A stretch of 64,000 nucleotides of DNA from Octopus vulgaris (Eukaryota), in contig OX597814.1 of the NCBI GenBank assembly GCA_951406725.2, positions 137,702,001 to 137,766,000 of the forward strand, given 5' to 3'. How positions within the stretch are numbered: the first letter of the stretch is position 1; each line of letters starts with the position of its first letter. The notes beneath the pieces were generated by a model. The model was not told the DNA's origin, did not search any database, and saw only the letters and a program-made list of their open reading frames with translations. A program made the translations under genes and the position numbers. This document shows positions 1 through 64,000 of the stretch, piece after piece.

Positions 1-1080
1 AGCATGTGACAACACAACAGCAAAGTATATTGCAAAGAGGGTGGGTGCATCAAGGTCTCCTTGCTTTACTCCATTTTCCATGGCAAAAGATTCAGAGAGC
101 CTACCACCAAAGTTAACTCTAGCTTTCATATCTTGATGCAAAGCCCTGATCATGTTTACAAATTTTTCTGGGCAACCTATTTTCCTTAGAATTAGCCACA
201 GAGCATTTCAATTAACAGTATCGAATGTTTTGCTCAAATCAACAAAGCAATGGTATAGAGCAAGATTATGTTCAATGCACTTTTCTTCTAATTGTCTGAC
301 AGTAAAGATACAATCAGCTGTGCCCTTGGAGGAACGAAAACCACACTGAGACTTAGACACTATATTTGGAACTTAGACATTTGGTATTTAGACATTCTAA
401 CAAAATGTGGGCAAGTACCTTTCCAACCACAGGCAAAAACAAAATCCCACGAAAATTACCACACAGATCCTTTGGCCCTGATTTATACAAGGAGACTAAA
501 ATAGCATCAACCTAGTCTTGAGGCACTTTCTCAGTTCTCCAACAGTGACAAATTAATATATTTAAGTTTAAACATTTTGTCACCCCCATATTTCAAGACT
601 TCTGCACAGATTCCATTGGACCCTGGAGACTTATTGTTATTCAGCTTATTCACAGCTAAATAAATGTCATTTAGAGTTGGTTCAAATGCTATATTTCTTC
701 TATAACTGGAAGGTGTTCGATTTTTTCTATCATCCTCATGTCAGCAGATGATTGTCTATCCAAAAGTGCAGGAAAATGCTCCACCCAGCACTTATGAATA
801 GAAGCGGTGCCAGTCAGAAGCAAATGTCTATTTGCTGATCTCACTGGAGCTATGGAAGAAGATTTTGGGCCATATACCTTCTTAACATAAGAGGACAAAC
901 CCTTGGCATCATTTTTATCAGCTGCTTCTTGTGTCCCTTTTGCTCTATCATTCCACCATTCCTATTTAAGTTTTCTTAGAGCAGTCTGCACTTTCCTTTT
1001 CAGCTTTCTTTAAGCTTAGTTTGAATTGGGGTTCAAAGACTGAGAAAGAAGTGTAATGCCTAAGTTTTGTTTTTCTAATA
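1..1080 (-). mobile_element. Decayed RTE-clade LINE, reverse transcriptase region (runs off the window start)
   Basis: Minus-strand translation gives SQCGFRSSKGTADCIFTVRQLEEKCIEHNLALYHCFVDLSKTFDTVN...IGCPEKFVNMIRALHQDMKARV...ENGVKQGDLDAPTLFAIYF. These are typical RTE/BovB-like RT motifs, interrupted by stops and frameshifts. Confidence 0.9.
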
Positions 1081-1249
1081 TTGATTAGTAAAGAATATCA
1101 TGAAATGTGGAGTCAGCAGTTGTAACGATAAAAATTTGGCTATGGTGAATCGAATCCACTTCATGCTTGCAAGATCCACTACATGTATGCTTGTTAATAC
1201 TTCCAATCAGTTAAGATGAGAAACCATGAGAGGCACTGAATGCATGCAT

Positions 1250-1389
1250 GCATGTATGTATGTATGTATGTATGTATGTATGTATGTATGTATGTATGTA
1301 TGTATGTATGTATGTATGTATGTATGTGTGTGTGTGTGTGTATGTATACACATATACGTATATAATATATATTTAGACACACACACCAA

Positions 1390-1443
<54 letters not shown>
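1250..1443. repeat. Compound microsatellite (TATG)n, (TG)n, (TATC)n
   Basis: Seen directly; it accounts for the low-complexity ORFs at 1194-1444. Confidence 0.97.
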
Positions 1444-1450
1444 ACTATGT

Positions 1451-1595
1451 ATTTTATTAATAAAACTGCAAAAACAGGAAAAGATCCCCAAAACATCACA
1501 AAAATTGTTACTCAGAGTTTCATGTCCCCCTTCGATGGACGTGTAACTCTGAGTAACAGTTTTTGTGATGATTTTGCAGCTTTATTAATAAAGCA
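1451..1595. repeat. Near-perfect inverted repeat/hairpin, probably an inverted Penelope-like terminal repeat
   Basis: catcacaaaaattgttactcagagtttcatgtcc pairs with ggacgtgtaactctgagtaacagtttttgtgatg. The outer arms ttattaataaaactgcaaaa and ttttgcagctttattaataa also pair. Confidence 0.75.
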
Positions 1596-2512
1596 TAATA
1601 CTCTACCTCCGGTATTCGAGTACTGTTTTTTTCCACCTTGTTACACATTTACGTGCTTACTCTGGGGTTTCTAAATACATACACACATACATACACACGT
1701 GCGAGCACATACAAACACGCACACATATGTGTATATATATATTTGTATATTATATATGTATACACACACTTGCGTACGCTTACATTGAATGCATCATAGA
1801 TACTCTCAAACATACACATGCATTCATACGTGCATGCTTGTATTGCGCGTGTGCCCCTCCCCACAAAAGTAGATTGTGAAAGTAAGAATGCATAGAAAGA
1901 TTAAAGATTTCCGAATTATGTTTTTCACAGGACAGCGTATAAATCATAAGCGGAATATATTTATGTGCATCCTGTATGAGTATGTGTGATTGTAATTTAT
2001 AAGCTTTCAAGTTCACACGCTCATTAAGTTTATTTATCTATTTTGTCCACTAATTTTCTCTAATAAACTCTTTCAGCTGAAAACCTGTTTAGCGTGGGCT
2101 TACTTATACCTACAGGGGGACGACCACACTTCTTTCACTTGGCTGACAACCAAGCGCTGGATCAACACATTCTACGATTCCTTTCCATACCTATGCCAAT
2201 TTCTCTCTCTCTCTCACTCAATTTATGCCAATTATTTATGATATACTAATGATAGTCAGTCATATATTTGTCATATATATAAGTTATTTACGCAAGTAAA
2301 TGATATTATCTAACACCATAATTCAACCATACTCTAGTTGTTCTTATACGTATCTTTTATATTGTTGTAATATTTTCTTTTGAAATTCAACAATATCCAA
2401 ATTCTGATCGATAAGAAAAAAACAACAACAACAAAGATTAGATCATTGCTCTTTGTAAACTAAACAAAACTTTAATTCGAATTTATCTTGGTGAGTGAAA
2501 GAGATATCTAGA

Positions 2513-2723
2513 ATGGTACGGAATCAGTCAGAAGTGCCATTGGGCGATAAGAAATTTGAAAGAGGTTTCGTGACGAATGGCAGTCAAAGAAAAACCCGAC
2601 ACAGCACGCAGTCAGCTCTTGTCGCGATGTCAGCATCTGTTTGGACTGGAGGATCCACCGCATATGACGCTTTTGGCCGAAACCGCGATGACACTATTTT
2701 AACTCTTGATGGATTCAAGTCTG
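2513..2723 (+). CDS. Candidate first coding exon of the formin gene (MVRNQSEVPLGDKK...LTLDGFKS)
   Basis: Non-repetitive, CpG-containing open frame from ATG 2513, ending TCT G|GTATGT (phase 1). This matches the phase-1 acceptor at 39034 (G+AC = Asp). No homology evidence. Confidence 0.5.
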
Positions 2724-3389
2724 GTATGTGTATGTTTTACAAAAAATTTTCATTATTTCCATTTATTGTTGTTGTTATTTAACCTCAGATCAACCCCGAC
2801 TGAGCGGGCCTTTGGTCAAAAACATTCTTGCCGTGAACACCACGCAAAAACGGGGAATCCAGGAACGCATTATCTAATGTGTACTTTTCACAGACCAATA
2901 GGTTATTTAATAAAGATTTGACTGCTATTTCTACCAGGTCCAGCGATTGCACTGAGGCTCCCTCGTAGGCTCCTTCCTATTTGTTTGCATGTGGAATGGT
3001 CCACATTTTGCCTTAATATCCCGCGAAGGCAATCAGTAGAGTTTGGCAATGATTTTAAACTCAATGTTTTCTTTGATTGGTATGCTGGAATGAGATGTCA
3101 ATAAAACATCCTACAGAACTCGACGTATTTAGCTTAATGACTGTTCAGACTTTTTGTGACCAGAACTTAGAGTTTAAATTTTCATGTTCAGTGGAGACAA
3201 TGTTGTTATTGATGTTACCCGAGTATTTTGAAGACGACATCGTTTGTAGTGAGTAAAAGTTTGAACGTTAATGTTTTCAGGCAACAATTTTAAAGTTTTG
3301 TTTACCTACTTACTGTACATTGAAGAATGCGCTAAATGTGCTACGGACAAAATTAGTTTCTTAAAAATAATATGTATGTATGCATGTAT

Positions 3390-3827
3390 TCTATTTGTTT
3401 CAGTCATTAGACTGCGGCCACGCAGTGGCAGCGCCTTTAAGAATTTCAATTGAATATTTTTGAAGACTGGTACTTATTCCATCACTCTTTTTTGTCAAAC
3501 CGCTAAGTTAGGTGGACGTAAACACACCAATACCGGTTGTCAAGCGGTGGTGGGAGACAAACGCCGACAGAAAGACACAAATACATACATACATACATAC
3601 ATACATACATACATACATTTGATAAGTGCTAACGCACGAAACTCTCGGCTCTTGAGTCACTGTTTCTTGTAATATATATAGGCATGGCTGTGTGGTAAGA
3701 AGCTTACTTCCCAACCACATGGTTCCGGGTTCAGTTCCACTCTGTGGCACCTTGGGCAAATGTCTTCTACTATAGCCTCAGGTCGACCAAAACCTTGTGA
3801 GTGGATTTAGTTGACGGAAACTGAAAG

Positions 3828-3905
<78 letters not shown>

Positions 3906-4460
3906 CGACCCCGAAAGGATGAAAGACAAAGTTGACCTCGGTAGAATTTGAACTCAGAACATAATGATAGACGAAATGCCTATTTCTTTACTACTCACAA
4001 GGGGCTAAACACAGAGAGGACACACAAGGACTGACAAACGGATTAAGTCGATTATATCGATCCCAGTGCGTAACTGGTACTTATTTAATTGACCCCGAAA
4101 AGATGAAAGGCAAAGTCGACATCGGCGGAATTTGAATTCAGAACGTAGCGGCAGACGAAATACCACAAAGCATTTCGCCCGGTGTGCTAACGTTTCTGCT
4201 AGCTCGCCGCCAATCCCATGGTCATTTATGACCGAAGGGAGTCTTTACCCTTACTTTTATGCGCACACGCGCGCTCGAACCCCCCCCCCCCACCATCCCC
4301 ACAAGACGGACTTCTTTCAGTTTCCGTTTAACAAATCCACTCAAGATGCTTTTGTCGGCTCGAGGCTATAGAAGAAGACACCTGTCGAAAGTACCATACT
4401 GTAGGACTGAACCTGGAACCATGTCGTTTGGAAGCAAATTTGTTACAACATAACCACATA
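3390..4460. mobile_element. Cluster of tRNA-derived SINEs of several families with (CT)n/(TA)n tracts
   Basis: ggcatggctgtgtggtaag...ggttcagttcc...accttgggcaa (CORE-like) on + at 3680-3831 and on - at about 4310-4460. Deu-like gtcgactttgcctttcatc family on - at 3900-4210. All recur many times in the window. Confidence 0.85.
3615..3663 (+). ncRNA. Type I hammerhead ribozyme-like motif, U3-A8 variant
   Basis: TTGATAA (3619-3625); stem II GTGC-taac-GCAC; GAAA (3638-3641); stem III CTC/GAG; GUC triplet ending at 3658. Stem I is weak (ACAT/A-c-TGT). Confidence 0.55.
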
Positions 4461-5882
4461 AACAACTATTAATATTGTTTCAAAGTAAGAATGAGCACAC
4501 TCATTGCATTTTAAGACAGAGATGCAGTAACGTAGCGTAGGTTGCCAACACTCGGGGTTGAGCAAGTACTGCCCTCCTAAACCGTGGATTCATTTAGACA
4601 AAACATAACTAATTTTTCTTCAACTGTTTCCCTAATGCTTGAATGCTATATACCAGTGCTTCTCAAACTATTTGATGTGGTGTACCGGTAGTTTATTTTT
4701 CCAATGTGTCAGGGACCCGTTATAGTTTTTAATAATATTAATTTATACCGGAAACAATATATATAATTAATTTAATAAAAGTTGACTTTTTTTATCGTGT
4801 CTATTTTGTAAACAAATAATACCATATGACATAAGCATTTTATAATGTTTCTTTTCTGGAAACTCGCCGCGTATTTGCAGCTGATGCCTCTCCGACCGGC
4901 ACCGATTCACGGACGACCACTTGGAAAGACTTCCGCCCGTCCCCACCCCATTTTCTCCCAAATTTACTGACCCGGGGGGATAAACAACAGAAGTTGCTAT
5001 AACGAATAGAAGTATGAGATCTCTAGGTAGTCGTTCAGCATGCCAGATTTAACAACACCCTACCGTTTTTAAACAAAGCAGGTATTCTGTCTGAAAATTA
5101 GACTTGATGGTCATGAGTCCATTAATCCTAAATAAAAAGTGTGGGAACGTTGTCTATAGCAGTGCTACTCAAAGTGGTTGGCAAAACTTCCGCCCCCCCC
5201 CTAAAAACCACCCTTAAACAAATTTTTTTTTTCGACACAATTTCCTAAAATCTTTGTAAAATTTTTTTTAAGAATTAAAAAATTACAAAAATAAACAAAT
5301 TTGGGAGAAAATGGGTGGGGACGGGAGGAAGTCTTTCCCTAATATTCTAATACATCATCCTATATATTGGATGGGAGTTGTAACATAAAAAAAATGTAAG
5401 ACATTTAACCAAAGGCGCTCCAACCGACGATTCTGTTTTTAGAGGCATGTAGGGCTTCATTATCTGTCATTTCATATTTTTTTTTTAGATCAGAAAGAAT
5501 AATTTGAGGGAGATCTGACTGTTATTTCTAATAGGTCGTGCGACCACATAAAGGCTCGTTAAAACAATTGTATGTGTTAATGGGTTAGACAAAGATTTAT
5601 ACGGGAAGCATGTTACCATCGGCCCCTACAGCTGCGAGGTCTAAATCGTAACAATTAACGGTATTTAAAACGATCAGTTTGCATTTAATACCAATTTCTT
5701 AGTTTTTGTAGTTAAGAAAACATTAAACAACTTTCGAAAATTTAATGAGTCTGCGAAGAATTATAAGGGGATATTTAAGATGTAATTCATTTTTATCGAC
5801 GTGCTTTCCGAAATCCGCCGAAACTACACCTGATTATATATACACTTTAGATGAGTTGTAGTGCACCTGAGCACTGTACACA

Positions 5883-5915
<33 letters not shown>

Positions 5916-6344
5916 AATAATAATAATAATAATAATAATCGTAAATGTCAACTCATGAATAACAGCAGAGGCACGTTTAATAGGAGCTGAACCACTGATA
6001 AAGTTTTTGTTGTCGTTGGTATTTTATGGGGACAGGGAAGGTGCTTGACTATTTCATCGCATCAGCCTCGCAATCACCTGCAGGATTGCTGTGTGTGTCT
6101 GAGGGGTTGCCTTAAAAATTTCTTCGTCGTGGAACACTTGTATCCCCTGATGTGGTGTGTAATCGAAGGAGTGTGTAAGCTTATTATTTTATTTTATTTA
6201 TCTACATTTTTTTCGTTTCTAGACACACTTTTTACTGCTGTAAACTTAATTCGTGTAAATTATGTTTTTTTTTAGCAGATTTATAGTTAATTACTGGAAA
6301 AAAATTATAAATGCAAGCAACTTCAAATGTAAAAACAAAAATGA

Positions 6345-7364
6345 TTTTGGTTAAGTACTACTACCAAAACAAACAAACAAACAAAAAACAAGTGTATTAG
6401 GTGTAAAAAAAAATGTGTATTAAACAAATATGTAAAAAAAGTTGCGCCGACAAATCGGGTGGGGTGGGTGGAGAGAGGACTTTCGGAAAATTCGGAAGAT
6501 CCGATTTTTCCCCTCATAACTTTTAGGAAAATGGATATCTTTTGATGAAATTTTATAGAAATACCTTTCAAACAGCATAGATTATAATTGTAAAGAAATT
6601 TGTGGGGAAATTTTTTCCCGAGGACGTGAGGAGAGGACTTTCGAAGAGAAATTCATAAATTATTTTTTGGCTTGAGTGTAATGGAAAAAAAGTTCGAAAA
6701 AATTATTTTAGATTCATTTATTTTTCGTTTGAGTAATAGAAAAAGGGTTTTAAAAGAGATCCCATGTATCATAATCTTTTTCCATTACTCAAATGTGTTT
6801 ACGGGGAGAAAATATTAAGCAAACAAGGAAGGTATCAGATGGTCGTGAGCTGTGCTAAAAACAACAGCTAAATAGCCCTTAACATTTTTTCCCGCAGTGA
6901 AACCATATTCAACACTACTTATAAATTTGTTTCTCTCACCATGATACATGGGATCTTTTTAAAAACCTTTTTCTATTACTCAAACGAAAAACAAATGAAT
7001 GAAAAAATTTGTTTTCAAACTTTTTTCCATTACACTCAAGCAACTAAATAATTTATGAATTTCTTTATCTTCGAAAGTCTTCTCCCCACACCCTCTCGAA
7101 AAAATTTCCCCGCAAATTTCTTCATAATCGCAATCTATGCCGTTTGAAAAGTATCTATGTATAATTTCATTAAGAGATATCCATTTTCCTAAAAGTTATA
7201 AGGGAAAAAATCGGATCGTGTGAACTTTCCGAAAGTCCTCTTTCTACCCACCCCGGTTCGGTGGCGCAAATTTTTGTTTTCATAGTGGTTTAATGCACCT
7301 TTTTTTTATACCTATTACACCTTTTTTTTTTTTTGCTAGCCGGGTGTTAAAGTAGTAATTAACC
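6345..7364. mobile_element. Foldback/MITE-like element with about 420-bp imperfect terminal inverted repeats
   Basis: The left arm (about 6345-6772) is the diverged reverse complement of the right arm (6941-7364). Examples: gatcccatgtatcat / atgatacatgggatc and ataacttttaggaaaatggatatct / agatatccattttcctaaaagttat. Confidence 0.85.
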
Positions 7365-9055
7365 GTGATTTGTTCAATCTAAATTGTTTAGTGTTATGAA
7401 TATAAGTTTTTTTTCCTTTTTGAATGTAATGTTGCTAGCCCCTTTCCAACTTTGTAGGTAATTACAATGAATAGCTACAGGCACTAATGAAAGAAGATTA
7501 ATTTATATTCAACACAGTCTTTTTTTTTTTTTTACATCAAGTTTTCCTATTTTGCATTTTGAATATGTCCTCTTATATGGTTCAACACGACGTTCATGGG
7601 GTGTATTTATGATAATAAGCGTCACATATGAAACACAAAAACAATTATTCGTATATAACAGGGGTCCTTAATTGGTCTGCCGTGGTGCATTGCTACATTA
7701 TATGGTATTATTGCTGCACCACAAAGGATATATATGTAGGTGTGTCGCAGATTTTAAGAATTTTTTTTGCCTCTTTAGAAAACTCATACTAATGCTTTAG
7801 CATTTTATAAAGTGTGTTCATGATTTTGTTATATGCAAGTATGATTAAAAAGCAAGGTAAGCAATAATTTTTTCTTATATTCTAGCTATATTTTCAGTTC
7901 TAAAACCGCTCTTTTTAATAGAATATTCCATGAAATGTGAGTCGTAATGGAAAGCCTTCCTCCCGTAATTTTTGTTTTGCTATGAGGTATTTCATAGGGC
8001 AAATAAAATTGATAAGTACTTTACATACGCACATACATACACGTACGTACATGCATAGATATATGCACATACACACGCTCACATGCATCTACATACAAAA
8101 CACGTATATACATAAGTACATACCAACTTATATTCATACACACATCATACATACATATTCAGGTGTGTAGTGGGGACAAGGTCAGCAAGAATTTATGTCC
8201 GGCCACTTAAAATGAAATATTCAAAGGTTTCACATATTTTCATCGCCCTTTGAAAGATTTAGCAATAAGTTAATTGTAAGATAGAATTATGTCATTAGGT
8301 TATACTCGAATGAGTTTTTATTTTGTCAGAAACAGTTAATGCTTTCTTAATTGGACACAAGGTCTCTAACCTGTGGGTTTTGGTATAGTTCACACTGGAC
8401 AATCTTTTTCGAAATGCAGGCCGCATGAGACATGGCTCACGATCAAGCAGACTGCACTACTAAAATAAATAAATAAATAAATATATTTCATTAGGTGTGC
8501 CATTCAGAAAATCCCGTGGGCCTTAGGTTGCCCATGACTAGATTAGAGCTGTCACAGGCAAACTGCAGCCCACGGGACTTTTTGACTGGCACGCCTAACG
8601 AAAACTTTCCTTGAATTTTTATAATAGTGTGGCCCATCTATTGAATGAACCATTTCTCATGCCACCCGATTCCCGAGAATGATTGTTCATGTCTGGTTTA
8701 GAGCTTATAGTTGAGTATAGAATTTAAAGGACGGGGTTGTTACGGTTGGAAAACTAGTTGTGTCGAAATTCAATTGTATATGCACATGATTTACTTGTTT
8801 AGAGCATGCGAGGAACCAAAATGAATCTGACTGTTTAATTTTTATGATGAAAAATTTATATTTCAGACCATAAAATATGGAATATTCTAAATTTCATACT
8901 CTCTTACATGTAGAGAGACTCAGAACTTCCTTGGTAAAATAACATATATTCTGAGGCAGTATTTGAAGCTATACTTCATACTAAGTCAGTGGAAACCTAG
9001 ATATCTAGCTCAACAAGCAATACCAATTTCTTGTTTAATATTGCTTTCCAATTTA

Positions 9056-9925
9056 AGGCGGACAGAAACGTTAGCACGCCGGGCGAAATGCGTAGCCGTA
9101 TTTCGTCTGCCGTTACGTTCTGAGTTCAAATTCCGCCGAGGTCGACTTTGCCTTTCATCCTTTCGGGGTCGATAAATTAAGTACCAGTTACGCACTGGAG
9201 TCGATATAATCGACTTAATCCGTTTGTCAGTCCTTGTTTGTCCTCTCTGTGTTTAGCCCCTTGTAGGTAGTTAAGAAATAGGTATTTCTTCTGTCTTTAC
9301 GTTCTGAGTTAAAATTCCGTCGGGGTCGATAAATTAAGAACCAATTGCGTGTCTAATCGACTGGCACCCCTCCCCAAAAAATTTCAGGCCTTGCGTCTAA
9401 AGTAGAAAAGAATATTGGTTTCAAATTTTGGCACAATATTAGAGGTGGTGGGATAGTCAATTATATCGACTCCAGTACTTTACTTTATTAATGCCAAAAT
9501 GTGGTACTTTACTTTATTAATGCCAAAATGAATGAAAGGCAATGTCAACCTCGGCAGCATTTGAACTCAGAACGTAAAGACCGACGAAATTTCACTAAGC
9601 ATGTTGTTGTCTGGCGTGCTAGCGATTCTGCCATCTCACCGCTTTATTCTAGTTTAATATTGATTTCAAATTTTGGTACGAAGCCTACAATTTCGGGGGA
9701 AGGGCCGAGTCGATCACATCGACCCCAGTGTTCAACTGATAGATCCTTGAAGTTTTTTGGGGGAGGGGACTGACTAGTCGATTACAACGATCCCAGAATT
9801 TCACTGGTGCTTAATTTATCGACCCCGAAAGGATGAAAGGCAAAGTCGACCTCAGCAGAATTTGAACTCAGAACGTGAGCTACTAAGCATTTTGCCTGGC
9901 GTGCTAACGACTCTGCTCGTCGCCT
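9056..9925. mobile_element. Cluster of Deu-like tRNA-derived SINE copies in both orientations
   Basis: The motif gagttcaaattccgccgaggtcgactttgcctttcatcctttcggggtcgataaattaagtaccag occurs on + at 9056-9410, with reverse copies at 9480-9925. Confidence 0.85.
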
Positions 9926-10493
9926 TTGTTATTCTAGTTTAACTTAAATAAATAAATAAAAGAGCTTTAAGTTTGAGTTAATGTCATGATGACCATAATC
10001 TTTAACTAAAACCAGAATAACAATACAATACTAACACGAGCGATATCACATTTTCCGAAGATGCAAACGAAAATCTTCAAATACGTATATTTAATAACGT
10101 CTTTGAATTATCCTTTTTACTATTGGTGCAAGGCCTGAAATTTGCGGGGAGAAGGCTCGTCAATTACATCGATCCCTCTGCCACCTCAACGCCTGAACAT
10201 CTTTGAACTATAAAACATGCAATAGTTGAAATATAATATTTAACTATGATAGTATTATGTGATTCAGTATGTTAGTAGTGACTGTAGGCAACGCAAACAA
10301 GAAATCTTACATCAAAATCTCAGAAAGAAACTGATGGATCTACTGTGTTGGATCATAATTGTTATTGTTACTTGTTTGGTATATTTTATATACAATTACA
10401 TGTCAGCACTGGTTAGGTGCCAGCCATGGTATTTACTAGGGAACCCATCACTAGTAAAAAGAAAATATCAAATCACGGAAAACATCGTGTGTA

Positions 10494-10526
<33 letters not shown>

Positions 10527-10561
10527 ATGTGTGTATCTGTGTATGCATACACACACACACA

Positions 10562-11875
10562 CATGGTGCGATGGGTAAATTGTCGCCATTTCATATTTTT
10601 TATTTTGCGCATGCATATTGTTTTTAATTTTGTTGACTACACAGTATTGTAGTGTCAGTTGGGCACCGTCTGTGAGAAAACTAGTACCGTGACGCAATTC
10701 ACTCTGCCAGAAATTTGGAAATGACATGCTGTACTGTTTGGCATTCGTGCCGGAAGCTCCAATGCGAACATTTCAGAGTGTTTTTGGTGTCAATCTGAGG
10801 ACAGTGCAGAGGATTCGGAAAGAGTTGGATAAGTCTCATGGTGATTACGAAGGTACAGCAGCTCGGAAAACTCACTTTGATCGTTCTGATCAGAAAAAAA
10901 CTCCAGAATTTTTGGTGAGATCTAGGTCAATGGAGTTCTTTTCTGAGGTCATGATTGACAACGTTCCCTCCATGTCACTCAGGTTCATTGTCAGGGACAT
11001 AAGTGTGTCTGAGTTTCTTATCAGGCAAGTAGTGCATGAAGACATTCGGTATTTCTCATACAAGATGAGAAAGGGCCAATTTTTATCCCAAGCCATCAAG
11101 TGCAAGAGGAAAGACCGCGCTACGAAGCTTTTGAACAAACTCAAGCATCCCCTCCAACTGAACATGCTTTGGTTTTTCTCAGACGAGAAAAAATTCTGCT
11201 AGGATCATATGGTGAACACAAAACAACCGTTGGATTGCTGTGTCTCCAAAACACGTACCGAGAGTGATAAAAATCAAACATCCAGTCAACATCATGGTGT
11301 TTGGAGTGATCACTAGTGATGTCAACGTTATACCTCCATTCATCTTCCCACACGGCCTCTGACTCAACACAGTAGTCTACATCAAGTGCCTGGAGTAGGT
11401 AGTGCTGCCCTGGGTCAAGAAGGTGGCTACTGGAAGACTCTGTGTCTGGCAACAGGACTCTGCAACATGCCACACAAGCAGGAGAATCCGGTCTTGGCAG
11501 TCAGACAATTTCTCCAACCACATCACCCCTAACATCTGGCTACCTAATACCCCAGACTGCAATCACCTTGAATACTATATGTGGGACGCAGTTGAGCGAC
11601 AGACCAACAAAACTCCTTGCAACACCAAAGATGAACTGAAGGCAAGGATTATGGCAGCGTTCACCAACTTAAACAAGGTGACCGCCCAGAAGAGTGTGCA
11701 GGAGATTCCGAGGTCGTTTGGAGGCTGTGTTTGAAGCCAATGGCGATTTTATTGAATAAATTAACTCTTTAGTATTTCAGGATATATTTATGCAATTTTG
11801 GTAAATATCTGTTAAAATGAGATGTCAGTTATTTTCATTTTTGTATAATTTAGACGATAATTTATTCATCGCACC

Positions 11876-11878
<3 letters not shown>
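10562..11878 (+). mobile_element. Tc1/mariner superfamily element (DD37-spaced, maT-like), about 1.3 kb, decayed
   Basis: Imperfect TIRs: catggtgcgatgggtaaattgtcg (10562) and cgataatttattcatcgcaccctg (ends 11878), followed by a TA run. Internal transposase remnants are present. Confidence 0.9.
10726..11759 (+). pseudogene. Disrupted maT-like transposase
   Basis: Motifs WFFSDEKKF, IMVFGVITS, VWQQDSATCH and PDCNHLEYYMW, with 37 residues between the 2nd and 3rd catalytic positions. Stop at 11200-11202, another near 11396, and a frameshift. Confidence 0.88.
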
Positions 11879-11918
<40 letters not shown>

Positions 11919-11920
<2 letters not shown>

Positions 11921-12407
11921 GCATATACTCGAGTAATAGTCGACCCCCTAGTTTTAGCCCAAAAATTGGGTATTTTTCATAGACCCTGTATAAAAGTCGA
12001 CCCTAGTATTCCTCGAACGACAGGACAACATTTGTGGGTCAAGGTACCGCATTCTCCTGTACGTAGAAATAACGCGGTTACAAAATTTTGTAGCTATCTT
12101 ACTGTAGCCTGCTTTATAGGTGGAATACTTACTGCTTATAATGGAATGCACGTTGCTTACAGTAAAACACCATTAAATAGCGAGCATTCACCATTATTAA
12201 AATGTATGAACAAGATATGATACAAACCTGCATACATCTTCAAGCACAATAAACAAATGCGTCATACACTCATTGTTTACATGGTGAGAAACGTGTTTCA
12301 CAGACTGCACTATTGACGAACATTGGCAAATGTTCCCATGCGACCTTTATATTTTCCTCATTTGCAAATACAATAAACACATGCGTCATACGCTCATTCG
12401 TTTACAC
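11919..12407. mobile_element. Tc2/pogo-like non-autonomous element end that hosts the hAT insertion
   Basis: Begins TA|CCGCATATACTCGAGTAATAGTCGACCCC, resembling CCGTATATACTCGAGTATAAG-type termini. Its internal repeat of about 125 bp resumes after the hAT at 15241-15290. Confidence 0.5.
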
Positions 12408-15232
12408 CAGGGGTCTCCAAAGGTTTTTAATCCGGCCCGCCGAGCTGTCCTCCAAAATTATAAAACAAATGTCGAAAAACAAGCCTTGCCGAAATCATAC
12501 AAAAACAAATATACTTTACACCCCTTTTAATATGTTTGACAAATATAGTACAGCAAATAGACGCAAGATGACGCTAATTGATTTGCCATCAATTAATGTC
12601 TTTAAATTGCGCCGGCGAATTAAAAATCTATACACTAAACTTTAGTGTAAATATAGGTTCTTTTCCACTCCCCCCGTTTTAACTGACCCATCAGAACCAC
12701 CATAAAATGAATTAACTTCGCTATGGAGCTACCTATCATTCATCTTAGATAATAGGCGATTGTCAGTGAGATGGATGGTGCTGCTTACAATGAAGCAGAG
12801 ATTCAATTTCTAGCTTTATTGATGTCGCAGAAAAGTCAACCTATTCCGTCAACTGTCGAGAGAGCAGATACGACAAGTATGACGTTAATAAAAGTCCCGT
12901 GCCTAGTATAATAAAAGAAGACAAATATTGATTTATCGATGTTACCTACATCTCACGAGCGATGAATAGAGAGGGTTGAGCCTGACGTTGTGTGGTGGTT
13001 TCTAATCCTGGTGCAGTCGCCAATCAGCGTGGAGTAAAGTTCGATGCGCATTCCGTCAGTCAGCACAGACTTGGCGTTTTCGTTGTGCACAAGTGTGAGT
13101 CATTTGTCGTCGTCGCTGCCGAAGTGAATGCACATATCGAGTGACCTGTGAATATTGTTTTTACTTGTTTCGTCCTTTTACATATATCGTCGAGCAAAAT
13201 CTGTCGACCCATGGTAAAAATGTTAGCTCAAGGAAGAAAACGAAAAATCGACTCTGAGTGTAGAGTTTTTAAGGAACAATGGAACATAGACTATTTTGTC
13301 ATAGAGTCAAACAACAAGGCACTATGCGTTATATGCACCGACACAATTGCAGTACTTAAAGAGTACAACATTCGGAGACATTATGAAAAAAAGCATTCAT
13401 CACAGTACTACCAATTCATTGGACAGCTATGTAAAGAGAAATTTGACAAATTAAAGAAGAATTTATCATCAATGCAGTTTGTTTTCAAGAAGAAGGCTGT
13501 AGAAAAAGAGAGAGCAACAAGAGCAAGCTTCCATGTTGCTAACCTTTTGGCGAAGAAAGGTAAGCCATTTACAGATGGTGAACTTATTAAAAAGTGCTTG
13601 AATGAGGTAGCTAAGGAAATGTGTCCAGAAAACGTAGATTTATTTTCCGCAATTAGTCTTTCTGCGAACACTGTTGCTCGTAGGGTTGAACATATTGAAA
13701 GAAATATTAAATCACAGCTAAAAGACAAAACCAGCAAGTTTGTATGCTTTTCTGTTGCACTTGATGAGTCAATTGATGTATCAGACACATCCCAATTGTT
13801 ATTGTTCATCAGAGGAATAAATGCCAATTTTGAGATTACTGAGGAACTTGTATCTGTGCACAGCATGCATGGAACAACAACAGGCATAGATATTTTTAGA
13901 GAAGTGGAAAAGTCAGTGGCTGAGTATAATTTGGAATGGAAAAAACTAAAATGCATAACAACAGATGGTGGCAGAAATATGTGTGGAACCAAAAAGGGCT
14001 TAGTTGGGCAAATTAACAAAGCAATTGAGAATTCCGGTGGATTGAAACCTTTGGTATTGCATTGTATTCTTCATCAGCAAGCACTGTGTGGAAAGCATCT
14101 TGATTTATCATCTGTATTAGATCCTGTGATTTCCACTGTTAACTACATAAGATCTCATGGACTCAAACATCGCCAATTTCGTGATTTCTTGGAGGAAATG
14201 AATGCTGAGTTTCCAGACCTACCTTACTATACTTCAGTAAGATGACTTAGCTATGGAAAAATTCTGGCTAGATTTTTTGAGCTTCGAACTGAAATTGAAA
14301 TATTTTTAAATGAGAAAAACCATTCACAGGTGTTGCTCAAAGACAGTGAATGGCTCTGGAAATTAGCATTTTCAGCCGATTTAACTATGCATCTCAATGA
14401 TTTCAACCTACGGATACAAGGTGAAACTTCACTCATCTGTGATTTGTACTCAAAGGTGAAAGCTTTTCGTAAGAAATTAATACTATTTGAAAGTCAGTTA
14501 ACAAGAAGCTGCTTTACTCATTTTTCACGATGTGACAAATATAGACAGGAAGCTGCCACTCCATTTCCAAACTTGTTTGCTCAAGATGTCATTTTAGCTT
14601 TGAAACAACAGTTTAAAGAACGTTTTTCTGATCTTGATGCATGTTCTTCAAAACTAAGAATTTTTGAAAATCCATTTAACTCTGTTATTGGAGACTTACC
14701 TTCTGAGTTACAAATGGAAGTTATTGATTTGCAATCCAATGACATCCTGAAGGACAAATATAAAGAGGGAAATTTGATTGAATTCTACAAATGCCTTCCA
14801 TCCGACCAATTTCTTCATTTAAGGAGGTTTGCCTGTGAATTCATTTCAGTTTTTGGCACCACATATTTGTGTGAGAAGACTTTTTCAAAGATGAAATACA
14901 CAAAATCCTGCTACAGATCACAATTGTCTGATGAACATTTAAATGCATTGCTTGTTATTGGAACCACTCATTTTGAACCTCAGTTGGACAAAATTTTGTC
15001 AGAAATGAAACAATTTCATGTTTCCCCTATTGATCAAAGTTAAAAAAAACATGTTAATTGTTACTGATATTATATACATTGTGATTATGTACTGAATAAA
15101 TAACCTTTTTTAATTATTAATTCACTATTTATTTATATTATTTTGGTAAAATAAATAATTTAGAACCTTGGCCCCCGTAGCTTTAAAAATTCAGCAATGT
15201 GGCCCTCCGCTGGAAAACTTTGGAGACCCCTG
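12408..15232 (+). mobile_element. Full-length hAT DNA transposon, Buster family (SPIN/OposCharlie1/GTF2IRD2-like), 2825 bp
   Basis: Perfect 15-bp TIRs CAGGGGTCTCCAAAG (12408-12422) and CTTTGGAGACCCCTG (15218-15232). Identical 8-bp TSD GTTTACAC (12400-12407 and 15233-15240) with the NNNTANNN Buster pattern. Confidence 0.97.
13211..15043 (+). pseudogene. hAT transposase (about 610 codons) with a single in-frame nonsense codon
   Basis: ORFs 13148-14245 and 14330-15043 share one frame. Motifs: BED-like CVIC...RRHYEKKH, ALDESID, ITTDG, HCILHQQALC, and C-terminal FGTTYLCEKTFSKMKYTKS.YRSQLSDEHL. TGA at 14243-14245 replaces the W of the conserved VRWLS motif. Confidence 0.95.
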
Positions 15233-15529
15233 GTTTACACGGTGAAAAACGTGTTTCACAGACAGCACTATCGGCGAACAACAGCAAACACTACTGTATG
15301 AATTCTTACAGAGGCAGGACTTTGGAAAGCCTAAAAACATTTAGTTAATCGTTAGATCAGTGGTTCCCAAACATTTTTTTCGTCGCGGAATCCTTCGACA
15401 TTATTTGTAAAAACGTGGGATCTTTACTTTTTGACCTACAGATTTAAAAAATTACTTTTTGTAACTAAACACTTTCAAACTTCGGACACTGGTAGAATGT
15501 GTTATATAAAACATGTTTTACTCTTAGCA

Positions 15530-15760
15530 TTTTTGAGAAAAACTTATATTTACGAAGCTATTTCACGTTAAAGTTATCGTATTTCGGTAATTTCAACCAA
15601 TCAATGACGTGTATTCAGCTGAATAAAATTACTGCTGTTGTTTGTCAACAAGAACTTCCGGCGGTGTATTTTTCGTTTGTCACTGTTATTTGTGACAACT
15701 CTAACCCTAAAACCTTAACCCCAACCCTAAAGCCTTAAAACCAGTACAAACGCATGAACG
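15530..15760. repeat. Interspersed repeat fragment with degenerate telomere-like (CCCTAA) units
   Basis: ctaaccctaaaaccttaaccccaaccctaaagcc at about 15710-15740, embedded in CpG-containing sequence. Confidence 0.5.
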
Positions 15761-15779
15761 ATGTCATAAATAACAGTAA

Positions 15780-17200
15780 GTTGCTGAGGTGGGGTAGCAT
15801 TTAGGTTCAAGTAGTGCAGCATGCTTTGCCTTGATAAAAGCAGTGTGTTTGCTAGAACTTCAAACTAATCCTGTGTCTTACTCTGTTTCTAGCCAAAGGC
15901 CTTCAGTGTAGTACTGCAGATAGTGGTCCTAAGAGAATCTATTGTCATCTATACCTCTCTACCTAGGGGATCTGTAGAGAAAGCATCCTCCAGGTCAGTT
16001 CTGTTTTAACTGGATGTTATGTTATAGTGATGACAATATGCTGTTTACTGAGTTGTTTCATATAAAGGATCTCCTTTGGCTGCAATTTAATCTTGGAGCA
16101 AACCAAAGAGTGATCCAAGTCATAGTCTGCACTCTAGAAGGGTTGTGTCATCAGCACATTCCTCCAATGGCAGTGTCTTATAAGTATCAGGTGTAGCTGA
16201 TGCTAATGTATGGAGCAAGGATGTCTCCAAGACACTTTGTGCTGGCTTTTATTTTAGAAGTGTTTGTTGGTGACATACAGTTCTTGGAGTATGCATAACT
16301 AAAGCAATCATTATCTGTTGTTATTCATGCTGTCAGTCCCATGCTGTCTTGGGCAGCTTGGTCAGGAGTCATGGTCAGCACCCATTCTAGCGTTAAAGTC
16401 ATCAAACAGTTGCAGCTGCTTCTGGATTGAAGTTTTCTGAATTGGCCTTGAAAGTTGATCATAGAATTCATCCTTTGTATCTTGTGTAGAGGGTCAGGCA
16501 TGGACACTGACAAGCTTGATAGGCTCATCAATGTATGGAATGTGAAAATAACCCTTTATTGTTTAACAGTGAATTTCTCACTGCAAAGACAACCTTGTAC
16601 TCTTCAGTCTTTTCTAAACTATTTTCCTGCCAGAAAAAAAGTGTAATCTCTCTTGCATAGTGTTCCTGATTCTGCTACATGTGTCTCTTGTGTTGCATTG
16701 TCCTTTTGAAAGTTTAGCAGTTTGTTACTCATCTCTGCACTCTTTGATATGTCACTGCTCTTCAGGAAGTATTTAATTGTCAGTGATTATGGTCTGCACA
16801 TTTCAGCATCCTAATCTGTGTGTTGACCTTTTTATTTACCTTCTTATTATGCCTGGTGTGGTTCAGGTTACATGTATACCTAAGTCCCATGCAGTCAATG
16901 AGACAGTTGGGCTGTGATGCGACAGTATCTAATTGGCCAGGGTTTGCTAATTAGCCTGAGTTTGCTTATTTTGAAGAGGGATGCAGTTGTCCAGTGAGAC
17001 ACAATGGCCTCTTCTTCCATTGAAAGTTGTCCTTGTCATCTGGCTCTACTTCAAGTTGAATACACACTTAGGAACAGTAAACTGCTGCTTTTTGCATTGT
17101 ACCATCACTGTGAGGCAGTGCTGCTATTCCTTCAGGGTATAGTCCTGGGCAGGATTAGTGTAGGAGATCAGCAGCTACTCATGCAGCAAGTCTTCCCTTT
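15780..17200 (-). mobile_element. Decayed RTE-clade LINE 5' portion (AP-endonuclease domain)
   Basis: Minus-strand remnants VFAVRNSLL, EFYDQL, DDFNARMG and ADYDLDHSLVCSKIKLQPK match APE motifs (GDFNA, D.DH). Confidence 0.8.
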
Positions 17201-18130
17201 TCATTAGACTGGCCATGCTAGAGCACTGCCTTGAAGAATTTTAGTCAAATGAATTGGCCCCAGTATTTATTTTTTAAAGTATGGGTACTTATTGATTCGG
17301 TCTCTTTTACCGAACTGCCAAGTAACAGAGAAACACCAGTTAAGAAGCGGTGATGGTACAATCACAGACACGAAGATATGTATTTTTTTTTTCCAGATAT
17401 ATTCTTAGCTTTTAATTGTTCCTGTCATTGAACTGTGACCATGCTGAGGCACTGCCTTAAAGTGTTTAGTGGAACAAATCAACTACAGTACTTTTTTTTA
17501 AAGCTTGGTACTTATTCTATTTGTCTCTCTTGCTGAGCTGCTAAGTTACAGGAATATAAATAAGCCTAACACTGGCTGTCAGCTGGAAGTGAGGTAACAA
17601 ACCTGGATCTCTGTTGGTTATGACTGAGTGTTTTAGTGGATCTAATCAATGGAACAGCCTACTCATGAAATTAACATGCAAGTGGCTGAGCACTCCACAG
17701 ACATGCATACCCTTAACGTAGTTCTCAGCGAGATTCAGTGTGACACAAAATGTGATATGGCTGACCCTTTGAAATACTGTACTATTTATTTTTTCCAGCT
17801 GAGTGAAGTGGAACAGCAAGAAATAAAGTGTCTACTCAAGGATGCAATGTACCACCAGAAATTGGCCTTACAATTGTGAGCCAAATGCCCTGGCCAGTAA
17901 GCCATGCATCTTCACAAAGACAGATGCAAACACAAACACATACACATAGATATAAATATATACATTTGATCAGCTTCTTTCAATTTCTGTCTACCAAATC
18001 CATTCACAAGGCTTTGATGGGCCCAGGACTATAGTAGAAGACACTTGCCCAAGGTTCCACAGAGTGGGATTGAACTCAGAAGCATGTAGTTGAGAAGCAA
18101 ACTTCTTACCACACAGCCATGCCTGCACCT
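17200..18130. mobile_element. SINE cluster (CpG-decayed copies)
   Basis: Same families as 3390-4460, e.g. agaagacacttgcccaagg...aacttcttaccacacagccatgcc at about 18035-18125. Confidence 0.8.
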
Positions 18131-18298
18131 ATATGTGTATATTTATGTGTAATTATCAACATGTGTATGCATTTGTTTGCCAGAGAGCAATACATGAACA
18201 TGTAAAATGTGATGCAATGTCTTTTGTTTTTCTTTCTCACTCTATAATTTGTCTTTGTTTCTCCTGCTTATATCCACATAGACAAATTACCTCCATCA

Positions 18299-18341
<43 letters not shown>

Positions 18342-18899
18342 ACTTCACTCTCTTAGTAACACACACATACACTTAAGACTCTCCTCTCCTGCTGCAAGGG
18401 AGCATGTGTTATAATGTTTACAAAAGTTTGGAATACCTTCCTACTTTGCTTTATTTACAGTTGTGTTAGCAATTACCAGAAGTAAACATTCAGGTTCAAA
18501 TAATGCAATTATCATCATCATAGTTAGCATCTAAATTTGAGACACTATTTATTTTTACTTAATTTCTTCACCCCCCCACCCCAGATGCTAGGGCAGTCAG
18601 TTCATTTGAGCAGGCACCTTCATTAAACTGTACACCATGATGCATTTGATTATTAAGGCGCTGGAAATAGATAATAGAATATAAATTTTGTCACACACAC
18701 ACACAAACATTTAGTTAATATTTAGCAGAAGCAACAGAGTGACTCAAGGGCCAAGGGTTTCATGCTTTAACACTTATCAAAGAAGTTTTATATGGTCCTT
18801 GGTCCTTGAGCCACTTTGTTACTTTTTCTAAATATTAAGAAAAGAATGTACATATACTCGTATTTTGAGCTCTACTTTTCCTCTTTGCGTCACCAATAA

Positions 18900-19320
18900 T
18901 ACGGGTTGGACAGTTTGACCAGGGTCTGGGAAGCCAGGAGGCTGCACCAAGCTCCAGTCTAATCTGGCAGTGTTTCTACAGCTGGATGCCCTTCCTAACA
19001 CCAACCACTCCATGAGTGTAGTGGGTGCGCTTTATGTGCCACTGGCATGGGTGCTAGGCGAGGCTGGCAACGGCCATGATCGGTTGGTGCTTTTTACATG
19101 CCACCGGCATGGAAGCCAGTCAAGACGGCGCTGGCATCGGCCACATTCGGATGGTGCTTTTTATGTGCTGCCAGCACAGGTATCACAACTACAATTTCCA
19201 TTTGATTTCTATTTTGATGTTGATATACTTGAATCAATAGGTCTCCTCAAGCACAGCAGGTCACCCTACGATCCAAGGTGCTTTGGATGGGCTGGGGCTG
19301 CTATGTGAAGCTGGTATACA
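18900..19320 (-). mobile_element. SINE family with (GAT)n tail and internal tandem units
   Basis: gtttctacagctggatgcccttcctaa.ccaaccactcc is shared with copies at 21605, 24650, 25260, 38455, 45018, 46285, 51320 and 59780. Confidence 0.85.
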
Positions 19321-19776
19321 AAATTGTTTCCCTCTTTTCTGTCATTAATTGAAACTGAAACCATGCAAGCAATACTTGGGTTAATCTGTCTGTCATTTAC
19401 TGTACAATTCCATTGAAAACAAACCTTTATTTAAAGATTTGCTCACCTTGAAGATGAATAGAAAATTTAATCTACACACTTTCCTTGCAGCAATTATAGT
19501 AATCTTTTTCATGACTAATTTGCCTCCTTCTTTGGCCCTTAGTCCCTCACCTTTTCCTCTCTCTTTTATTCTCCTTTGTGTCTATCATTTGTTCTAGATT
19601 AATGAGTTCCGTAGTCTTCTGTCTCTTTATTTTCGCTTATTGTTGAGTAATGTCATTACGAACATCATTTTGTTTGTCAGCTTCCCTACCAACTCCTATT
19701 ACTCTCTCATTGTTCAGGCTTCAACCTTCAATTTAATCCATAGCTCCAATAGTTTTACACATGCATGCACGCGCAT

Positions 19777-19812
<36 letters not shown>

Positions 19813-21008
19813 ACACACAGACAGACAGACAGACACACACACACACACATACACACACACAATCTCACTTGCGATAATCTTTGTCAACTCATCAGCTGTC
19901 ATATTATATGCAGCACTAATTTTAGATACTATGACTGTACATTAGTGGATTAACAACATCTTCTTAGGTGAATACCCTAAATTACATGTTGGCAACTAGA
20001 AAACAACCTTTTCATTTTATTATTTATTTTAATTATTCGGTAAGCTTTTGAGTTGCTCACCTACTTTCATGGACCCAGTTCACTGGGACAGAGACTTTAC
20101 CATACTCTGTAGAGGACATTGCATAACCTGTTAGTGACAGAATTCAAATACAGGACATTTCAGATTTCAAGAGTAAGGTCAGCTGATAAATATCCAATCA
20201 GTGATTCTGCATAGCAAAGGTCATTCACCATTGTTTCCCTTATGTATCTTATGCAGACGCCCTCTGCATTATGGAAACATTCCGTTACCAGAAAATCTTG
20301 TTGTAAACTGTCATTGCCTCCATGAGGCCCAGCACTTAAAAGATGCTTTTTACATGCCACCAGCGTGGATGCCAGTTACGCGACACTAGCATTGGTCATG
20401 GCTATGATTTCACTTGACTTGACAGGTTTTCTCAAGCACAGCATATTGCCAAAGGTCTCTTCATTTAATTATTGAAGTAAATTTAATATTTGCTTGATTT
20501 AGAGTGTGATGGCCAAGGTGACCGCCCCAAGATCAGAAATATCTATAATCCCAAAAAGTTTTAATGCAAAACCTCTGATGAATTTTCTTGCAATATCTTT
20601 CTACCATTTTTTTTTTTTACATAAAAAAGATATTTTTTAATGTTTTCAGGATTAAAATCTGCCAATTGGAGTAATTCATTTTTTACTAGAGAGAATTACA
20701 AGGATTAAGATAAAATGTATGAGTGCATGAAAGAAAGAGGGGAGGAGAGAGAGAGAGGGGAAGAGAGAGAGAGTTAGTTTTTTATATATACAAAGAAAAT
20801 TAGAAATGAGTTATTGGTTTGAAAATGCTCCTAGAATATTTACATTAATTTCATTAAGTATAAACATTTCCAAGAACTAATATAATATTTTCATTTCTAT
20901 TCCTCCTCCCCTATTTTACAATTTGAACAGTTTTTTTCTAAGTTTTCTTTTATTTTTAAGCCTAATTTCAAGCAACTCTTCCAGATGAAATATCAATAAA
21001 ATAAAAGT

Positions 21009-21235
21009 TTAATCCTTAAGCATTTAAACCACAATATCCAGCCCAAAGATTCTATCTGTTTTATGTATAAACTGGCCAGATTTGACCTCTCACACCTCTC
21101 TTACAATGTCATTCAGAAAAATATACAATCACATCATTGAAATTTGGAAATTATAAGATAGTTCATGACTAGTTCAAAACAGTTTGAATAAATAAGCATT
21201 ACATTTGACAGAATAATCTGTATGTTAAAAGTTTA
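21009..21235 (-). mobile_element. TTAA-flanked piggyBac-like MITE (about 225 bp)
   Basis: Diverged reverse copy of the element at 23369-23596. Confidence 0.75.
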
Positions 21236-22769
21236 ATGCTGATATAAATAATATTGTTGTTTAAGTTGAAAGTCAACCTTTGATTAAAAGTGTTCCAGCT
21301 GCAACTATCCCATCTTATTTTAAGGTCAAATGTATCTAGGATTCCATTATCCAGTGTATCCTTTTATTTTTCCTAGTTGGTTGAGTGTGATTTGAAGGAG
21401 ATGTGACTTCTATTGCTAGATCAAAAAACAACATTATAAAGAATGGAATATCCTATTGCTACTTGTAATGAGAATGAAGAAATGAATGATAAAGTTTTTT
21501 TCTAGCATAAAAACATGTCAATAATAAAATACTGATACAACATTGACTTTCTGGGTAATGATGGTCTGGAGCCTCTTACAATCCACACTAATTTACACTA
21601 ATGTACATCATCATCATCCTCATCATTTAACATCTGTTGTCCATGCTGACATAGAGTGGACAGTTTGATCAGGGCTGGTAGGCTGATGGGCTGCACCAGA
21701 TTCAAGTCTGATTCAGCATGGTTTCTATGGCTGGATGCCTTTCCTAATGCCAACCACTCCAAGAGTGTAATGGGTGTCAGTTGCATGCCACCAACATGGC
21801 TGTCAGTTGTATGACACCAGTGTCTGCCATGACTATGATTTGGCTTGATGAGTCTTCTACTCAAGCACTGCATATTGTCAAAGGTCTCGGTCATTTGTCA
21901 TTGCCTCCATGAGACGCAATGCTTAAAATATGCTTTTTACATGTCACCAGCATGGGTGCCAGTTACGCGACACCAGCATTGGTCATAGCTATGATTTCAC
22001 TTGACTTGATGGGTTTTCTCAAGCACAGCATATTGCCAAAGGTCTCTTCATTTAATTATTGAAGTAAATTTAATATTTGCTTGATTTAGAGTGTGATGGC
22101 CAAGGCAATCACCCCAAGATCAGAAATATCTATAATCCCCAAAAGTTTTAAATCCAAAGGTTTATGAAAATTGATGTTGTACTTGTACTATAAAACCAAG
22201 ATCTGTATTGAAGCTATTGGCTTCAACAGTCAAATATATGCTTGATAGTATAATAAAATAGGAAGTAATAGTTAAAAAACAAAGCAAAAATCTTAACCTA
22301 AATTGACAGTATATGTTATTTATTTATTATTCATTACATGCTAACTGAAAATCACATGTTCAGAGCAATACACGTGCCATGAAATAATTAGGGTAACATT
22401 TCATGATCAAGATCTTCTGTCCCATGTAATCTTTTATCATTATGGAAATAAACTGTGGCATGAGAAATTAATGATTTATGAAATGAATTCTGTGTTAATT
22501 ACTGGTTTGACTGCTGTCTTTCTAATGATGTATAAATTATCTAATTAGATGCCTGAACAAAATTTTGAAGTTTTTATCACTTCTGATATTTTCACATGAA
22601 GTAAATAAATTTTCCACAAGGCTGTCAGTCTAGATTTTCTCTTGCTTTTAAACATGTAACCTTGTGTAACCATATACGTTTTTGAAAAATACATTTGTTC
22701 ACATGGGATAGCAATTAAATATTTGTAATCTTATTATAAATAAATGATTCATTTTATTTAATAAAAGCA

Positions 22770-23210
22770 AAATGTCCTCTTGGGATTAAAAAAATCACAG
22801 TAAAGTCCATTTATACAAAACAACCACATTGAAGTGATGACAAGCATTACTTGCCAGTACAGTTACTGCTTCATCTCTTATTGAAATTTTATAACTAGCT
22901 GTTTTGCTTACTGCAAGATCAGCAACAGAATGTCGCTTGATTTTCTATGTATTGTGAGCTGAAGTGAACAACTGCCATCTCTAGTAGACAAGGTGTCCTG
23001 CACGGATGATGGGCAGAAATAGTCTGAAACCAGGCTAGTATGTTGGTTCTGTCATTAGAAGGTGGTAGGGGTTCACTCCTTTACTTGCAATGTATCAGAT
23101 GCAGGTTGCATTGTTAATCAGCTAGAGGAAATGTCCACTTGGGATTAAAAATCACAGTAACGTCTGTTTGTACAGAACAGCCATGTTGAAGTGGCAACAA
23201 AGTATTTAAA
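22770..23210 (+). repeat. Partial tandem repeat with a 359-bp period, carrying a degenerate hammerhead motif (retrozyme/Penelope pLTR-like)
   Basis: tgggattaaaa..tcacagtaa.gtc..tt.taca.aaca.c..gttgaagtg at 22781 and 23140. Between them is CGGATGA...GAAAC...GTA at 23003-23040. Confidence 0.6.
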
Positions 23211-23368
23211 TGTTCAGTGGTAATGGTTAGTTGATAGAAACCTTAAAAATAATTCTTTGTATTTGTATTCTAAGTATTGCACTCATCAGATAAAATGGAG
23301 TAAACATTTTTTAAATTACTAAATAAGAGTTTGGATGTGTGCAAGAATGAATGTGAGAATTACTTTCC

Positions 23369-23596
23369 TTAACCCTTTAGTGTTCAAATTACTCTATCAA
23401 ATGTAAAACTTATTTATTCATATTGTTTTGAATTAATGATGTATTGTCTCATAACTTTGAGACTTTGATGCTGTTATTGTCTATTTTTAGAATGGCATTG
23501 TAGAGTAGGTGTGAAAGGTTATATCAGATAAGTTTGAACATAAAACAGAAGAAATATCTGGGCCAGATATGGCTGGTTTAAACACTAGAGGGTTAA
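23369..23596 (+). mobile_element. TTAA-flanked piggyBac-like MITE
   Basis: TTAA|CCCTTTAG(T)G...CACTAGAGGG|TTAA termini. Other copies at about 21009, 24046, 30365, 42245, 52035 and 63152. Confidence 0.8.
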
Positions 23597-24045
23597 AGTA
23601 GTCCAACAAAAAAATTAGTATTTAAAAATTATATTTTGTAAAGTTGTAATTGTACAATTTTTACTGGATCATCCAAGAGAACATCAGAGTTCCATAAGAC
23701 TAGGTTATTATATTAATTATAAATTAAAATGTGTATCTGTTTAAGAAATTGCATTGGGAAGAGTATTTGAAGATAAAGAAAAAACCTTAGAATGCATGAC
23801 AAAATAAATTCTTATTGTAGAGTAATAGATTATAAATTAACATCTGGAATAATAATCAATTGAGTGTGATAAGTTTTTCAACTTGATTTGTAGTGATGTT
23901 TTGACTCATTAATTAACCAAATTTAACATGTTTTTCATACAGTGAACTTTAAAAAATTCAAGCATTTATAGTATAGCTGCAAACTGTTATTAAAATATTG
24001 ACAATGTTAATAGGAAATCTCACTAGATAACAATTTCATTTACTC

Positions 24046-24265
24046 ATTAACATTTAAACTTGCCATATCTGACCTAAATACTCAATCTGTTTTATATTCA
24101 AACAGACCTGATCTGACTTCTCACACCTACCCTACAATTTCAGTCTAAATTTAACAATTACATCATCAAAATCTTGAAGCTATAACATAATGCATGATTA
24201 ATTCAAAACCATGTGAATTTAATAAGCTTTACATTTGACAGAGTTATTTGAATGCTGAATGGTTA
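24046..24265 (-). mobile_element. TTAA-flanked piggyBac-like MITE, inverted relative to the 23369 copy
   Basis: catttaaacttgccatatctg...ctcacacctaccctacaat...aatgctgaatggttaa. Confidence 0.75.
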
Positions 24266-24495
24266 AGTTTAATTTTTTCTGCTGTCTTTATCAAACTAAT
24301 TTTATGTTGCCTTCCATGTCCAGATGAGACCAATAGAATAAGTACCAGGCATAAAAAGAAAAGCAAAACAAAAAGCACTGAGGTCAATTCATTCAACTAA
24401 AAATTCTTCAAGGTGGTTCCCCAACATGGCCACAGTCTAATGGCAGAAACAAGTAAAAGATAAATAATATAATTACATAATTATATGTACATACA

Positions 24496-24526
<31 letters not shown>

Positions 24527-24649
24527 ATATATGTATATAGATATGTGTGTGTATATGTATGTATGTGTGTGTGTTTATATATGTATGTGCGTGTGTGTTT
24601 ATATATGTATGTATGTGTATATATGTATGTATGTATGTGTATATATATG

Positions 24650-25730
24650 TGGCACGTAAAAAGCACCCACTACACTCACGGAGTGGTTGGCATTAGGAAG
24701 GGCATCCAGCCGTAGAAACACTGCCAGATCAGACTGGGCCTGATGCAGCCTTCTGGCTCCACAGACCCCAGTTGAACCGTCCAACCCATGCTAGCATTGA
24801 AAGCGGACACTAAATGATGATGATGATGATGATATATATATATATATATATATCAACATGTGTATATATGTTGAAATTTCAACATCCATCTGATGATATG
24901 CTCTTTGATTGATCTGATTTAAAATTAGAATTAAGGTTTCTTTAGGTATCTAGAGTGTTTTCTTGAAATGTCCCGCTCCTTAGTGCTAATAGGAGATTGG
25001 AATGATATCTTGGATGCATGCTTGGAATGTGTGGGGCTAGCTAATAGAAGAGGAGGTGCAATTTTTGAAGCTAGTAGGGTTGTCCAAAGATGATGGCAAG
25101 AGGTCTGATGGGGATTACCCTTTAGTCTTGAGCTAAAAGTAGATGCCTTATATGGGGTGTCACTGTCAGTCTCCTTTTATGTGTTACACATCCTTCATGT
25201 TGTGGTGGAGGTGAGCATTACTGCATCCATTGTTGTATAGACTGGGATATTGAAATACGTGTACCTTCCCTTCATTGGACACTGCTTGCGAAGACCTGTT
25301 GAAGCAAGTGAAATCGAAATCAAATTTGATGACTGGCTAGTGGAGCACTAAGAGCACCATCCGAGCATGATCGTTGCCAGAGTGGCTAACTGGCGTTCGT
25401 GCTGGTGGCATGTAAAAAGCACCATTCGAGCGTGATTGTTACCAGCGTCGCCTTACTGGCACTTGTGCTGGTGTGTAGATGGCACGTAAAAAAATACCAT
25501 TTAGGCATGGCTGTTGCCAGTACCACCTGAATGGCCCTCATGCCAGTGTCACGTAAAAGGACCCACTACACTCTCAGAGTGGTTGGCGTTAGGAAGGGCA
25601 TCCAGCTGTAGAAACCCTGCCAGATCAAGATTGGAGCCTTGTGCAGCCATCTGGTTCGCCAGTCCTCAGTCAAATCGTCTAACCCATACTAACATGGAAA
25701 GCGAACGTTAAACAATGATGATGATGATGA
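24650..25730 (+). mobile_element. Two (GAT)n-tailed SINE copies (24650-24833 and about 25260-25730)
   Basis: gagtggttggc.ttaggaagggcatccagc.gtagaaac...aaagcg.ac..taaa..atgatgatgatg. Confidence 0.85.
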
Positions 25731-28700
25731 ATTATTTATCATTGATGGCATTCAAGACTTTGGAGGGAGCTAGACTGATGACAAAGAAATTTTTGTCATC
25801 TTTGGTTTTCTATTTCACTGGAATATCAAGTGACACTTGCTAGGATGCTTGGCTATTTCAACACTTCAGTATCACAATCATCTGCAATAATGCTATGAAT
25901 ATTTTGGGCTCCTTCAAAAAATTTTTAGAGTTGAATACCTATATCTTACTTGTGTGATCTATAACTGAGGAGGTGTGGATCTTTCATTCCTTATTTTTTT
26001 TGCATTGTTTACTCATCTTTACAGTAAACCTAATGCCATAATTAATTCTTACGTAAGGTATTAAAGAAAGTCTTTAAATGTGTGTAAAGAAGCTACTTTA
26101 TTGGTGACTTTGTTACATTCATTGATTGCAAAAGTAATCAGCATGGGAGAATGTGATAGTTATTTTAGTTTCATTAATATAATTGTCTGAAGGTAAAATT
26201 GTGCAACGTGACAAGGATACCACCTCCTTCTGATGAAAGCAAACAAATAAAAAATTCATAAATTCTCATTGTTCTCATATATTCCAACTTCAAAGTTAAT
26301 AGTTTCTTCTTGGAAGCTTACCGAACATCTCACGTGTGACGTATAAACGTTTCATGGCCAAGGTTGACTCTCCTACGTAATCTTTATTATTATTATGGAG
26401 ATAATTTATGACATGAGAACTTCAGGACACTTACATAAACACCTGATTAAATTCTGATTTTATTGCAATATTAGTGATGGTCTTCGGTTAATCTGATAAA
26501 ATAATTGTATTATTTTTAACCTTTGCAAAAATTGACTTTACAATTCAGTAAGTTCTAGGTTCACTTTTCACTTTGACAGATTGAATTTCCTTGCAGATTC
26601 ATTTTGTTAATATGAGCATAATGTGTTTAAGATAGGTTTTTGGAATAGTTATTGCAAATAAAATGGAATTTCTTGGTTTTTTTTTTGTTTTTTTCAATAT
26701 TTTTGGTTTTATAATATTCTGCATTCTAACTCACAGGCAATTTGCATTAAAAATATTTTTCTAATAAAAAAAAATCCCTGTTTTTCAAACTTAATGCCCC
26801 CCTGCCCCCACTTGATTGTGCCATCAGAATATCTGTTAAAATTAAGATGACTTTTTTTTTTCATGCTATTTTTAATAATTTTATAATATCACACACTCTG
26901 AAACGTTTAATTGAGACTGAAAGAAATTTCTTTTAAATTCATTTTTTACAAAATATCTTGCCCTATATGACACAAAAATTAAATGATAATGAAATTATTG
27001 TATACAGTGCTCAGGTGCACCAATGTAGTAAGCTGCATGATTGCTGGAGCTGCTAAAAATATCAGACTTACAGAAGTGGATATATGAAAAACACAAAATT
27101 GGAATTTTGAAAGAAATATTTATAAAAGGATAATTTCAGCTGTTTGAAATGTGAAAAAGAATATTTTTGATTTTCTTTTCTAAAGAATGGTAATTTTGAG
27201 TGTTTGACAAACATTAATACTGAGAATACTTGAAAGGCATTGATGAAGGGGTAAGATGGGTTAACATTTAAAAAATATAGAGTTTTGAAAAAATGATGAA
27301 AAATACCGCTAAAAAATAATTCATTATTAATCACAACAGTTATTCTGAGGTGAAGGTTAAGAAGTTTGAAAAACATGGATTTGTTAAAGATATATTTGAA
27401 ATGTGAGTTACATGTATTTTAGAAGGTGGGATATTATAAAATGCTGAAAAATATCAATAAGAAAAAAAATAACCCAAATTCTATTTTACTCATGACGAAA
27501 CACAAAAAATGACAGCAGGGTGTGATTTGAGGAAGATATGGCTGATGTGTCTTCCATTTCAAGTATCTACCTAGAAATTCCCTCATTTGCAACTTGGTAT
27601 ATAACCTCTAACTCATTGATTATAAAAGTAATATGTATATTAAAAAACGTGACAGTTTCAGCTTCGTTAACATTATTCTTTGTGTAACGTGACAAAGAAA
27701 CTAATTCCCTGAGAATGTTTATAATTTGTTATTTTTGTTTCTCATTGAAAGCCAAAGCCCCCAGTAACATATCACGTGTGGCATATAAACGTTTCATTGC
27801 CAAGGTCTGCTCTCCTACCTACGTAATCTTTATTATTATGGAAATAACCTGTGACAGTGAGAAGATAATAATGAATTAATTAAATACTGGCTTGACTGCC
27901 TGCCATACTATTTTGCTCCTTAACTTTTGCGTTGTCCTATGTGTGTTGTGGGGGGGAGCTTTTAGAGGGAGATGGGGTGAGGGACTGTGTGTATGTATGT
28001 GTGAATGACTGATAGTTGTGTGTACTGTGTTGGCAATAATATAGGGCAGTGGGTTCCCAAATTGACAAATGAATTTCTTTTGCTTCCCACCTTTTCATTT
28101 ATGAGAAGACAAGATAGAATTTGCATCTATATAATTCTTCTTTCAATGCTATGGTATTAGGACTCTTGTTATAATATTTCTACTGAAATACACTAACTTT
28201 GCTTCAATTAGTTTTGAAATAATGAAGAATTTAGTAAAATAACTTTTATCATTATTGAGCTGGTGTTTAGTTCATGGATCTGTTCCATCTCATGCACAGA
28301 TTTTTTAATTAATTTTTATGGAACAGATCCTTCATAAATGAACAGGAAATTTTGATGGAAGGTTTTAATTTAGTTCACTTTCAAACAAAAAGTTTTTATT
28401 ATAGAACCAGGAACAATCTGATGTGGATTGGTAACAAATGTATTAAAACTATCTTAAATTTATTAATATGGCCCCTCCCCTTTCAATCCTTTCAACTTCT
28501 CTGATATACATTACTACAGATAGCTAATATTAGTTTCAGATTTTGGCACAAGGGCTGCAATTTCCAGAGTTTGGGTAAATTGATTATATTGATCTCACTG
28601 CTCAGTTGGTACTTATTGTATCGACCCCAAAAGGATGAAAGGCAAAGTTGACCTTTGAAAGAAGGTTGAAATACCACAAAGCATTTTGCCTGGCATGCTA

Positions 28701-30364
28701 ATGCTTCTGCTTGCTTTCCACCTTTTGATGTGATGAACTATTAGTTGGAGTAGCTGTCAGTTCACCTGTTGTCAGAATTCCATACTTAAATCAGGTAATC
28801 TGGGCTCTCCTGTATCATTGCTTCTCTATTGCATGTTGGTACAAGGAGGCAGTTGATTAAATTAACTTCTGGAATGATGACTATGAAAAACAGAGTTGAT
28901 CCTAGCATGATTTGAACACAGAGCATCAAGAGCTACAACAAAAAGTACTTTTGCTAATCCACCCACCTTTGACGTGATAAAAAAAAAATATATATATTCT
29001 TAAAGTTATAAGTTGTACCCTTAAGGAAAATTTGTTTTAGTGCTTAGTAATTTCTGACACATTTTTTCACATTACCTCAATGAATACTTCCTGTCAGGGT
29101 ACATTTGGTAGATTAAAACAAAAGAAGTGTCAAATGACCTAAGTAGAAAATGAATCCCTGTTTTCACTGAAGGGGATGATGTCATAATTTAAAAGCATAT
29201 GTATTTATCTCATGGTTGGAATTGTGTAATATTGCAGTCAAACCAGTATTTATTTTTCATTGTTTTTAACTTCTCATACCACAGGTTATTACCATATCAA
29301 TAATGATTATGCAAGAGCTGAACCTGACCATGAAACGTGTATAAATGACATGTGATTCCATTGTCTGCTTCACTATTTCTCATGAGCACTTCTTTTGGGT
29401 TGCAAGGCATTTCGGCTCTGCTTTTCTGTTATCACAATGAAAGGCTGTTAAAACCAGCTCTCAGCACAAATAAGTTCAGGGGTGAAAATTTACATGTTTA
29501 GGGATCTTTGTAGGCAAAGGACATGTTCCATAGCAGGTTTGCCTAAAATAAATATAAAATAGCAAAAGAAATAAAAAATATGTTTGGTAAATTATTTGTG
29601 TGTGTGTGTATTCTAACATATTAAATTATAGTTAACTAATGTAAGAAATTGTTGCCAGATTACTTGTTAAGCAGTATTGAGTCTAGCATGATTGATATTT
29701 GGAAACCCTTTTTGACTTGTTTATTAAGATACTACTCAAACTATGGCTTGTGCACAAAAGAGCTTATACCCAAAATCTTGTTTTTGAAAATGTAGGATCC
29801 AAAAAAGCCATAGGCAAAATCTGCTTAATACCTATAATTAAGACTTCAAAGGTCCCATTTAGTGAAATATGATTATGATGATCTGAAAAGTATTAGCTCA
29901 TGTGTTTTTCAAGCACACTGTAATGTTTTTATATGCTATCATTTACTGGAATGTTCTAAAACAAATTACATATTCTAGACAGTTTATGTTCCACCAAATC
30001 ACAAGTTAAAAAACAAACCTAAGGAGATTAATGAATACATTAAAATATAATTATATTATGTTACTGTTTAATACTATTATTAAATTGCTGTTCAACCCAT
30101 AAATTTAAAACATAAATCCTATATTATTTATTTCTCAGGGTTTGTTTATTCTTCTTACAACCTTTCATTACCATTTTTGTTTCTTTTTAATGAAAAATTA
30201 GAAAGAAGAGAAGGGTATGTCACAAAGACTGTGTAGCCCTCTTGGGTCAGAGTGTAATCTGGTCTTGGTATGGGTTTTGTTAGCAAGAGAGAGAGAGAGA
30301 GAGATTAATATAATACAAGAACATATGGAAGATGAAGGAGATCCACAGTAATAGTTTGTGGATA

Positions 30365-30572
30365 TTAACACTTTAGCATTTAAACTGGCCATATTTGGCC
30401 AAAATATTATTCCTGTTTTATATTCAAACTGATCAGATTCAGCCTCTTACACCTACCCTACAATGTCATACTAAAAGTAAACAATCACATCACTGAAATC
30501 TCAAAGCTACACGATAATGCATGATGAATTAAAAACAATGCGATAGTGTAATCTAAATGCAAAAGGGTTAAA
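30365..30572 (-). mobile_element. TTAA-flanked piggyBac-like MITE
   Basis: ttaacactttagcatttaaactggcc...aaatgcaaaagggttaa. Confidence 0.75.
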
Positions 30573-31369
30573 CACTTCATGAATTTTTTTAAAGAAAGTT
30601 TGTGAATATTAAACACTTTGATATGGGCTTTTTAGCTAGTGAGTAAGAGAGAGGGGGGAAAGTATGGTGACAATTTGATATATGGATATGTTTTCAGTTA
30701 TGGTATTACAGTTTGCATTCGCCAAATTTTAAAGAACAGAATTGATTATATTAATAGGTAGTAAAAGAAGTAAAGAAGATCTAATTAATATGAAGGAGGT
30801 TGATGTGGAGAGATTTAAAACTGCTTAAATAAAACATACTAATGAGATGAATAGCCTTCTTTTGAAGGAAGTCTAGGATACTAATGATTAAAAAAGCTGT
30901 GTTATTTCTAATGTAGGAACATTCATTTATAATCACATAGAGAAAACTAAAATAGAGATTTCTGGAAATTTAAGTCTTAGAATGAGTAATGGAGGAAAAC
31001 CTTTGACTGGGAGTTTTTTTTTTTACAAGAACTGGGTGTATGGTGTGGAGCTCTCAATATAATATTTGAGTTTTAAACTTTACAGGATTGTCTGCTCCCA
31101 AGTTGTCTTAAATGGCTTTTTAACCAGAAGTACTAATGTAATAGTTTGATATATAATGAAGAGGGATGGAGTGATATGATATCATCATCTGGCATAAAAT
31201 TGAGTAGCATTAACAGATTAATTGATAAATAGAAAGTAAATTAATGGGCTGATGATAGATTTTAGAGTGTTTGCATACGATTTAAAATGGTAACAAATTA
31301 AAATTAGGATTTCAATTCAGATAAGTATAAATTAGATAGGATGAAAATAGATAAATTTTACAAGACTTC

Positions 31370-31513
31370 TGTGTGGTAAGAAGTTTGCTTCTTGACCATA
31401 TGGTTCCAGGTTCAGTTCCTCTGTGTGGTACCTTGGGCAAGTGCCTTCTGTTATAGCCCTAAGGCCAACCAAAGCCTTGTGAGTGGATTTGGTTGGCAGA
31501 AACTGAAAAAAAC

Positions 31514-31554
<41 letters not shown>

Positions 31555-31800
31555 TAAATTAGAGATAAAACCACTATTAGGCAAATCAAACAAATATATA
31601 TATATATATATATGACAACTGGTGTTGGTTTGTTTATATCCTTGCAACTTAGTGATATGGTAAAAGAAACCAATAGATTAAGTACCAGGATTTTAAAATA
31701 AGTACTGGGGTTGATTCATTTGGTTAAAACCCTTCAAGGTGTTGCCCTAGCATGGCCACAGTCCAGTGACTGAATCAAGTAAAATTTAAATGATAAAAGA
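31370..31800 (+). mobile_element. SINE copies separated by (TA)n
   Basis: gtgtggtaagaagtttgct...accttgggcaagtg...gagtggatttgg, followed by a second family fragment (agtactggggttgattcatt...catggccacagtcc). Confidence 0.8.
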
Positions 31801-33829
31801 AAGATATATGACAGGGATTTACAAAGCTACATTGATCTCTGTATTAATTCATCTCTGTATCAGTATTGTTGATTAATTTTCGATAAATACCTAGTAATCT
31901 TTTAGTTATTAAAAGCATCAATAAATTTTTAACAGCAAAAATAAAAAAAAAAGTAGATGCATTAATATAGAAATTGAAGAAAGTAACAAGTTTCCCTTAA
32001 ATATTTTTATGAGCTGAGATCAAACAGAAACTTTCCATTTTAAACCTTGGTGCAAGAATTTGGTTGTTTTTATTACGTATGTCCTAGTTGTTTTGCACTC
32101 ATATTATGTTAAATAATAAAATTTTGTCTTTTTAATGATTAATTAGTCTTAAGTACACATTTTATTAATTAACTGTATTAAAAATGATCACCTTGGTTTT
32201 AATAGGTTATTAAAAAAACAACAACATAAAATCCAATTAAATAATCAAGTTCAAGACTATGTTATAATTCGGTGAAATCAAGTGTTTATTCTGTAAAAGA
32301 ATAATGAAAGTAGAAGCAAAATTCTCTAAACTGAGAACGTGACTCTCTTGACATGTGACTTTCAGCTACATTTTAGACACGAGTTACATATCACACTTGC
32401 TTCATATATGCAACACATAAAAGTTTATGATATACAAATTGCACTATGTAACCCTGCTATTGTTTTAATCTGTTAATTAGTATCAATTTCTCTATATATT
32501 CTTGGTTATGTATCTGCCTGGGAAAATTCAGTTTCAAGTTCACTGCTCCAATTACTAAAACAGTATGTGAATTTCTCACTCATTACTATAAGACAATAAG
32601 ATTGTTCATGCTTTTTGAGAACGATAATATATTTTTAGAGTTTTTTAATTATTCATCTCTTTGTTTGTTCATTAGAAAATTATTTACTCTAGCTTCTTTT
32701 GTTCTCACTTTTAATTACCATAATTATTTCTTCTACTTATATATGACTTTCAAATTAGATTCTGTTCACATTCACAACTTTGCTGTCTGATGTTTAACAC
32801 CACAAATTCTTATTCCAAACTTGAAGGATATTTTTTCCAACGTTCACCATAAATCATGGAAGTAGTAACTGATTTCTTATCCCGACATGGTAAAATACAA
32901 ATCTTGTGTCATTTTTACTAATCTGTTTTATTAGTCATAACATATTGATGGACATTTATCTTTCATTATTGAATTGTAATTTTCATTTTCTGTTACTGTT
33001 TTTCTTTAACCTTTGACTGTGGAAATCAAATATATTCACTCAGAATTTCATTTTCCTTAACTGCAGAAAGCAGTTCAGAGATATCAACATAAAATTTCAT
33101 TATCATTAACTGCAGAATGCAATTTTAGAAACTAGTATATCTTTTGTTGCGGAATGTCATCTTTGAAACTATTTTCCATTGAGATATGTCAAGTTTATTG
33201 AGGCAAAGTGACTTGCAAAAGATACCAATTTTATTTTTTGGTAGATATTTAACATCATTACAGGATGAAACAATCTGATAGGGACTGCAGAAAATAGACT
33301 TTATATTATGAATAAGAAATTGTTATCTAGTAATATTTCATAGTAGCATGCTCAACTATTTTAATTAGACGTCTACACTATTAAAATAATTATGTTTGCA
33401 GTTATAAATGCTTGAATATTTCTTAATGTCATCATACTAGAAACATGTTAAATTAGGTTAACTAATGAATCAAAGCATCATTATAAATCCATTTGAAATA
33501 CTATTTATGTAATATCTAAGTGAATATTATTTCAGATATTAAATAAAAAAGACTTCATTGCAATTTTGTTTTTATCTTATCTTTTACTCATAGATTAAGA
33601 GCTTCATCCAGTTCAAGCATTCTAAAATTCTATCTCCCAAATACTTCTTTTCAAATCTGTCACTTTGATGTATATTCATTTCACTTTATTATCAACATGA
33701 TAACTCAGTTCTGTGGAACTTTGTTATTCTCGTGGGGGTAGTTGAAACTATTAACAACTTAGGCAATTACCTGAAGTGCCATGTCATGTGTATGTGATCC
33801 TCCAAATAAAAGGAGAAAATTGTCTTGCC

Positions 33830-34190
33830 TTGCTTATTCCCATCTTCATTGGTGAGGGTTGGGAATTATGGATGCATGTACCATTTCTTTCCATTGATTC
33901 CTCTCTCTGGCCATGGTTGTGCATTCAGCCAGAAGTTTTCCTGTCCATTCTTTGATGTCATCCTGCGAGTGTCTTCTCAGTCTCCCCTCCTTTCATTTTT
34001 CATTTGCTCCTCTCTCTGGGATATGAGGACCGAAGTTCTGGGCATTGATAACATACCTAAAATACTGCAGCTTTCTCTTCAAGACAGCTGCAAAAAATTA
34101 TCTTTCGTTTTCTATTTCCTCTAGTACTGACTTGTTTGTTCGATAGTCAGTCCAGTTGATCCTCAGTACTCTTTGGTACATTGTTGTTTC
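33830..34190 (-). mobile_element. RTE LINE 3'-end fragment
   Basis: Minus strand reads LKRKLQYFRYV...GRLRRHSQDDIKEWTG, the typical RTE C-terminal pattern (RKL.YFGH...GRP...W.DDIKEWTG). Confidence 0.7.
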
Positions 34191-34745
34191 AAATAATCTG
34201 AGTTGAAATAATAAAAATGTAAAAATTCTTTGAATGGAGTCAAGCTTATTTTAACACGTTTCAAAGGAGATCAGGAGTGGAAGGTGAGGGATAGAGATTG
34301 TCTTAGTTAAATATAAGGAAATCCATCTTGTTTTAAGCAATAAGGAATTTTCCTTTCTCCTAGCAAGTTAACTACTCATGGTTTGAGGCAACAGCTTCAA
34401 AGAATTACATTTAGTTGTGAGATCCAAGAAAAGTAAAAAGCAATATCTTTGGTAGTGAATCATGAAATCGAAGAAATTAAACTGATAAGCTATGGTTGGT
34501 AAACTCAAAAAGTTATGCCCTGTGACCAAATAGGATATGATAAATTTAAACTTGTGGATAAGTTGGCAGCATTTTATAGCTATATTTGTCTTTCTGTAAA
34601 TGTGGGCTGTCTGATGATTTGTCAGCTCTCAGAGCCAGCAGCACTTGGAATAGGTAGCATAGCATGCCAAAATGCAAGAGAATTATTGTAAAATTTAAGT
34701 GTTTATATTGATGTTCTTTAAATTATTTTGCAGTCATTAGATATG

Positions 34746-34790
<45 letters not shown>

Positions 34791-37700
34791 TAAGTGTATT
34801 ACTATAAATGTGTTGAAATTTGAAATGTAATTGTGTCAGTTAAATATAGTTTGAAAAGAGATTAAAGTGATATCAACAAAAGTATTATCAGTAAATGCTG
34901 TAATTTTGTGAAAATTATTTTGAAATTTTGAGCATATATGAGATTATATTCAATGCAACTTAGAAGATTTGGATTTATTATTAAAGAGCCAATTGAAAGT
35001 TGAAAGAAGTAGGATATGGAATAGTTAATTACCAAAGATATTTTATTAAAAATCTTCATGAATATGAAATATGGTTCTGTGTCTACACTAATTGATATTG
35101 TCATTGAAGACATTTGTCTATGTTGCCAATGAAGATGTTCTAGTAGTTGATTTTATTTTTAATAGTTAAAAAAAAAATGGGGTCAAGAAATAACCTTGAA
35201 GCTACTCCGCCTTTCTTTCTAAAGTTTGTTATTTAAAGCATTGACTTGATCTGTGTGTATGTCTGTTAAGGCTGTGTTTAATCTTGGAGACGATGAAAGT
35301 TGAATGGAAATGTCATAAATAAAGCAGAAGGCCAAATCTCTTTCAGCTATGCTGTGCCTTTGTTATTGGGAAGGTCTTCCTTTTAAAACACACAAACACA
35401 CATACACATACCCTATCACAAATCCAGCCTAAACTAAACCCTGTTACTACAGAAGTAATCTTCTTGTAACCCTCTATCTGGCACTCTAACAAAAGGTTCC
35501 TTTTCCAAAGAGCTATGTTTGCTGCTTGCTTTAATAATATCTCTGTGTCAACAGTGGTGGCCTATGATGACAAGGTTCCGAAAATCGAAATAGCCGAGAC
35601 TCCATTGTGTTTATTTACATTTTACAAGTAATAATTTTTTTGGTTTTATTTTTTAAAATATTCCGTCTAACTTCAGTTACATTTTCTGGCCAAAACTGTT
35701 TATAACCTTGAACAGAAATAAGTTAAATAAACACGGCATTTTTTTCATCCCTTTTTTCCCTCTCTCTTACTATTTTTGATTACAATACTTGTAAGTCATT
35801 GCTTCAATCAGTTCCTGATTTGGAATAGCAGACATGAAACCAATTGTCTTTTGTCTCAGTAAGTTGATGACATTTACAGATAAAACCCATTTCTTACCTA
35901 TTTTTCTTTTGCAATAATGACTTACTGCACTAATTATTATTTTCTTTATCAATTCTTCCTTAATTTTCATCTCTTTCAAGCATTTATATATATATATATA
36001 TACACACACACATATATATGTATACATTTAGTGTTATAGCTTGGGAAAAAGAGTATTCAGTGTCATTGTAGAGATTATTAATATATTTTATTTTGGTAGA
36101 GTTAGTCCCTTGCTACCTCTGAAATTAGTTTCATCTATGGGTGCACAAGATCTTCAGTTATGTCATAAGTTGCCCGAAGATCCGATGCATTCACAAGTAA
36201 AACTCAGAGTAGCAGGAGACTGACTTGACCAAAATGAAATATATATTTAGCTTTCATTTATAGAAAATTTTGCAAAATTACGTAATTTCTCTGGAGTTGT
36301 GGTTTCCTGTTTTTCTTCTTATCATTTTGCAAATATATTTTGCCATGTGTTTTAATAATGTTTGCTAATTACAATAATGAATGCTGCTGTCTTAGACCTT
36401 TATCTGTAACATTCTATACTAGCTACTGTGACAATTTCATATTACATGTGAAAAATTACATAAACATTATGGTTATTTTTGTTTTTAAATTACCGTGCTG
36501 ATTCGATGTTTATTACTAATGGTAGGAGATATCAGCAATGATATGTTTATTAGTAATTGTAGACCCAGACATTCTCATTAGGATAAGCAGCTTCTTCTTT
36601 AGTCATTCCTCTGTAATATATTAAGTACATAATTCTTTTTTGACCCCATGCCAAACTCAGACACTTATAATTATAATTATATATCTTTCTTCTTCATTTT
36701 TTTTTATTTCTTTCAATCATACACTCAGAGATATCATCACATTCTATGCTTATTTCTCTTTCTGATTGGCTTTGGTGAGCATAGATATTAAATTTCATCG
36801 AACTGATTAATCTTATTTGCAAAAGCAACATGGCTCAGTCATCGGGTATTACTCAGACTTTTGGAATAGTACAGCTGTTTCAGTCATCAAAGTATTAAAA
36901 TGCTTCTTTGGAAAATAACCATCTGTATGAAATGATAATTTTCTACCACTAACTCTATATCATTCTTAACCCATTTTTAAGCCGTCCCCTTAAACTTGAT
37001 TCTTCCATCTCTCTTACTCAAGTAGGTCTATCATATTACCTTCTTACAAACTGAAACTGAAATGTGTTAGCCTAAAACCCATACTTTTTGGGCATAAATT
37101 TCATCCTTCAGATAATCCTTTCACGGGCAAGCTTTTTCATCAATCTTTTGTATTAAATTATGGAGTTCTACATGTCTAGCAAGTGACTTGATTTGAGACC
37201 ATCTGTTGAAACTGAAGCAAGTGCATCATAGAAGAACCAGTTTAGCCATCTAAAAACTCACAAAAACTGTTAAATTCACATTACATTTATATCTCATAAT
37301 TGCTAAGGTGCAATGGAATTGTGTTAGTGATCATGTTGCAGTAGTGTAATGAATATTTTGACACCTCAAAAAGTAAATGAAAAAGTGAATTTAAATAGTC
37401 TCTTATGGGTCCTTAAATGGTCGAGATTGCAGTTCTTCCATGTTGTAATTGCTGTTGAATTTAACTTATATTCTACTATACAACTATCTGTCTTTTGCTT
37501 GAGTGAGGTCATGAGAGTAGGGGTTCTCAACCATTTATGTATGGACTCCTTTGATTACTATTTTACTCTGGTGAACCCCCATAACCATTCTATGTTTGAA
37601 AACTAGTTTTATAGAAACTGCTTTCAATATTCCTATTTTGTTTTTCACACATTTACCCGTGTAGGTTGAATTATGTAAAATGTTAGAGAAAGAAACCGGG

Positions 37701-39033
37701 CTGTTTCTTGCAATATATGCCAATATATACAGCTAAAGCAAAATGTTTCCAGAAGCCTTTAAAATACTATTGTGGATCCCCAATTTACTATTTTGTTGCA
37801 TACCCCCCCCCCAATCTTATATGGTGCATCATGGGCCATTGTTGAAGACACTTGCCCAAGATGCTGCACAATAGGACTGATCCTAAACCCATGTGGTGGT
37901 TGGAAGGTAAACTTCTTACCAGACAGCTAAATATAATGGCCATCATTCTGTTTGGTATTTGTTTATTGCTAGGTATTGTTATTTTTATGTTCATCTTTCT
38001 TGAGAGGATTATACTGTGGCTGCAGGTAAGCTGGAGGAAACAAATGAAAGCAAACACAAAATCTGGCAATATGCCTTGAACTTTTGTTGAATTTATTTGT
38101 TTTGAGACTGGCTCAAAGTGTTGAAAGGATAAGATAAATCCAGTAGAGAGACATTAGGGAGTAACAAGGTGTTAAATATACACAACACAAATCACAGTTT
38201 TGGGAAATGTTAATGCACTATTCAAGTTAGCTCTTTGTGAGGGAGGAAACTATTTTGGCATAGGGTTTAGTATAATTCTATGTCAAACAATCTGCTTTTC
38301 AGATAAATTGCCCTTTTTAATAGTTTAACAAATAGCTTAACAACATTGTATTACTTTTACACATACCTTATCTATTATTGTTTTTTTTTTTTTTTTTATT
38401 GAATTTAACTTAGGAAATAAAAAATTTATTTCTGTCTAAATTGTTGACTTCATCTTCATCATCACTATTTAACATTCATGTTCCATAATGGTATAGGTTG
38501 GATGGTTTGTCAGCAATTGATGTGTCCAAAGATCACATTGTGCTCCGCTTTCTGTATTAGCATAAGTTCTACAGCTGGATGCCCTCCCTAATACTAACTT
38601 TACACTTTACAGCATGTATTAGATGCTTTATCATGTCACTGGTACTAGTAAGGTTGCCATGCAGCTTGCTAGAGTACAAAATTCCTGGTAGGATGAGTGG
38701 GGGTTGGCAGAATTCATGCAAGAAGATGAGGTTAAGGCATCTATATACTTTTAAAGATGCTATGGTAGACTTCAACTGCAACTTTAAATTGTAGATCTAA
38801 AATTTAAGAGGCTGATTTATCACATTGTTTTATAATTTGGGAGGATTTTATATAATTTCTTATATAAATGGTAGGTAATCAAGATAAAAATATCCATCAT
38901 TAATTTTAAATAAATGAATACATGTATTTTTTCATATTTGGACTTTAGATTATGTTTCATTGAATTTGTTTAAGTTTTTGTCATTAAGACATTTTCTTTT
39001 TAAGTTATTGTGTTTTTTTAAAATATATTTTAG

Positions 39034-39557
39034 ACCTCCGAGAATCTGAGACTGATGTTGACTTCATTGAAACAAGCCCATCATCTTCAACCAAATCGTC
39101 AGATATGTTTTACACTTCAGTATCATCTTCGTCCAACGATGGTGGTCAGTCGTCTGATTTGGACTCTTCTGGAGTACACAGTGGTAGTTTTTCAGTAAGT
39201 AGCTCACCAAAAGCGAATAATAGCAAAGATTCTGATAGAGACTCAGGGCGCCTCTCCATACCAGATTCTGCCAGTGAATATTCTTTGACTGAAACAATAT
39301 CGGCATGGGATATTTCAATGCCATCAGTCTCACCAGCTACTTCACATTTAAATCTACATTACTCGGAAGATGACTTGAGCAAATATGAAGACAAAACAGG
39401 TAAAAAAGACAAGATTCGTTCAAGAAAAGACAAAATCATGATGTCTATTAAAACTTTTAAGAAGAAGATCATGAAATTGTCAAAAACTAACCGAGAACCT
39501 GGAGATGAAACAGATACTTCAAAGCCTTCTGACGAATCATTATATCAGTGGGTTGTG
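39034..39557 (+). CDS. Formin exon: Ser-rich and polybasic N-terminal extension
   Basis: tttag|AC acceptor; open frame LRESETDVDF...SLYQWVV; donor GTG|gtaagt (phase 0). Confidence 0.8.
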
Positions 39558-42500
39558 GTAAGTAAGCTATTTGTAATTATTCTTTTATTTGTTTCAATCA
39601 TCTGACTGCAGCCATGCTGGAGCAATGCTAAGTTACAGGGATATAAACACACCAACACTGGTTGTGAAGCAGTGATGGGGGCACAAAATAAACATGCACA
39701 CACACACACACACACACAATGGGGTTCTTTCAGTTTCTGTCTACCAGATCCACTCACAAGGCTTTGGTTGGCCTAAGGCTATAGTAGAAGACAGTTGCCC
39801 AAGGTATCATGCAGTAAGACTGAACCCAGAACCATGTGGGACCCCGGAACCATGGTTGGGAAGCAAGCTTCTTACTACATGGCCATGCCTGCGCCTATAG
39901 AGAAATCTATTAATGGTTTCAAATTTTAGCACATGGCCAACAGATTTTGAGGGAAGGGGAAGTTGATTACATTGTCCCTAGTACATGACTGTTACTTATT
40001 TTATCAACTTTGAAAGGGTGAAAAGCAAACCTTGGTGGAGTTGGTACTTAGAATATAAAGACAGACAGAGTGTTGCTAAGCATTTTGTTTGGTTTGCTAA
40101 CAATTTTGCCAGCTCTATTTATGTCATCTGGGTTAATATGAACCTTAAAAATAGTAATTGAATATGTTTAAAGATGTGGATTTGAACCTCATGGCAGTCT
40201 TTGACTTTTTCTATCCAAAGCATTTTTTAACCCTATATTTACATGCTATTATTTATAACTTTGGTTGCTTCAAGATCTACCATTCTAAAACAAAATCATT
40301 TTACATTCTCTTGAAGTTTAAAACTTCTCATGATGTGAATAGTTTAATAGTGGCTGTAATATTTTGAAATATTTAAATGAAATTCTAAAAAGTTCTTAAT
40401 ATTAAAAGTGCTTATGGAAGCTGGCAGAATTGTGAGCACTCCAAGCAAAACACTTAGTGGCACCCAGTTCAATATGAAATATGGATGTTAAATGATGCTG
40501 CTGCTGATGATGATGGTGAAAGAATGGGGGAATGCTATTAACTTTATAAATTAGAGCATTTATGAGATGCCTTCTATATTGCAATTTCAAAGTTTCTAAT
40601 TCTTTCAGCTTATCAGGTATCAAGAAATTAATAAATAAGTGAAAATAATTATTTATTTAATTTACTGTTTATTGGTTTCCCTCAAAAGCACAATCAGCCA
40701 TCTTATGGTGTACACACACACACACACACACACATGATGGGCTTCTTTCAGTTTCCACCTACCAATTCCTCTCACAAGGCTCCAGTAAACCCAGGTGTCA
40801 CACAGTTACACTGTAGAACTGAACCTAGAGCCATGTGATTGAGAAGCAAACTTTTTACTACACAACCACACCTGTGGCTATGCAGCCACACTTAGAATAG
40901 TTATGTATATAACTGTTTGCTTTTTTTATATTTCAGGATAGTCTGTCACAACTAGATAATGAAGGTATCAATTCTAATATTGAGAAAAAGGTAATTAACA
41001 TTGCATAAATATTTTTCTTTTATTTCATAAAATGCTTTCCTAAACCAGTTACTTTTACTTGAATTAGTTCTAGAAAATATATGTTATTAAACTTACTCTT
41101 CTCTTCATTATCCAATGGAACCAGTGTTACTCTTCTATGCATTTGTTATTCTATAAAGAGAAGGCATACATTTTTTTTTTACTGGGTTCAGTGTGTAATC
41201 TCCAGCTTAGCTGAAGATCCATATCCAAGGGTTTTACACTTTGCCTGTCCAAAGCATTTTCATAAGCTTGTCCTAAATGTCCATGCTAGGTTTTCTGACA
41301 GTTAGCTAGACCTTGATTCCTATGTTCTGAGTAACTTAAAGCTTTCCTTTTATAAGTTCCAAGTTACTCTGGTGGTTGAAAAAAGATTGAGAATGTTTAT
41401 AATATTATGATGCATGGTTGCCAGGGAAATATGTCCTGTGTATCACATGTGACACACTGGACAAGCAAAGTTGTGTCACCTGGTTGAGGGTGATACAATG
41501 CACCTAATCACCCCAGGAAACATCAGGGCACCCCAGAAAACATTGCTGATGATGTGTCCAGATGCATCACAGTGATGTACAGAAAAACAGATATACAAAA
41601 TTAAATTTCTATTAAACCATTTTGGAGGTGCGTGGCTTAGTGGTTAGGGTGTCAGCATCATGATTGTAAGATTGTGGTTTCGATTCTTGGACCAGGCGAC
41701 ACATTGTGTTCTTGAGGAAAACACTTCATTTCATGTTGCTCCAGTCCACTCAGCTGGCAAAAATGAGTAATGCTGCGAGGGACTGGCGTCCCATCCAGCT
41801 GGGGAACACATACGCCATAGAAACTGGGAAACCGGGCCCATGAGCCTGGCTAGGCTTTAAAAGGGTGCATTTATTTTATTTTATTAAACCATTTTACTTT
41901 TACATTTTGTTTCTCTACTAGAATAATTGATGTTTTTTTTTGGTTTATTTGTTTTTTTCTTAGATGCTCTCTCGCCCTACTAATGCTGTACCGTTATACA
42001 TTGAATGTCTGAAAAAATGCATTGAGAAGAATCTGCTTTCTTGTCCCCCATCCGATGTATACTCAGCTACTCAGTTTGAGAAATACAAAGGCACTCTTAA
42101 TGAAATCAATCCAATTTCCTATGTCCTTCAAAGGCTTAAAGGCGACTTGCGTTTGGCAGAAGAAAAGTAAGTAAAAATTTATTCTCTCACTACATGTTCC
42201 TGTTAATCATTGACAAAGACCATTTTCTGTTTCTTCCCTAACAGAGTTCTTTAGCATTTAAACCAGCCATATCCAGCCAAAATATTCTTCCTGTTTTATG
42301 TTCAAACTGGCCAGATCCAGTCTCTCACACCTATCCTTTAATGTTGGTCTAAAAAAAAAATATACACATAATTGAATCAAACACATCACAAACATTTGCT
42401 TTGCAGTGTTGACTTAAAATTTCTATCAACTTAACAATTTAATATCATAGTTGGTGTTCTTTTTTTTATTCAATCTAGACTGAGTTTTTGTTACTCATTC

Positions 42501-44608
42501 TAGAAGCTTCTAGCTCATTTTCATTTTTTGAATCATTCAATGGCTTTGAAATCTAATCTAAACTCTGACCCTAAAAGTTTTGTTTTAAGGATACTTCTGA
42601 AAGGTATGTCAGTGACTAAAAATTATTTCCTGATAGAATGCTCTAAGAACTATCATATGTGTCTGCCTAACTGTCTATCTGGTTGGCTGTTTAGTCTCAT
42701 TATCTCATTCGTTCTCTCAACATATATTATAAATTGCTGACAAAAAAGGTCCTCACACCCACACACACACACACTTATAACTATATCCCCACTCATACAC
42801 ATATGATTATTTGTTTGTGTTTCTTTTGCAGTTTTGTCCTTGAATACATTAATAAGCCTAACAGAGGAATGATTTTGATGGTTCATTTGCTACAAGACAT
42901 CCAAGTGGCTGGAATGTCTCTATCAGAAACAGCCTCTATAATGGCAAACCAAGGACTCAAGTATGATGAATATCAACAACAACTGGTATGTGAGAACTTC
43001 TTGAACTTTCAGACCATATCACTTAAGCTAAATTGAAAAATATTTTTAACTTCATTGATACCAACCCATGTTAGGGTACCCTTGATTCTGTGATGCAAAC
43101 TTCCAGTTTTAATATGCGTATTTATTCACATTGTTTTGAATCAATTGTGCATAGAACATAGGATCAACTCACATATTAATCTAAACCTTCCAAAGTTTTA
43201 TAGTAATTTAGAAAGCAAAACAATTGTTAGATCCTGAATTGAGTTCAAACTGTATTTAAAATAAGGACAATACATATAACTTATGTATTAAGTGATCTTT
43301 TCAAGTTGATCCTGAATAATTATGAATTACTTCTAAACCTGTTTCTTATTATTTCTGTTCTTTGCAAGGTGGCAAGCTGGCAGAATCATTAGCAGCATTT
43401 CATCTGTCCTTACTTTCTGAGCTCAAATTCTGCTGAGGTCAGCTTTGCCTTTCATCTTTTCGGGGTTGATGAAATAAGTACCAGTTACGCACTGGTGTCA
43501 ATGTAACCGTCTTGCCCCCTCCCCCAACATTTCAGGTCTATAGTAGAAAGGATTATATTTGTTGTTTGCTTTACTGCACATCAGCCAATTTTTGGACACT
43601 TCCTGTAGCCTATCAGTTTTTCTATGAGAGATGGTTGTTAGCTCCTCACTTAACTTTTCTCAACTTCTTGAGAAAGAGATGCTTTGAGTAGTCCCTTATG
43701 GCCTTTTCCACTCTGCAATGGAACTGATACTGAGACAGAGCAAGAAGATAAAAGAATCAACCTTAGTACATGACTGGTACTATATTTTATCAACCCCAGA
43801 AGAATGAAAGACTAAGTTGGCCTCAATGGCGTTTGATCTCGCAGTGCAGAGCCATATTAAAACTGCAAGACAATCTAACACTCTAAATGGCTTTGTCAAT
43901 TCACTGTCTTCTAAACCTTTTACCAAGTTGGAATAACAAAAAGAGTAGCTTTCTTGTTGCCTATGCTTTTAATCATAGCTGAACATAACAGTGGTTATGC
44001 TGTTTATGATTTTAATACAAATGTACAAATATATAGGTAATAAGCTGTCAATGACTTTGAATATTAAACAAATTAACCATATAATGTTGAAAAAGATATT
44101 TTCAATATCGTTTTAAAAACTGACGGATGAAATGTTAATTCTGTTCAACATTACTGTTGTGTTGAAATTTTGCTGTTTTTTGGGATTTTTTTTGTTTTAA
44201 GTATTGGTGAACAATTTGTCTGTTGTTCCTACCCCTAGCTGTTGCAGTAAATATAGCTGGCGAGTTCATGTCAACATGTTCGTTATTGTTTCTGCCTCTT
44301 GTTAAATGTTTTGGTGTTAGTCTTGCTTCAAGAAGCAGTGAGGACATAGATAAATAAATAGACATAGAATCAAAAGAAAAAAAAATAGAAATAGAAAAGA
44401 AAAGGGAAGGAACATAGAGTAGGGAGTTAGATGCAAAAAGAAGAAAAAAAAAAGAAAAGATGAGTGTAGTTTTCTTACCATCTTTGTTTTACGTTTTTCT
44501 TTTTTCATTGTTAGCCTTTTGTTTACTTTTTCTGTTTTTCATTCCAACTTTTGTTTTCTTCCTATTTTCTTGTTTATTTTTCTTTCTTTTTTTTTCACAC
44601 GTACTTAC

Positions 44609-44675
<67 letters not shown>

Positions 44676-45015
44676 ACCTTCTTTTTAATCTCTAAAATAT
44701 AATTACTTGATCTTGTATGCTAACCTTCCACTCTCCCACCCAAACGCCTTGGAGGTGGGTACCGTTAGATATACTGCATGTGTTTGCTTGGTTTTTCTGT
44801 TGCAATGACGTCAATCTTTCATAGTTTGACTTGTTTGTGTGTATATGGTGTGAGCTTTTCAACACGAGTGTTTTGTTTCGGTTTTGTTTTCGTGTCTGTT
44901 ACCCGCATTACTCCTTAAACTTTCTACCAATACTGCTATTACTCTTACTGTTTAATTATTCATTGATCTGTTCCCATCCATGCTCATACTTGGTAAAATA
45001 ATTGAGTAAGTAAAT

Positions 45016-45069
<54 letters not shown>

Positions 45070-48000
45070 GTTTAATGTTCGTTTTCCATGCTAGCATGGG
45101 TTGGACGGTTCGACCGTGGTCTGGGAAGCTAGGAGGCTGCACCAGGCAGATCTGGCAGTGTTTCTACAGCTGGATGCCCTTCCTAATGCCAACCACTCCG
45201 TGAGTGTAGTGGGTGCTTTTTACGTGCCACCGGCACAGAAGCCAGTCAAGGTGGTGCTGGCATCGGCCACGTTCGGATGGTGCTTTTTACGTGCCATTGG
45301 CACAGAAGCCAGTCAAGGCGGCACTGGCATCGGCCACGTTCGGATGGTACTTTTTACGTGCCACCAGCCAGGTTGACTTTGCCTTTCATTTCTTCAAGGT
45401 TTCATAAAATAAGTACCAGTTGATCACTTGGGGTCGATGTAATTGACTAGCTCCTCCCCCAAACTTGTTGGCCTTGGGCCAAAATTTGAAACTAATATAG
45501 AAAGGTAATCTGTAGGACTTAGATCAGGGAATATCGTATCTTTTATGTACTAGGCTGAATTGTAAGTGTATAAGAACCTGTATAAGAATTGTTGGGGTGC
45601 ATCTGTGCTGACAAAAAAACGTTTTATTTTTTTACACATTCATTGGTAAGCAACTTGCATTAAATTATGGTTGTAGTCTTAAGGCTTGAATTGAAACAAA
45701 GATAGTGTATTTCTGTTGAAATGCACCACTTTTGTACTGTTGTTTCAATTCATTTTGAAAATAATAAAGAATTTAGTAAAACAACTTTGTCCTTAGTTGG
45801 CTGATATTTGGAACATAACATGAAATTCTGACAGAAGGTCTTAATGTTGATCATTATGAAGCAAAAAGTTTAGATCATAGACCCAAAGGTGGTTTCAAAC
45901 TCAATACAAAGTTTGGTATCAAAAGGGTTATACCATTTTTTTTCATATGGGTTTTTTGTGACTTTGTCACTTGGCAAGTTTAAATTTGAATGCATGCAAA
46001 ATTTTATCCAGAGGTGGGAAGTTTATGTTTTTATTTTTCGAAAGAGTGAGTGGATTTGAAACATTGACTGGACTTTGTCTGAAAAATCATAGGGATTGAA
46101 TTGACAACATCAGCTGGGGCTTCCATGTTGATGGCAATAAATTAAACGAGATACAACCATTTCTAAAGTTGAATCTAAATAAACTAATTTGGATTCAGAT
46201 TAACGGAATGGGTGAGCAATTTAATGAACTGTTTTACTTCATGTAAAATTTTGGACAATTAAACATTAAAAAAAAATTACATCTAATCATCATCATCATC
46301 ATTTAATGTCTGTTTTCTATGCTGGCATGGGTTGAATGGTTTGACAGGATCCAATGAGCCACAGGGCTGTACAAAGTTCCATTGTTGGCTTTGCCATGGT
46401 TTCTGTAGCTGGATGCCCTTCCTAATGCCAGCCACTTTACAATATGTACTGGGTGCTTTTCATCATTCTACCAATATTGGTGACATTGCCAAGTAATTGC
46501 AAGACAAAAAAAAAGAATGGGAAAATTTTCAGAAAAAAGTTTAATGGCTTCAAGGGTTTAATCAAGCAAATCGATCCCTATACTTATTTTATCAGTCTCT
46601 TTTGCCAAACTGCTACATTATGGAGACGTAAACAAACCAACACTGGTTATTGAGTGGTGGTGATGGTGGTGGGGGGCATAAATACAAACACAAAGACACA
46701 CATATATGTGAAGGGCTTCCACACAGTTTCCATGCATCAGATTTATTCAGAAGACATTGGTAGGTTTGGGGTTACAGTACAAGACACTTGCCCAAGGTGC
46801 TGAGCAGGAGGACTGAACCTGAAACGATATAGTAAATTTCTGTGAAAAATGCTTTACTATGCAAAGCAATAGGGTAATCTTAACCTTTTCTGTTACAAAA
46901 CAAGACTCAAAACAACAAAAGTAGAATTAATGATAACCATAAAATATTAGAAATTTATAAAGTTTAGGAATGATTAAAATAATCCAAAATGAAAAATTTT
47001 TGAATGGCTCAAAATAGTTTCAATTAATTTTGAGAAATATCGATTAGCAATCCAAGCAACAATTTTTTTCCCACAGTCAATGTTGCTTAATTTTTGTTGA
47101 ATTTCAGACATAAGGAAATTTTTTGAGGGCAAAAAGGCAACCACATTCCTTTTCTGTCGAACTGACAGCATATCTGCTACATTCTTGTCATACATTAAGT
47201 GTGCATGTTTCCTCAATCCTGTATTGATACAAACTCAATTGTACCTTCATAGACAAAGTCAAATGGTGGAACTTATTTTAAATGGGATTACAGCTATGTT
47301 CAGTAAACAGATCCTAACACTTTGACTGTGTAATTAAATTTCATGGTCATTCCCATAATGATCAATGTTAACTATTCACCAAAAAAAAAAAAAAATTAGA
47401 ATTGATATTTTCTGTTTCTGCAATACTTTTTCAGTATCTCTTGAAGGTCTGCAGGTACAGTTTTCATATCTACCACTAAAAATATTTGGTTCTTACTCCA
47501 TAAAGAGATATTTGAAATATATGAGAAAAAAATAAAGAAAGATCTGAAAAATTAATTTTGTTAGAAAGTGTCATTGGGGGTGTCTCCTTTTCTTGCAGCA
47601 TAATATTTTATCTTTTATTTGTTTCGCTGAGACTCCACCTTGAAAAAATTTTGGTCGAATGAATTGACCCCCAGTAATTAATTATTTTTTTTTGTTAAAC
47701 CTGGTACTTATTCTATCATCCGTTTTGCCAAACCACTCAGTTATAGGATGTAAAAACACCAACACCAGTTGTCAAAATGTGGTGGGGGACAAACGCATAC
47801 ACAAGGGGACACGGGGACACACACACACACACATATGATGGGCTTCTTCCTGAGGCTATAGTAGAAGACACAGTGGGACTGAATCCAGAACCATGTGACT
47901 AGGAAACAAGCTTCTTACCACACAACCATGTCTGTGCCTATAAACTAATTGATTTTCAAACCTTATTGGAGTCTCGTTAGAGACATCTATATGGGGTAAA

Positions 48001-48651
48001 ATTACTTTCTGCAATTAACTAATAAAATTTTGAGCAGACATCTGCTTTCTGCATTTGAAAGGTCTTTTTACTCTCCACAGCATATTCTTACCCACCGCCT
48101 CCGTCACCTCCAATCCCCACTTAGATAGAAGGCTGACTAAAATGATTTCTCATCACTATTTAAATATTTGTGTCAATTGATTTTATTAATGTTATTAATT
48201 ACTGTTATATTTTCAGGATGATGAACATGACTGTCTGATGTGTCTCAAGTACATGTTGAGGTTCAAAGTAAGTTGTTGAGCTTTTGTACAATGTTACATT
48301 CAAATTGTAGAACCATATAACCTTCTTGAAAATTCTTACATCATACACCACACACACAGTCCAGTTTTTACTATTCTAAAGACACCACTTTTCTCTCTAA
48401 CTTTTGATTCTATTATCTCTTTCAAACTGTGTTACTCATCTGAACCCACCTCTTTATTTTAATACTCATATAATTAAACCAGTGGAGTGTGTGTGTGTGC
48501 GTGCATGCACACATATAGTAGTGTGTGCGAGTAGTGGTGGTTGTAGCAGCAGCAGTAGTAGCTCAACTTGTTAATGTAGTAAACTAAGTCTTCTTCAACA
48601 AGTACTTTTACAGTCTTTACACTAGGGAACATGTTTCAAACCATCAATTTT

Positions 48652-48698
<47 letters not shown>

Positions 48699-49877
48699 AA
48701 CACTTCAATCAAGCAGCTATCTTTTGCCATAAATCTGCTGGATCAGTCTCAACAAAAAATATCCTTCTCCAATGGCAGGAACAATTCTAACAATTTCATT
48801 ACCTCAAATAGTCCTACTCTGCTCTAGCTTTACTCACCTCAACTCTCATATTCACTTCAGTATAATCTTCATTCTTGCACAATCATGAAGCCACTCAGTC
48901 ATTCAAAGCTCTGATGAAATTCTTTATGCTATCTGGTTTCATGTTTTATTCTTTGTTGATTAAATCCTAATGAAATTGTTCTTATTCTTTCATATAATTA
49001 GGTATCAATAAAATAGGGTAATATACTGAGCTCAAATAGGACCTGTGCAATTAGACATGTATACTCTTTGTCTTAATACCTTTGTTTCAGAAACTCACAT
49101 CTGTTTAGTATATGTTTTTAACGCCTGATTTCACTGTATTCAAATTTTTACATACCTTTTCCTATCCACCTTTAGGATTGATAAAACAAGTAACAGTTTT
49201 AATTTCTGGCCCTTAGATTATTTCTTCCTTACAAAATTTACTCTAATCTCACATAAAAGCATCTAATTCTTTATCATATATATTTTTATTGTAATTTTCA
49301 TGAAATAATACAATCATGTTTCTCTGTTTCCCTACTTTATAGGCAGCTATTCAAAAATTTTTGGATATCCGTCACAGTCTTGAAACAGTTTCACACAGTT
49401 TAATTAATGGCATAAGTAAAACCAAGCTGGCAGCTCTCCAGGTAAAATTTTTTTCATAAATTAATAATTTTTATTTCAAACCCTTTTGATATCAAACCAT
49501 CTGAGATCACTCATTCTATGACACCTGCTGTTGTTTAAAGTGATCTAAATTTAAAATAATAATGAAATTATTGTGTATAGAGCTCAGGTGCACTACGCCT
49601 CATCAAACATGCTTGTAGTGTACATAGAATTATGTACAAAAGTCAGGAAAGTGAACAGTGTATGAGTCATGTTATACATGTGTGTATGCATATGGAGGAG
49701 GGGATATCAGGTATAATGTTGGCAAATTTCAGGAAGCATGGTGGTTTTAAAGGATGCAATGTCTCAGCAACCTTCTATCAAAATTTCATGCAAATTTATT
49801 TTCCAAACATCATCTTAACCCTTTAGCATTCACAGTACTCTTGTACTGAGCAGTATTACTAGTTATGAAAGCCATAT

Positions 49878-49933
<56 letters not shown>

Positions 49934-52900
49934 CTCTTCTGTTGAAGATGATGTATGAATGTTCAGCTTTTGCTTAACGACCTGCACAAATGGTTTGTTT
50001 ATTGTGATCAAAACAATGTTTTCTGAACTGGTGCATGGTGTGTCACTCATCAGGTGTTGAAGTAATCATAAAGCAATGCGGGATGAGGTTTTTTACTTGA
50101 AGAAACAACAGACCACTTGGTCTGAGAATTGAAATCACGATTGCTAGATCATGAGTGCAACACCCTAAACTCTAAGCCATATATCATATAATGCTTGTAT
50201 ATAAGGCACAAGCATGGTTTTGTGTTTGAGGGGATTTGTGGTTTCACATCCAGTCTCACAATGTAACACTGTAGGCAAGTGTTTTTCTACTGTAGTCCAG
50301 GGCCAACCAAAGCTTTGTGAATGGATTTGTGAATTTTATATAATAATAATAATAATGAAATTATTGTATACAGTGCTCAGGTGCACCACAACTTGTCAAA
50401 AGTGTGTATAAAGCGTATGCAGTAATGTACAAATGTCTGGGAAGTGAACAGTGTATGAGTCAGATATATGCTTGTGTATGTATGGAGGGGAGGAAATCAG
50501 GTGTAGTGTTGGCAAATCTCAGGAAGCTTGGAAGTTTTGAAGGATGCATTGCTCTGACAACTAACAACTGACGCCAGCAGTGTGTTCCATGCATCAGCAA
50601 CTCTTAGCGTGGTGTGTGGAACTAGATTTCTGTTACTTGAGAAATCACTAAAGGTTAGTCGTAGAAAAGGTATCCAGCTGTAAAACGACATATTCATATA
50701 ATCAATATTATCATGGAAAAACAGTTGTAAAATTGAGCAGGTAATAAAATATTGTGTATGTATGTGTATTTCTGTCTATATTGTGTATGTATGTGTATTT
50801 CTGTCTGAGTATGAACATAAATGTCATAGTAAACACTGTGCTATCAAGAAAGCTTCATACATGTTTTATCACTGTTTGTCTTTGTCATTAACATTATCCT
50901 GTTGTATATTATTTATATTAATTTTGATTACTGTAATATATATATTTCATTTACAGATCTTTACTATCTGCTTAACTGAAGTGAATGGCCTCCATTGTGT
51001 TTTGGAAGCATTTTCATACATTTGTTTCAAGTTTGGGGAGCCCATGCGCTTTAAACTACTGATGAACATGTTAAAGAATACAACTTCTCAACAACTTAGC
51101 TTCCAGGTGCGTTGCCAAACATATTTCTTCGATTCATTCAAGCATCCGTCCGTCCATCCATCCATCCATCCATCCATCCATCCATCTTCTCCACCCACTA
51201 TTCCTAGGATGCTTGTTGGGGTTTAGTCCTCACACTCCTGCTCCATAGGATCCTATCGGAAGCAACCATCATTACACTTTCTGGTTGGATTCGCAAGCAT
51301 GACCAACTGAGACTGACAAATAAAAGGCACCCACTACACTCTGTGGAGTGGTTGGCATTTGGAAGAGCATCCAGCTGAAGAAACCAAGTCAAATCAGAAT
51401 GGAGCCTGGTTCAGCTTTATGGCATGTCAGTCCCAGTTAAACCATCTAACCCATGCCAGCATGGAAAATGGATGCTAAATGATGATGATGATATTAATTT
51501 TGGTCTACCCCTAAGTCTTCAACCAGTTGACTCAGCTTGAAGAATCCCTCTTGTGATTCTTTCCTGTGACATACTAATTACAATATCTGTAGAATGAGAG
51601 CATTGATCTCTCAATGCAGAGAAGTAGCAGCTTGACCTGGGGAGACTTTCTGATTTCTGAGCTAAGCAACCAGTCAAGTAATGTTACTTCAAAGATCCTT
51701 CAAAGGAACCCCGTTTCAGATGCTTATATTTAAAATTGTACTCATACAGTCATTACCCATCAATCATGACCATAGGTGATGATAGGCACAAAAATTCATT
51801 TGAAGATAACATGTTTCTTCCACCAATTTAAACAGCTATGATGTTTTGATTGCTAATTTTATGGAGAAAAAAAATGAAGTAGAAAAAAATTAAAAGAATA
51901 AATGTAACCTACATATTTTAAAAAATGATTTCTTTACAAGTTTTTTTTCTTCTTTTAAACAGTAAGAGAGAAGCCTCTCTGCGCTAATACTGCCTCTGCC
52001 ACTAAAATTTATTTTCTAATCAGTTTGTTACATAAGCCTTTAGCATTGAAACTGTTCATATCTGGCCAAAATATTCTATCTGTTTTATGTTTAAATTGGC
52101 TAAATCCTGCCTCTCACACCTATCCTACAAAGTCATTCTAAAAATAAACAGTCACATCATTGAAATCTTACTGCTATGAAATAAGCGATGATTAATTCCA
52201 AGCAATGTAAACAAATTAGCAGTACATTTGATAGAATAATCTGAATGCTAAAGGCTTAAAGTTATTTTGAATTAAGATATTTAGAAACCATATCTTTATT
52301 TACAATAATTTTGTTTCTTTTTCTCCCTCATAGGTGGCATGTTTGAGATTTGCTAATACCATGTTAAATGCAACATCAACTCTTAATCATCGAGTTTTTC
52401 TGCAACATCAGTTGCTGGCAGCTGGCTTAGATATTGATTTCTTAGAAAAGGTATGTAAATTTCATACTAGTATTTAATTAAGATCTTGTACAATTTATAC
52501 TAGATTTTTCTTTTTACTCAATGTAATTTAAGCCTGTTGTTCCCATCAAATTGTTATACATACATACATACTTAGATACATAGATACATCCATATGAACA
52601 TGTGTGTATGTGTGTATATGTATATGCATGTGTGTGTATGTATGTGTGTGTGTATATATATTGTCCCGCCCATGCCAGCATGAAAAGCGGACGTTAAATG
52701 ATGATGATGATGATAATATATACATATCTATGGACCCTTTTGATTCCTATTTACTCTGATGGACCTTCCTAACCATTCAATGTTTTAAAAAATCCTCTTA
52801 TATTTTTGTAAAAAAATTGTTAAAATATTTTGTGTATTGTAAATGTAAATTTTTTCCCAAATAAAATGTACTTCATATTTAATGCTCTGATGAAGCTATA

Positions 52901-55900
52901 AGGTGTTACTCAGGCACTCAACTATGAGCACACTGCATCTTATAGCAGAAACAACTGTAAGCTAATGAAGTTCATAAGATAATCATTAATTCCTTTGTCA
53001 TCTCATTTTCTTATCGCTGCTCTGTACTCATTCTGAAGCAGTGTATATTGAGGTTATTAGCCAGGTTAAATTTCAGATAAATTTTAATAACAAAATCTTA
53101 TATGGACCTCCACAAGGGCCATATGAACCCCGGTTGAAAACCACTGGTTTAGTGATAATGATATAATAAGAATTTAGAAATTTCAGGAAAATATGGAATA
53201 ATTCATTTTTGCAACATTGGAGCTTGAAGCAGATAAGCTATAAATAATAGCATGTAAATATTAGATTAAAACTCTTTGAACAGAAAAGTCAAAAGCTGTC
53301 CATGGAATACATAGGGCAGCCCTTGACTTATCTCATCCAAAGCATTTTTAACTTTACATTTATACATAATTATTTATCTGCTTCAAGATCTAGTGTTCCA
53401 AAAAAGAATATACTGTTAAGTTTTCAATAGTACATTCATTTAAATTTACTTTCTTTCCCATTTATTAGCAAGAAACTGAGGGAAATGGTTGCGATCTGGC
53501 TGAGCTTCATCATGAAATTACTAATTGGAAGACCAATTTTGTCAATGTTGAAAGCATTCAAGAGGAACAAATAATGGCTGAAAGCAGAAATTCAATTCTT
53601 CGTCGAGAGGTAAGAAAAATGTTTACAGTATTACATTTGACCCATTTTGATTGTTTGACCTATTTTGATTATTATATAAAGCACAAATCAGTCGATCATG
53701 TTGGGAATGGTTTAGGGATTCTGTTACTACTTCACATATGTTTCAGTTTTCTGTTTTGGCTCTTTCATTGATTAATACCTTCTTATATGAAAACAACACA
53801 TAAAGTCACATAGCCTGGTGGTTAGGATGTTGCACTTGCAATTGGAAGATTGTGGTTTCAATTCACAGACCAATGGTTTGTTGTGTTCTTGAGTAAAACA
53901 CTTCATTTCCCATTGCTCCTGTCCACTCAGCTGTAAATAGATAACCTTTTGGTGGGACTGGCATTTCATCCAAGGGGATGTCAATCTGGTCACCTAACCA
54001 GTGGTGTGGCATCATTCAAAGGATACAACAATGCAAAGAAGTGCATTGTGACCAGTGGTGCATAACAACATCTGATAGTCTGGTGAATGCAGTGATAATA
54101 GTACAGCATCTCAGGTGTATCAAGGAAGAAAAAAAACAATTAATAATGTATTGGAATCAGATAAATTCATTCATTTTCATACCCATTTATTTTAATCCTT
54201 TCCATTTCAATCTCTATTCTTCCTCTACAACTTTTGTTATCACTTTTGAAATTTGAATAAACTTTACTGCTTTTCAGGCATATAACTATAGAATGCCCAG
54301 GAGGAAAAAAAAAATGAATTTATCTGACTGCCCAATCCATGCCTTTCACAAGGACCTTAACATTGTCACTGAAATTGCTTCTATTGTTGCAGATGTGGCT
54401 TATTAACTGTTTACTACTTCCCCTCTTTATGTGAAGGCTTGGCTCAGTGGTTAAGAGGATATAATTCAGAGAAATACTATTTATATATCTATTTATACAA
54501 AAAAGTAAATTTTTTCCCAAATAAAATGTACCTCATATTTAATGCTCTGATGAAGCTATAAGGTGTTACTCAGGCACTCAACTATGAGCACACTGCATCT
54601 TATAGCAGAAACAACTGTAAGCTAATGAAGTTCATAAGATAATCATTAATTCCTTTGTCATCTCATTTTCTTATCGCTGCTCTGTACTCATTCTGAAGCA
54701 GTGTATATTGAGGTTATTAGCCAGGTTATTAGCCTTGCAATGCCTTAGTGAAATATCAAAATATCTATTTACTTAATCATATCTATGTAGAAACTAAAAG
54801 CATCAATTTCCTCAATATCTTTATGTGTATTTTAATATTCATTTATTTTGTCTTACAGGTGGATATTCTTCAAACAAAAATGAAAGTAAGTACTCAATAA
54901 TGTTTATTATACTAGCACTGCTTCTATTTAATATTTAAATTTGTTTTTACATATGCATTGCTCAGGTATTCTCACACATACTTTCCCCGCTGAATTCATA
55001 GAAGTTGTGGACTGGTGAAATGATTCATCTCTGATCCTGTTTGGGCACATGATGTTGATAAGCCACAAAAATGGCAAAACATCAATGTCCATCATTCCTA
55101 GATGGGATTAGAGGTGAGTTACCTCACCTGTCCATTACTTTCAGGTGTATTATCACCTGACGCTTTGAGAGAGTATTCTCTACCATACTATATCAGAGCA
55201 AATACACAAGCCATGTATGTTAAGCATATGTGGTTGATAATGTTTGTTACATGAGCACTACTTCTATTTCATATTTGAATTTATTCTGAAGTACTTATAA
55301 TTTGTTTTTGTATTCACTTTGCAAGACACTCTAGAAAAGTTGTAACTGGTAATGCTTCTAAAATACTTCTAAAAATAATATCTTTTAGTCATTTGATTTT
55401 GTATTATACATTCTTTGAGCCATTGCTGGGCATAATGACATTTTAATTAATATTTGTATCTTGGTACTTTCAGAATATTGAAAATGATTTTGAATCTTCA
55501 AAAAGTCATCTTACTGAGGTAAGCATTCATAGTTTATATAAAAAAGTTTTATTCAATAAAGTGTGACTTGCTGCTCAATGATTTCATGAAAAAAGAATTC
55601 CAAAAGTGAATACCTGGTGGGTTATGACTTTCAGAGAGCTTTTCCAGTAATGCTTTGTTTAAAATATATTTTCTCTGAAGCCTTTTGTGCATACATATAT
55701 ATGAGGGGTTAAAGTATGAGAGAAGGGGCAAGAGTATAGCAGATTTCTTGCTGTAGAGAAGCTACATGACTACACACACACATGTATATTCACATGCATT
55801 TTCATTTTCCCTCTCTCCATATATATATGCATATATATATACACACACACATTATGTGTGTTTATCGATCTATGTATCAGTCTGTCTATCTATCTAGATA

Positions 55901-55902
55901 TG

Positions 55903-55997
<95 letters not shown>

Positions 55998-58900
55998 ATA
56001 GTGCAAACTCAATGCAAATTTGTAATATTTCACAGAGTAAATATTAAATATATAAACAACAATTTTTCATCTATGTTCATGTATATATCTATGATGTGTG
56101 TATGTATATGTATATATAATCTTTTGCCTCTTTCTCTTTTTTTAGGCCAGTAAAAAATCAAAAGATTATCAAGAAAGAGTCTTTGAATTACAAGAAAAAA
56201 TGGAAACATTAATGGTGAGTACAAAATGTATATTTGGTATATTCAGTAACTACTGTTGTTAGAAAGAAAATAATTATATCCTTCTTTAAAGAATACATGT
56301 TCCAGTTCCTTGAAAACTGGAATAATCTCTTGTACTCTGCCTTAACATTCGGAAAAATGATGGTAAATTTTTTTTTAAATCGTAGACTCATCGTAGACGC
56401 GCGCTAATACCCAGAAGCGCTCGATATGAATCACGACTATAAGACACCGGCTTTTGGTTAAACTGCACCGCAAAATGTGGGAGTAGTTAGGAATCTAAAT
56501 CGGAGTAGACAGACACACACACACACAACTTTAGTTTTATATATAAAGATATATATATGGTAGGCATATGTGTGTGGTTGTCTCCCACAACCAGTTCACA
56601 ACCAGTGTTAATTTGTTTATGTCCCTGTAACTTAGCAGTTTGATAAAAGAGTTTGATTAAATAGGTACCAGGCTTTAAAGATAAGTACTGGGGTTGATTT
56701 GTTCAACTAAAACCTTTCAAGGCAATGCCCTAGCATGGAGACAGTCCAATGACTGAAACAAGTAAAAGAAGGAACATTCAAGTTAAAGAATAAAGATATG
56801 AACCATTAATTCAAGAAGGGGTTTTATTGCATTCCAAGTTTCATTAACACAATGCTACACAGATTAAGTCTGTTTATCTTTCTTTGGTAGTGTAGATTTT
56901 AGAAGAGAGATCACAGGTGTGAAATACTTACTTAGTTCTTTGATATCTGTATTGTGACATGTTTTCTTATTTTTTTACCTGCTCTTAACTTATCTTATAA
57001 ATTTTCATTGAAATCTTAGCAATTATACGAAGAAAAAACTGGACAACTTGCAGGCAAAAATATAGTTGCAGATGTATTGCGTTCTGTGGAAGCCCCAGAG
57101 TTTTCACCAGTGCGTCGAGATAGCGCTGCTTCAGTTACTTCAGCAGTATCACATGCTATTCCTGGTAATTATATGTTTTTTCAACTATATGGTTATCAGC
57201 TGCTCTCCTAGGTCTTTTGTTCTCTCCTTCTCTCTCATATATATATATATATATATATGTGTGTATGTGTGTGTGTGTGTGTGTAAGTGTATGTATATAT
57301 ATATATCTGTATATATGTATATGTGCATGTGTGTATATATAAATATTATTTACAAAATAACAAGATGGAATGAACAGGCTTTGAAATGCATATTATGAGG
57401 TTATTACTCAGATGATATTAAATACACACACACACATACTCAAGCATTGTTTTGTTAAATAAGGTAAGCCCTCTAACACTCTAACTCTGCAGTCAATCTA
57501 GTTGCAATTGATATTGCTGGCCAGCAGGAGTAGGCAATACCTTCATAGCTGCATTATAGGCCGCTGGGCAAATCAGTTCACTCGGCCCTATAGTATTTAT
57601 TGACAACAAACCACTGTATACATAGATTTGAATTCGTTTCCTAAACTCATGGGACCACACTTGCAGCTGTTCAGTGTGTCTTTGCCTCAAAATGGCATTG
57701 TGAGCAGGAGATACATTTTGCTGAGCAACTCTATCTCCACTACATATACATATTAAGACTCACTTTAACTTGACAGATGTAAGATTCTGAATCTGTTTGC
57801 AATATTTTCTTTTCTTCTCTTTCCTTCATACAAAAATCTGTCATTCTTTTGCGCTTCCATTTTCTATATTATCTGATACATTCCATTTCAGCTCCTCCAC
57901 CGGTACCACCAATCAGGGAGAATAACTCTAATTACTCATCCAAAAGAAAATTTGAACCTAAAGTTAATTTACCAGTCTTAAATTGGCTCCCATTGAGCAA
58001 TGTTCGAAAAACAATTTTTGAAGTAAGTCCTTTGAAGAAAATAAATGTCTTTCATATTCTCATGATCAATTATTATATTCAAAGTGGTACACCAGCTTGG
58101 ACATAATCCAATGATTGAAACAAGTAAAAGTCAGGTACATTAGATAGATGGTTGTTAACACTTACATCACAGTCAGAAACCTTATCAACAGCTCTTTGCT
58201 CTTTATTCTCAAACAAATGCTGAATATATTTTTTGCTAACTATTTATGCTTTTAAGTATGCACAAACACACACACACATACACCCACACACACATGCACC
58301 CCACACACAAACTAATTCATACATGTAATACATATTTATATACCCTGGCACCTGTATACAAACATACTTCCTTTGTAAGTCTTTGGACTCTGAAGTTGGG
58401 TCAAGTATCTCTATCCATTTATAAACTTTGTTGGATGCAAAAAGATTTATTTTTGACTAGTTTATGCAAAAATGTGCACAATCTGAGAAAAATAACACCT
58501 ATCAATAAAGTTATCAAATATATTCAGCTCAGGAAATGGACAATGGATGATAGGATAGAAGAAAGCGAAGACAGGTTTTCTGTGATGGCTGAGTAATATT
58601 TTATGTATTGTTTCAGGAACTCAGTGATGATGTCGTATACCAAGAAATTGATTTCTCTGATTTTGAAACCAAATTCCAGATTTCTAATAACAATACCAAT
58701 GCTTTCAACCGATCTTTTAAATGTAAGTACTACAAATTATTATAGTTAACTTTTTCAATTTCAGTATATGTTACATCGTGTGTGTGTTTGTGTGTGTGTA
58801 TAGGTATTATTATGGGGACACTGATGAGGTAAAGTGTATGATTTCATTGGTTCTATAACTATTATGTAATTATTTCAGCATTTTGTTGAAACATGTGTAT

Positions 58901-61900
58901 GACCTATAAAGCATTGAATACCATACATGTTTTCTGCTTATTATTATTATTTCGATTATATGCCTTAAGAAAGTTTGCCTAACTGTTAATGATAAATTTT
59001 TGTCTTTCAAATGGAAGGAAAGTTAAACCTCAGTTTGTCAACTTTGCCTTTCATTCTTATGTAGTTCTTAAAATATATCGATCCCAGTCAAGTATTGGGG
59101 TCGATTTGATATACCTATTAATCATCCTAGATATGAATGGAATTATTAATAGGAAATGAAAAATACTTAATTTGTGACTGATATATATAAATGTGATTAC
59201 CATAACATTGCGCAGGATCGTAAGTTATGTTATGTAGGGGAAATAACTACAATTTAGTTGCATATATAAAATTATAAATGTGCCAAGGGAAATAAATCTA
59301 CTGAACATAGAACTCGAGCTGTAAAACGTGTTGATCTCACATTCAAATGTATGTTTTAATAGCTCCTTTGTATTATACTATTATACCCTTTTCTTCATTA
59401 GGATTTAATTTTAAAAATCAACTAATTAGTTTGAATTTCAAACTATATTCATTTTTACCTTTTCTTTTGGTAGTTTCAGTCAAGTAGACTGAGAACATAC
59501 TGTATTAATTTTATTACTTTATGAAAACTGTTTTTATTTGTTTTAATAGCTGTTCGCAAATTAAAAAACAGACTGAAGGTGTTGGATAATCATCGTGCGA
59601 GAAATTTAGGTATGTTATTTCTGTATATTTTACATTAGTTTTACAATTTCAGTTTTTGAAGACACAACTTATAAGATGCATATTTTGTTTGATAGCAACT
59701 AAATACCCTCAATATCATGCTATTTATTATTTTTTAAAGATAAAGAATTTAGTCCTACTGTTTGGCATCTTGGGCCAATATCTTCTACTATAGCCCTTGG
59801 TAGACAAAAACTGCATGGAAGTGTGTCGTGTGTGTGTGTTACTGTCTCCTTGCTTTGACTTCAGATGGTAGTTGTAAATGAATGTCACCATCATACAAGC
59901 ATTTCTTTCATTTCCAATCTTCCATGCAAACATGCCAAATCAAATACTACCTTACTTGGAAACAGATGAGGGTTTGTGACAGGAAAGGTATCCAGCTGTA
60001 AAAAATTCTGTCCAACCTATACAAACATGGAAAAGTGGTCATTAAAATGATGATGATGATGATGAAATCAATAGTAAGCAATTAAAAAAATACTGATGTT
60101 TCTTTCATGTTGGTGATGTCAGGATTTTGTGTGGATGTAGTTTGGCAGGCTGTTTTGAAACGTTCTTTAAATAAGATTCTTGATGTGAAATTGTGTGTTG
60201 AAACAGATTACGAAGTCCATACATCAGTGAAATGTCATTAGCTACAGCTTGGAAATTGTTGGCCATGTGTTTCTTTAGTCCTCAGATGTTTGACCACATC
60301 ATGACGTGAGCATTGAGGATCTTTCTTCTCTCCTCATGCACTTGTAATGTTGTTTCTCTTATGTTGGAGATGTAGGGTTGCATTGCTTGGATGTAGCTTG
60401 GCAGGTTGTCTATCGATGTTCTGCTGGACTTATCTGTGGGGAGGTACATAACCTCCCTATTCTTTGCGCATTGTATGAGTTTATGCAAGCCACATGCGAA
60501 TTCTTAAACCACAGAATATAGTGTTTTTCAGCATTTTGCTATCCTGGTTGATGCTCATGTTGTTACATTTATGTATTTATTTTGCAAGATTCTTGATGTG
60601 ACATTTTCCTTTTGTGTATTTTTAACCTATGCCTTTCTTCAACGCCTGTTTTCCAGTTATAACTCAAAGAAAGATTGGTCACTCTGCCCATCAAATACGT
60701 GAATATATTGACAAATATGACACTAAAAATCTCCATGGAGACTATGCGGAACTTCTATTAAAATATGTGCCTACCAAAGATGAAGTAAGCTTTATTGTTG
60801 TTTTGTTGTTGTTGTTTTTTTTTCTTTCATATTTATGCATTCTTAGCTTCAGTTATATAGTAATTTCTACTGAACACACCTATAGAGCTGACAAATGAAC
60901 CTCCATGCTGGTCGTTCAACCAGCTAGAAATAGCAGTCAGATTTCCATCACATCACATTCTGTTATTAAGAAAGAATGGATGCATTGAGTACGATAGTTC
61001 GAAATATATAAAAGGTTCAATTGTTACAACTATAGCAAAAACAGCATACACTCATACACACACACACCATGTATGTGTGAGGGAGAACACAATATTACAA
61101 GCACAGTTGGAGCTTTTGCTTTATTCTTTCATTGCAATATGGTCAGAAGTTTCAACTTGCATCACTACAAAAGAAATATGATCAGTTCTATCTATATATA
61201 TATATTTGTTTGAGAATAGTACAATTGAACAATGTCACTTTGTATTTTACTGAAACTAAGACAATAAAATATACAAAAAATAGTGGCTGTTATTGTTATA
61301 TAAATTGATTATAAGGAGAAATACATTGTTATTTTTGCAATACACTACTAAATACATGAAATAAATCATTGCTCATGTTTATGGGGGAACTGTGACAACA
61401 TTTTTGACAACCAAGTGAGGGCTTTTATCATTGTTATATATTTTATATGGTCTTCATGATTATTGTACTCATTCAGTTATTATTTTACTTCTCCCTCTTC
61501 AGGCAAAGATTCTTTCCAGATATTCCAAAGACTATTTCACTTTGGATATGTCAGAACAGCTTATGTATCAGGTAGGTTTCAATTTTATCAATATATTAAA
61601 AAAAATATACATGATAAGTAAATTGTTTGTTGATGGATAATTGATTAATAACTGATCTCAGTAATATTTTGTCAAAGAAATATGACTTTCTGTATATAAC
61701 AAAATGATTATCACCATCTTAGGACCATTTTAATGCTTGTAAAATTATCACTAGGAAGGCAAAGGATGCCATTGTGTATAACAGGCTCTCCTGTTTCACT
61801 TAAAACTGTCTCTTACTTCCCATATTGTAGTCAGGCTTCTTGATTCCTCAGCTACAGGATCAATATTAACCATGTAGAATCCTTCTTCCAGCACCATTCC

Positions 61901-63630
61901 TCAACCAACATAACCCTGAAAACAACACACCTGCTCTTAAAGCTACCATATTTGTTGCACTTAATCTATCAGTTTCTTTTGCCAAACCTCTAAGTTACAG
62001 GTATGTAAAGAAACCAACACCAGTTGCCAAATAGCAATGATCAATAAGCACTAACATAGAGACAAACACACACACACACACTCAAGATGAGCTTCTTTCA
62101 GTTTCTGTCTACAAACTCCAGCCTGACACTATAGTAGAAGACATTTGTCCAAGGTACCATGAACCCAAAATCATATGGCTGGGAAGCAAATTTCTTACTG
62201 CACTTCCACACCTGTGTCTATGTTGAATGTAAAATGTACATTTTTAATAAAATTTCCTTTAAATTCAACAGCTACTCTAAATGTAATTGATTTTGTTTTA
62301 AATATCTAAACTGATTGTTTCCTTGCAGTTGTCTCACATTGATAGAGTAGAGAACAAACTGAAAGTGATGACTTTCATGGGACAATACCCAGATATTGTC
62401 AACAACCTGAAACCAGTAAGTAACTGCTTTAATATTAAATGTAAAATAACCTATACATTTGACACATTCTGACTTCATTTGCATCTTCTTTGTTATTTCT
62501 ATATTTCAAATTTGAACTCCTAATTCCACTAAAAATTATGAGATTATTATATTACCCCCTGTACAAACTATCTGCTAGGGCAGATGGCTGTCAACTACTA
62601 GGCTGTAAATCAGATGTGGATCATTTGGTACCAGACCGCATAGAAAGAATAAACTTTAAAATTTTATTTCTATTTTAGTGACTATTGCATTCTGCAGTGT
62701 GTTTTTGCATTATATATGTAATATATATGCATTATATATGTAATAATTAAATTATATATTATGCACTCTATTGTGTTTAGTTATGTTCATGATCCCTGTT
62801 CTGTGGAAAAATTGTCTTGCCTAAATCAAGTCCGTGGAGCAAAAAATGATTGGGAACCACTGTACTTGGGGACTCCTCAGTAGTCATTAAGTTTTCTGTT
62901 AATCATAAACAGACCAGTAACATTACAAAAAAATATTAAGTAATAATCATGTAATGTACTAAATGAATTTTTCAGCTTATTTTCTTATTCAAACTGAGCA
63001 AATTCAGTTTCATTAAGCTATCAAGTATTAAGATGATACCCTATTCAAATATTTCATTATATGTGTACCATCTTTAGAATATGATAAATTTATGATATAG
63101 TGTATATAACAGTTACTTCTAACTCTAGTAAGAGCCTTAGATACTAAAGAATTAACCCTTTAGCATTCAGATTACTCTGTCAAATGTAATACTTATTTAT
63201 TCACATTGTTTTGAATTAATCATGCATTATCTTGTAACTTCGAGATTTCAATGATGTGACTGATTATTTTTACAATGACATTATCAAGTAGGTTTTTGAG
63301 AGGCTGGGTCTTGCTGGTCTTGAATATAAAACAGATAGAATATTTAGACCTAATATGCCTGGTTAAGATGTTAGAGTTAAATATGGATTAATGAGCCAAA
63401 AACTAATGTAAACTTAGAATGTCCTAGGAGTAATGAATTTAAAAAAATATTCTGTTTGATTTGTATCAACTCTAAACTCCAGTTTCTTTTGTATATTGAA
63501 ACCCAGATGCAATATAGTGAAACATGACACAATATAATGAAAACTGCATGTTTTTTTTTAGCAAATTACCAAAATCACTGAATGCTCAAAATCTCTAGCA
63601 GATAATGCAGAACTGAAGAAAATTTTTGAG
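39034..63630 (+). CDS. FMNL: Divergent FMNL/FRL-class formin (GBD/FH3, coiled coil, vestigial FH1, FH2); 20 exons in window, 3' end beyond the window
   Basis: All 20 exons join in frame at GT-AG sites (2429 nt). The translation aligns by eye, collinearly, with FMNL motifs: LKGDLRL..NFVLEYIN, DDEHDCLMCLK, FGEPMRFKLLM, VACLRFAN, NHRVFLQHQL..AGLD, LPVLNW, DFSDFE, RARNLVIT.RK, LLKYVPTKDE, MTFMG, LKKIFE. The symbol denotes family; orthology is not established. Confidence 0.9.
40937..40990 (+). CDS. Formin exon DSLSQLDNEGINSNIEKK
   Basis: tttcag| acceptor, AAG|gtaatt donor, phase 0-0. Confidence 0.8.
41624..41881 (+). mobile_element. Young tRNA-derived SINE with target-site duplication
   Basis: A box TGGCTTAGTGG, B box GTTTCGATTC, (TTATT)n tail, and a 14-bp TSD TATTAAACCATTTT at 41610-41623 and 41882-41895. 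Confidence 0.9.
41964..42166 (+). CDS. Formin exon MLSRPTNAVPLYIECLKK...LQRLKGDLRLAEE (GBD)
   Basis: ttcttag| acceptor, AA|gtaagt donor (phase 2). Confidence 0.9.
42832..42985 (+). CDS. Formin exon FVLEYINKPNRGMILMVHLLQ...YQQQL
   Basis: ttttgcag|T completes AAT (Asn); donor CTG|gtatgt. Confidence 0.9.
45018..45495. mobile_element. (CAT)n-tailed SINE (minus strand) fused to a Deu-like SINE 3' fragment
   Basis: (CAT)n at 45018-45069 then gtttaatgttcgttttccatgctagc...; ggttgactttgcctttcat from 45371. Confidence 0.85.
48217..48267 (+). CDS. Formin exon DDEHDCLMCLKYMLRFK
   Basis: tttcag| ... AAA|gtaagt; resembles FMNL DDVHVCIMCLRAIMN. Confidence 0.92.
49343..49441 (+). CDS. Formin exon AAIQKFLDIRHSLETVSHSLINGISKTKLAALQ
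   Basis: tttatag| ... CAG|gtaaaa; resembles FMNL IALSLNNKNPRTKALVLE. Confidence 0.92.
50355..50610 (-). mobile_element. CR1-like LINE 3' tail fragment (related pieces at about 5845, 26985 and 49560)
   Basis: Minus strand reads LRVADAWNTLLASVVSCQSNASFKT (CR1 RV...WN.LP..VV...S..SFK motif), followed by a shared 3' UTR and (ATT)n tail. Confidence 0.75.
50957..51106 (+). CDS. Formin exon IFTICLTEVNGLHCVLEAF...FGEPMRFKLLMNML...SFQ (FH3)
   Basis: ttacag| ... CAG|gtgcgt. Confidence 0.93.
52334..52450 (+). CDS. Formin exon VACLRFANTMLN...NHRVFLQHQLLAAGLDIDFLEK (FH3)
   Basis: ctcatag| ... AAG|gtatgt. Confidence 0.94.
52845..53068 (+). repeat. 224-bp direct repeat, copy 1, containing a type I hammerhead-like motif; interrupts a hAT-type MITE
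   Basis: Matches 54505-54728 with one visible mismatch. CTGATGA 52887-52893, stem II gctataaggtg/catcttatagc, GAAA 52948-52951, GTA 52957-52959, stem I GCT/AGC. Confidence 0.8.
53469..53609 (+). CDS. Formin exon QETEGNGCDLAELHHEITNWKTNFVNVE...ILRRE
   Basis: tattag| ... GAG|gtaaga. Confidence 0.9.
54505..54728 (+). repeat. 224-bp direct repeat, copy 2, containing a type I hammerhead-like motif
   Basis: CTGATGA 54547-54553, GAAA 54608-54611, GTA 54617-54619; offset 1660 bp from copy 1. Confidence 0.8.
54859..54885 (+). CDS. Formin 27-nt microexon VDILQTKMK
   Basis: cttacag| ... AAA|gtaagt, phase 0-0, coiled-coil-like. Confidence 0.8.
55474..55518 (+). CDS. Formin 45-nt exon NIENDFESSKSHLTE
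   Basis: tttcag| ... GAG|gtaagc. Confidence 0.8.
56146..56214 (+). CDS. Formin exon ASKKSKDYQERVFELQEKMETLM
   Basis: Long pyrimidine tract ttttag| ... ATG|gtgagt. Confidence 0.87.
56345..56550 (-). mobile_element. CpG-rich young insertion, possibly a non-autonomous Helitron-like end
   Basis: Dense CpG in otherwise depleted DNA. The minus strand starts ATCTTTATATATAAAA then (TG)n/TGTC, reminiscent of microsatellite-bearing Helitron 5' ends. Confidence 0.4.
57020..57164 (+). CDS. Formin exon QLYEEKTGQLAG...SAVSHAIP
   Basis: tcttag| ... CCT G|gtaatt (phase 1). Confidence 0.85.
57892..58022 (+). CDS. Formin exon APPPVPP...KRKFEPKVNLPVLNWLPLSNVRKTIFE (vestigial FH1 plus FH2 lasso)
   Basis: tttcag|CT completes GCT; donor GAA|gtaagt; lasso motif LP.LNW...TIF. 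Confidence 0.93.
58617..58722 (+). CDS. Formin exon ELSDDVVYQEIDFSDFETKFQ...
   Basis: tttcag| ... AAA T|gtaagt (phase 1). Confidence 0.92.
58816..58904 (+). ncRNA. Degenerate type I hammerhead-like motif
   Basis: GGACA|CTGATGA (58821-58827), wobble-rich stem II, GAAA 58888-58891, C-atgt-GTA, then TGACC pairing with GGACA (one mismatch). Confidence 0.45.
59550..59609 (+). CDS. Formin exon SVRKLKNRLKVLDNHRARNL
   Basis: aatag|CT ... TTA G|gtatgt; resembles FMNL VTLLEANRAKNL. Confidence 0.93.
60657..60784 (+). CDS. Formin exon VITQRKIGHSAHQIREYIDKYD...LLKYVPTKDE
   Basis: ttccag|TT ... GAA|gtaagc; carries the FH2 knob Ile. Confidence 0.94.
61503..61571 (+). CDS. Formin exon AKILSRYSKDYFTLDMSEQLMYQ
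   Basis: cttcag| ... CAG|gtaggt. Confidence 0.92.
62329..62415 (+). CDS. Formin exon LSHIDRVENKLKVMTFMGQYPDIVNNLKP
   Basis: ttgcag| ... CCA|gtaagt; resembles FMNL FSKIERL.QKMTIMAFIGNF. Confidence 0.93.
63152..63380 (+). mobile_element. TTAA-flanked piggyBac-like MITE
   Basis: TTAACCCTTTAGCATTCAGATTACTCTGTC...gagTTAA. Confidence 0.8.
63562..63630 (+). CDS. Formin exon QITKITECSKSLADNAELKKIFE
   Basis: ttttag| ... GAG|gtattt; resembles FMNL QLHAIIAAS.SIKSS.KLKKILE. Confidence 0.92.
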
Positions 63631-63780
63631 GTATTTAAAATTTTTTTTTTTTGCTTTTTTATGTGGATCAATTATAACACATGAAGTATAACATAATTAG
63701 GATTTATATTAGATGAGAAATCACTTAAACTGTAAATAAACCTAATACCTCAAATACTTGTATTTTCTGTTGGACAAAAT

Positions 63781-63851
<71 letters not shown>

Positions 63852-63881
63852 AGAGTTACAGAATAGAGTAGATAAGATCCA

Positions 63882-63965
63882 GGCTACATATGTTTCATAG
63901 TGAGCAGAACCTCAGAAGTGATAAATATCCAGGCGGGGTGTATACCTCAGGCTACTCTTCAGGCC
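63882..63965 (-). ncRNA. Minimal type I hammerhead ribozyme with intact catalytic core
   Basis: Minus strand: GGC|CTGAAGA|GTAG...CTAT|GAAA|C-ATAT-G|TA|GCC. Stem I 3 bp, stem II 4 bp at the base, palindromic ATAT loop III. Confidence 0.7.
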
Positions 63966-64000
63966 AAAGATATCTTGATTAAGTGGATATTCTTTATTCT

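Follow-up and report, generated by a model that had tools for sequence, protein, structure and literature searches.

A worn hammerhead-bearing repeat and its putative local duplicate flank a formin exon in Octopus vulgaris

Minimal hammerhead ribozymes (min-HHR) occur in the pLTRs of metazoan Penelope-like elements (PLEs; Cervera and de la Pena 2014, PMC4209133), where, in the portion of that account available, monomers do not cleave and dimers cleave little. The axolotl hammerhead HHR_Amex2 carries a natural U-U mismatch at the base of helix II (excerpted text of PMC7229834), and the intronic ribozymes of RECK, C10orf118 and CPEB3 are presented in excerpts of PMC3088659 and PMC6765202 as conserved single loci with measured activity. 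Our literature search, thin on subscription journals, returned neither a reported hammerhead or retrozyme family in octopus nor a reported natural exon flanked by two hammerheads. Here we describe two hammerhead motifs on either side of a formin exon in a 64,000-nt window of Octopus vulgaris contig OX597814.1, in whose numbering all positions are given. Our main reading, to which we assign a probability of roughly 0.8, is that a worn repeat copy and its local duplicate lie here, that they are predicted not to cut, and that the exon is spliced in normally because of this. The arrangement around the exon is most likely an ordinary accident.

The two copies are separated by an offset of 1660 nt. 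An earlier note on this DNA had described a 224-bp unit occurring twice with one mismatch, which is correct for 52845-53068 and 54505-54728 (mismatch at 52872); the true extent of the common stretch is 228 nt (52841-53068 versus 54501-54728), with a second mismatch at 52844. Copy 1 (52841..53068, forward strand) is this 228-nt truncated duplicate, set within a hAT-type MITE. Copy 2 (54490..54758, forward strand), the parent, extends beyond the shared unit and ends 101 nt upstream of the following formin exon; it is a 5'-truncated member of a non-coding hammerhead repeat family, corresponding approximately to consensus positions 165-441.

Both copies contain, in sense orientation, the parts of a minimal type I hammerhead that the note had listed. 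In copy 1 the motif (52884..52962, forward strand) consists of a 3-bp stem I (52884-52886/52960-52962), CUGAUGA at 52887-52893 followed by an extra A at 52894, an 11-bp stem II including one G-U pair (52895-52905/52936-52946), an extra A at 52947, GAAA at 52948-52951, the loop AACT at 52953-52956 and a GUA ending at 52959, after which the cut is predicted. Copy 2 carries the same motif at 54544..54622 (forward strand), with its predicted cut after 54619. The core boxes CUGANGA, GAAA and UH are present in type I order, and they and all 11 stem II pairs are intact in both copies; by a looser test, core and stem II are equally intact in just 14 of 58 complete family segments. Stem II has a pairing probability of 0.5-0.9 in its natural context. 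A descriptor search with a stem II of at least 6 bp matched just these two places in the window, and with at least 8 bp it gave no match in 200 dinucleotide shuffles. Rfam returned no hammerhead model match, either on the window at the gathering cut-off or on 52700-54900 at E<=10, and we read this empty result as a poor fit of the models to the long loop II, not as absence of the motif. The motif does not stand out in its folding z-scores (-0.96 to 0.02), and the ribozyme positions of copy 1 show no significant excess conservation (2/51 versus 12/141, P=0.36). The note's assignment of the motif to the minimal type I hammerheads of Penelope-type elements, which act as dimers, is borne out.

The unit in the window is a fragment of a dispersed non-coding family of ~440 nt. 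A 25-nt family pattern has at least 225 exact matches in the genome, its reversed control none; a family search gave 3417 candidates, 40 of them scored, with other matches at 82-94%. In the family consensus, loop III is palindromic and stem I has 4 bp; its best fold is a double hammerhead. Among the 98 other listed copies, loop III is AGCT in 73, so that one caveat raised earlier stands: the AACT of the window copies departs from the family norm at the position that a dimer needs. A second caveat, the A-A at 10.1/11.1, is right as an observation but not as a sign of decay, since the extra A before GAAA, which places A-A at the helix II base, is family-wide (88 of the 98). About one third of family copies read CCGAUGA (U4C). 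AACT copies are more diverged than the loci compared with them (21% versus 15%); AACT may have been tolerated in source elements, because at 21 of 98 it is commoner than the variation at the other free position. A distinct AACT subfamily was considered and rejected, since comparing 20 with 20 loci brought out no more than two positions with a weak link (uncorrected P about 0.04).

An adjacent inverted partial copy is found at 34 of 115 family loci, family 3' ends cluster at two consensus points (about 349 and 441), and, on a loose criterion, 45 of the 58 full 3' ends run into simple repeats. With its inverted truncated segments, 3' tail and microsatellite flanks, the family fits a non-autonomous or solo-pLTR Penelope-type element; these three features were not seen at the two window copies. 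A covariation test on 22 family copies gave nothing above shuffles. A genomic Penelope-type ORF had no tblastn match in 123 family loci and the window, none of the best 30 of 148 GIY-YIG matches lies in a locus containing the family, and three loci with spaced family copies showed no link to an autonomous partner. The family has evidently spread through the genome, probably by means of borrowed Penelope-like retrotransposon enzymes, as its insertion footprint suggests.

The bracketed exon (53469..53609, forward strand, 141 nt) encodes the end of the FH3 region, is open in frame 1 and is symmetric (phase 0-0), as had been claimed. The formin identity of the host gene is likewise confirmed, the exon mapping to residues 464-510 of an Octopus bimaculoides formin. 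This homologue (P0002) has FH3 and FH2 above the Pfam cut-off and GBD at E 1e-4, below the cut-off, and aligns exon by exon over the window and the next 7 kb. The host is a diaphanous-related formin (GBD, FH3, FH2). Upstream lies a formin exon of the FH3 domain (52334..52450, forward strand), whose Pfam Drf_FH3 match as a lone exon (E 2.5e-5) is below the curated cut-off; the next exon downstream, of 27 nt (54859..54885, forward strand), is delimited by splice joints in 4/4 RNA-type runs. The idea of an MWH-like host protein without FH2 arose from a genome search for the FH2 family, which placed none on this contig among the matches listed, and is ruled out by the FH2 of the homologue and the exon-by-exon mapping. 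In RNA contigs of 4/4 RNA-type runs, exon 53469-53609 is included and spliced on both sides. No exon-skip or back (circle) joint occurs among the 15 joints listed (84 others stand outside that list), in evidence made up of contigs, which drop rare RNA forms, and rare products could thus go unseen. The contigs gave no pile-ups of molecule ends, a signal that contigs would not display, and the run search listed no match recorded as RNA.

That the pair works as a dimer, as the earlier note had suggested, finds no support in structure prediction. AACT breaks the palindrome, and helix III between the copies is predicted to form hardly at all (probability about 0.0002). The helix III duplex is predicted at -11.1 kcal/mol for the consensus versus -1.0 kcal/mol for the window copies, and only for the family consensus does the dimer MFE take the form of the double hammerhead; these energies leave out tertiary contacts, Mg2+ and proteins. 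Stem I has a probability of 0.001 within a copy and at most 0.01 across copies in natural context. By prediction, then, neither window copy retains the pairing that cutting requires, and both are most likely inert; in the pre-mRNA, each would form only the stem II hairpin and be removed with its intron.

It is improbable that the nascent copies nevertheless pair as a long-range double hammerhead, with cuts at 52959 and 54619 yielding a 1660-nt exon RNA, possibly circularised, or in-frame skipping. Both copies are sense-oriented and identical in their ribozymes, with core and stem II intact; 6 of 8 helix III pairs are still possible, skipping of the symmetric exon would preserve the frame, and weak axolotl hammerheads cut much better as dimers in the available part of PMC7229834. 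Against this pairing stand its predicted energy gain of just -3.6 kcal/mol, compared with -16.5 kcal/mol for the consensus, the vanishing inter-copy helix III, and the poor cutting of even intact PLE minimal hammerheads as adjacent dimers, as far as the excerpts of PMC4209133 report. The RNA contigs, with the exon included in every run and no skip or back joint among those listed, also argue against it, as does copy 1, which appears recent and lacks conservation. Marginally less probable still is a scenario in which the accidental duplication made a protein-aided double hammerhead that cuts both introns, giving one octopus lineage an exon circle or a skipping switch.

The likely history of the pair begins with the MITE. 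That copy 1 lies inside a hAT MITE (52725..53146, no strand assigned) holds, 13 of 14 other MITE copies spanning the site without the insert (1061 candidates, 40 scored); insert-skipping joints of other MITE copies were also found in DNA runs. The relative near 37516, proposed earlier as an empty-site control, does not serve as one, as it aligns only to 52725-52790, short of the insertion site. Terminal inverted repeats starting with CAGTGG, an end motif that we take to be hAT-type, are present at both ends of several other MITE copies and at the right end only in the window (53132-53146, intact), where the left one is missing. At the insertion of copy 1, ~15 nt of the MITE are gone and there is no target-site duplication.

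Both copies share a 12-nt deletion and an altered 3' segment, a private scar whose 25-nt junction is found at just these two places in the genome with 2 mismatches allowed. Copy 1 is nested inside the extent of copy 2, and both mismatches between them are derived in copy 2. On sequence grounds, copy 2 is the older insertion and copy 1 a local duplicate of it, and the near-identity of the copies is explained by recent local duplication, not by selection. Copy 2 inserted in sense orientation into the intron downstream of the exon and has since decayed by ~10%; measured against the family consensus, it lacks the palindrome of loop III and the fourth pair of stem I. Later, as the private scar shows, 228 nt of it was copied 1.66 kb upstream into the MITE, probably, to judge from the junction, during templated repair of a DNA break. 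The window holds one other local duplicate, at 20309 and 21896 (93%, 1587 bp apart), with no hammerhead match.

There is little likelihood that copy 1 arose through RNA, whether by reverse transcription of copy 2 with Penelope enzymes and its reinsertion nearby or by a single burst in which both copies left a common source. The family is likely RNA-mobile, and Penelope-type insertions, in the available text of PMC8557442, are frequently fragmentary and without clear target-site duplications. This route is largely refuted by the scar, found nowhere else in the genome; moreover, the end of copy 1 coincides neither with a preferred 3' end nor with the cut site, and copy 1 lacks an inverted segment and lies inside a MITE, not in a microsatellite.

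Another reading is an old duplication whose copies stayed similar through gene conversion, whether or not selection took part. In its favour, close direct repeats can convert each other, and in organism E, a more distant animal where the 3' tail of copy 2 is present, copy 1 has no locus-specific cover. We regard this reading as unlikely to a similar degree: 2 differences in 228 nt directly fit a recent duplication, the probability of at most 2 differences at the 5.6% divergence of organism E (33/593) is 2e-4, and runs X4 and X6 show a further copy 1 difference at 53060. An assembly artefact in one copy is the least probable alternative, for although no contig spans the whole stretch and no listed locus-specific contig bridges the left junction of copy 1, DNA run X6 spans the right junction of copy 1 (53030-53252) and both ends of copy 2 (54212-54562 and 54690-55073), DNA run X4 bridges the left end of copy 2 and covers 53060, and their alleles, unlike those of the window, mark both as other individuals.

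On the reading of a worn copy and its local duplicate, the import is most likely small: one more hammerhead-bearing octopus repeat family and one local duplication. The family holds a natural core variant, with A-A throughout and U4C in about a third, that is open to activity testing, and the locus offers a natural test of joint action by two intronic minimal hammerheads 1.66 kb apart. Such joint action bears on what genomic hammerheads do to host genes; were it true, a single duplication would let repeat ribozymes reshape host pre-mRNAs.

Compared with known systems, each known here from partial text, the locus resembles the amniote RECK and C10orf118 hammerheads and CPEB3 in having a sense ribozyme motif in a host intron (PMC3088659, PMC6765202); unlike these, the octopus copies belong to a large repeat family, have decayed, and give no sign of conservation. 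The duplication resembles MMBIR-type templated insertions in being copied from a nearby template with few bases replaced, whereas PMC8421209 sought short inverted copies less than 100 bp away and the present copy, of 228 nt, is direct and lies 1.66 kb from its template. Metazoan non-LTR retrozymes (Cervera and de la Pena 2020, PMC7229834), which are expressed as circular RNAs, are likewise non-coding, a few hundred nt long and equipped with a dimer-dependent type I hammerhead, and the A-A of the octopus family at the helix II base recalls the mismatch of HHR_Amex2. Retrozymes differ in their head-to-tail arrays, tandems being near absent here (1 partial tandem in 115 family loci), and in a helix I of 6 bp and helix II of 4 bp, against an 11-bp helix II and a proximal helix I of 3-4 bp in octopus. 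Unlike autonomous Penelope-like elements, the family has no linked RT or GIY-YIG ORF at the loci searched. In PLE min-HHR, as portrayed in the excerpts of PMC4209133, helix I spans 4-5 bp, a length that the octopus consensus reaches with 4 bp and the window copies, at 3 bp, do not. These hammerheads differ from the octopus family in its second extra A before GAAA and its CCGAUGA in about a third of copies, and from the window copies in loop 3, where AACT lacks the palindrome. Where they have a G10.1-C11.1 pair directly before G12, the octopus motif has a G-C pair with the extra A between it and GAAA. Like them, the octopus motif combines type I topology with a long helix II and a short helix I, has an extra nucleotide between 9 and 10.1 (here A52894) followed by a G-C pair, and belongs to a family of mostly scattered single copies, with opposite-strand pairs near each other, whose consensus loop 3 is palindromic and for which dimer action is predicted.

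The bracketed formin exon (53469-53609) is flanked by a 228-nt direct repeat, in which 52841-53068 (copy 1) equals 54501-54728 (within copy 2) except for sole mismatches at 52844 and 52872. In gene sense, each copy consists of stem I (3 bp), CUGAUGA and an extra A, followed by stem II (11 bp, one pair being G-U), a second extra A, GAAA, C-AACT-G and UA. Cut sites are predicted after 52959 in copy 1 and after 54619 in copy 2. A descriptor scan of the window with stem II of at least 6 bp matched these two copies only, and no match with stem II of at least 8 bp arose in 200 shuffles. The two near-identical sense-strand hammerhead cassettes described in an earlier note are thus borne out by repeat and descriptor; the Rfam search it proposed was run and picked up neither hammerhead.

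DNA sequencing runs of other individuals carry junctions of both copies. Contigs of run X6 extend across the right junction of copy 1 and across each end of copy 2; those of run X4 bridge the left end of copy 2. Their alleles differ from the window, including one at 53060 within copy 1. In run X15, from a more distant organism (E), the 3' tail of copy 2 is joined to its flank, with 33 differences in 593 nt. None of the DNA contigs examined spans the whole locus or bridges the left junction of copy 1. The repeat pair is very probably not an assembly artefact, a concern raised earlier.

The identity of the bracketed exon was likewise confirmed. GT-AG joints connect it to 52450 and to the exon at 54859 in all four RNA-type runs (four studies), counted among the splice joints listed (84 more exist) and in RNA contigs, which lose rare RNA forms. 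It corresponds to residues 464-510 of the Octopus bimaculoides formin, which maps exon by exon across the window and 7 kb beyond and has the domains FH3 and FH2, together with a GBD match that is weaker. An adjoining exon matches formin-like proteins of O. bimaculoides (94%) and Argonauta hians. On this homology the genome belongs to an octopus. Two distinct first coding exons, 2513-2728 fitting the Argonauta formin and 7820-7864 fitting that of O. bimaculoides, suggest a formin with alternative starts. A 27-nt microexon (54859-54885), present in all four RNA-type runs, begins 101 nt downstream of the end of copy 2. A formin intron also houses a plus-strand transposase-like gene (13145-15040) that a single stop divides into two open frames, of 366 and then 265 aa, the first matching a Spin-doc zinc finger and DUF4371, with a CAGTGG-type end at 15358. 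Open-frame inspection revealed further broken plus-strand frames at 10693-11731, presumably of Tc1/mariner-type transposase.

As judged from its sequence, the shared unit is a fragment of a dispersed repeat. A genome search with it gave 3417 candidates, of which 40 were scored, the others being 82-94% identical; a 25-nt family pattern had 225 exact genome matches (reversed control, 0). Searches with the middle, 5' and 3' portions yielded loci that assemble into a non-coding element of ~440 nt. Among loci picked by similarity, so that fractions are not genome-wide rates, 34 of 115 have an adjacent inverted partial copy and one a tandem-like copy. Clusters of 3' ends lie near consensus positions 349 and 441; of 58 full 3' ends, 45 are followed by simple repeats (loose test). 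These features match the arrangement of Penelope-like elements (PLEs) described in PMC8557442. At one family locus (L025), ~70 nt beyond the 3' end of the family copy, there is another minimal hammerhead-like motif; it is unrelated, has a short stem II and probably comes from a different repeat family.

A genomic RT-GIY-YIG frame matched nothing in 123 family loci or the window, and none of the best 30 of 148 GIY-YIG matches contained the family. Open RT frames with C-terminal GIY-YIG and a cysteine linker (L082:1-1791, L087:1-1791 and L094) are what we take to be Neptune-like. Many 781-aa open frames of Penelope type occur among the matches listed genome-wide, hence a young autonomous family is present; its 3' region has short tandem repeats.

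When positions 4-5 were allowed to vary, the 65 exact matches comprised CUGAUGA (34), CCGAUGA (20), CCAAUGA (7), CUAAUGA (3) and CCUAUGA (1); an example from this family-wide U4C survey is G000:C2:54188542-54188565. The CCGAUGA and CCAAUGA counts thus point to a U4C source for part of the family. Some canonical-looking cores, possibly the window's too, may be products of CpG decay. The U4C variant is reported to cut less well in vitro, yet to support a viroid in vivo (PMC3088659).

Copy 2 spans consensus positions 165-441 and copy 1 positions 175-415. Both carry a scar, a 12-nt deletion with an altered 3' segment, missing in other aligned copies; its 25-nt junction, sought across 2.8 Gb with up to 2 mismatches, occurs at these two places only. 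The derived state at both mismatches lies in copy 2. Copy 1 replaced ~15 nt of the interior of a hAT-type MITE (52725-53146) without target-site duplication, and 13 of 14 other MITE copies run across the site without it. The insertion noted earlier therefore stands, although the relative near 37516 then cited stops short of the site. At the divergence of organism E, as few as 2 differences in 228 nt would be improbable (P = 2e-4); barring conversion, copy 1 therefore probably arose after that split. A second direct pair in the window (20309-20564 and 21896-22151; 93% over 256 nt, 1587 bp apart), each the other's best genomic match, had no hammerhead match in the descriptor scan, so local copying at such distance occurs here without a ribozyme. 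Besides a SINE-like family at its 5' part, this pair includes ~100 nt that the family lacks; elsewhere, a SINE-like repeat contains a 67-nt tandem repeat of 2.3 copies (45212-45365). We postulate that copy 1 arose as a templated patch at a DNA break, and the exon-bracketing layout is most likely a by-product of a single local duplication.

That the pair excises the exon, as the earlier note proposed, is very improbable. In favour of activity, core and stem II are intact in both copies, a state that just 14 of 58 complete family segments share under a looser test (8 of 58 with the palindrome as well). Natural mismatches at the helix II base can be active (PMC7229834 and PMC3088659), and AACT is commoner than background mutation suggests, though it marks no clear subfamily. 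Among the matches listed (100 of 225), the 98 copies besides the window's two have loop III AGCT in 73, AACT in 21 and others in 4, with A preceding GAAA in 88. By these counts A-A is ancestral and AACT a minority state, so that of the two caveats raised earlier, AACT departs from the majority while A-A does not. Against excision stand the folding predictions, whose energy models disregard tertiary contacts and chaperones. In the consensus, helix III can pair with itself along 8 bp (-11.1 kcal/mol), and the consensus dimer folds best as a double hammerhead, whereas the window copies reach -1.0 kcal/mol, lack one stem I pair and do not dimerize so in their best fold. With 52860-54660 folded as a single RNA, predicted probabilities are 0.5-0.9 for stem II and 0.0002 for inter-copy helix III; for stem I they are 0.001 inside one copy and no higher than 0.01 between the two. 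Family covariation did not exceed that of shuffles, as expected under neutral decay from a paired ancestor. Changes in copy 1 affect 2 of 51 ribozyme positions, both within pairing elements, vs 12 of 141 elsewhere (P = 0.36; no significant extra conservation). On these models, the hammerhead pair is most likely inert; of the earlier interpretation, the PLE-type minimal hammerhead, formin host and MITE remain.

A literature search, with most subscription journals beyond its reach, found no report of this hammerhead family. Retrozymes form arrays with canonical helices, whereas the family was found without arrays and with non-canonical helices; autonomous Penelope elements carry an ORF, and none was found for the family. 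Templates in a published search for MMBIR-type insertions are shorter, closer and inverted, whereas the presumed template of copy 1, within copy 2, is direct and 1660 bp away. The family consensus does fit the PLE minimal hammerhead as described by Cervera and de la Pena (PMC4209133), with its long helix II, palindromic loop and extra base after position 9. By analogy, the hammerhead of the pair would work, or once have worked, like that of PLEs.
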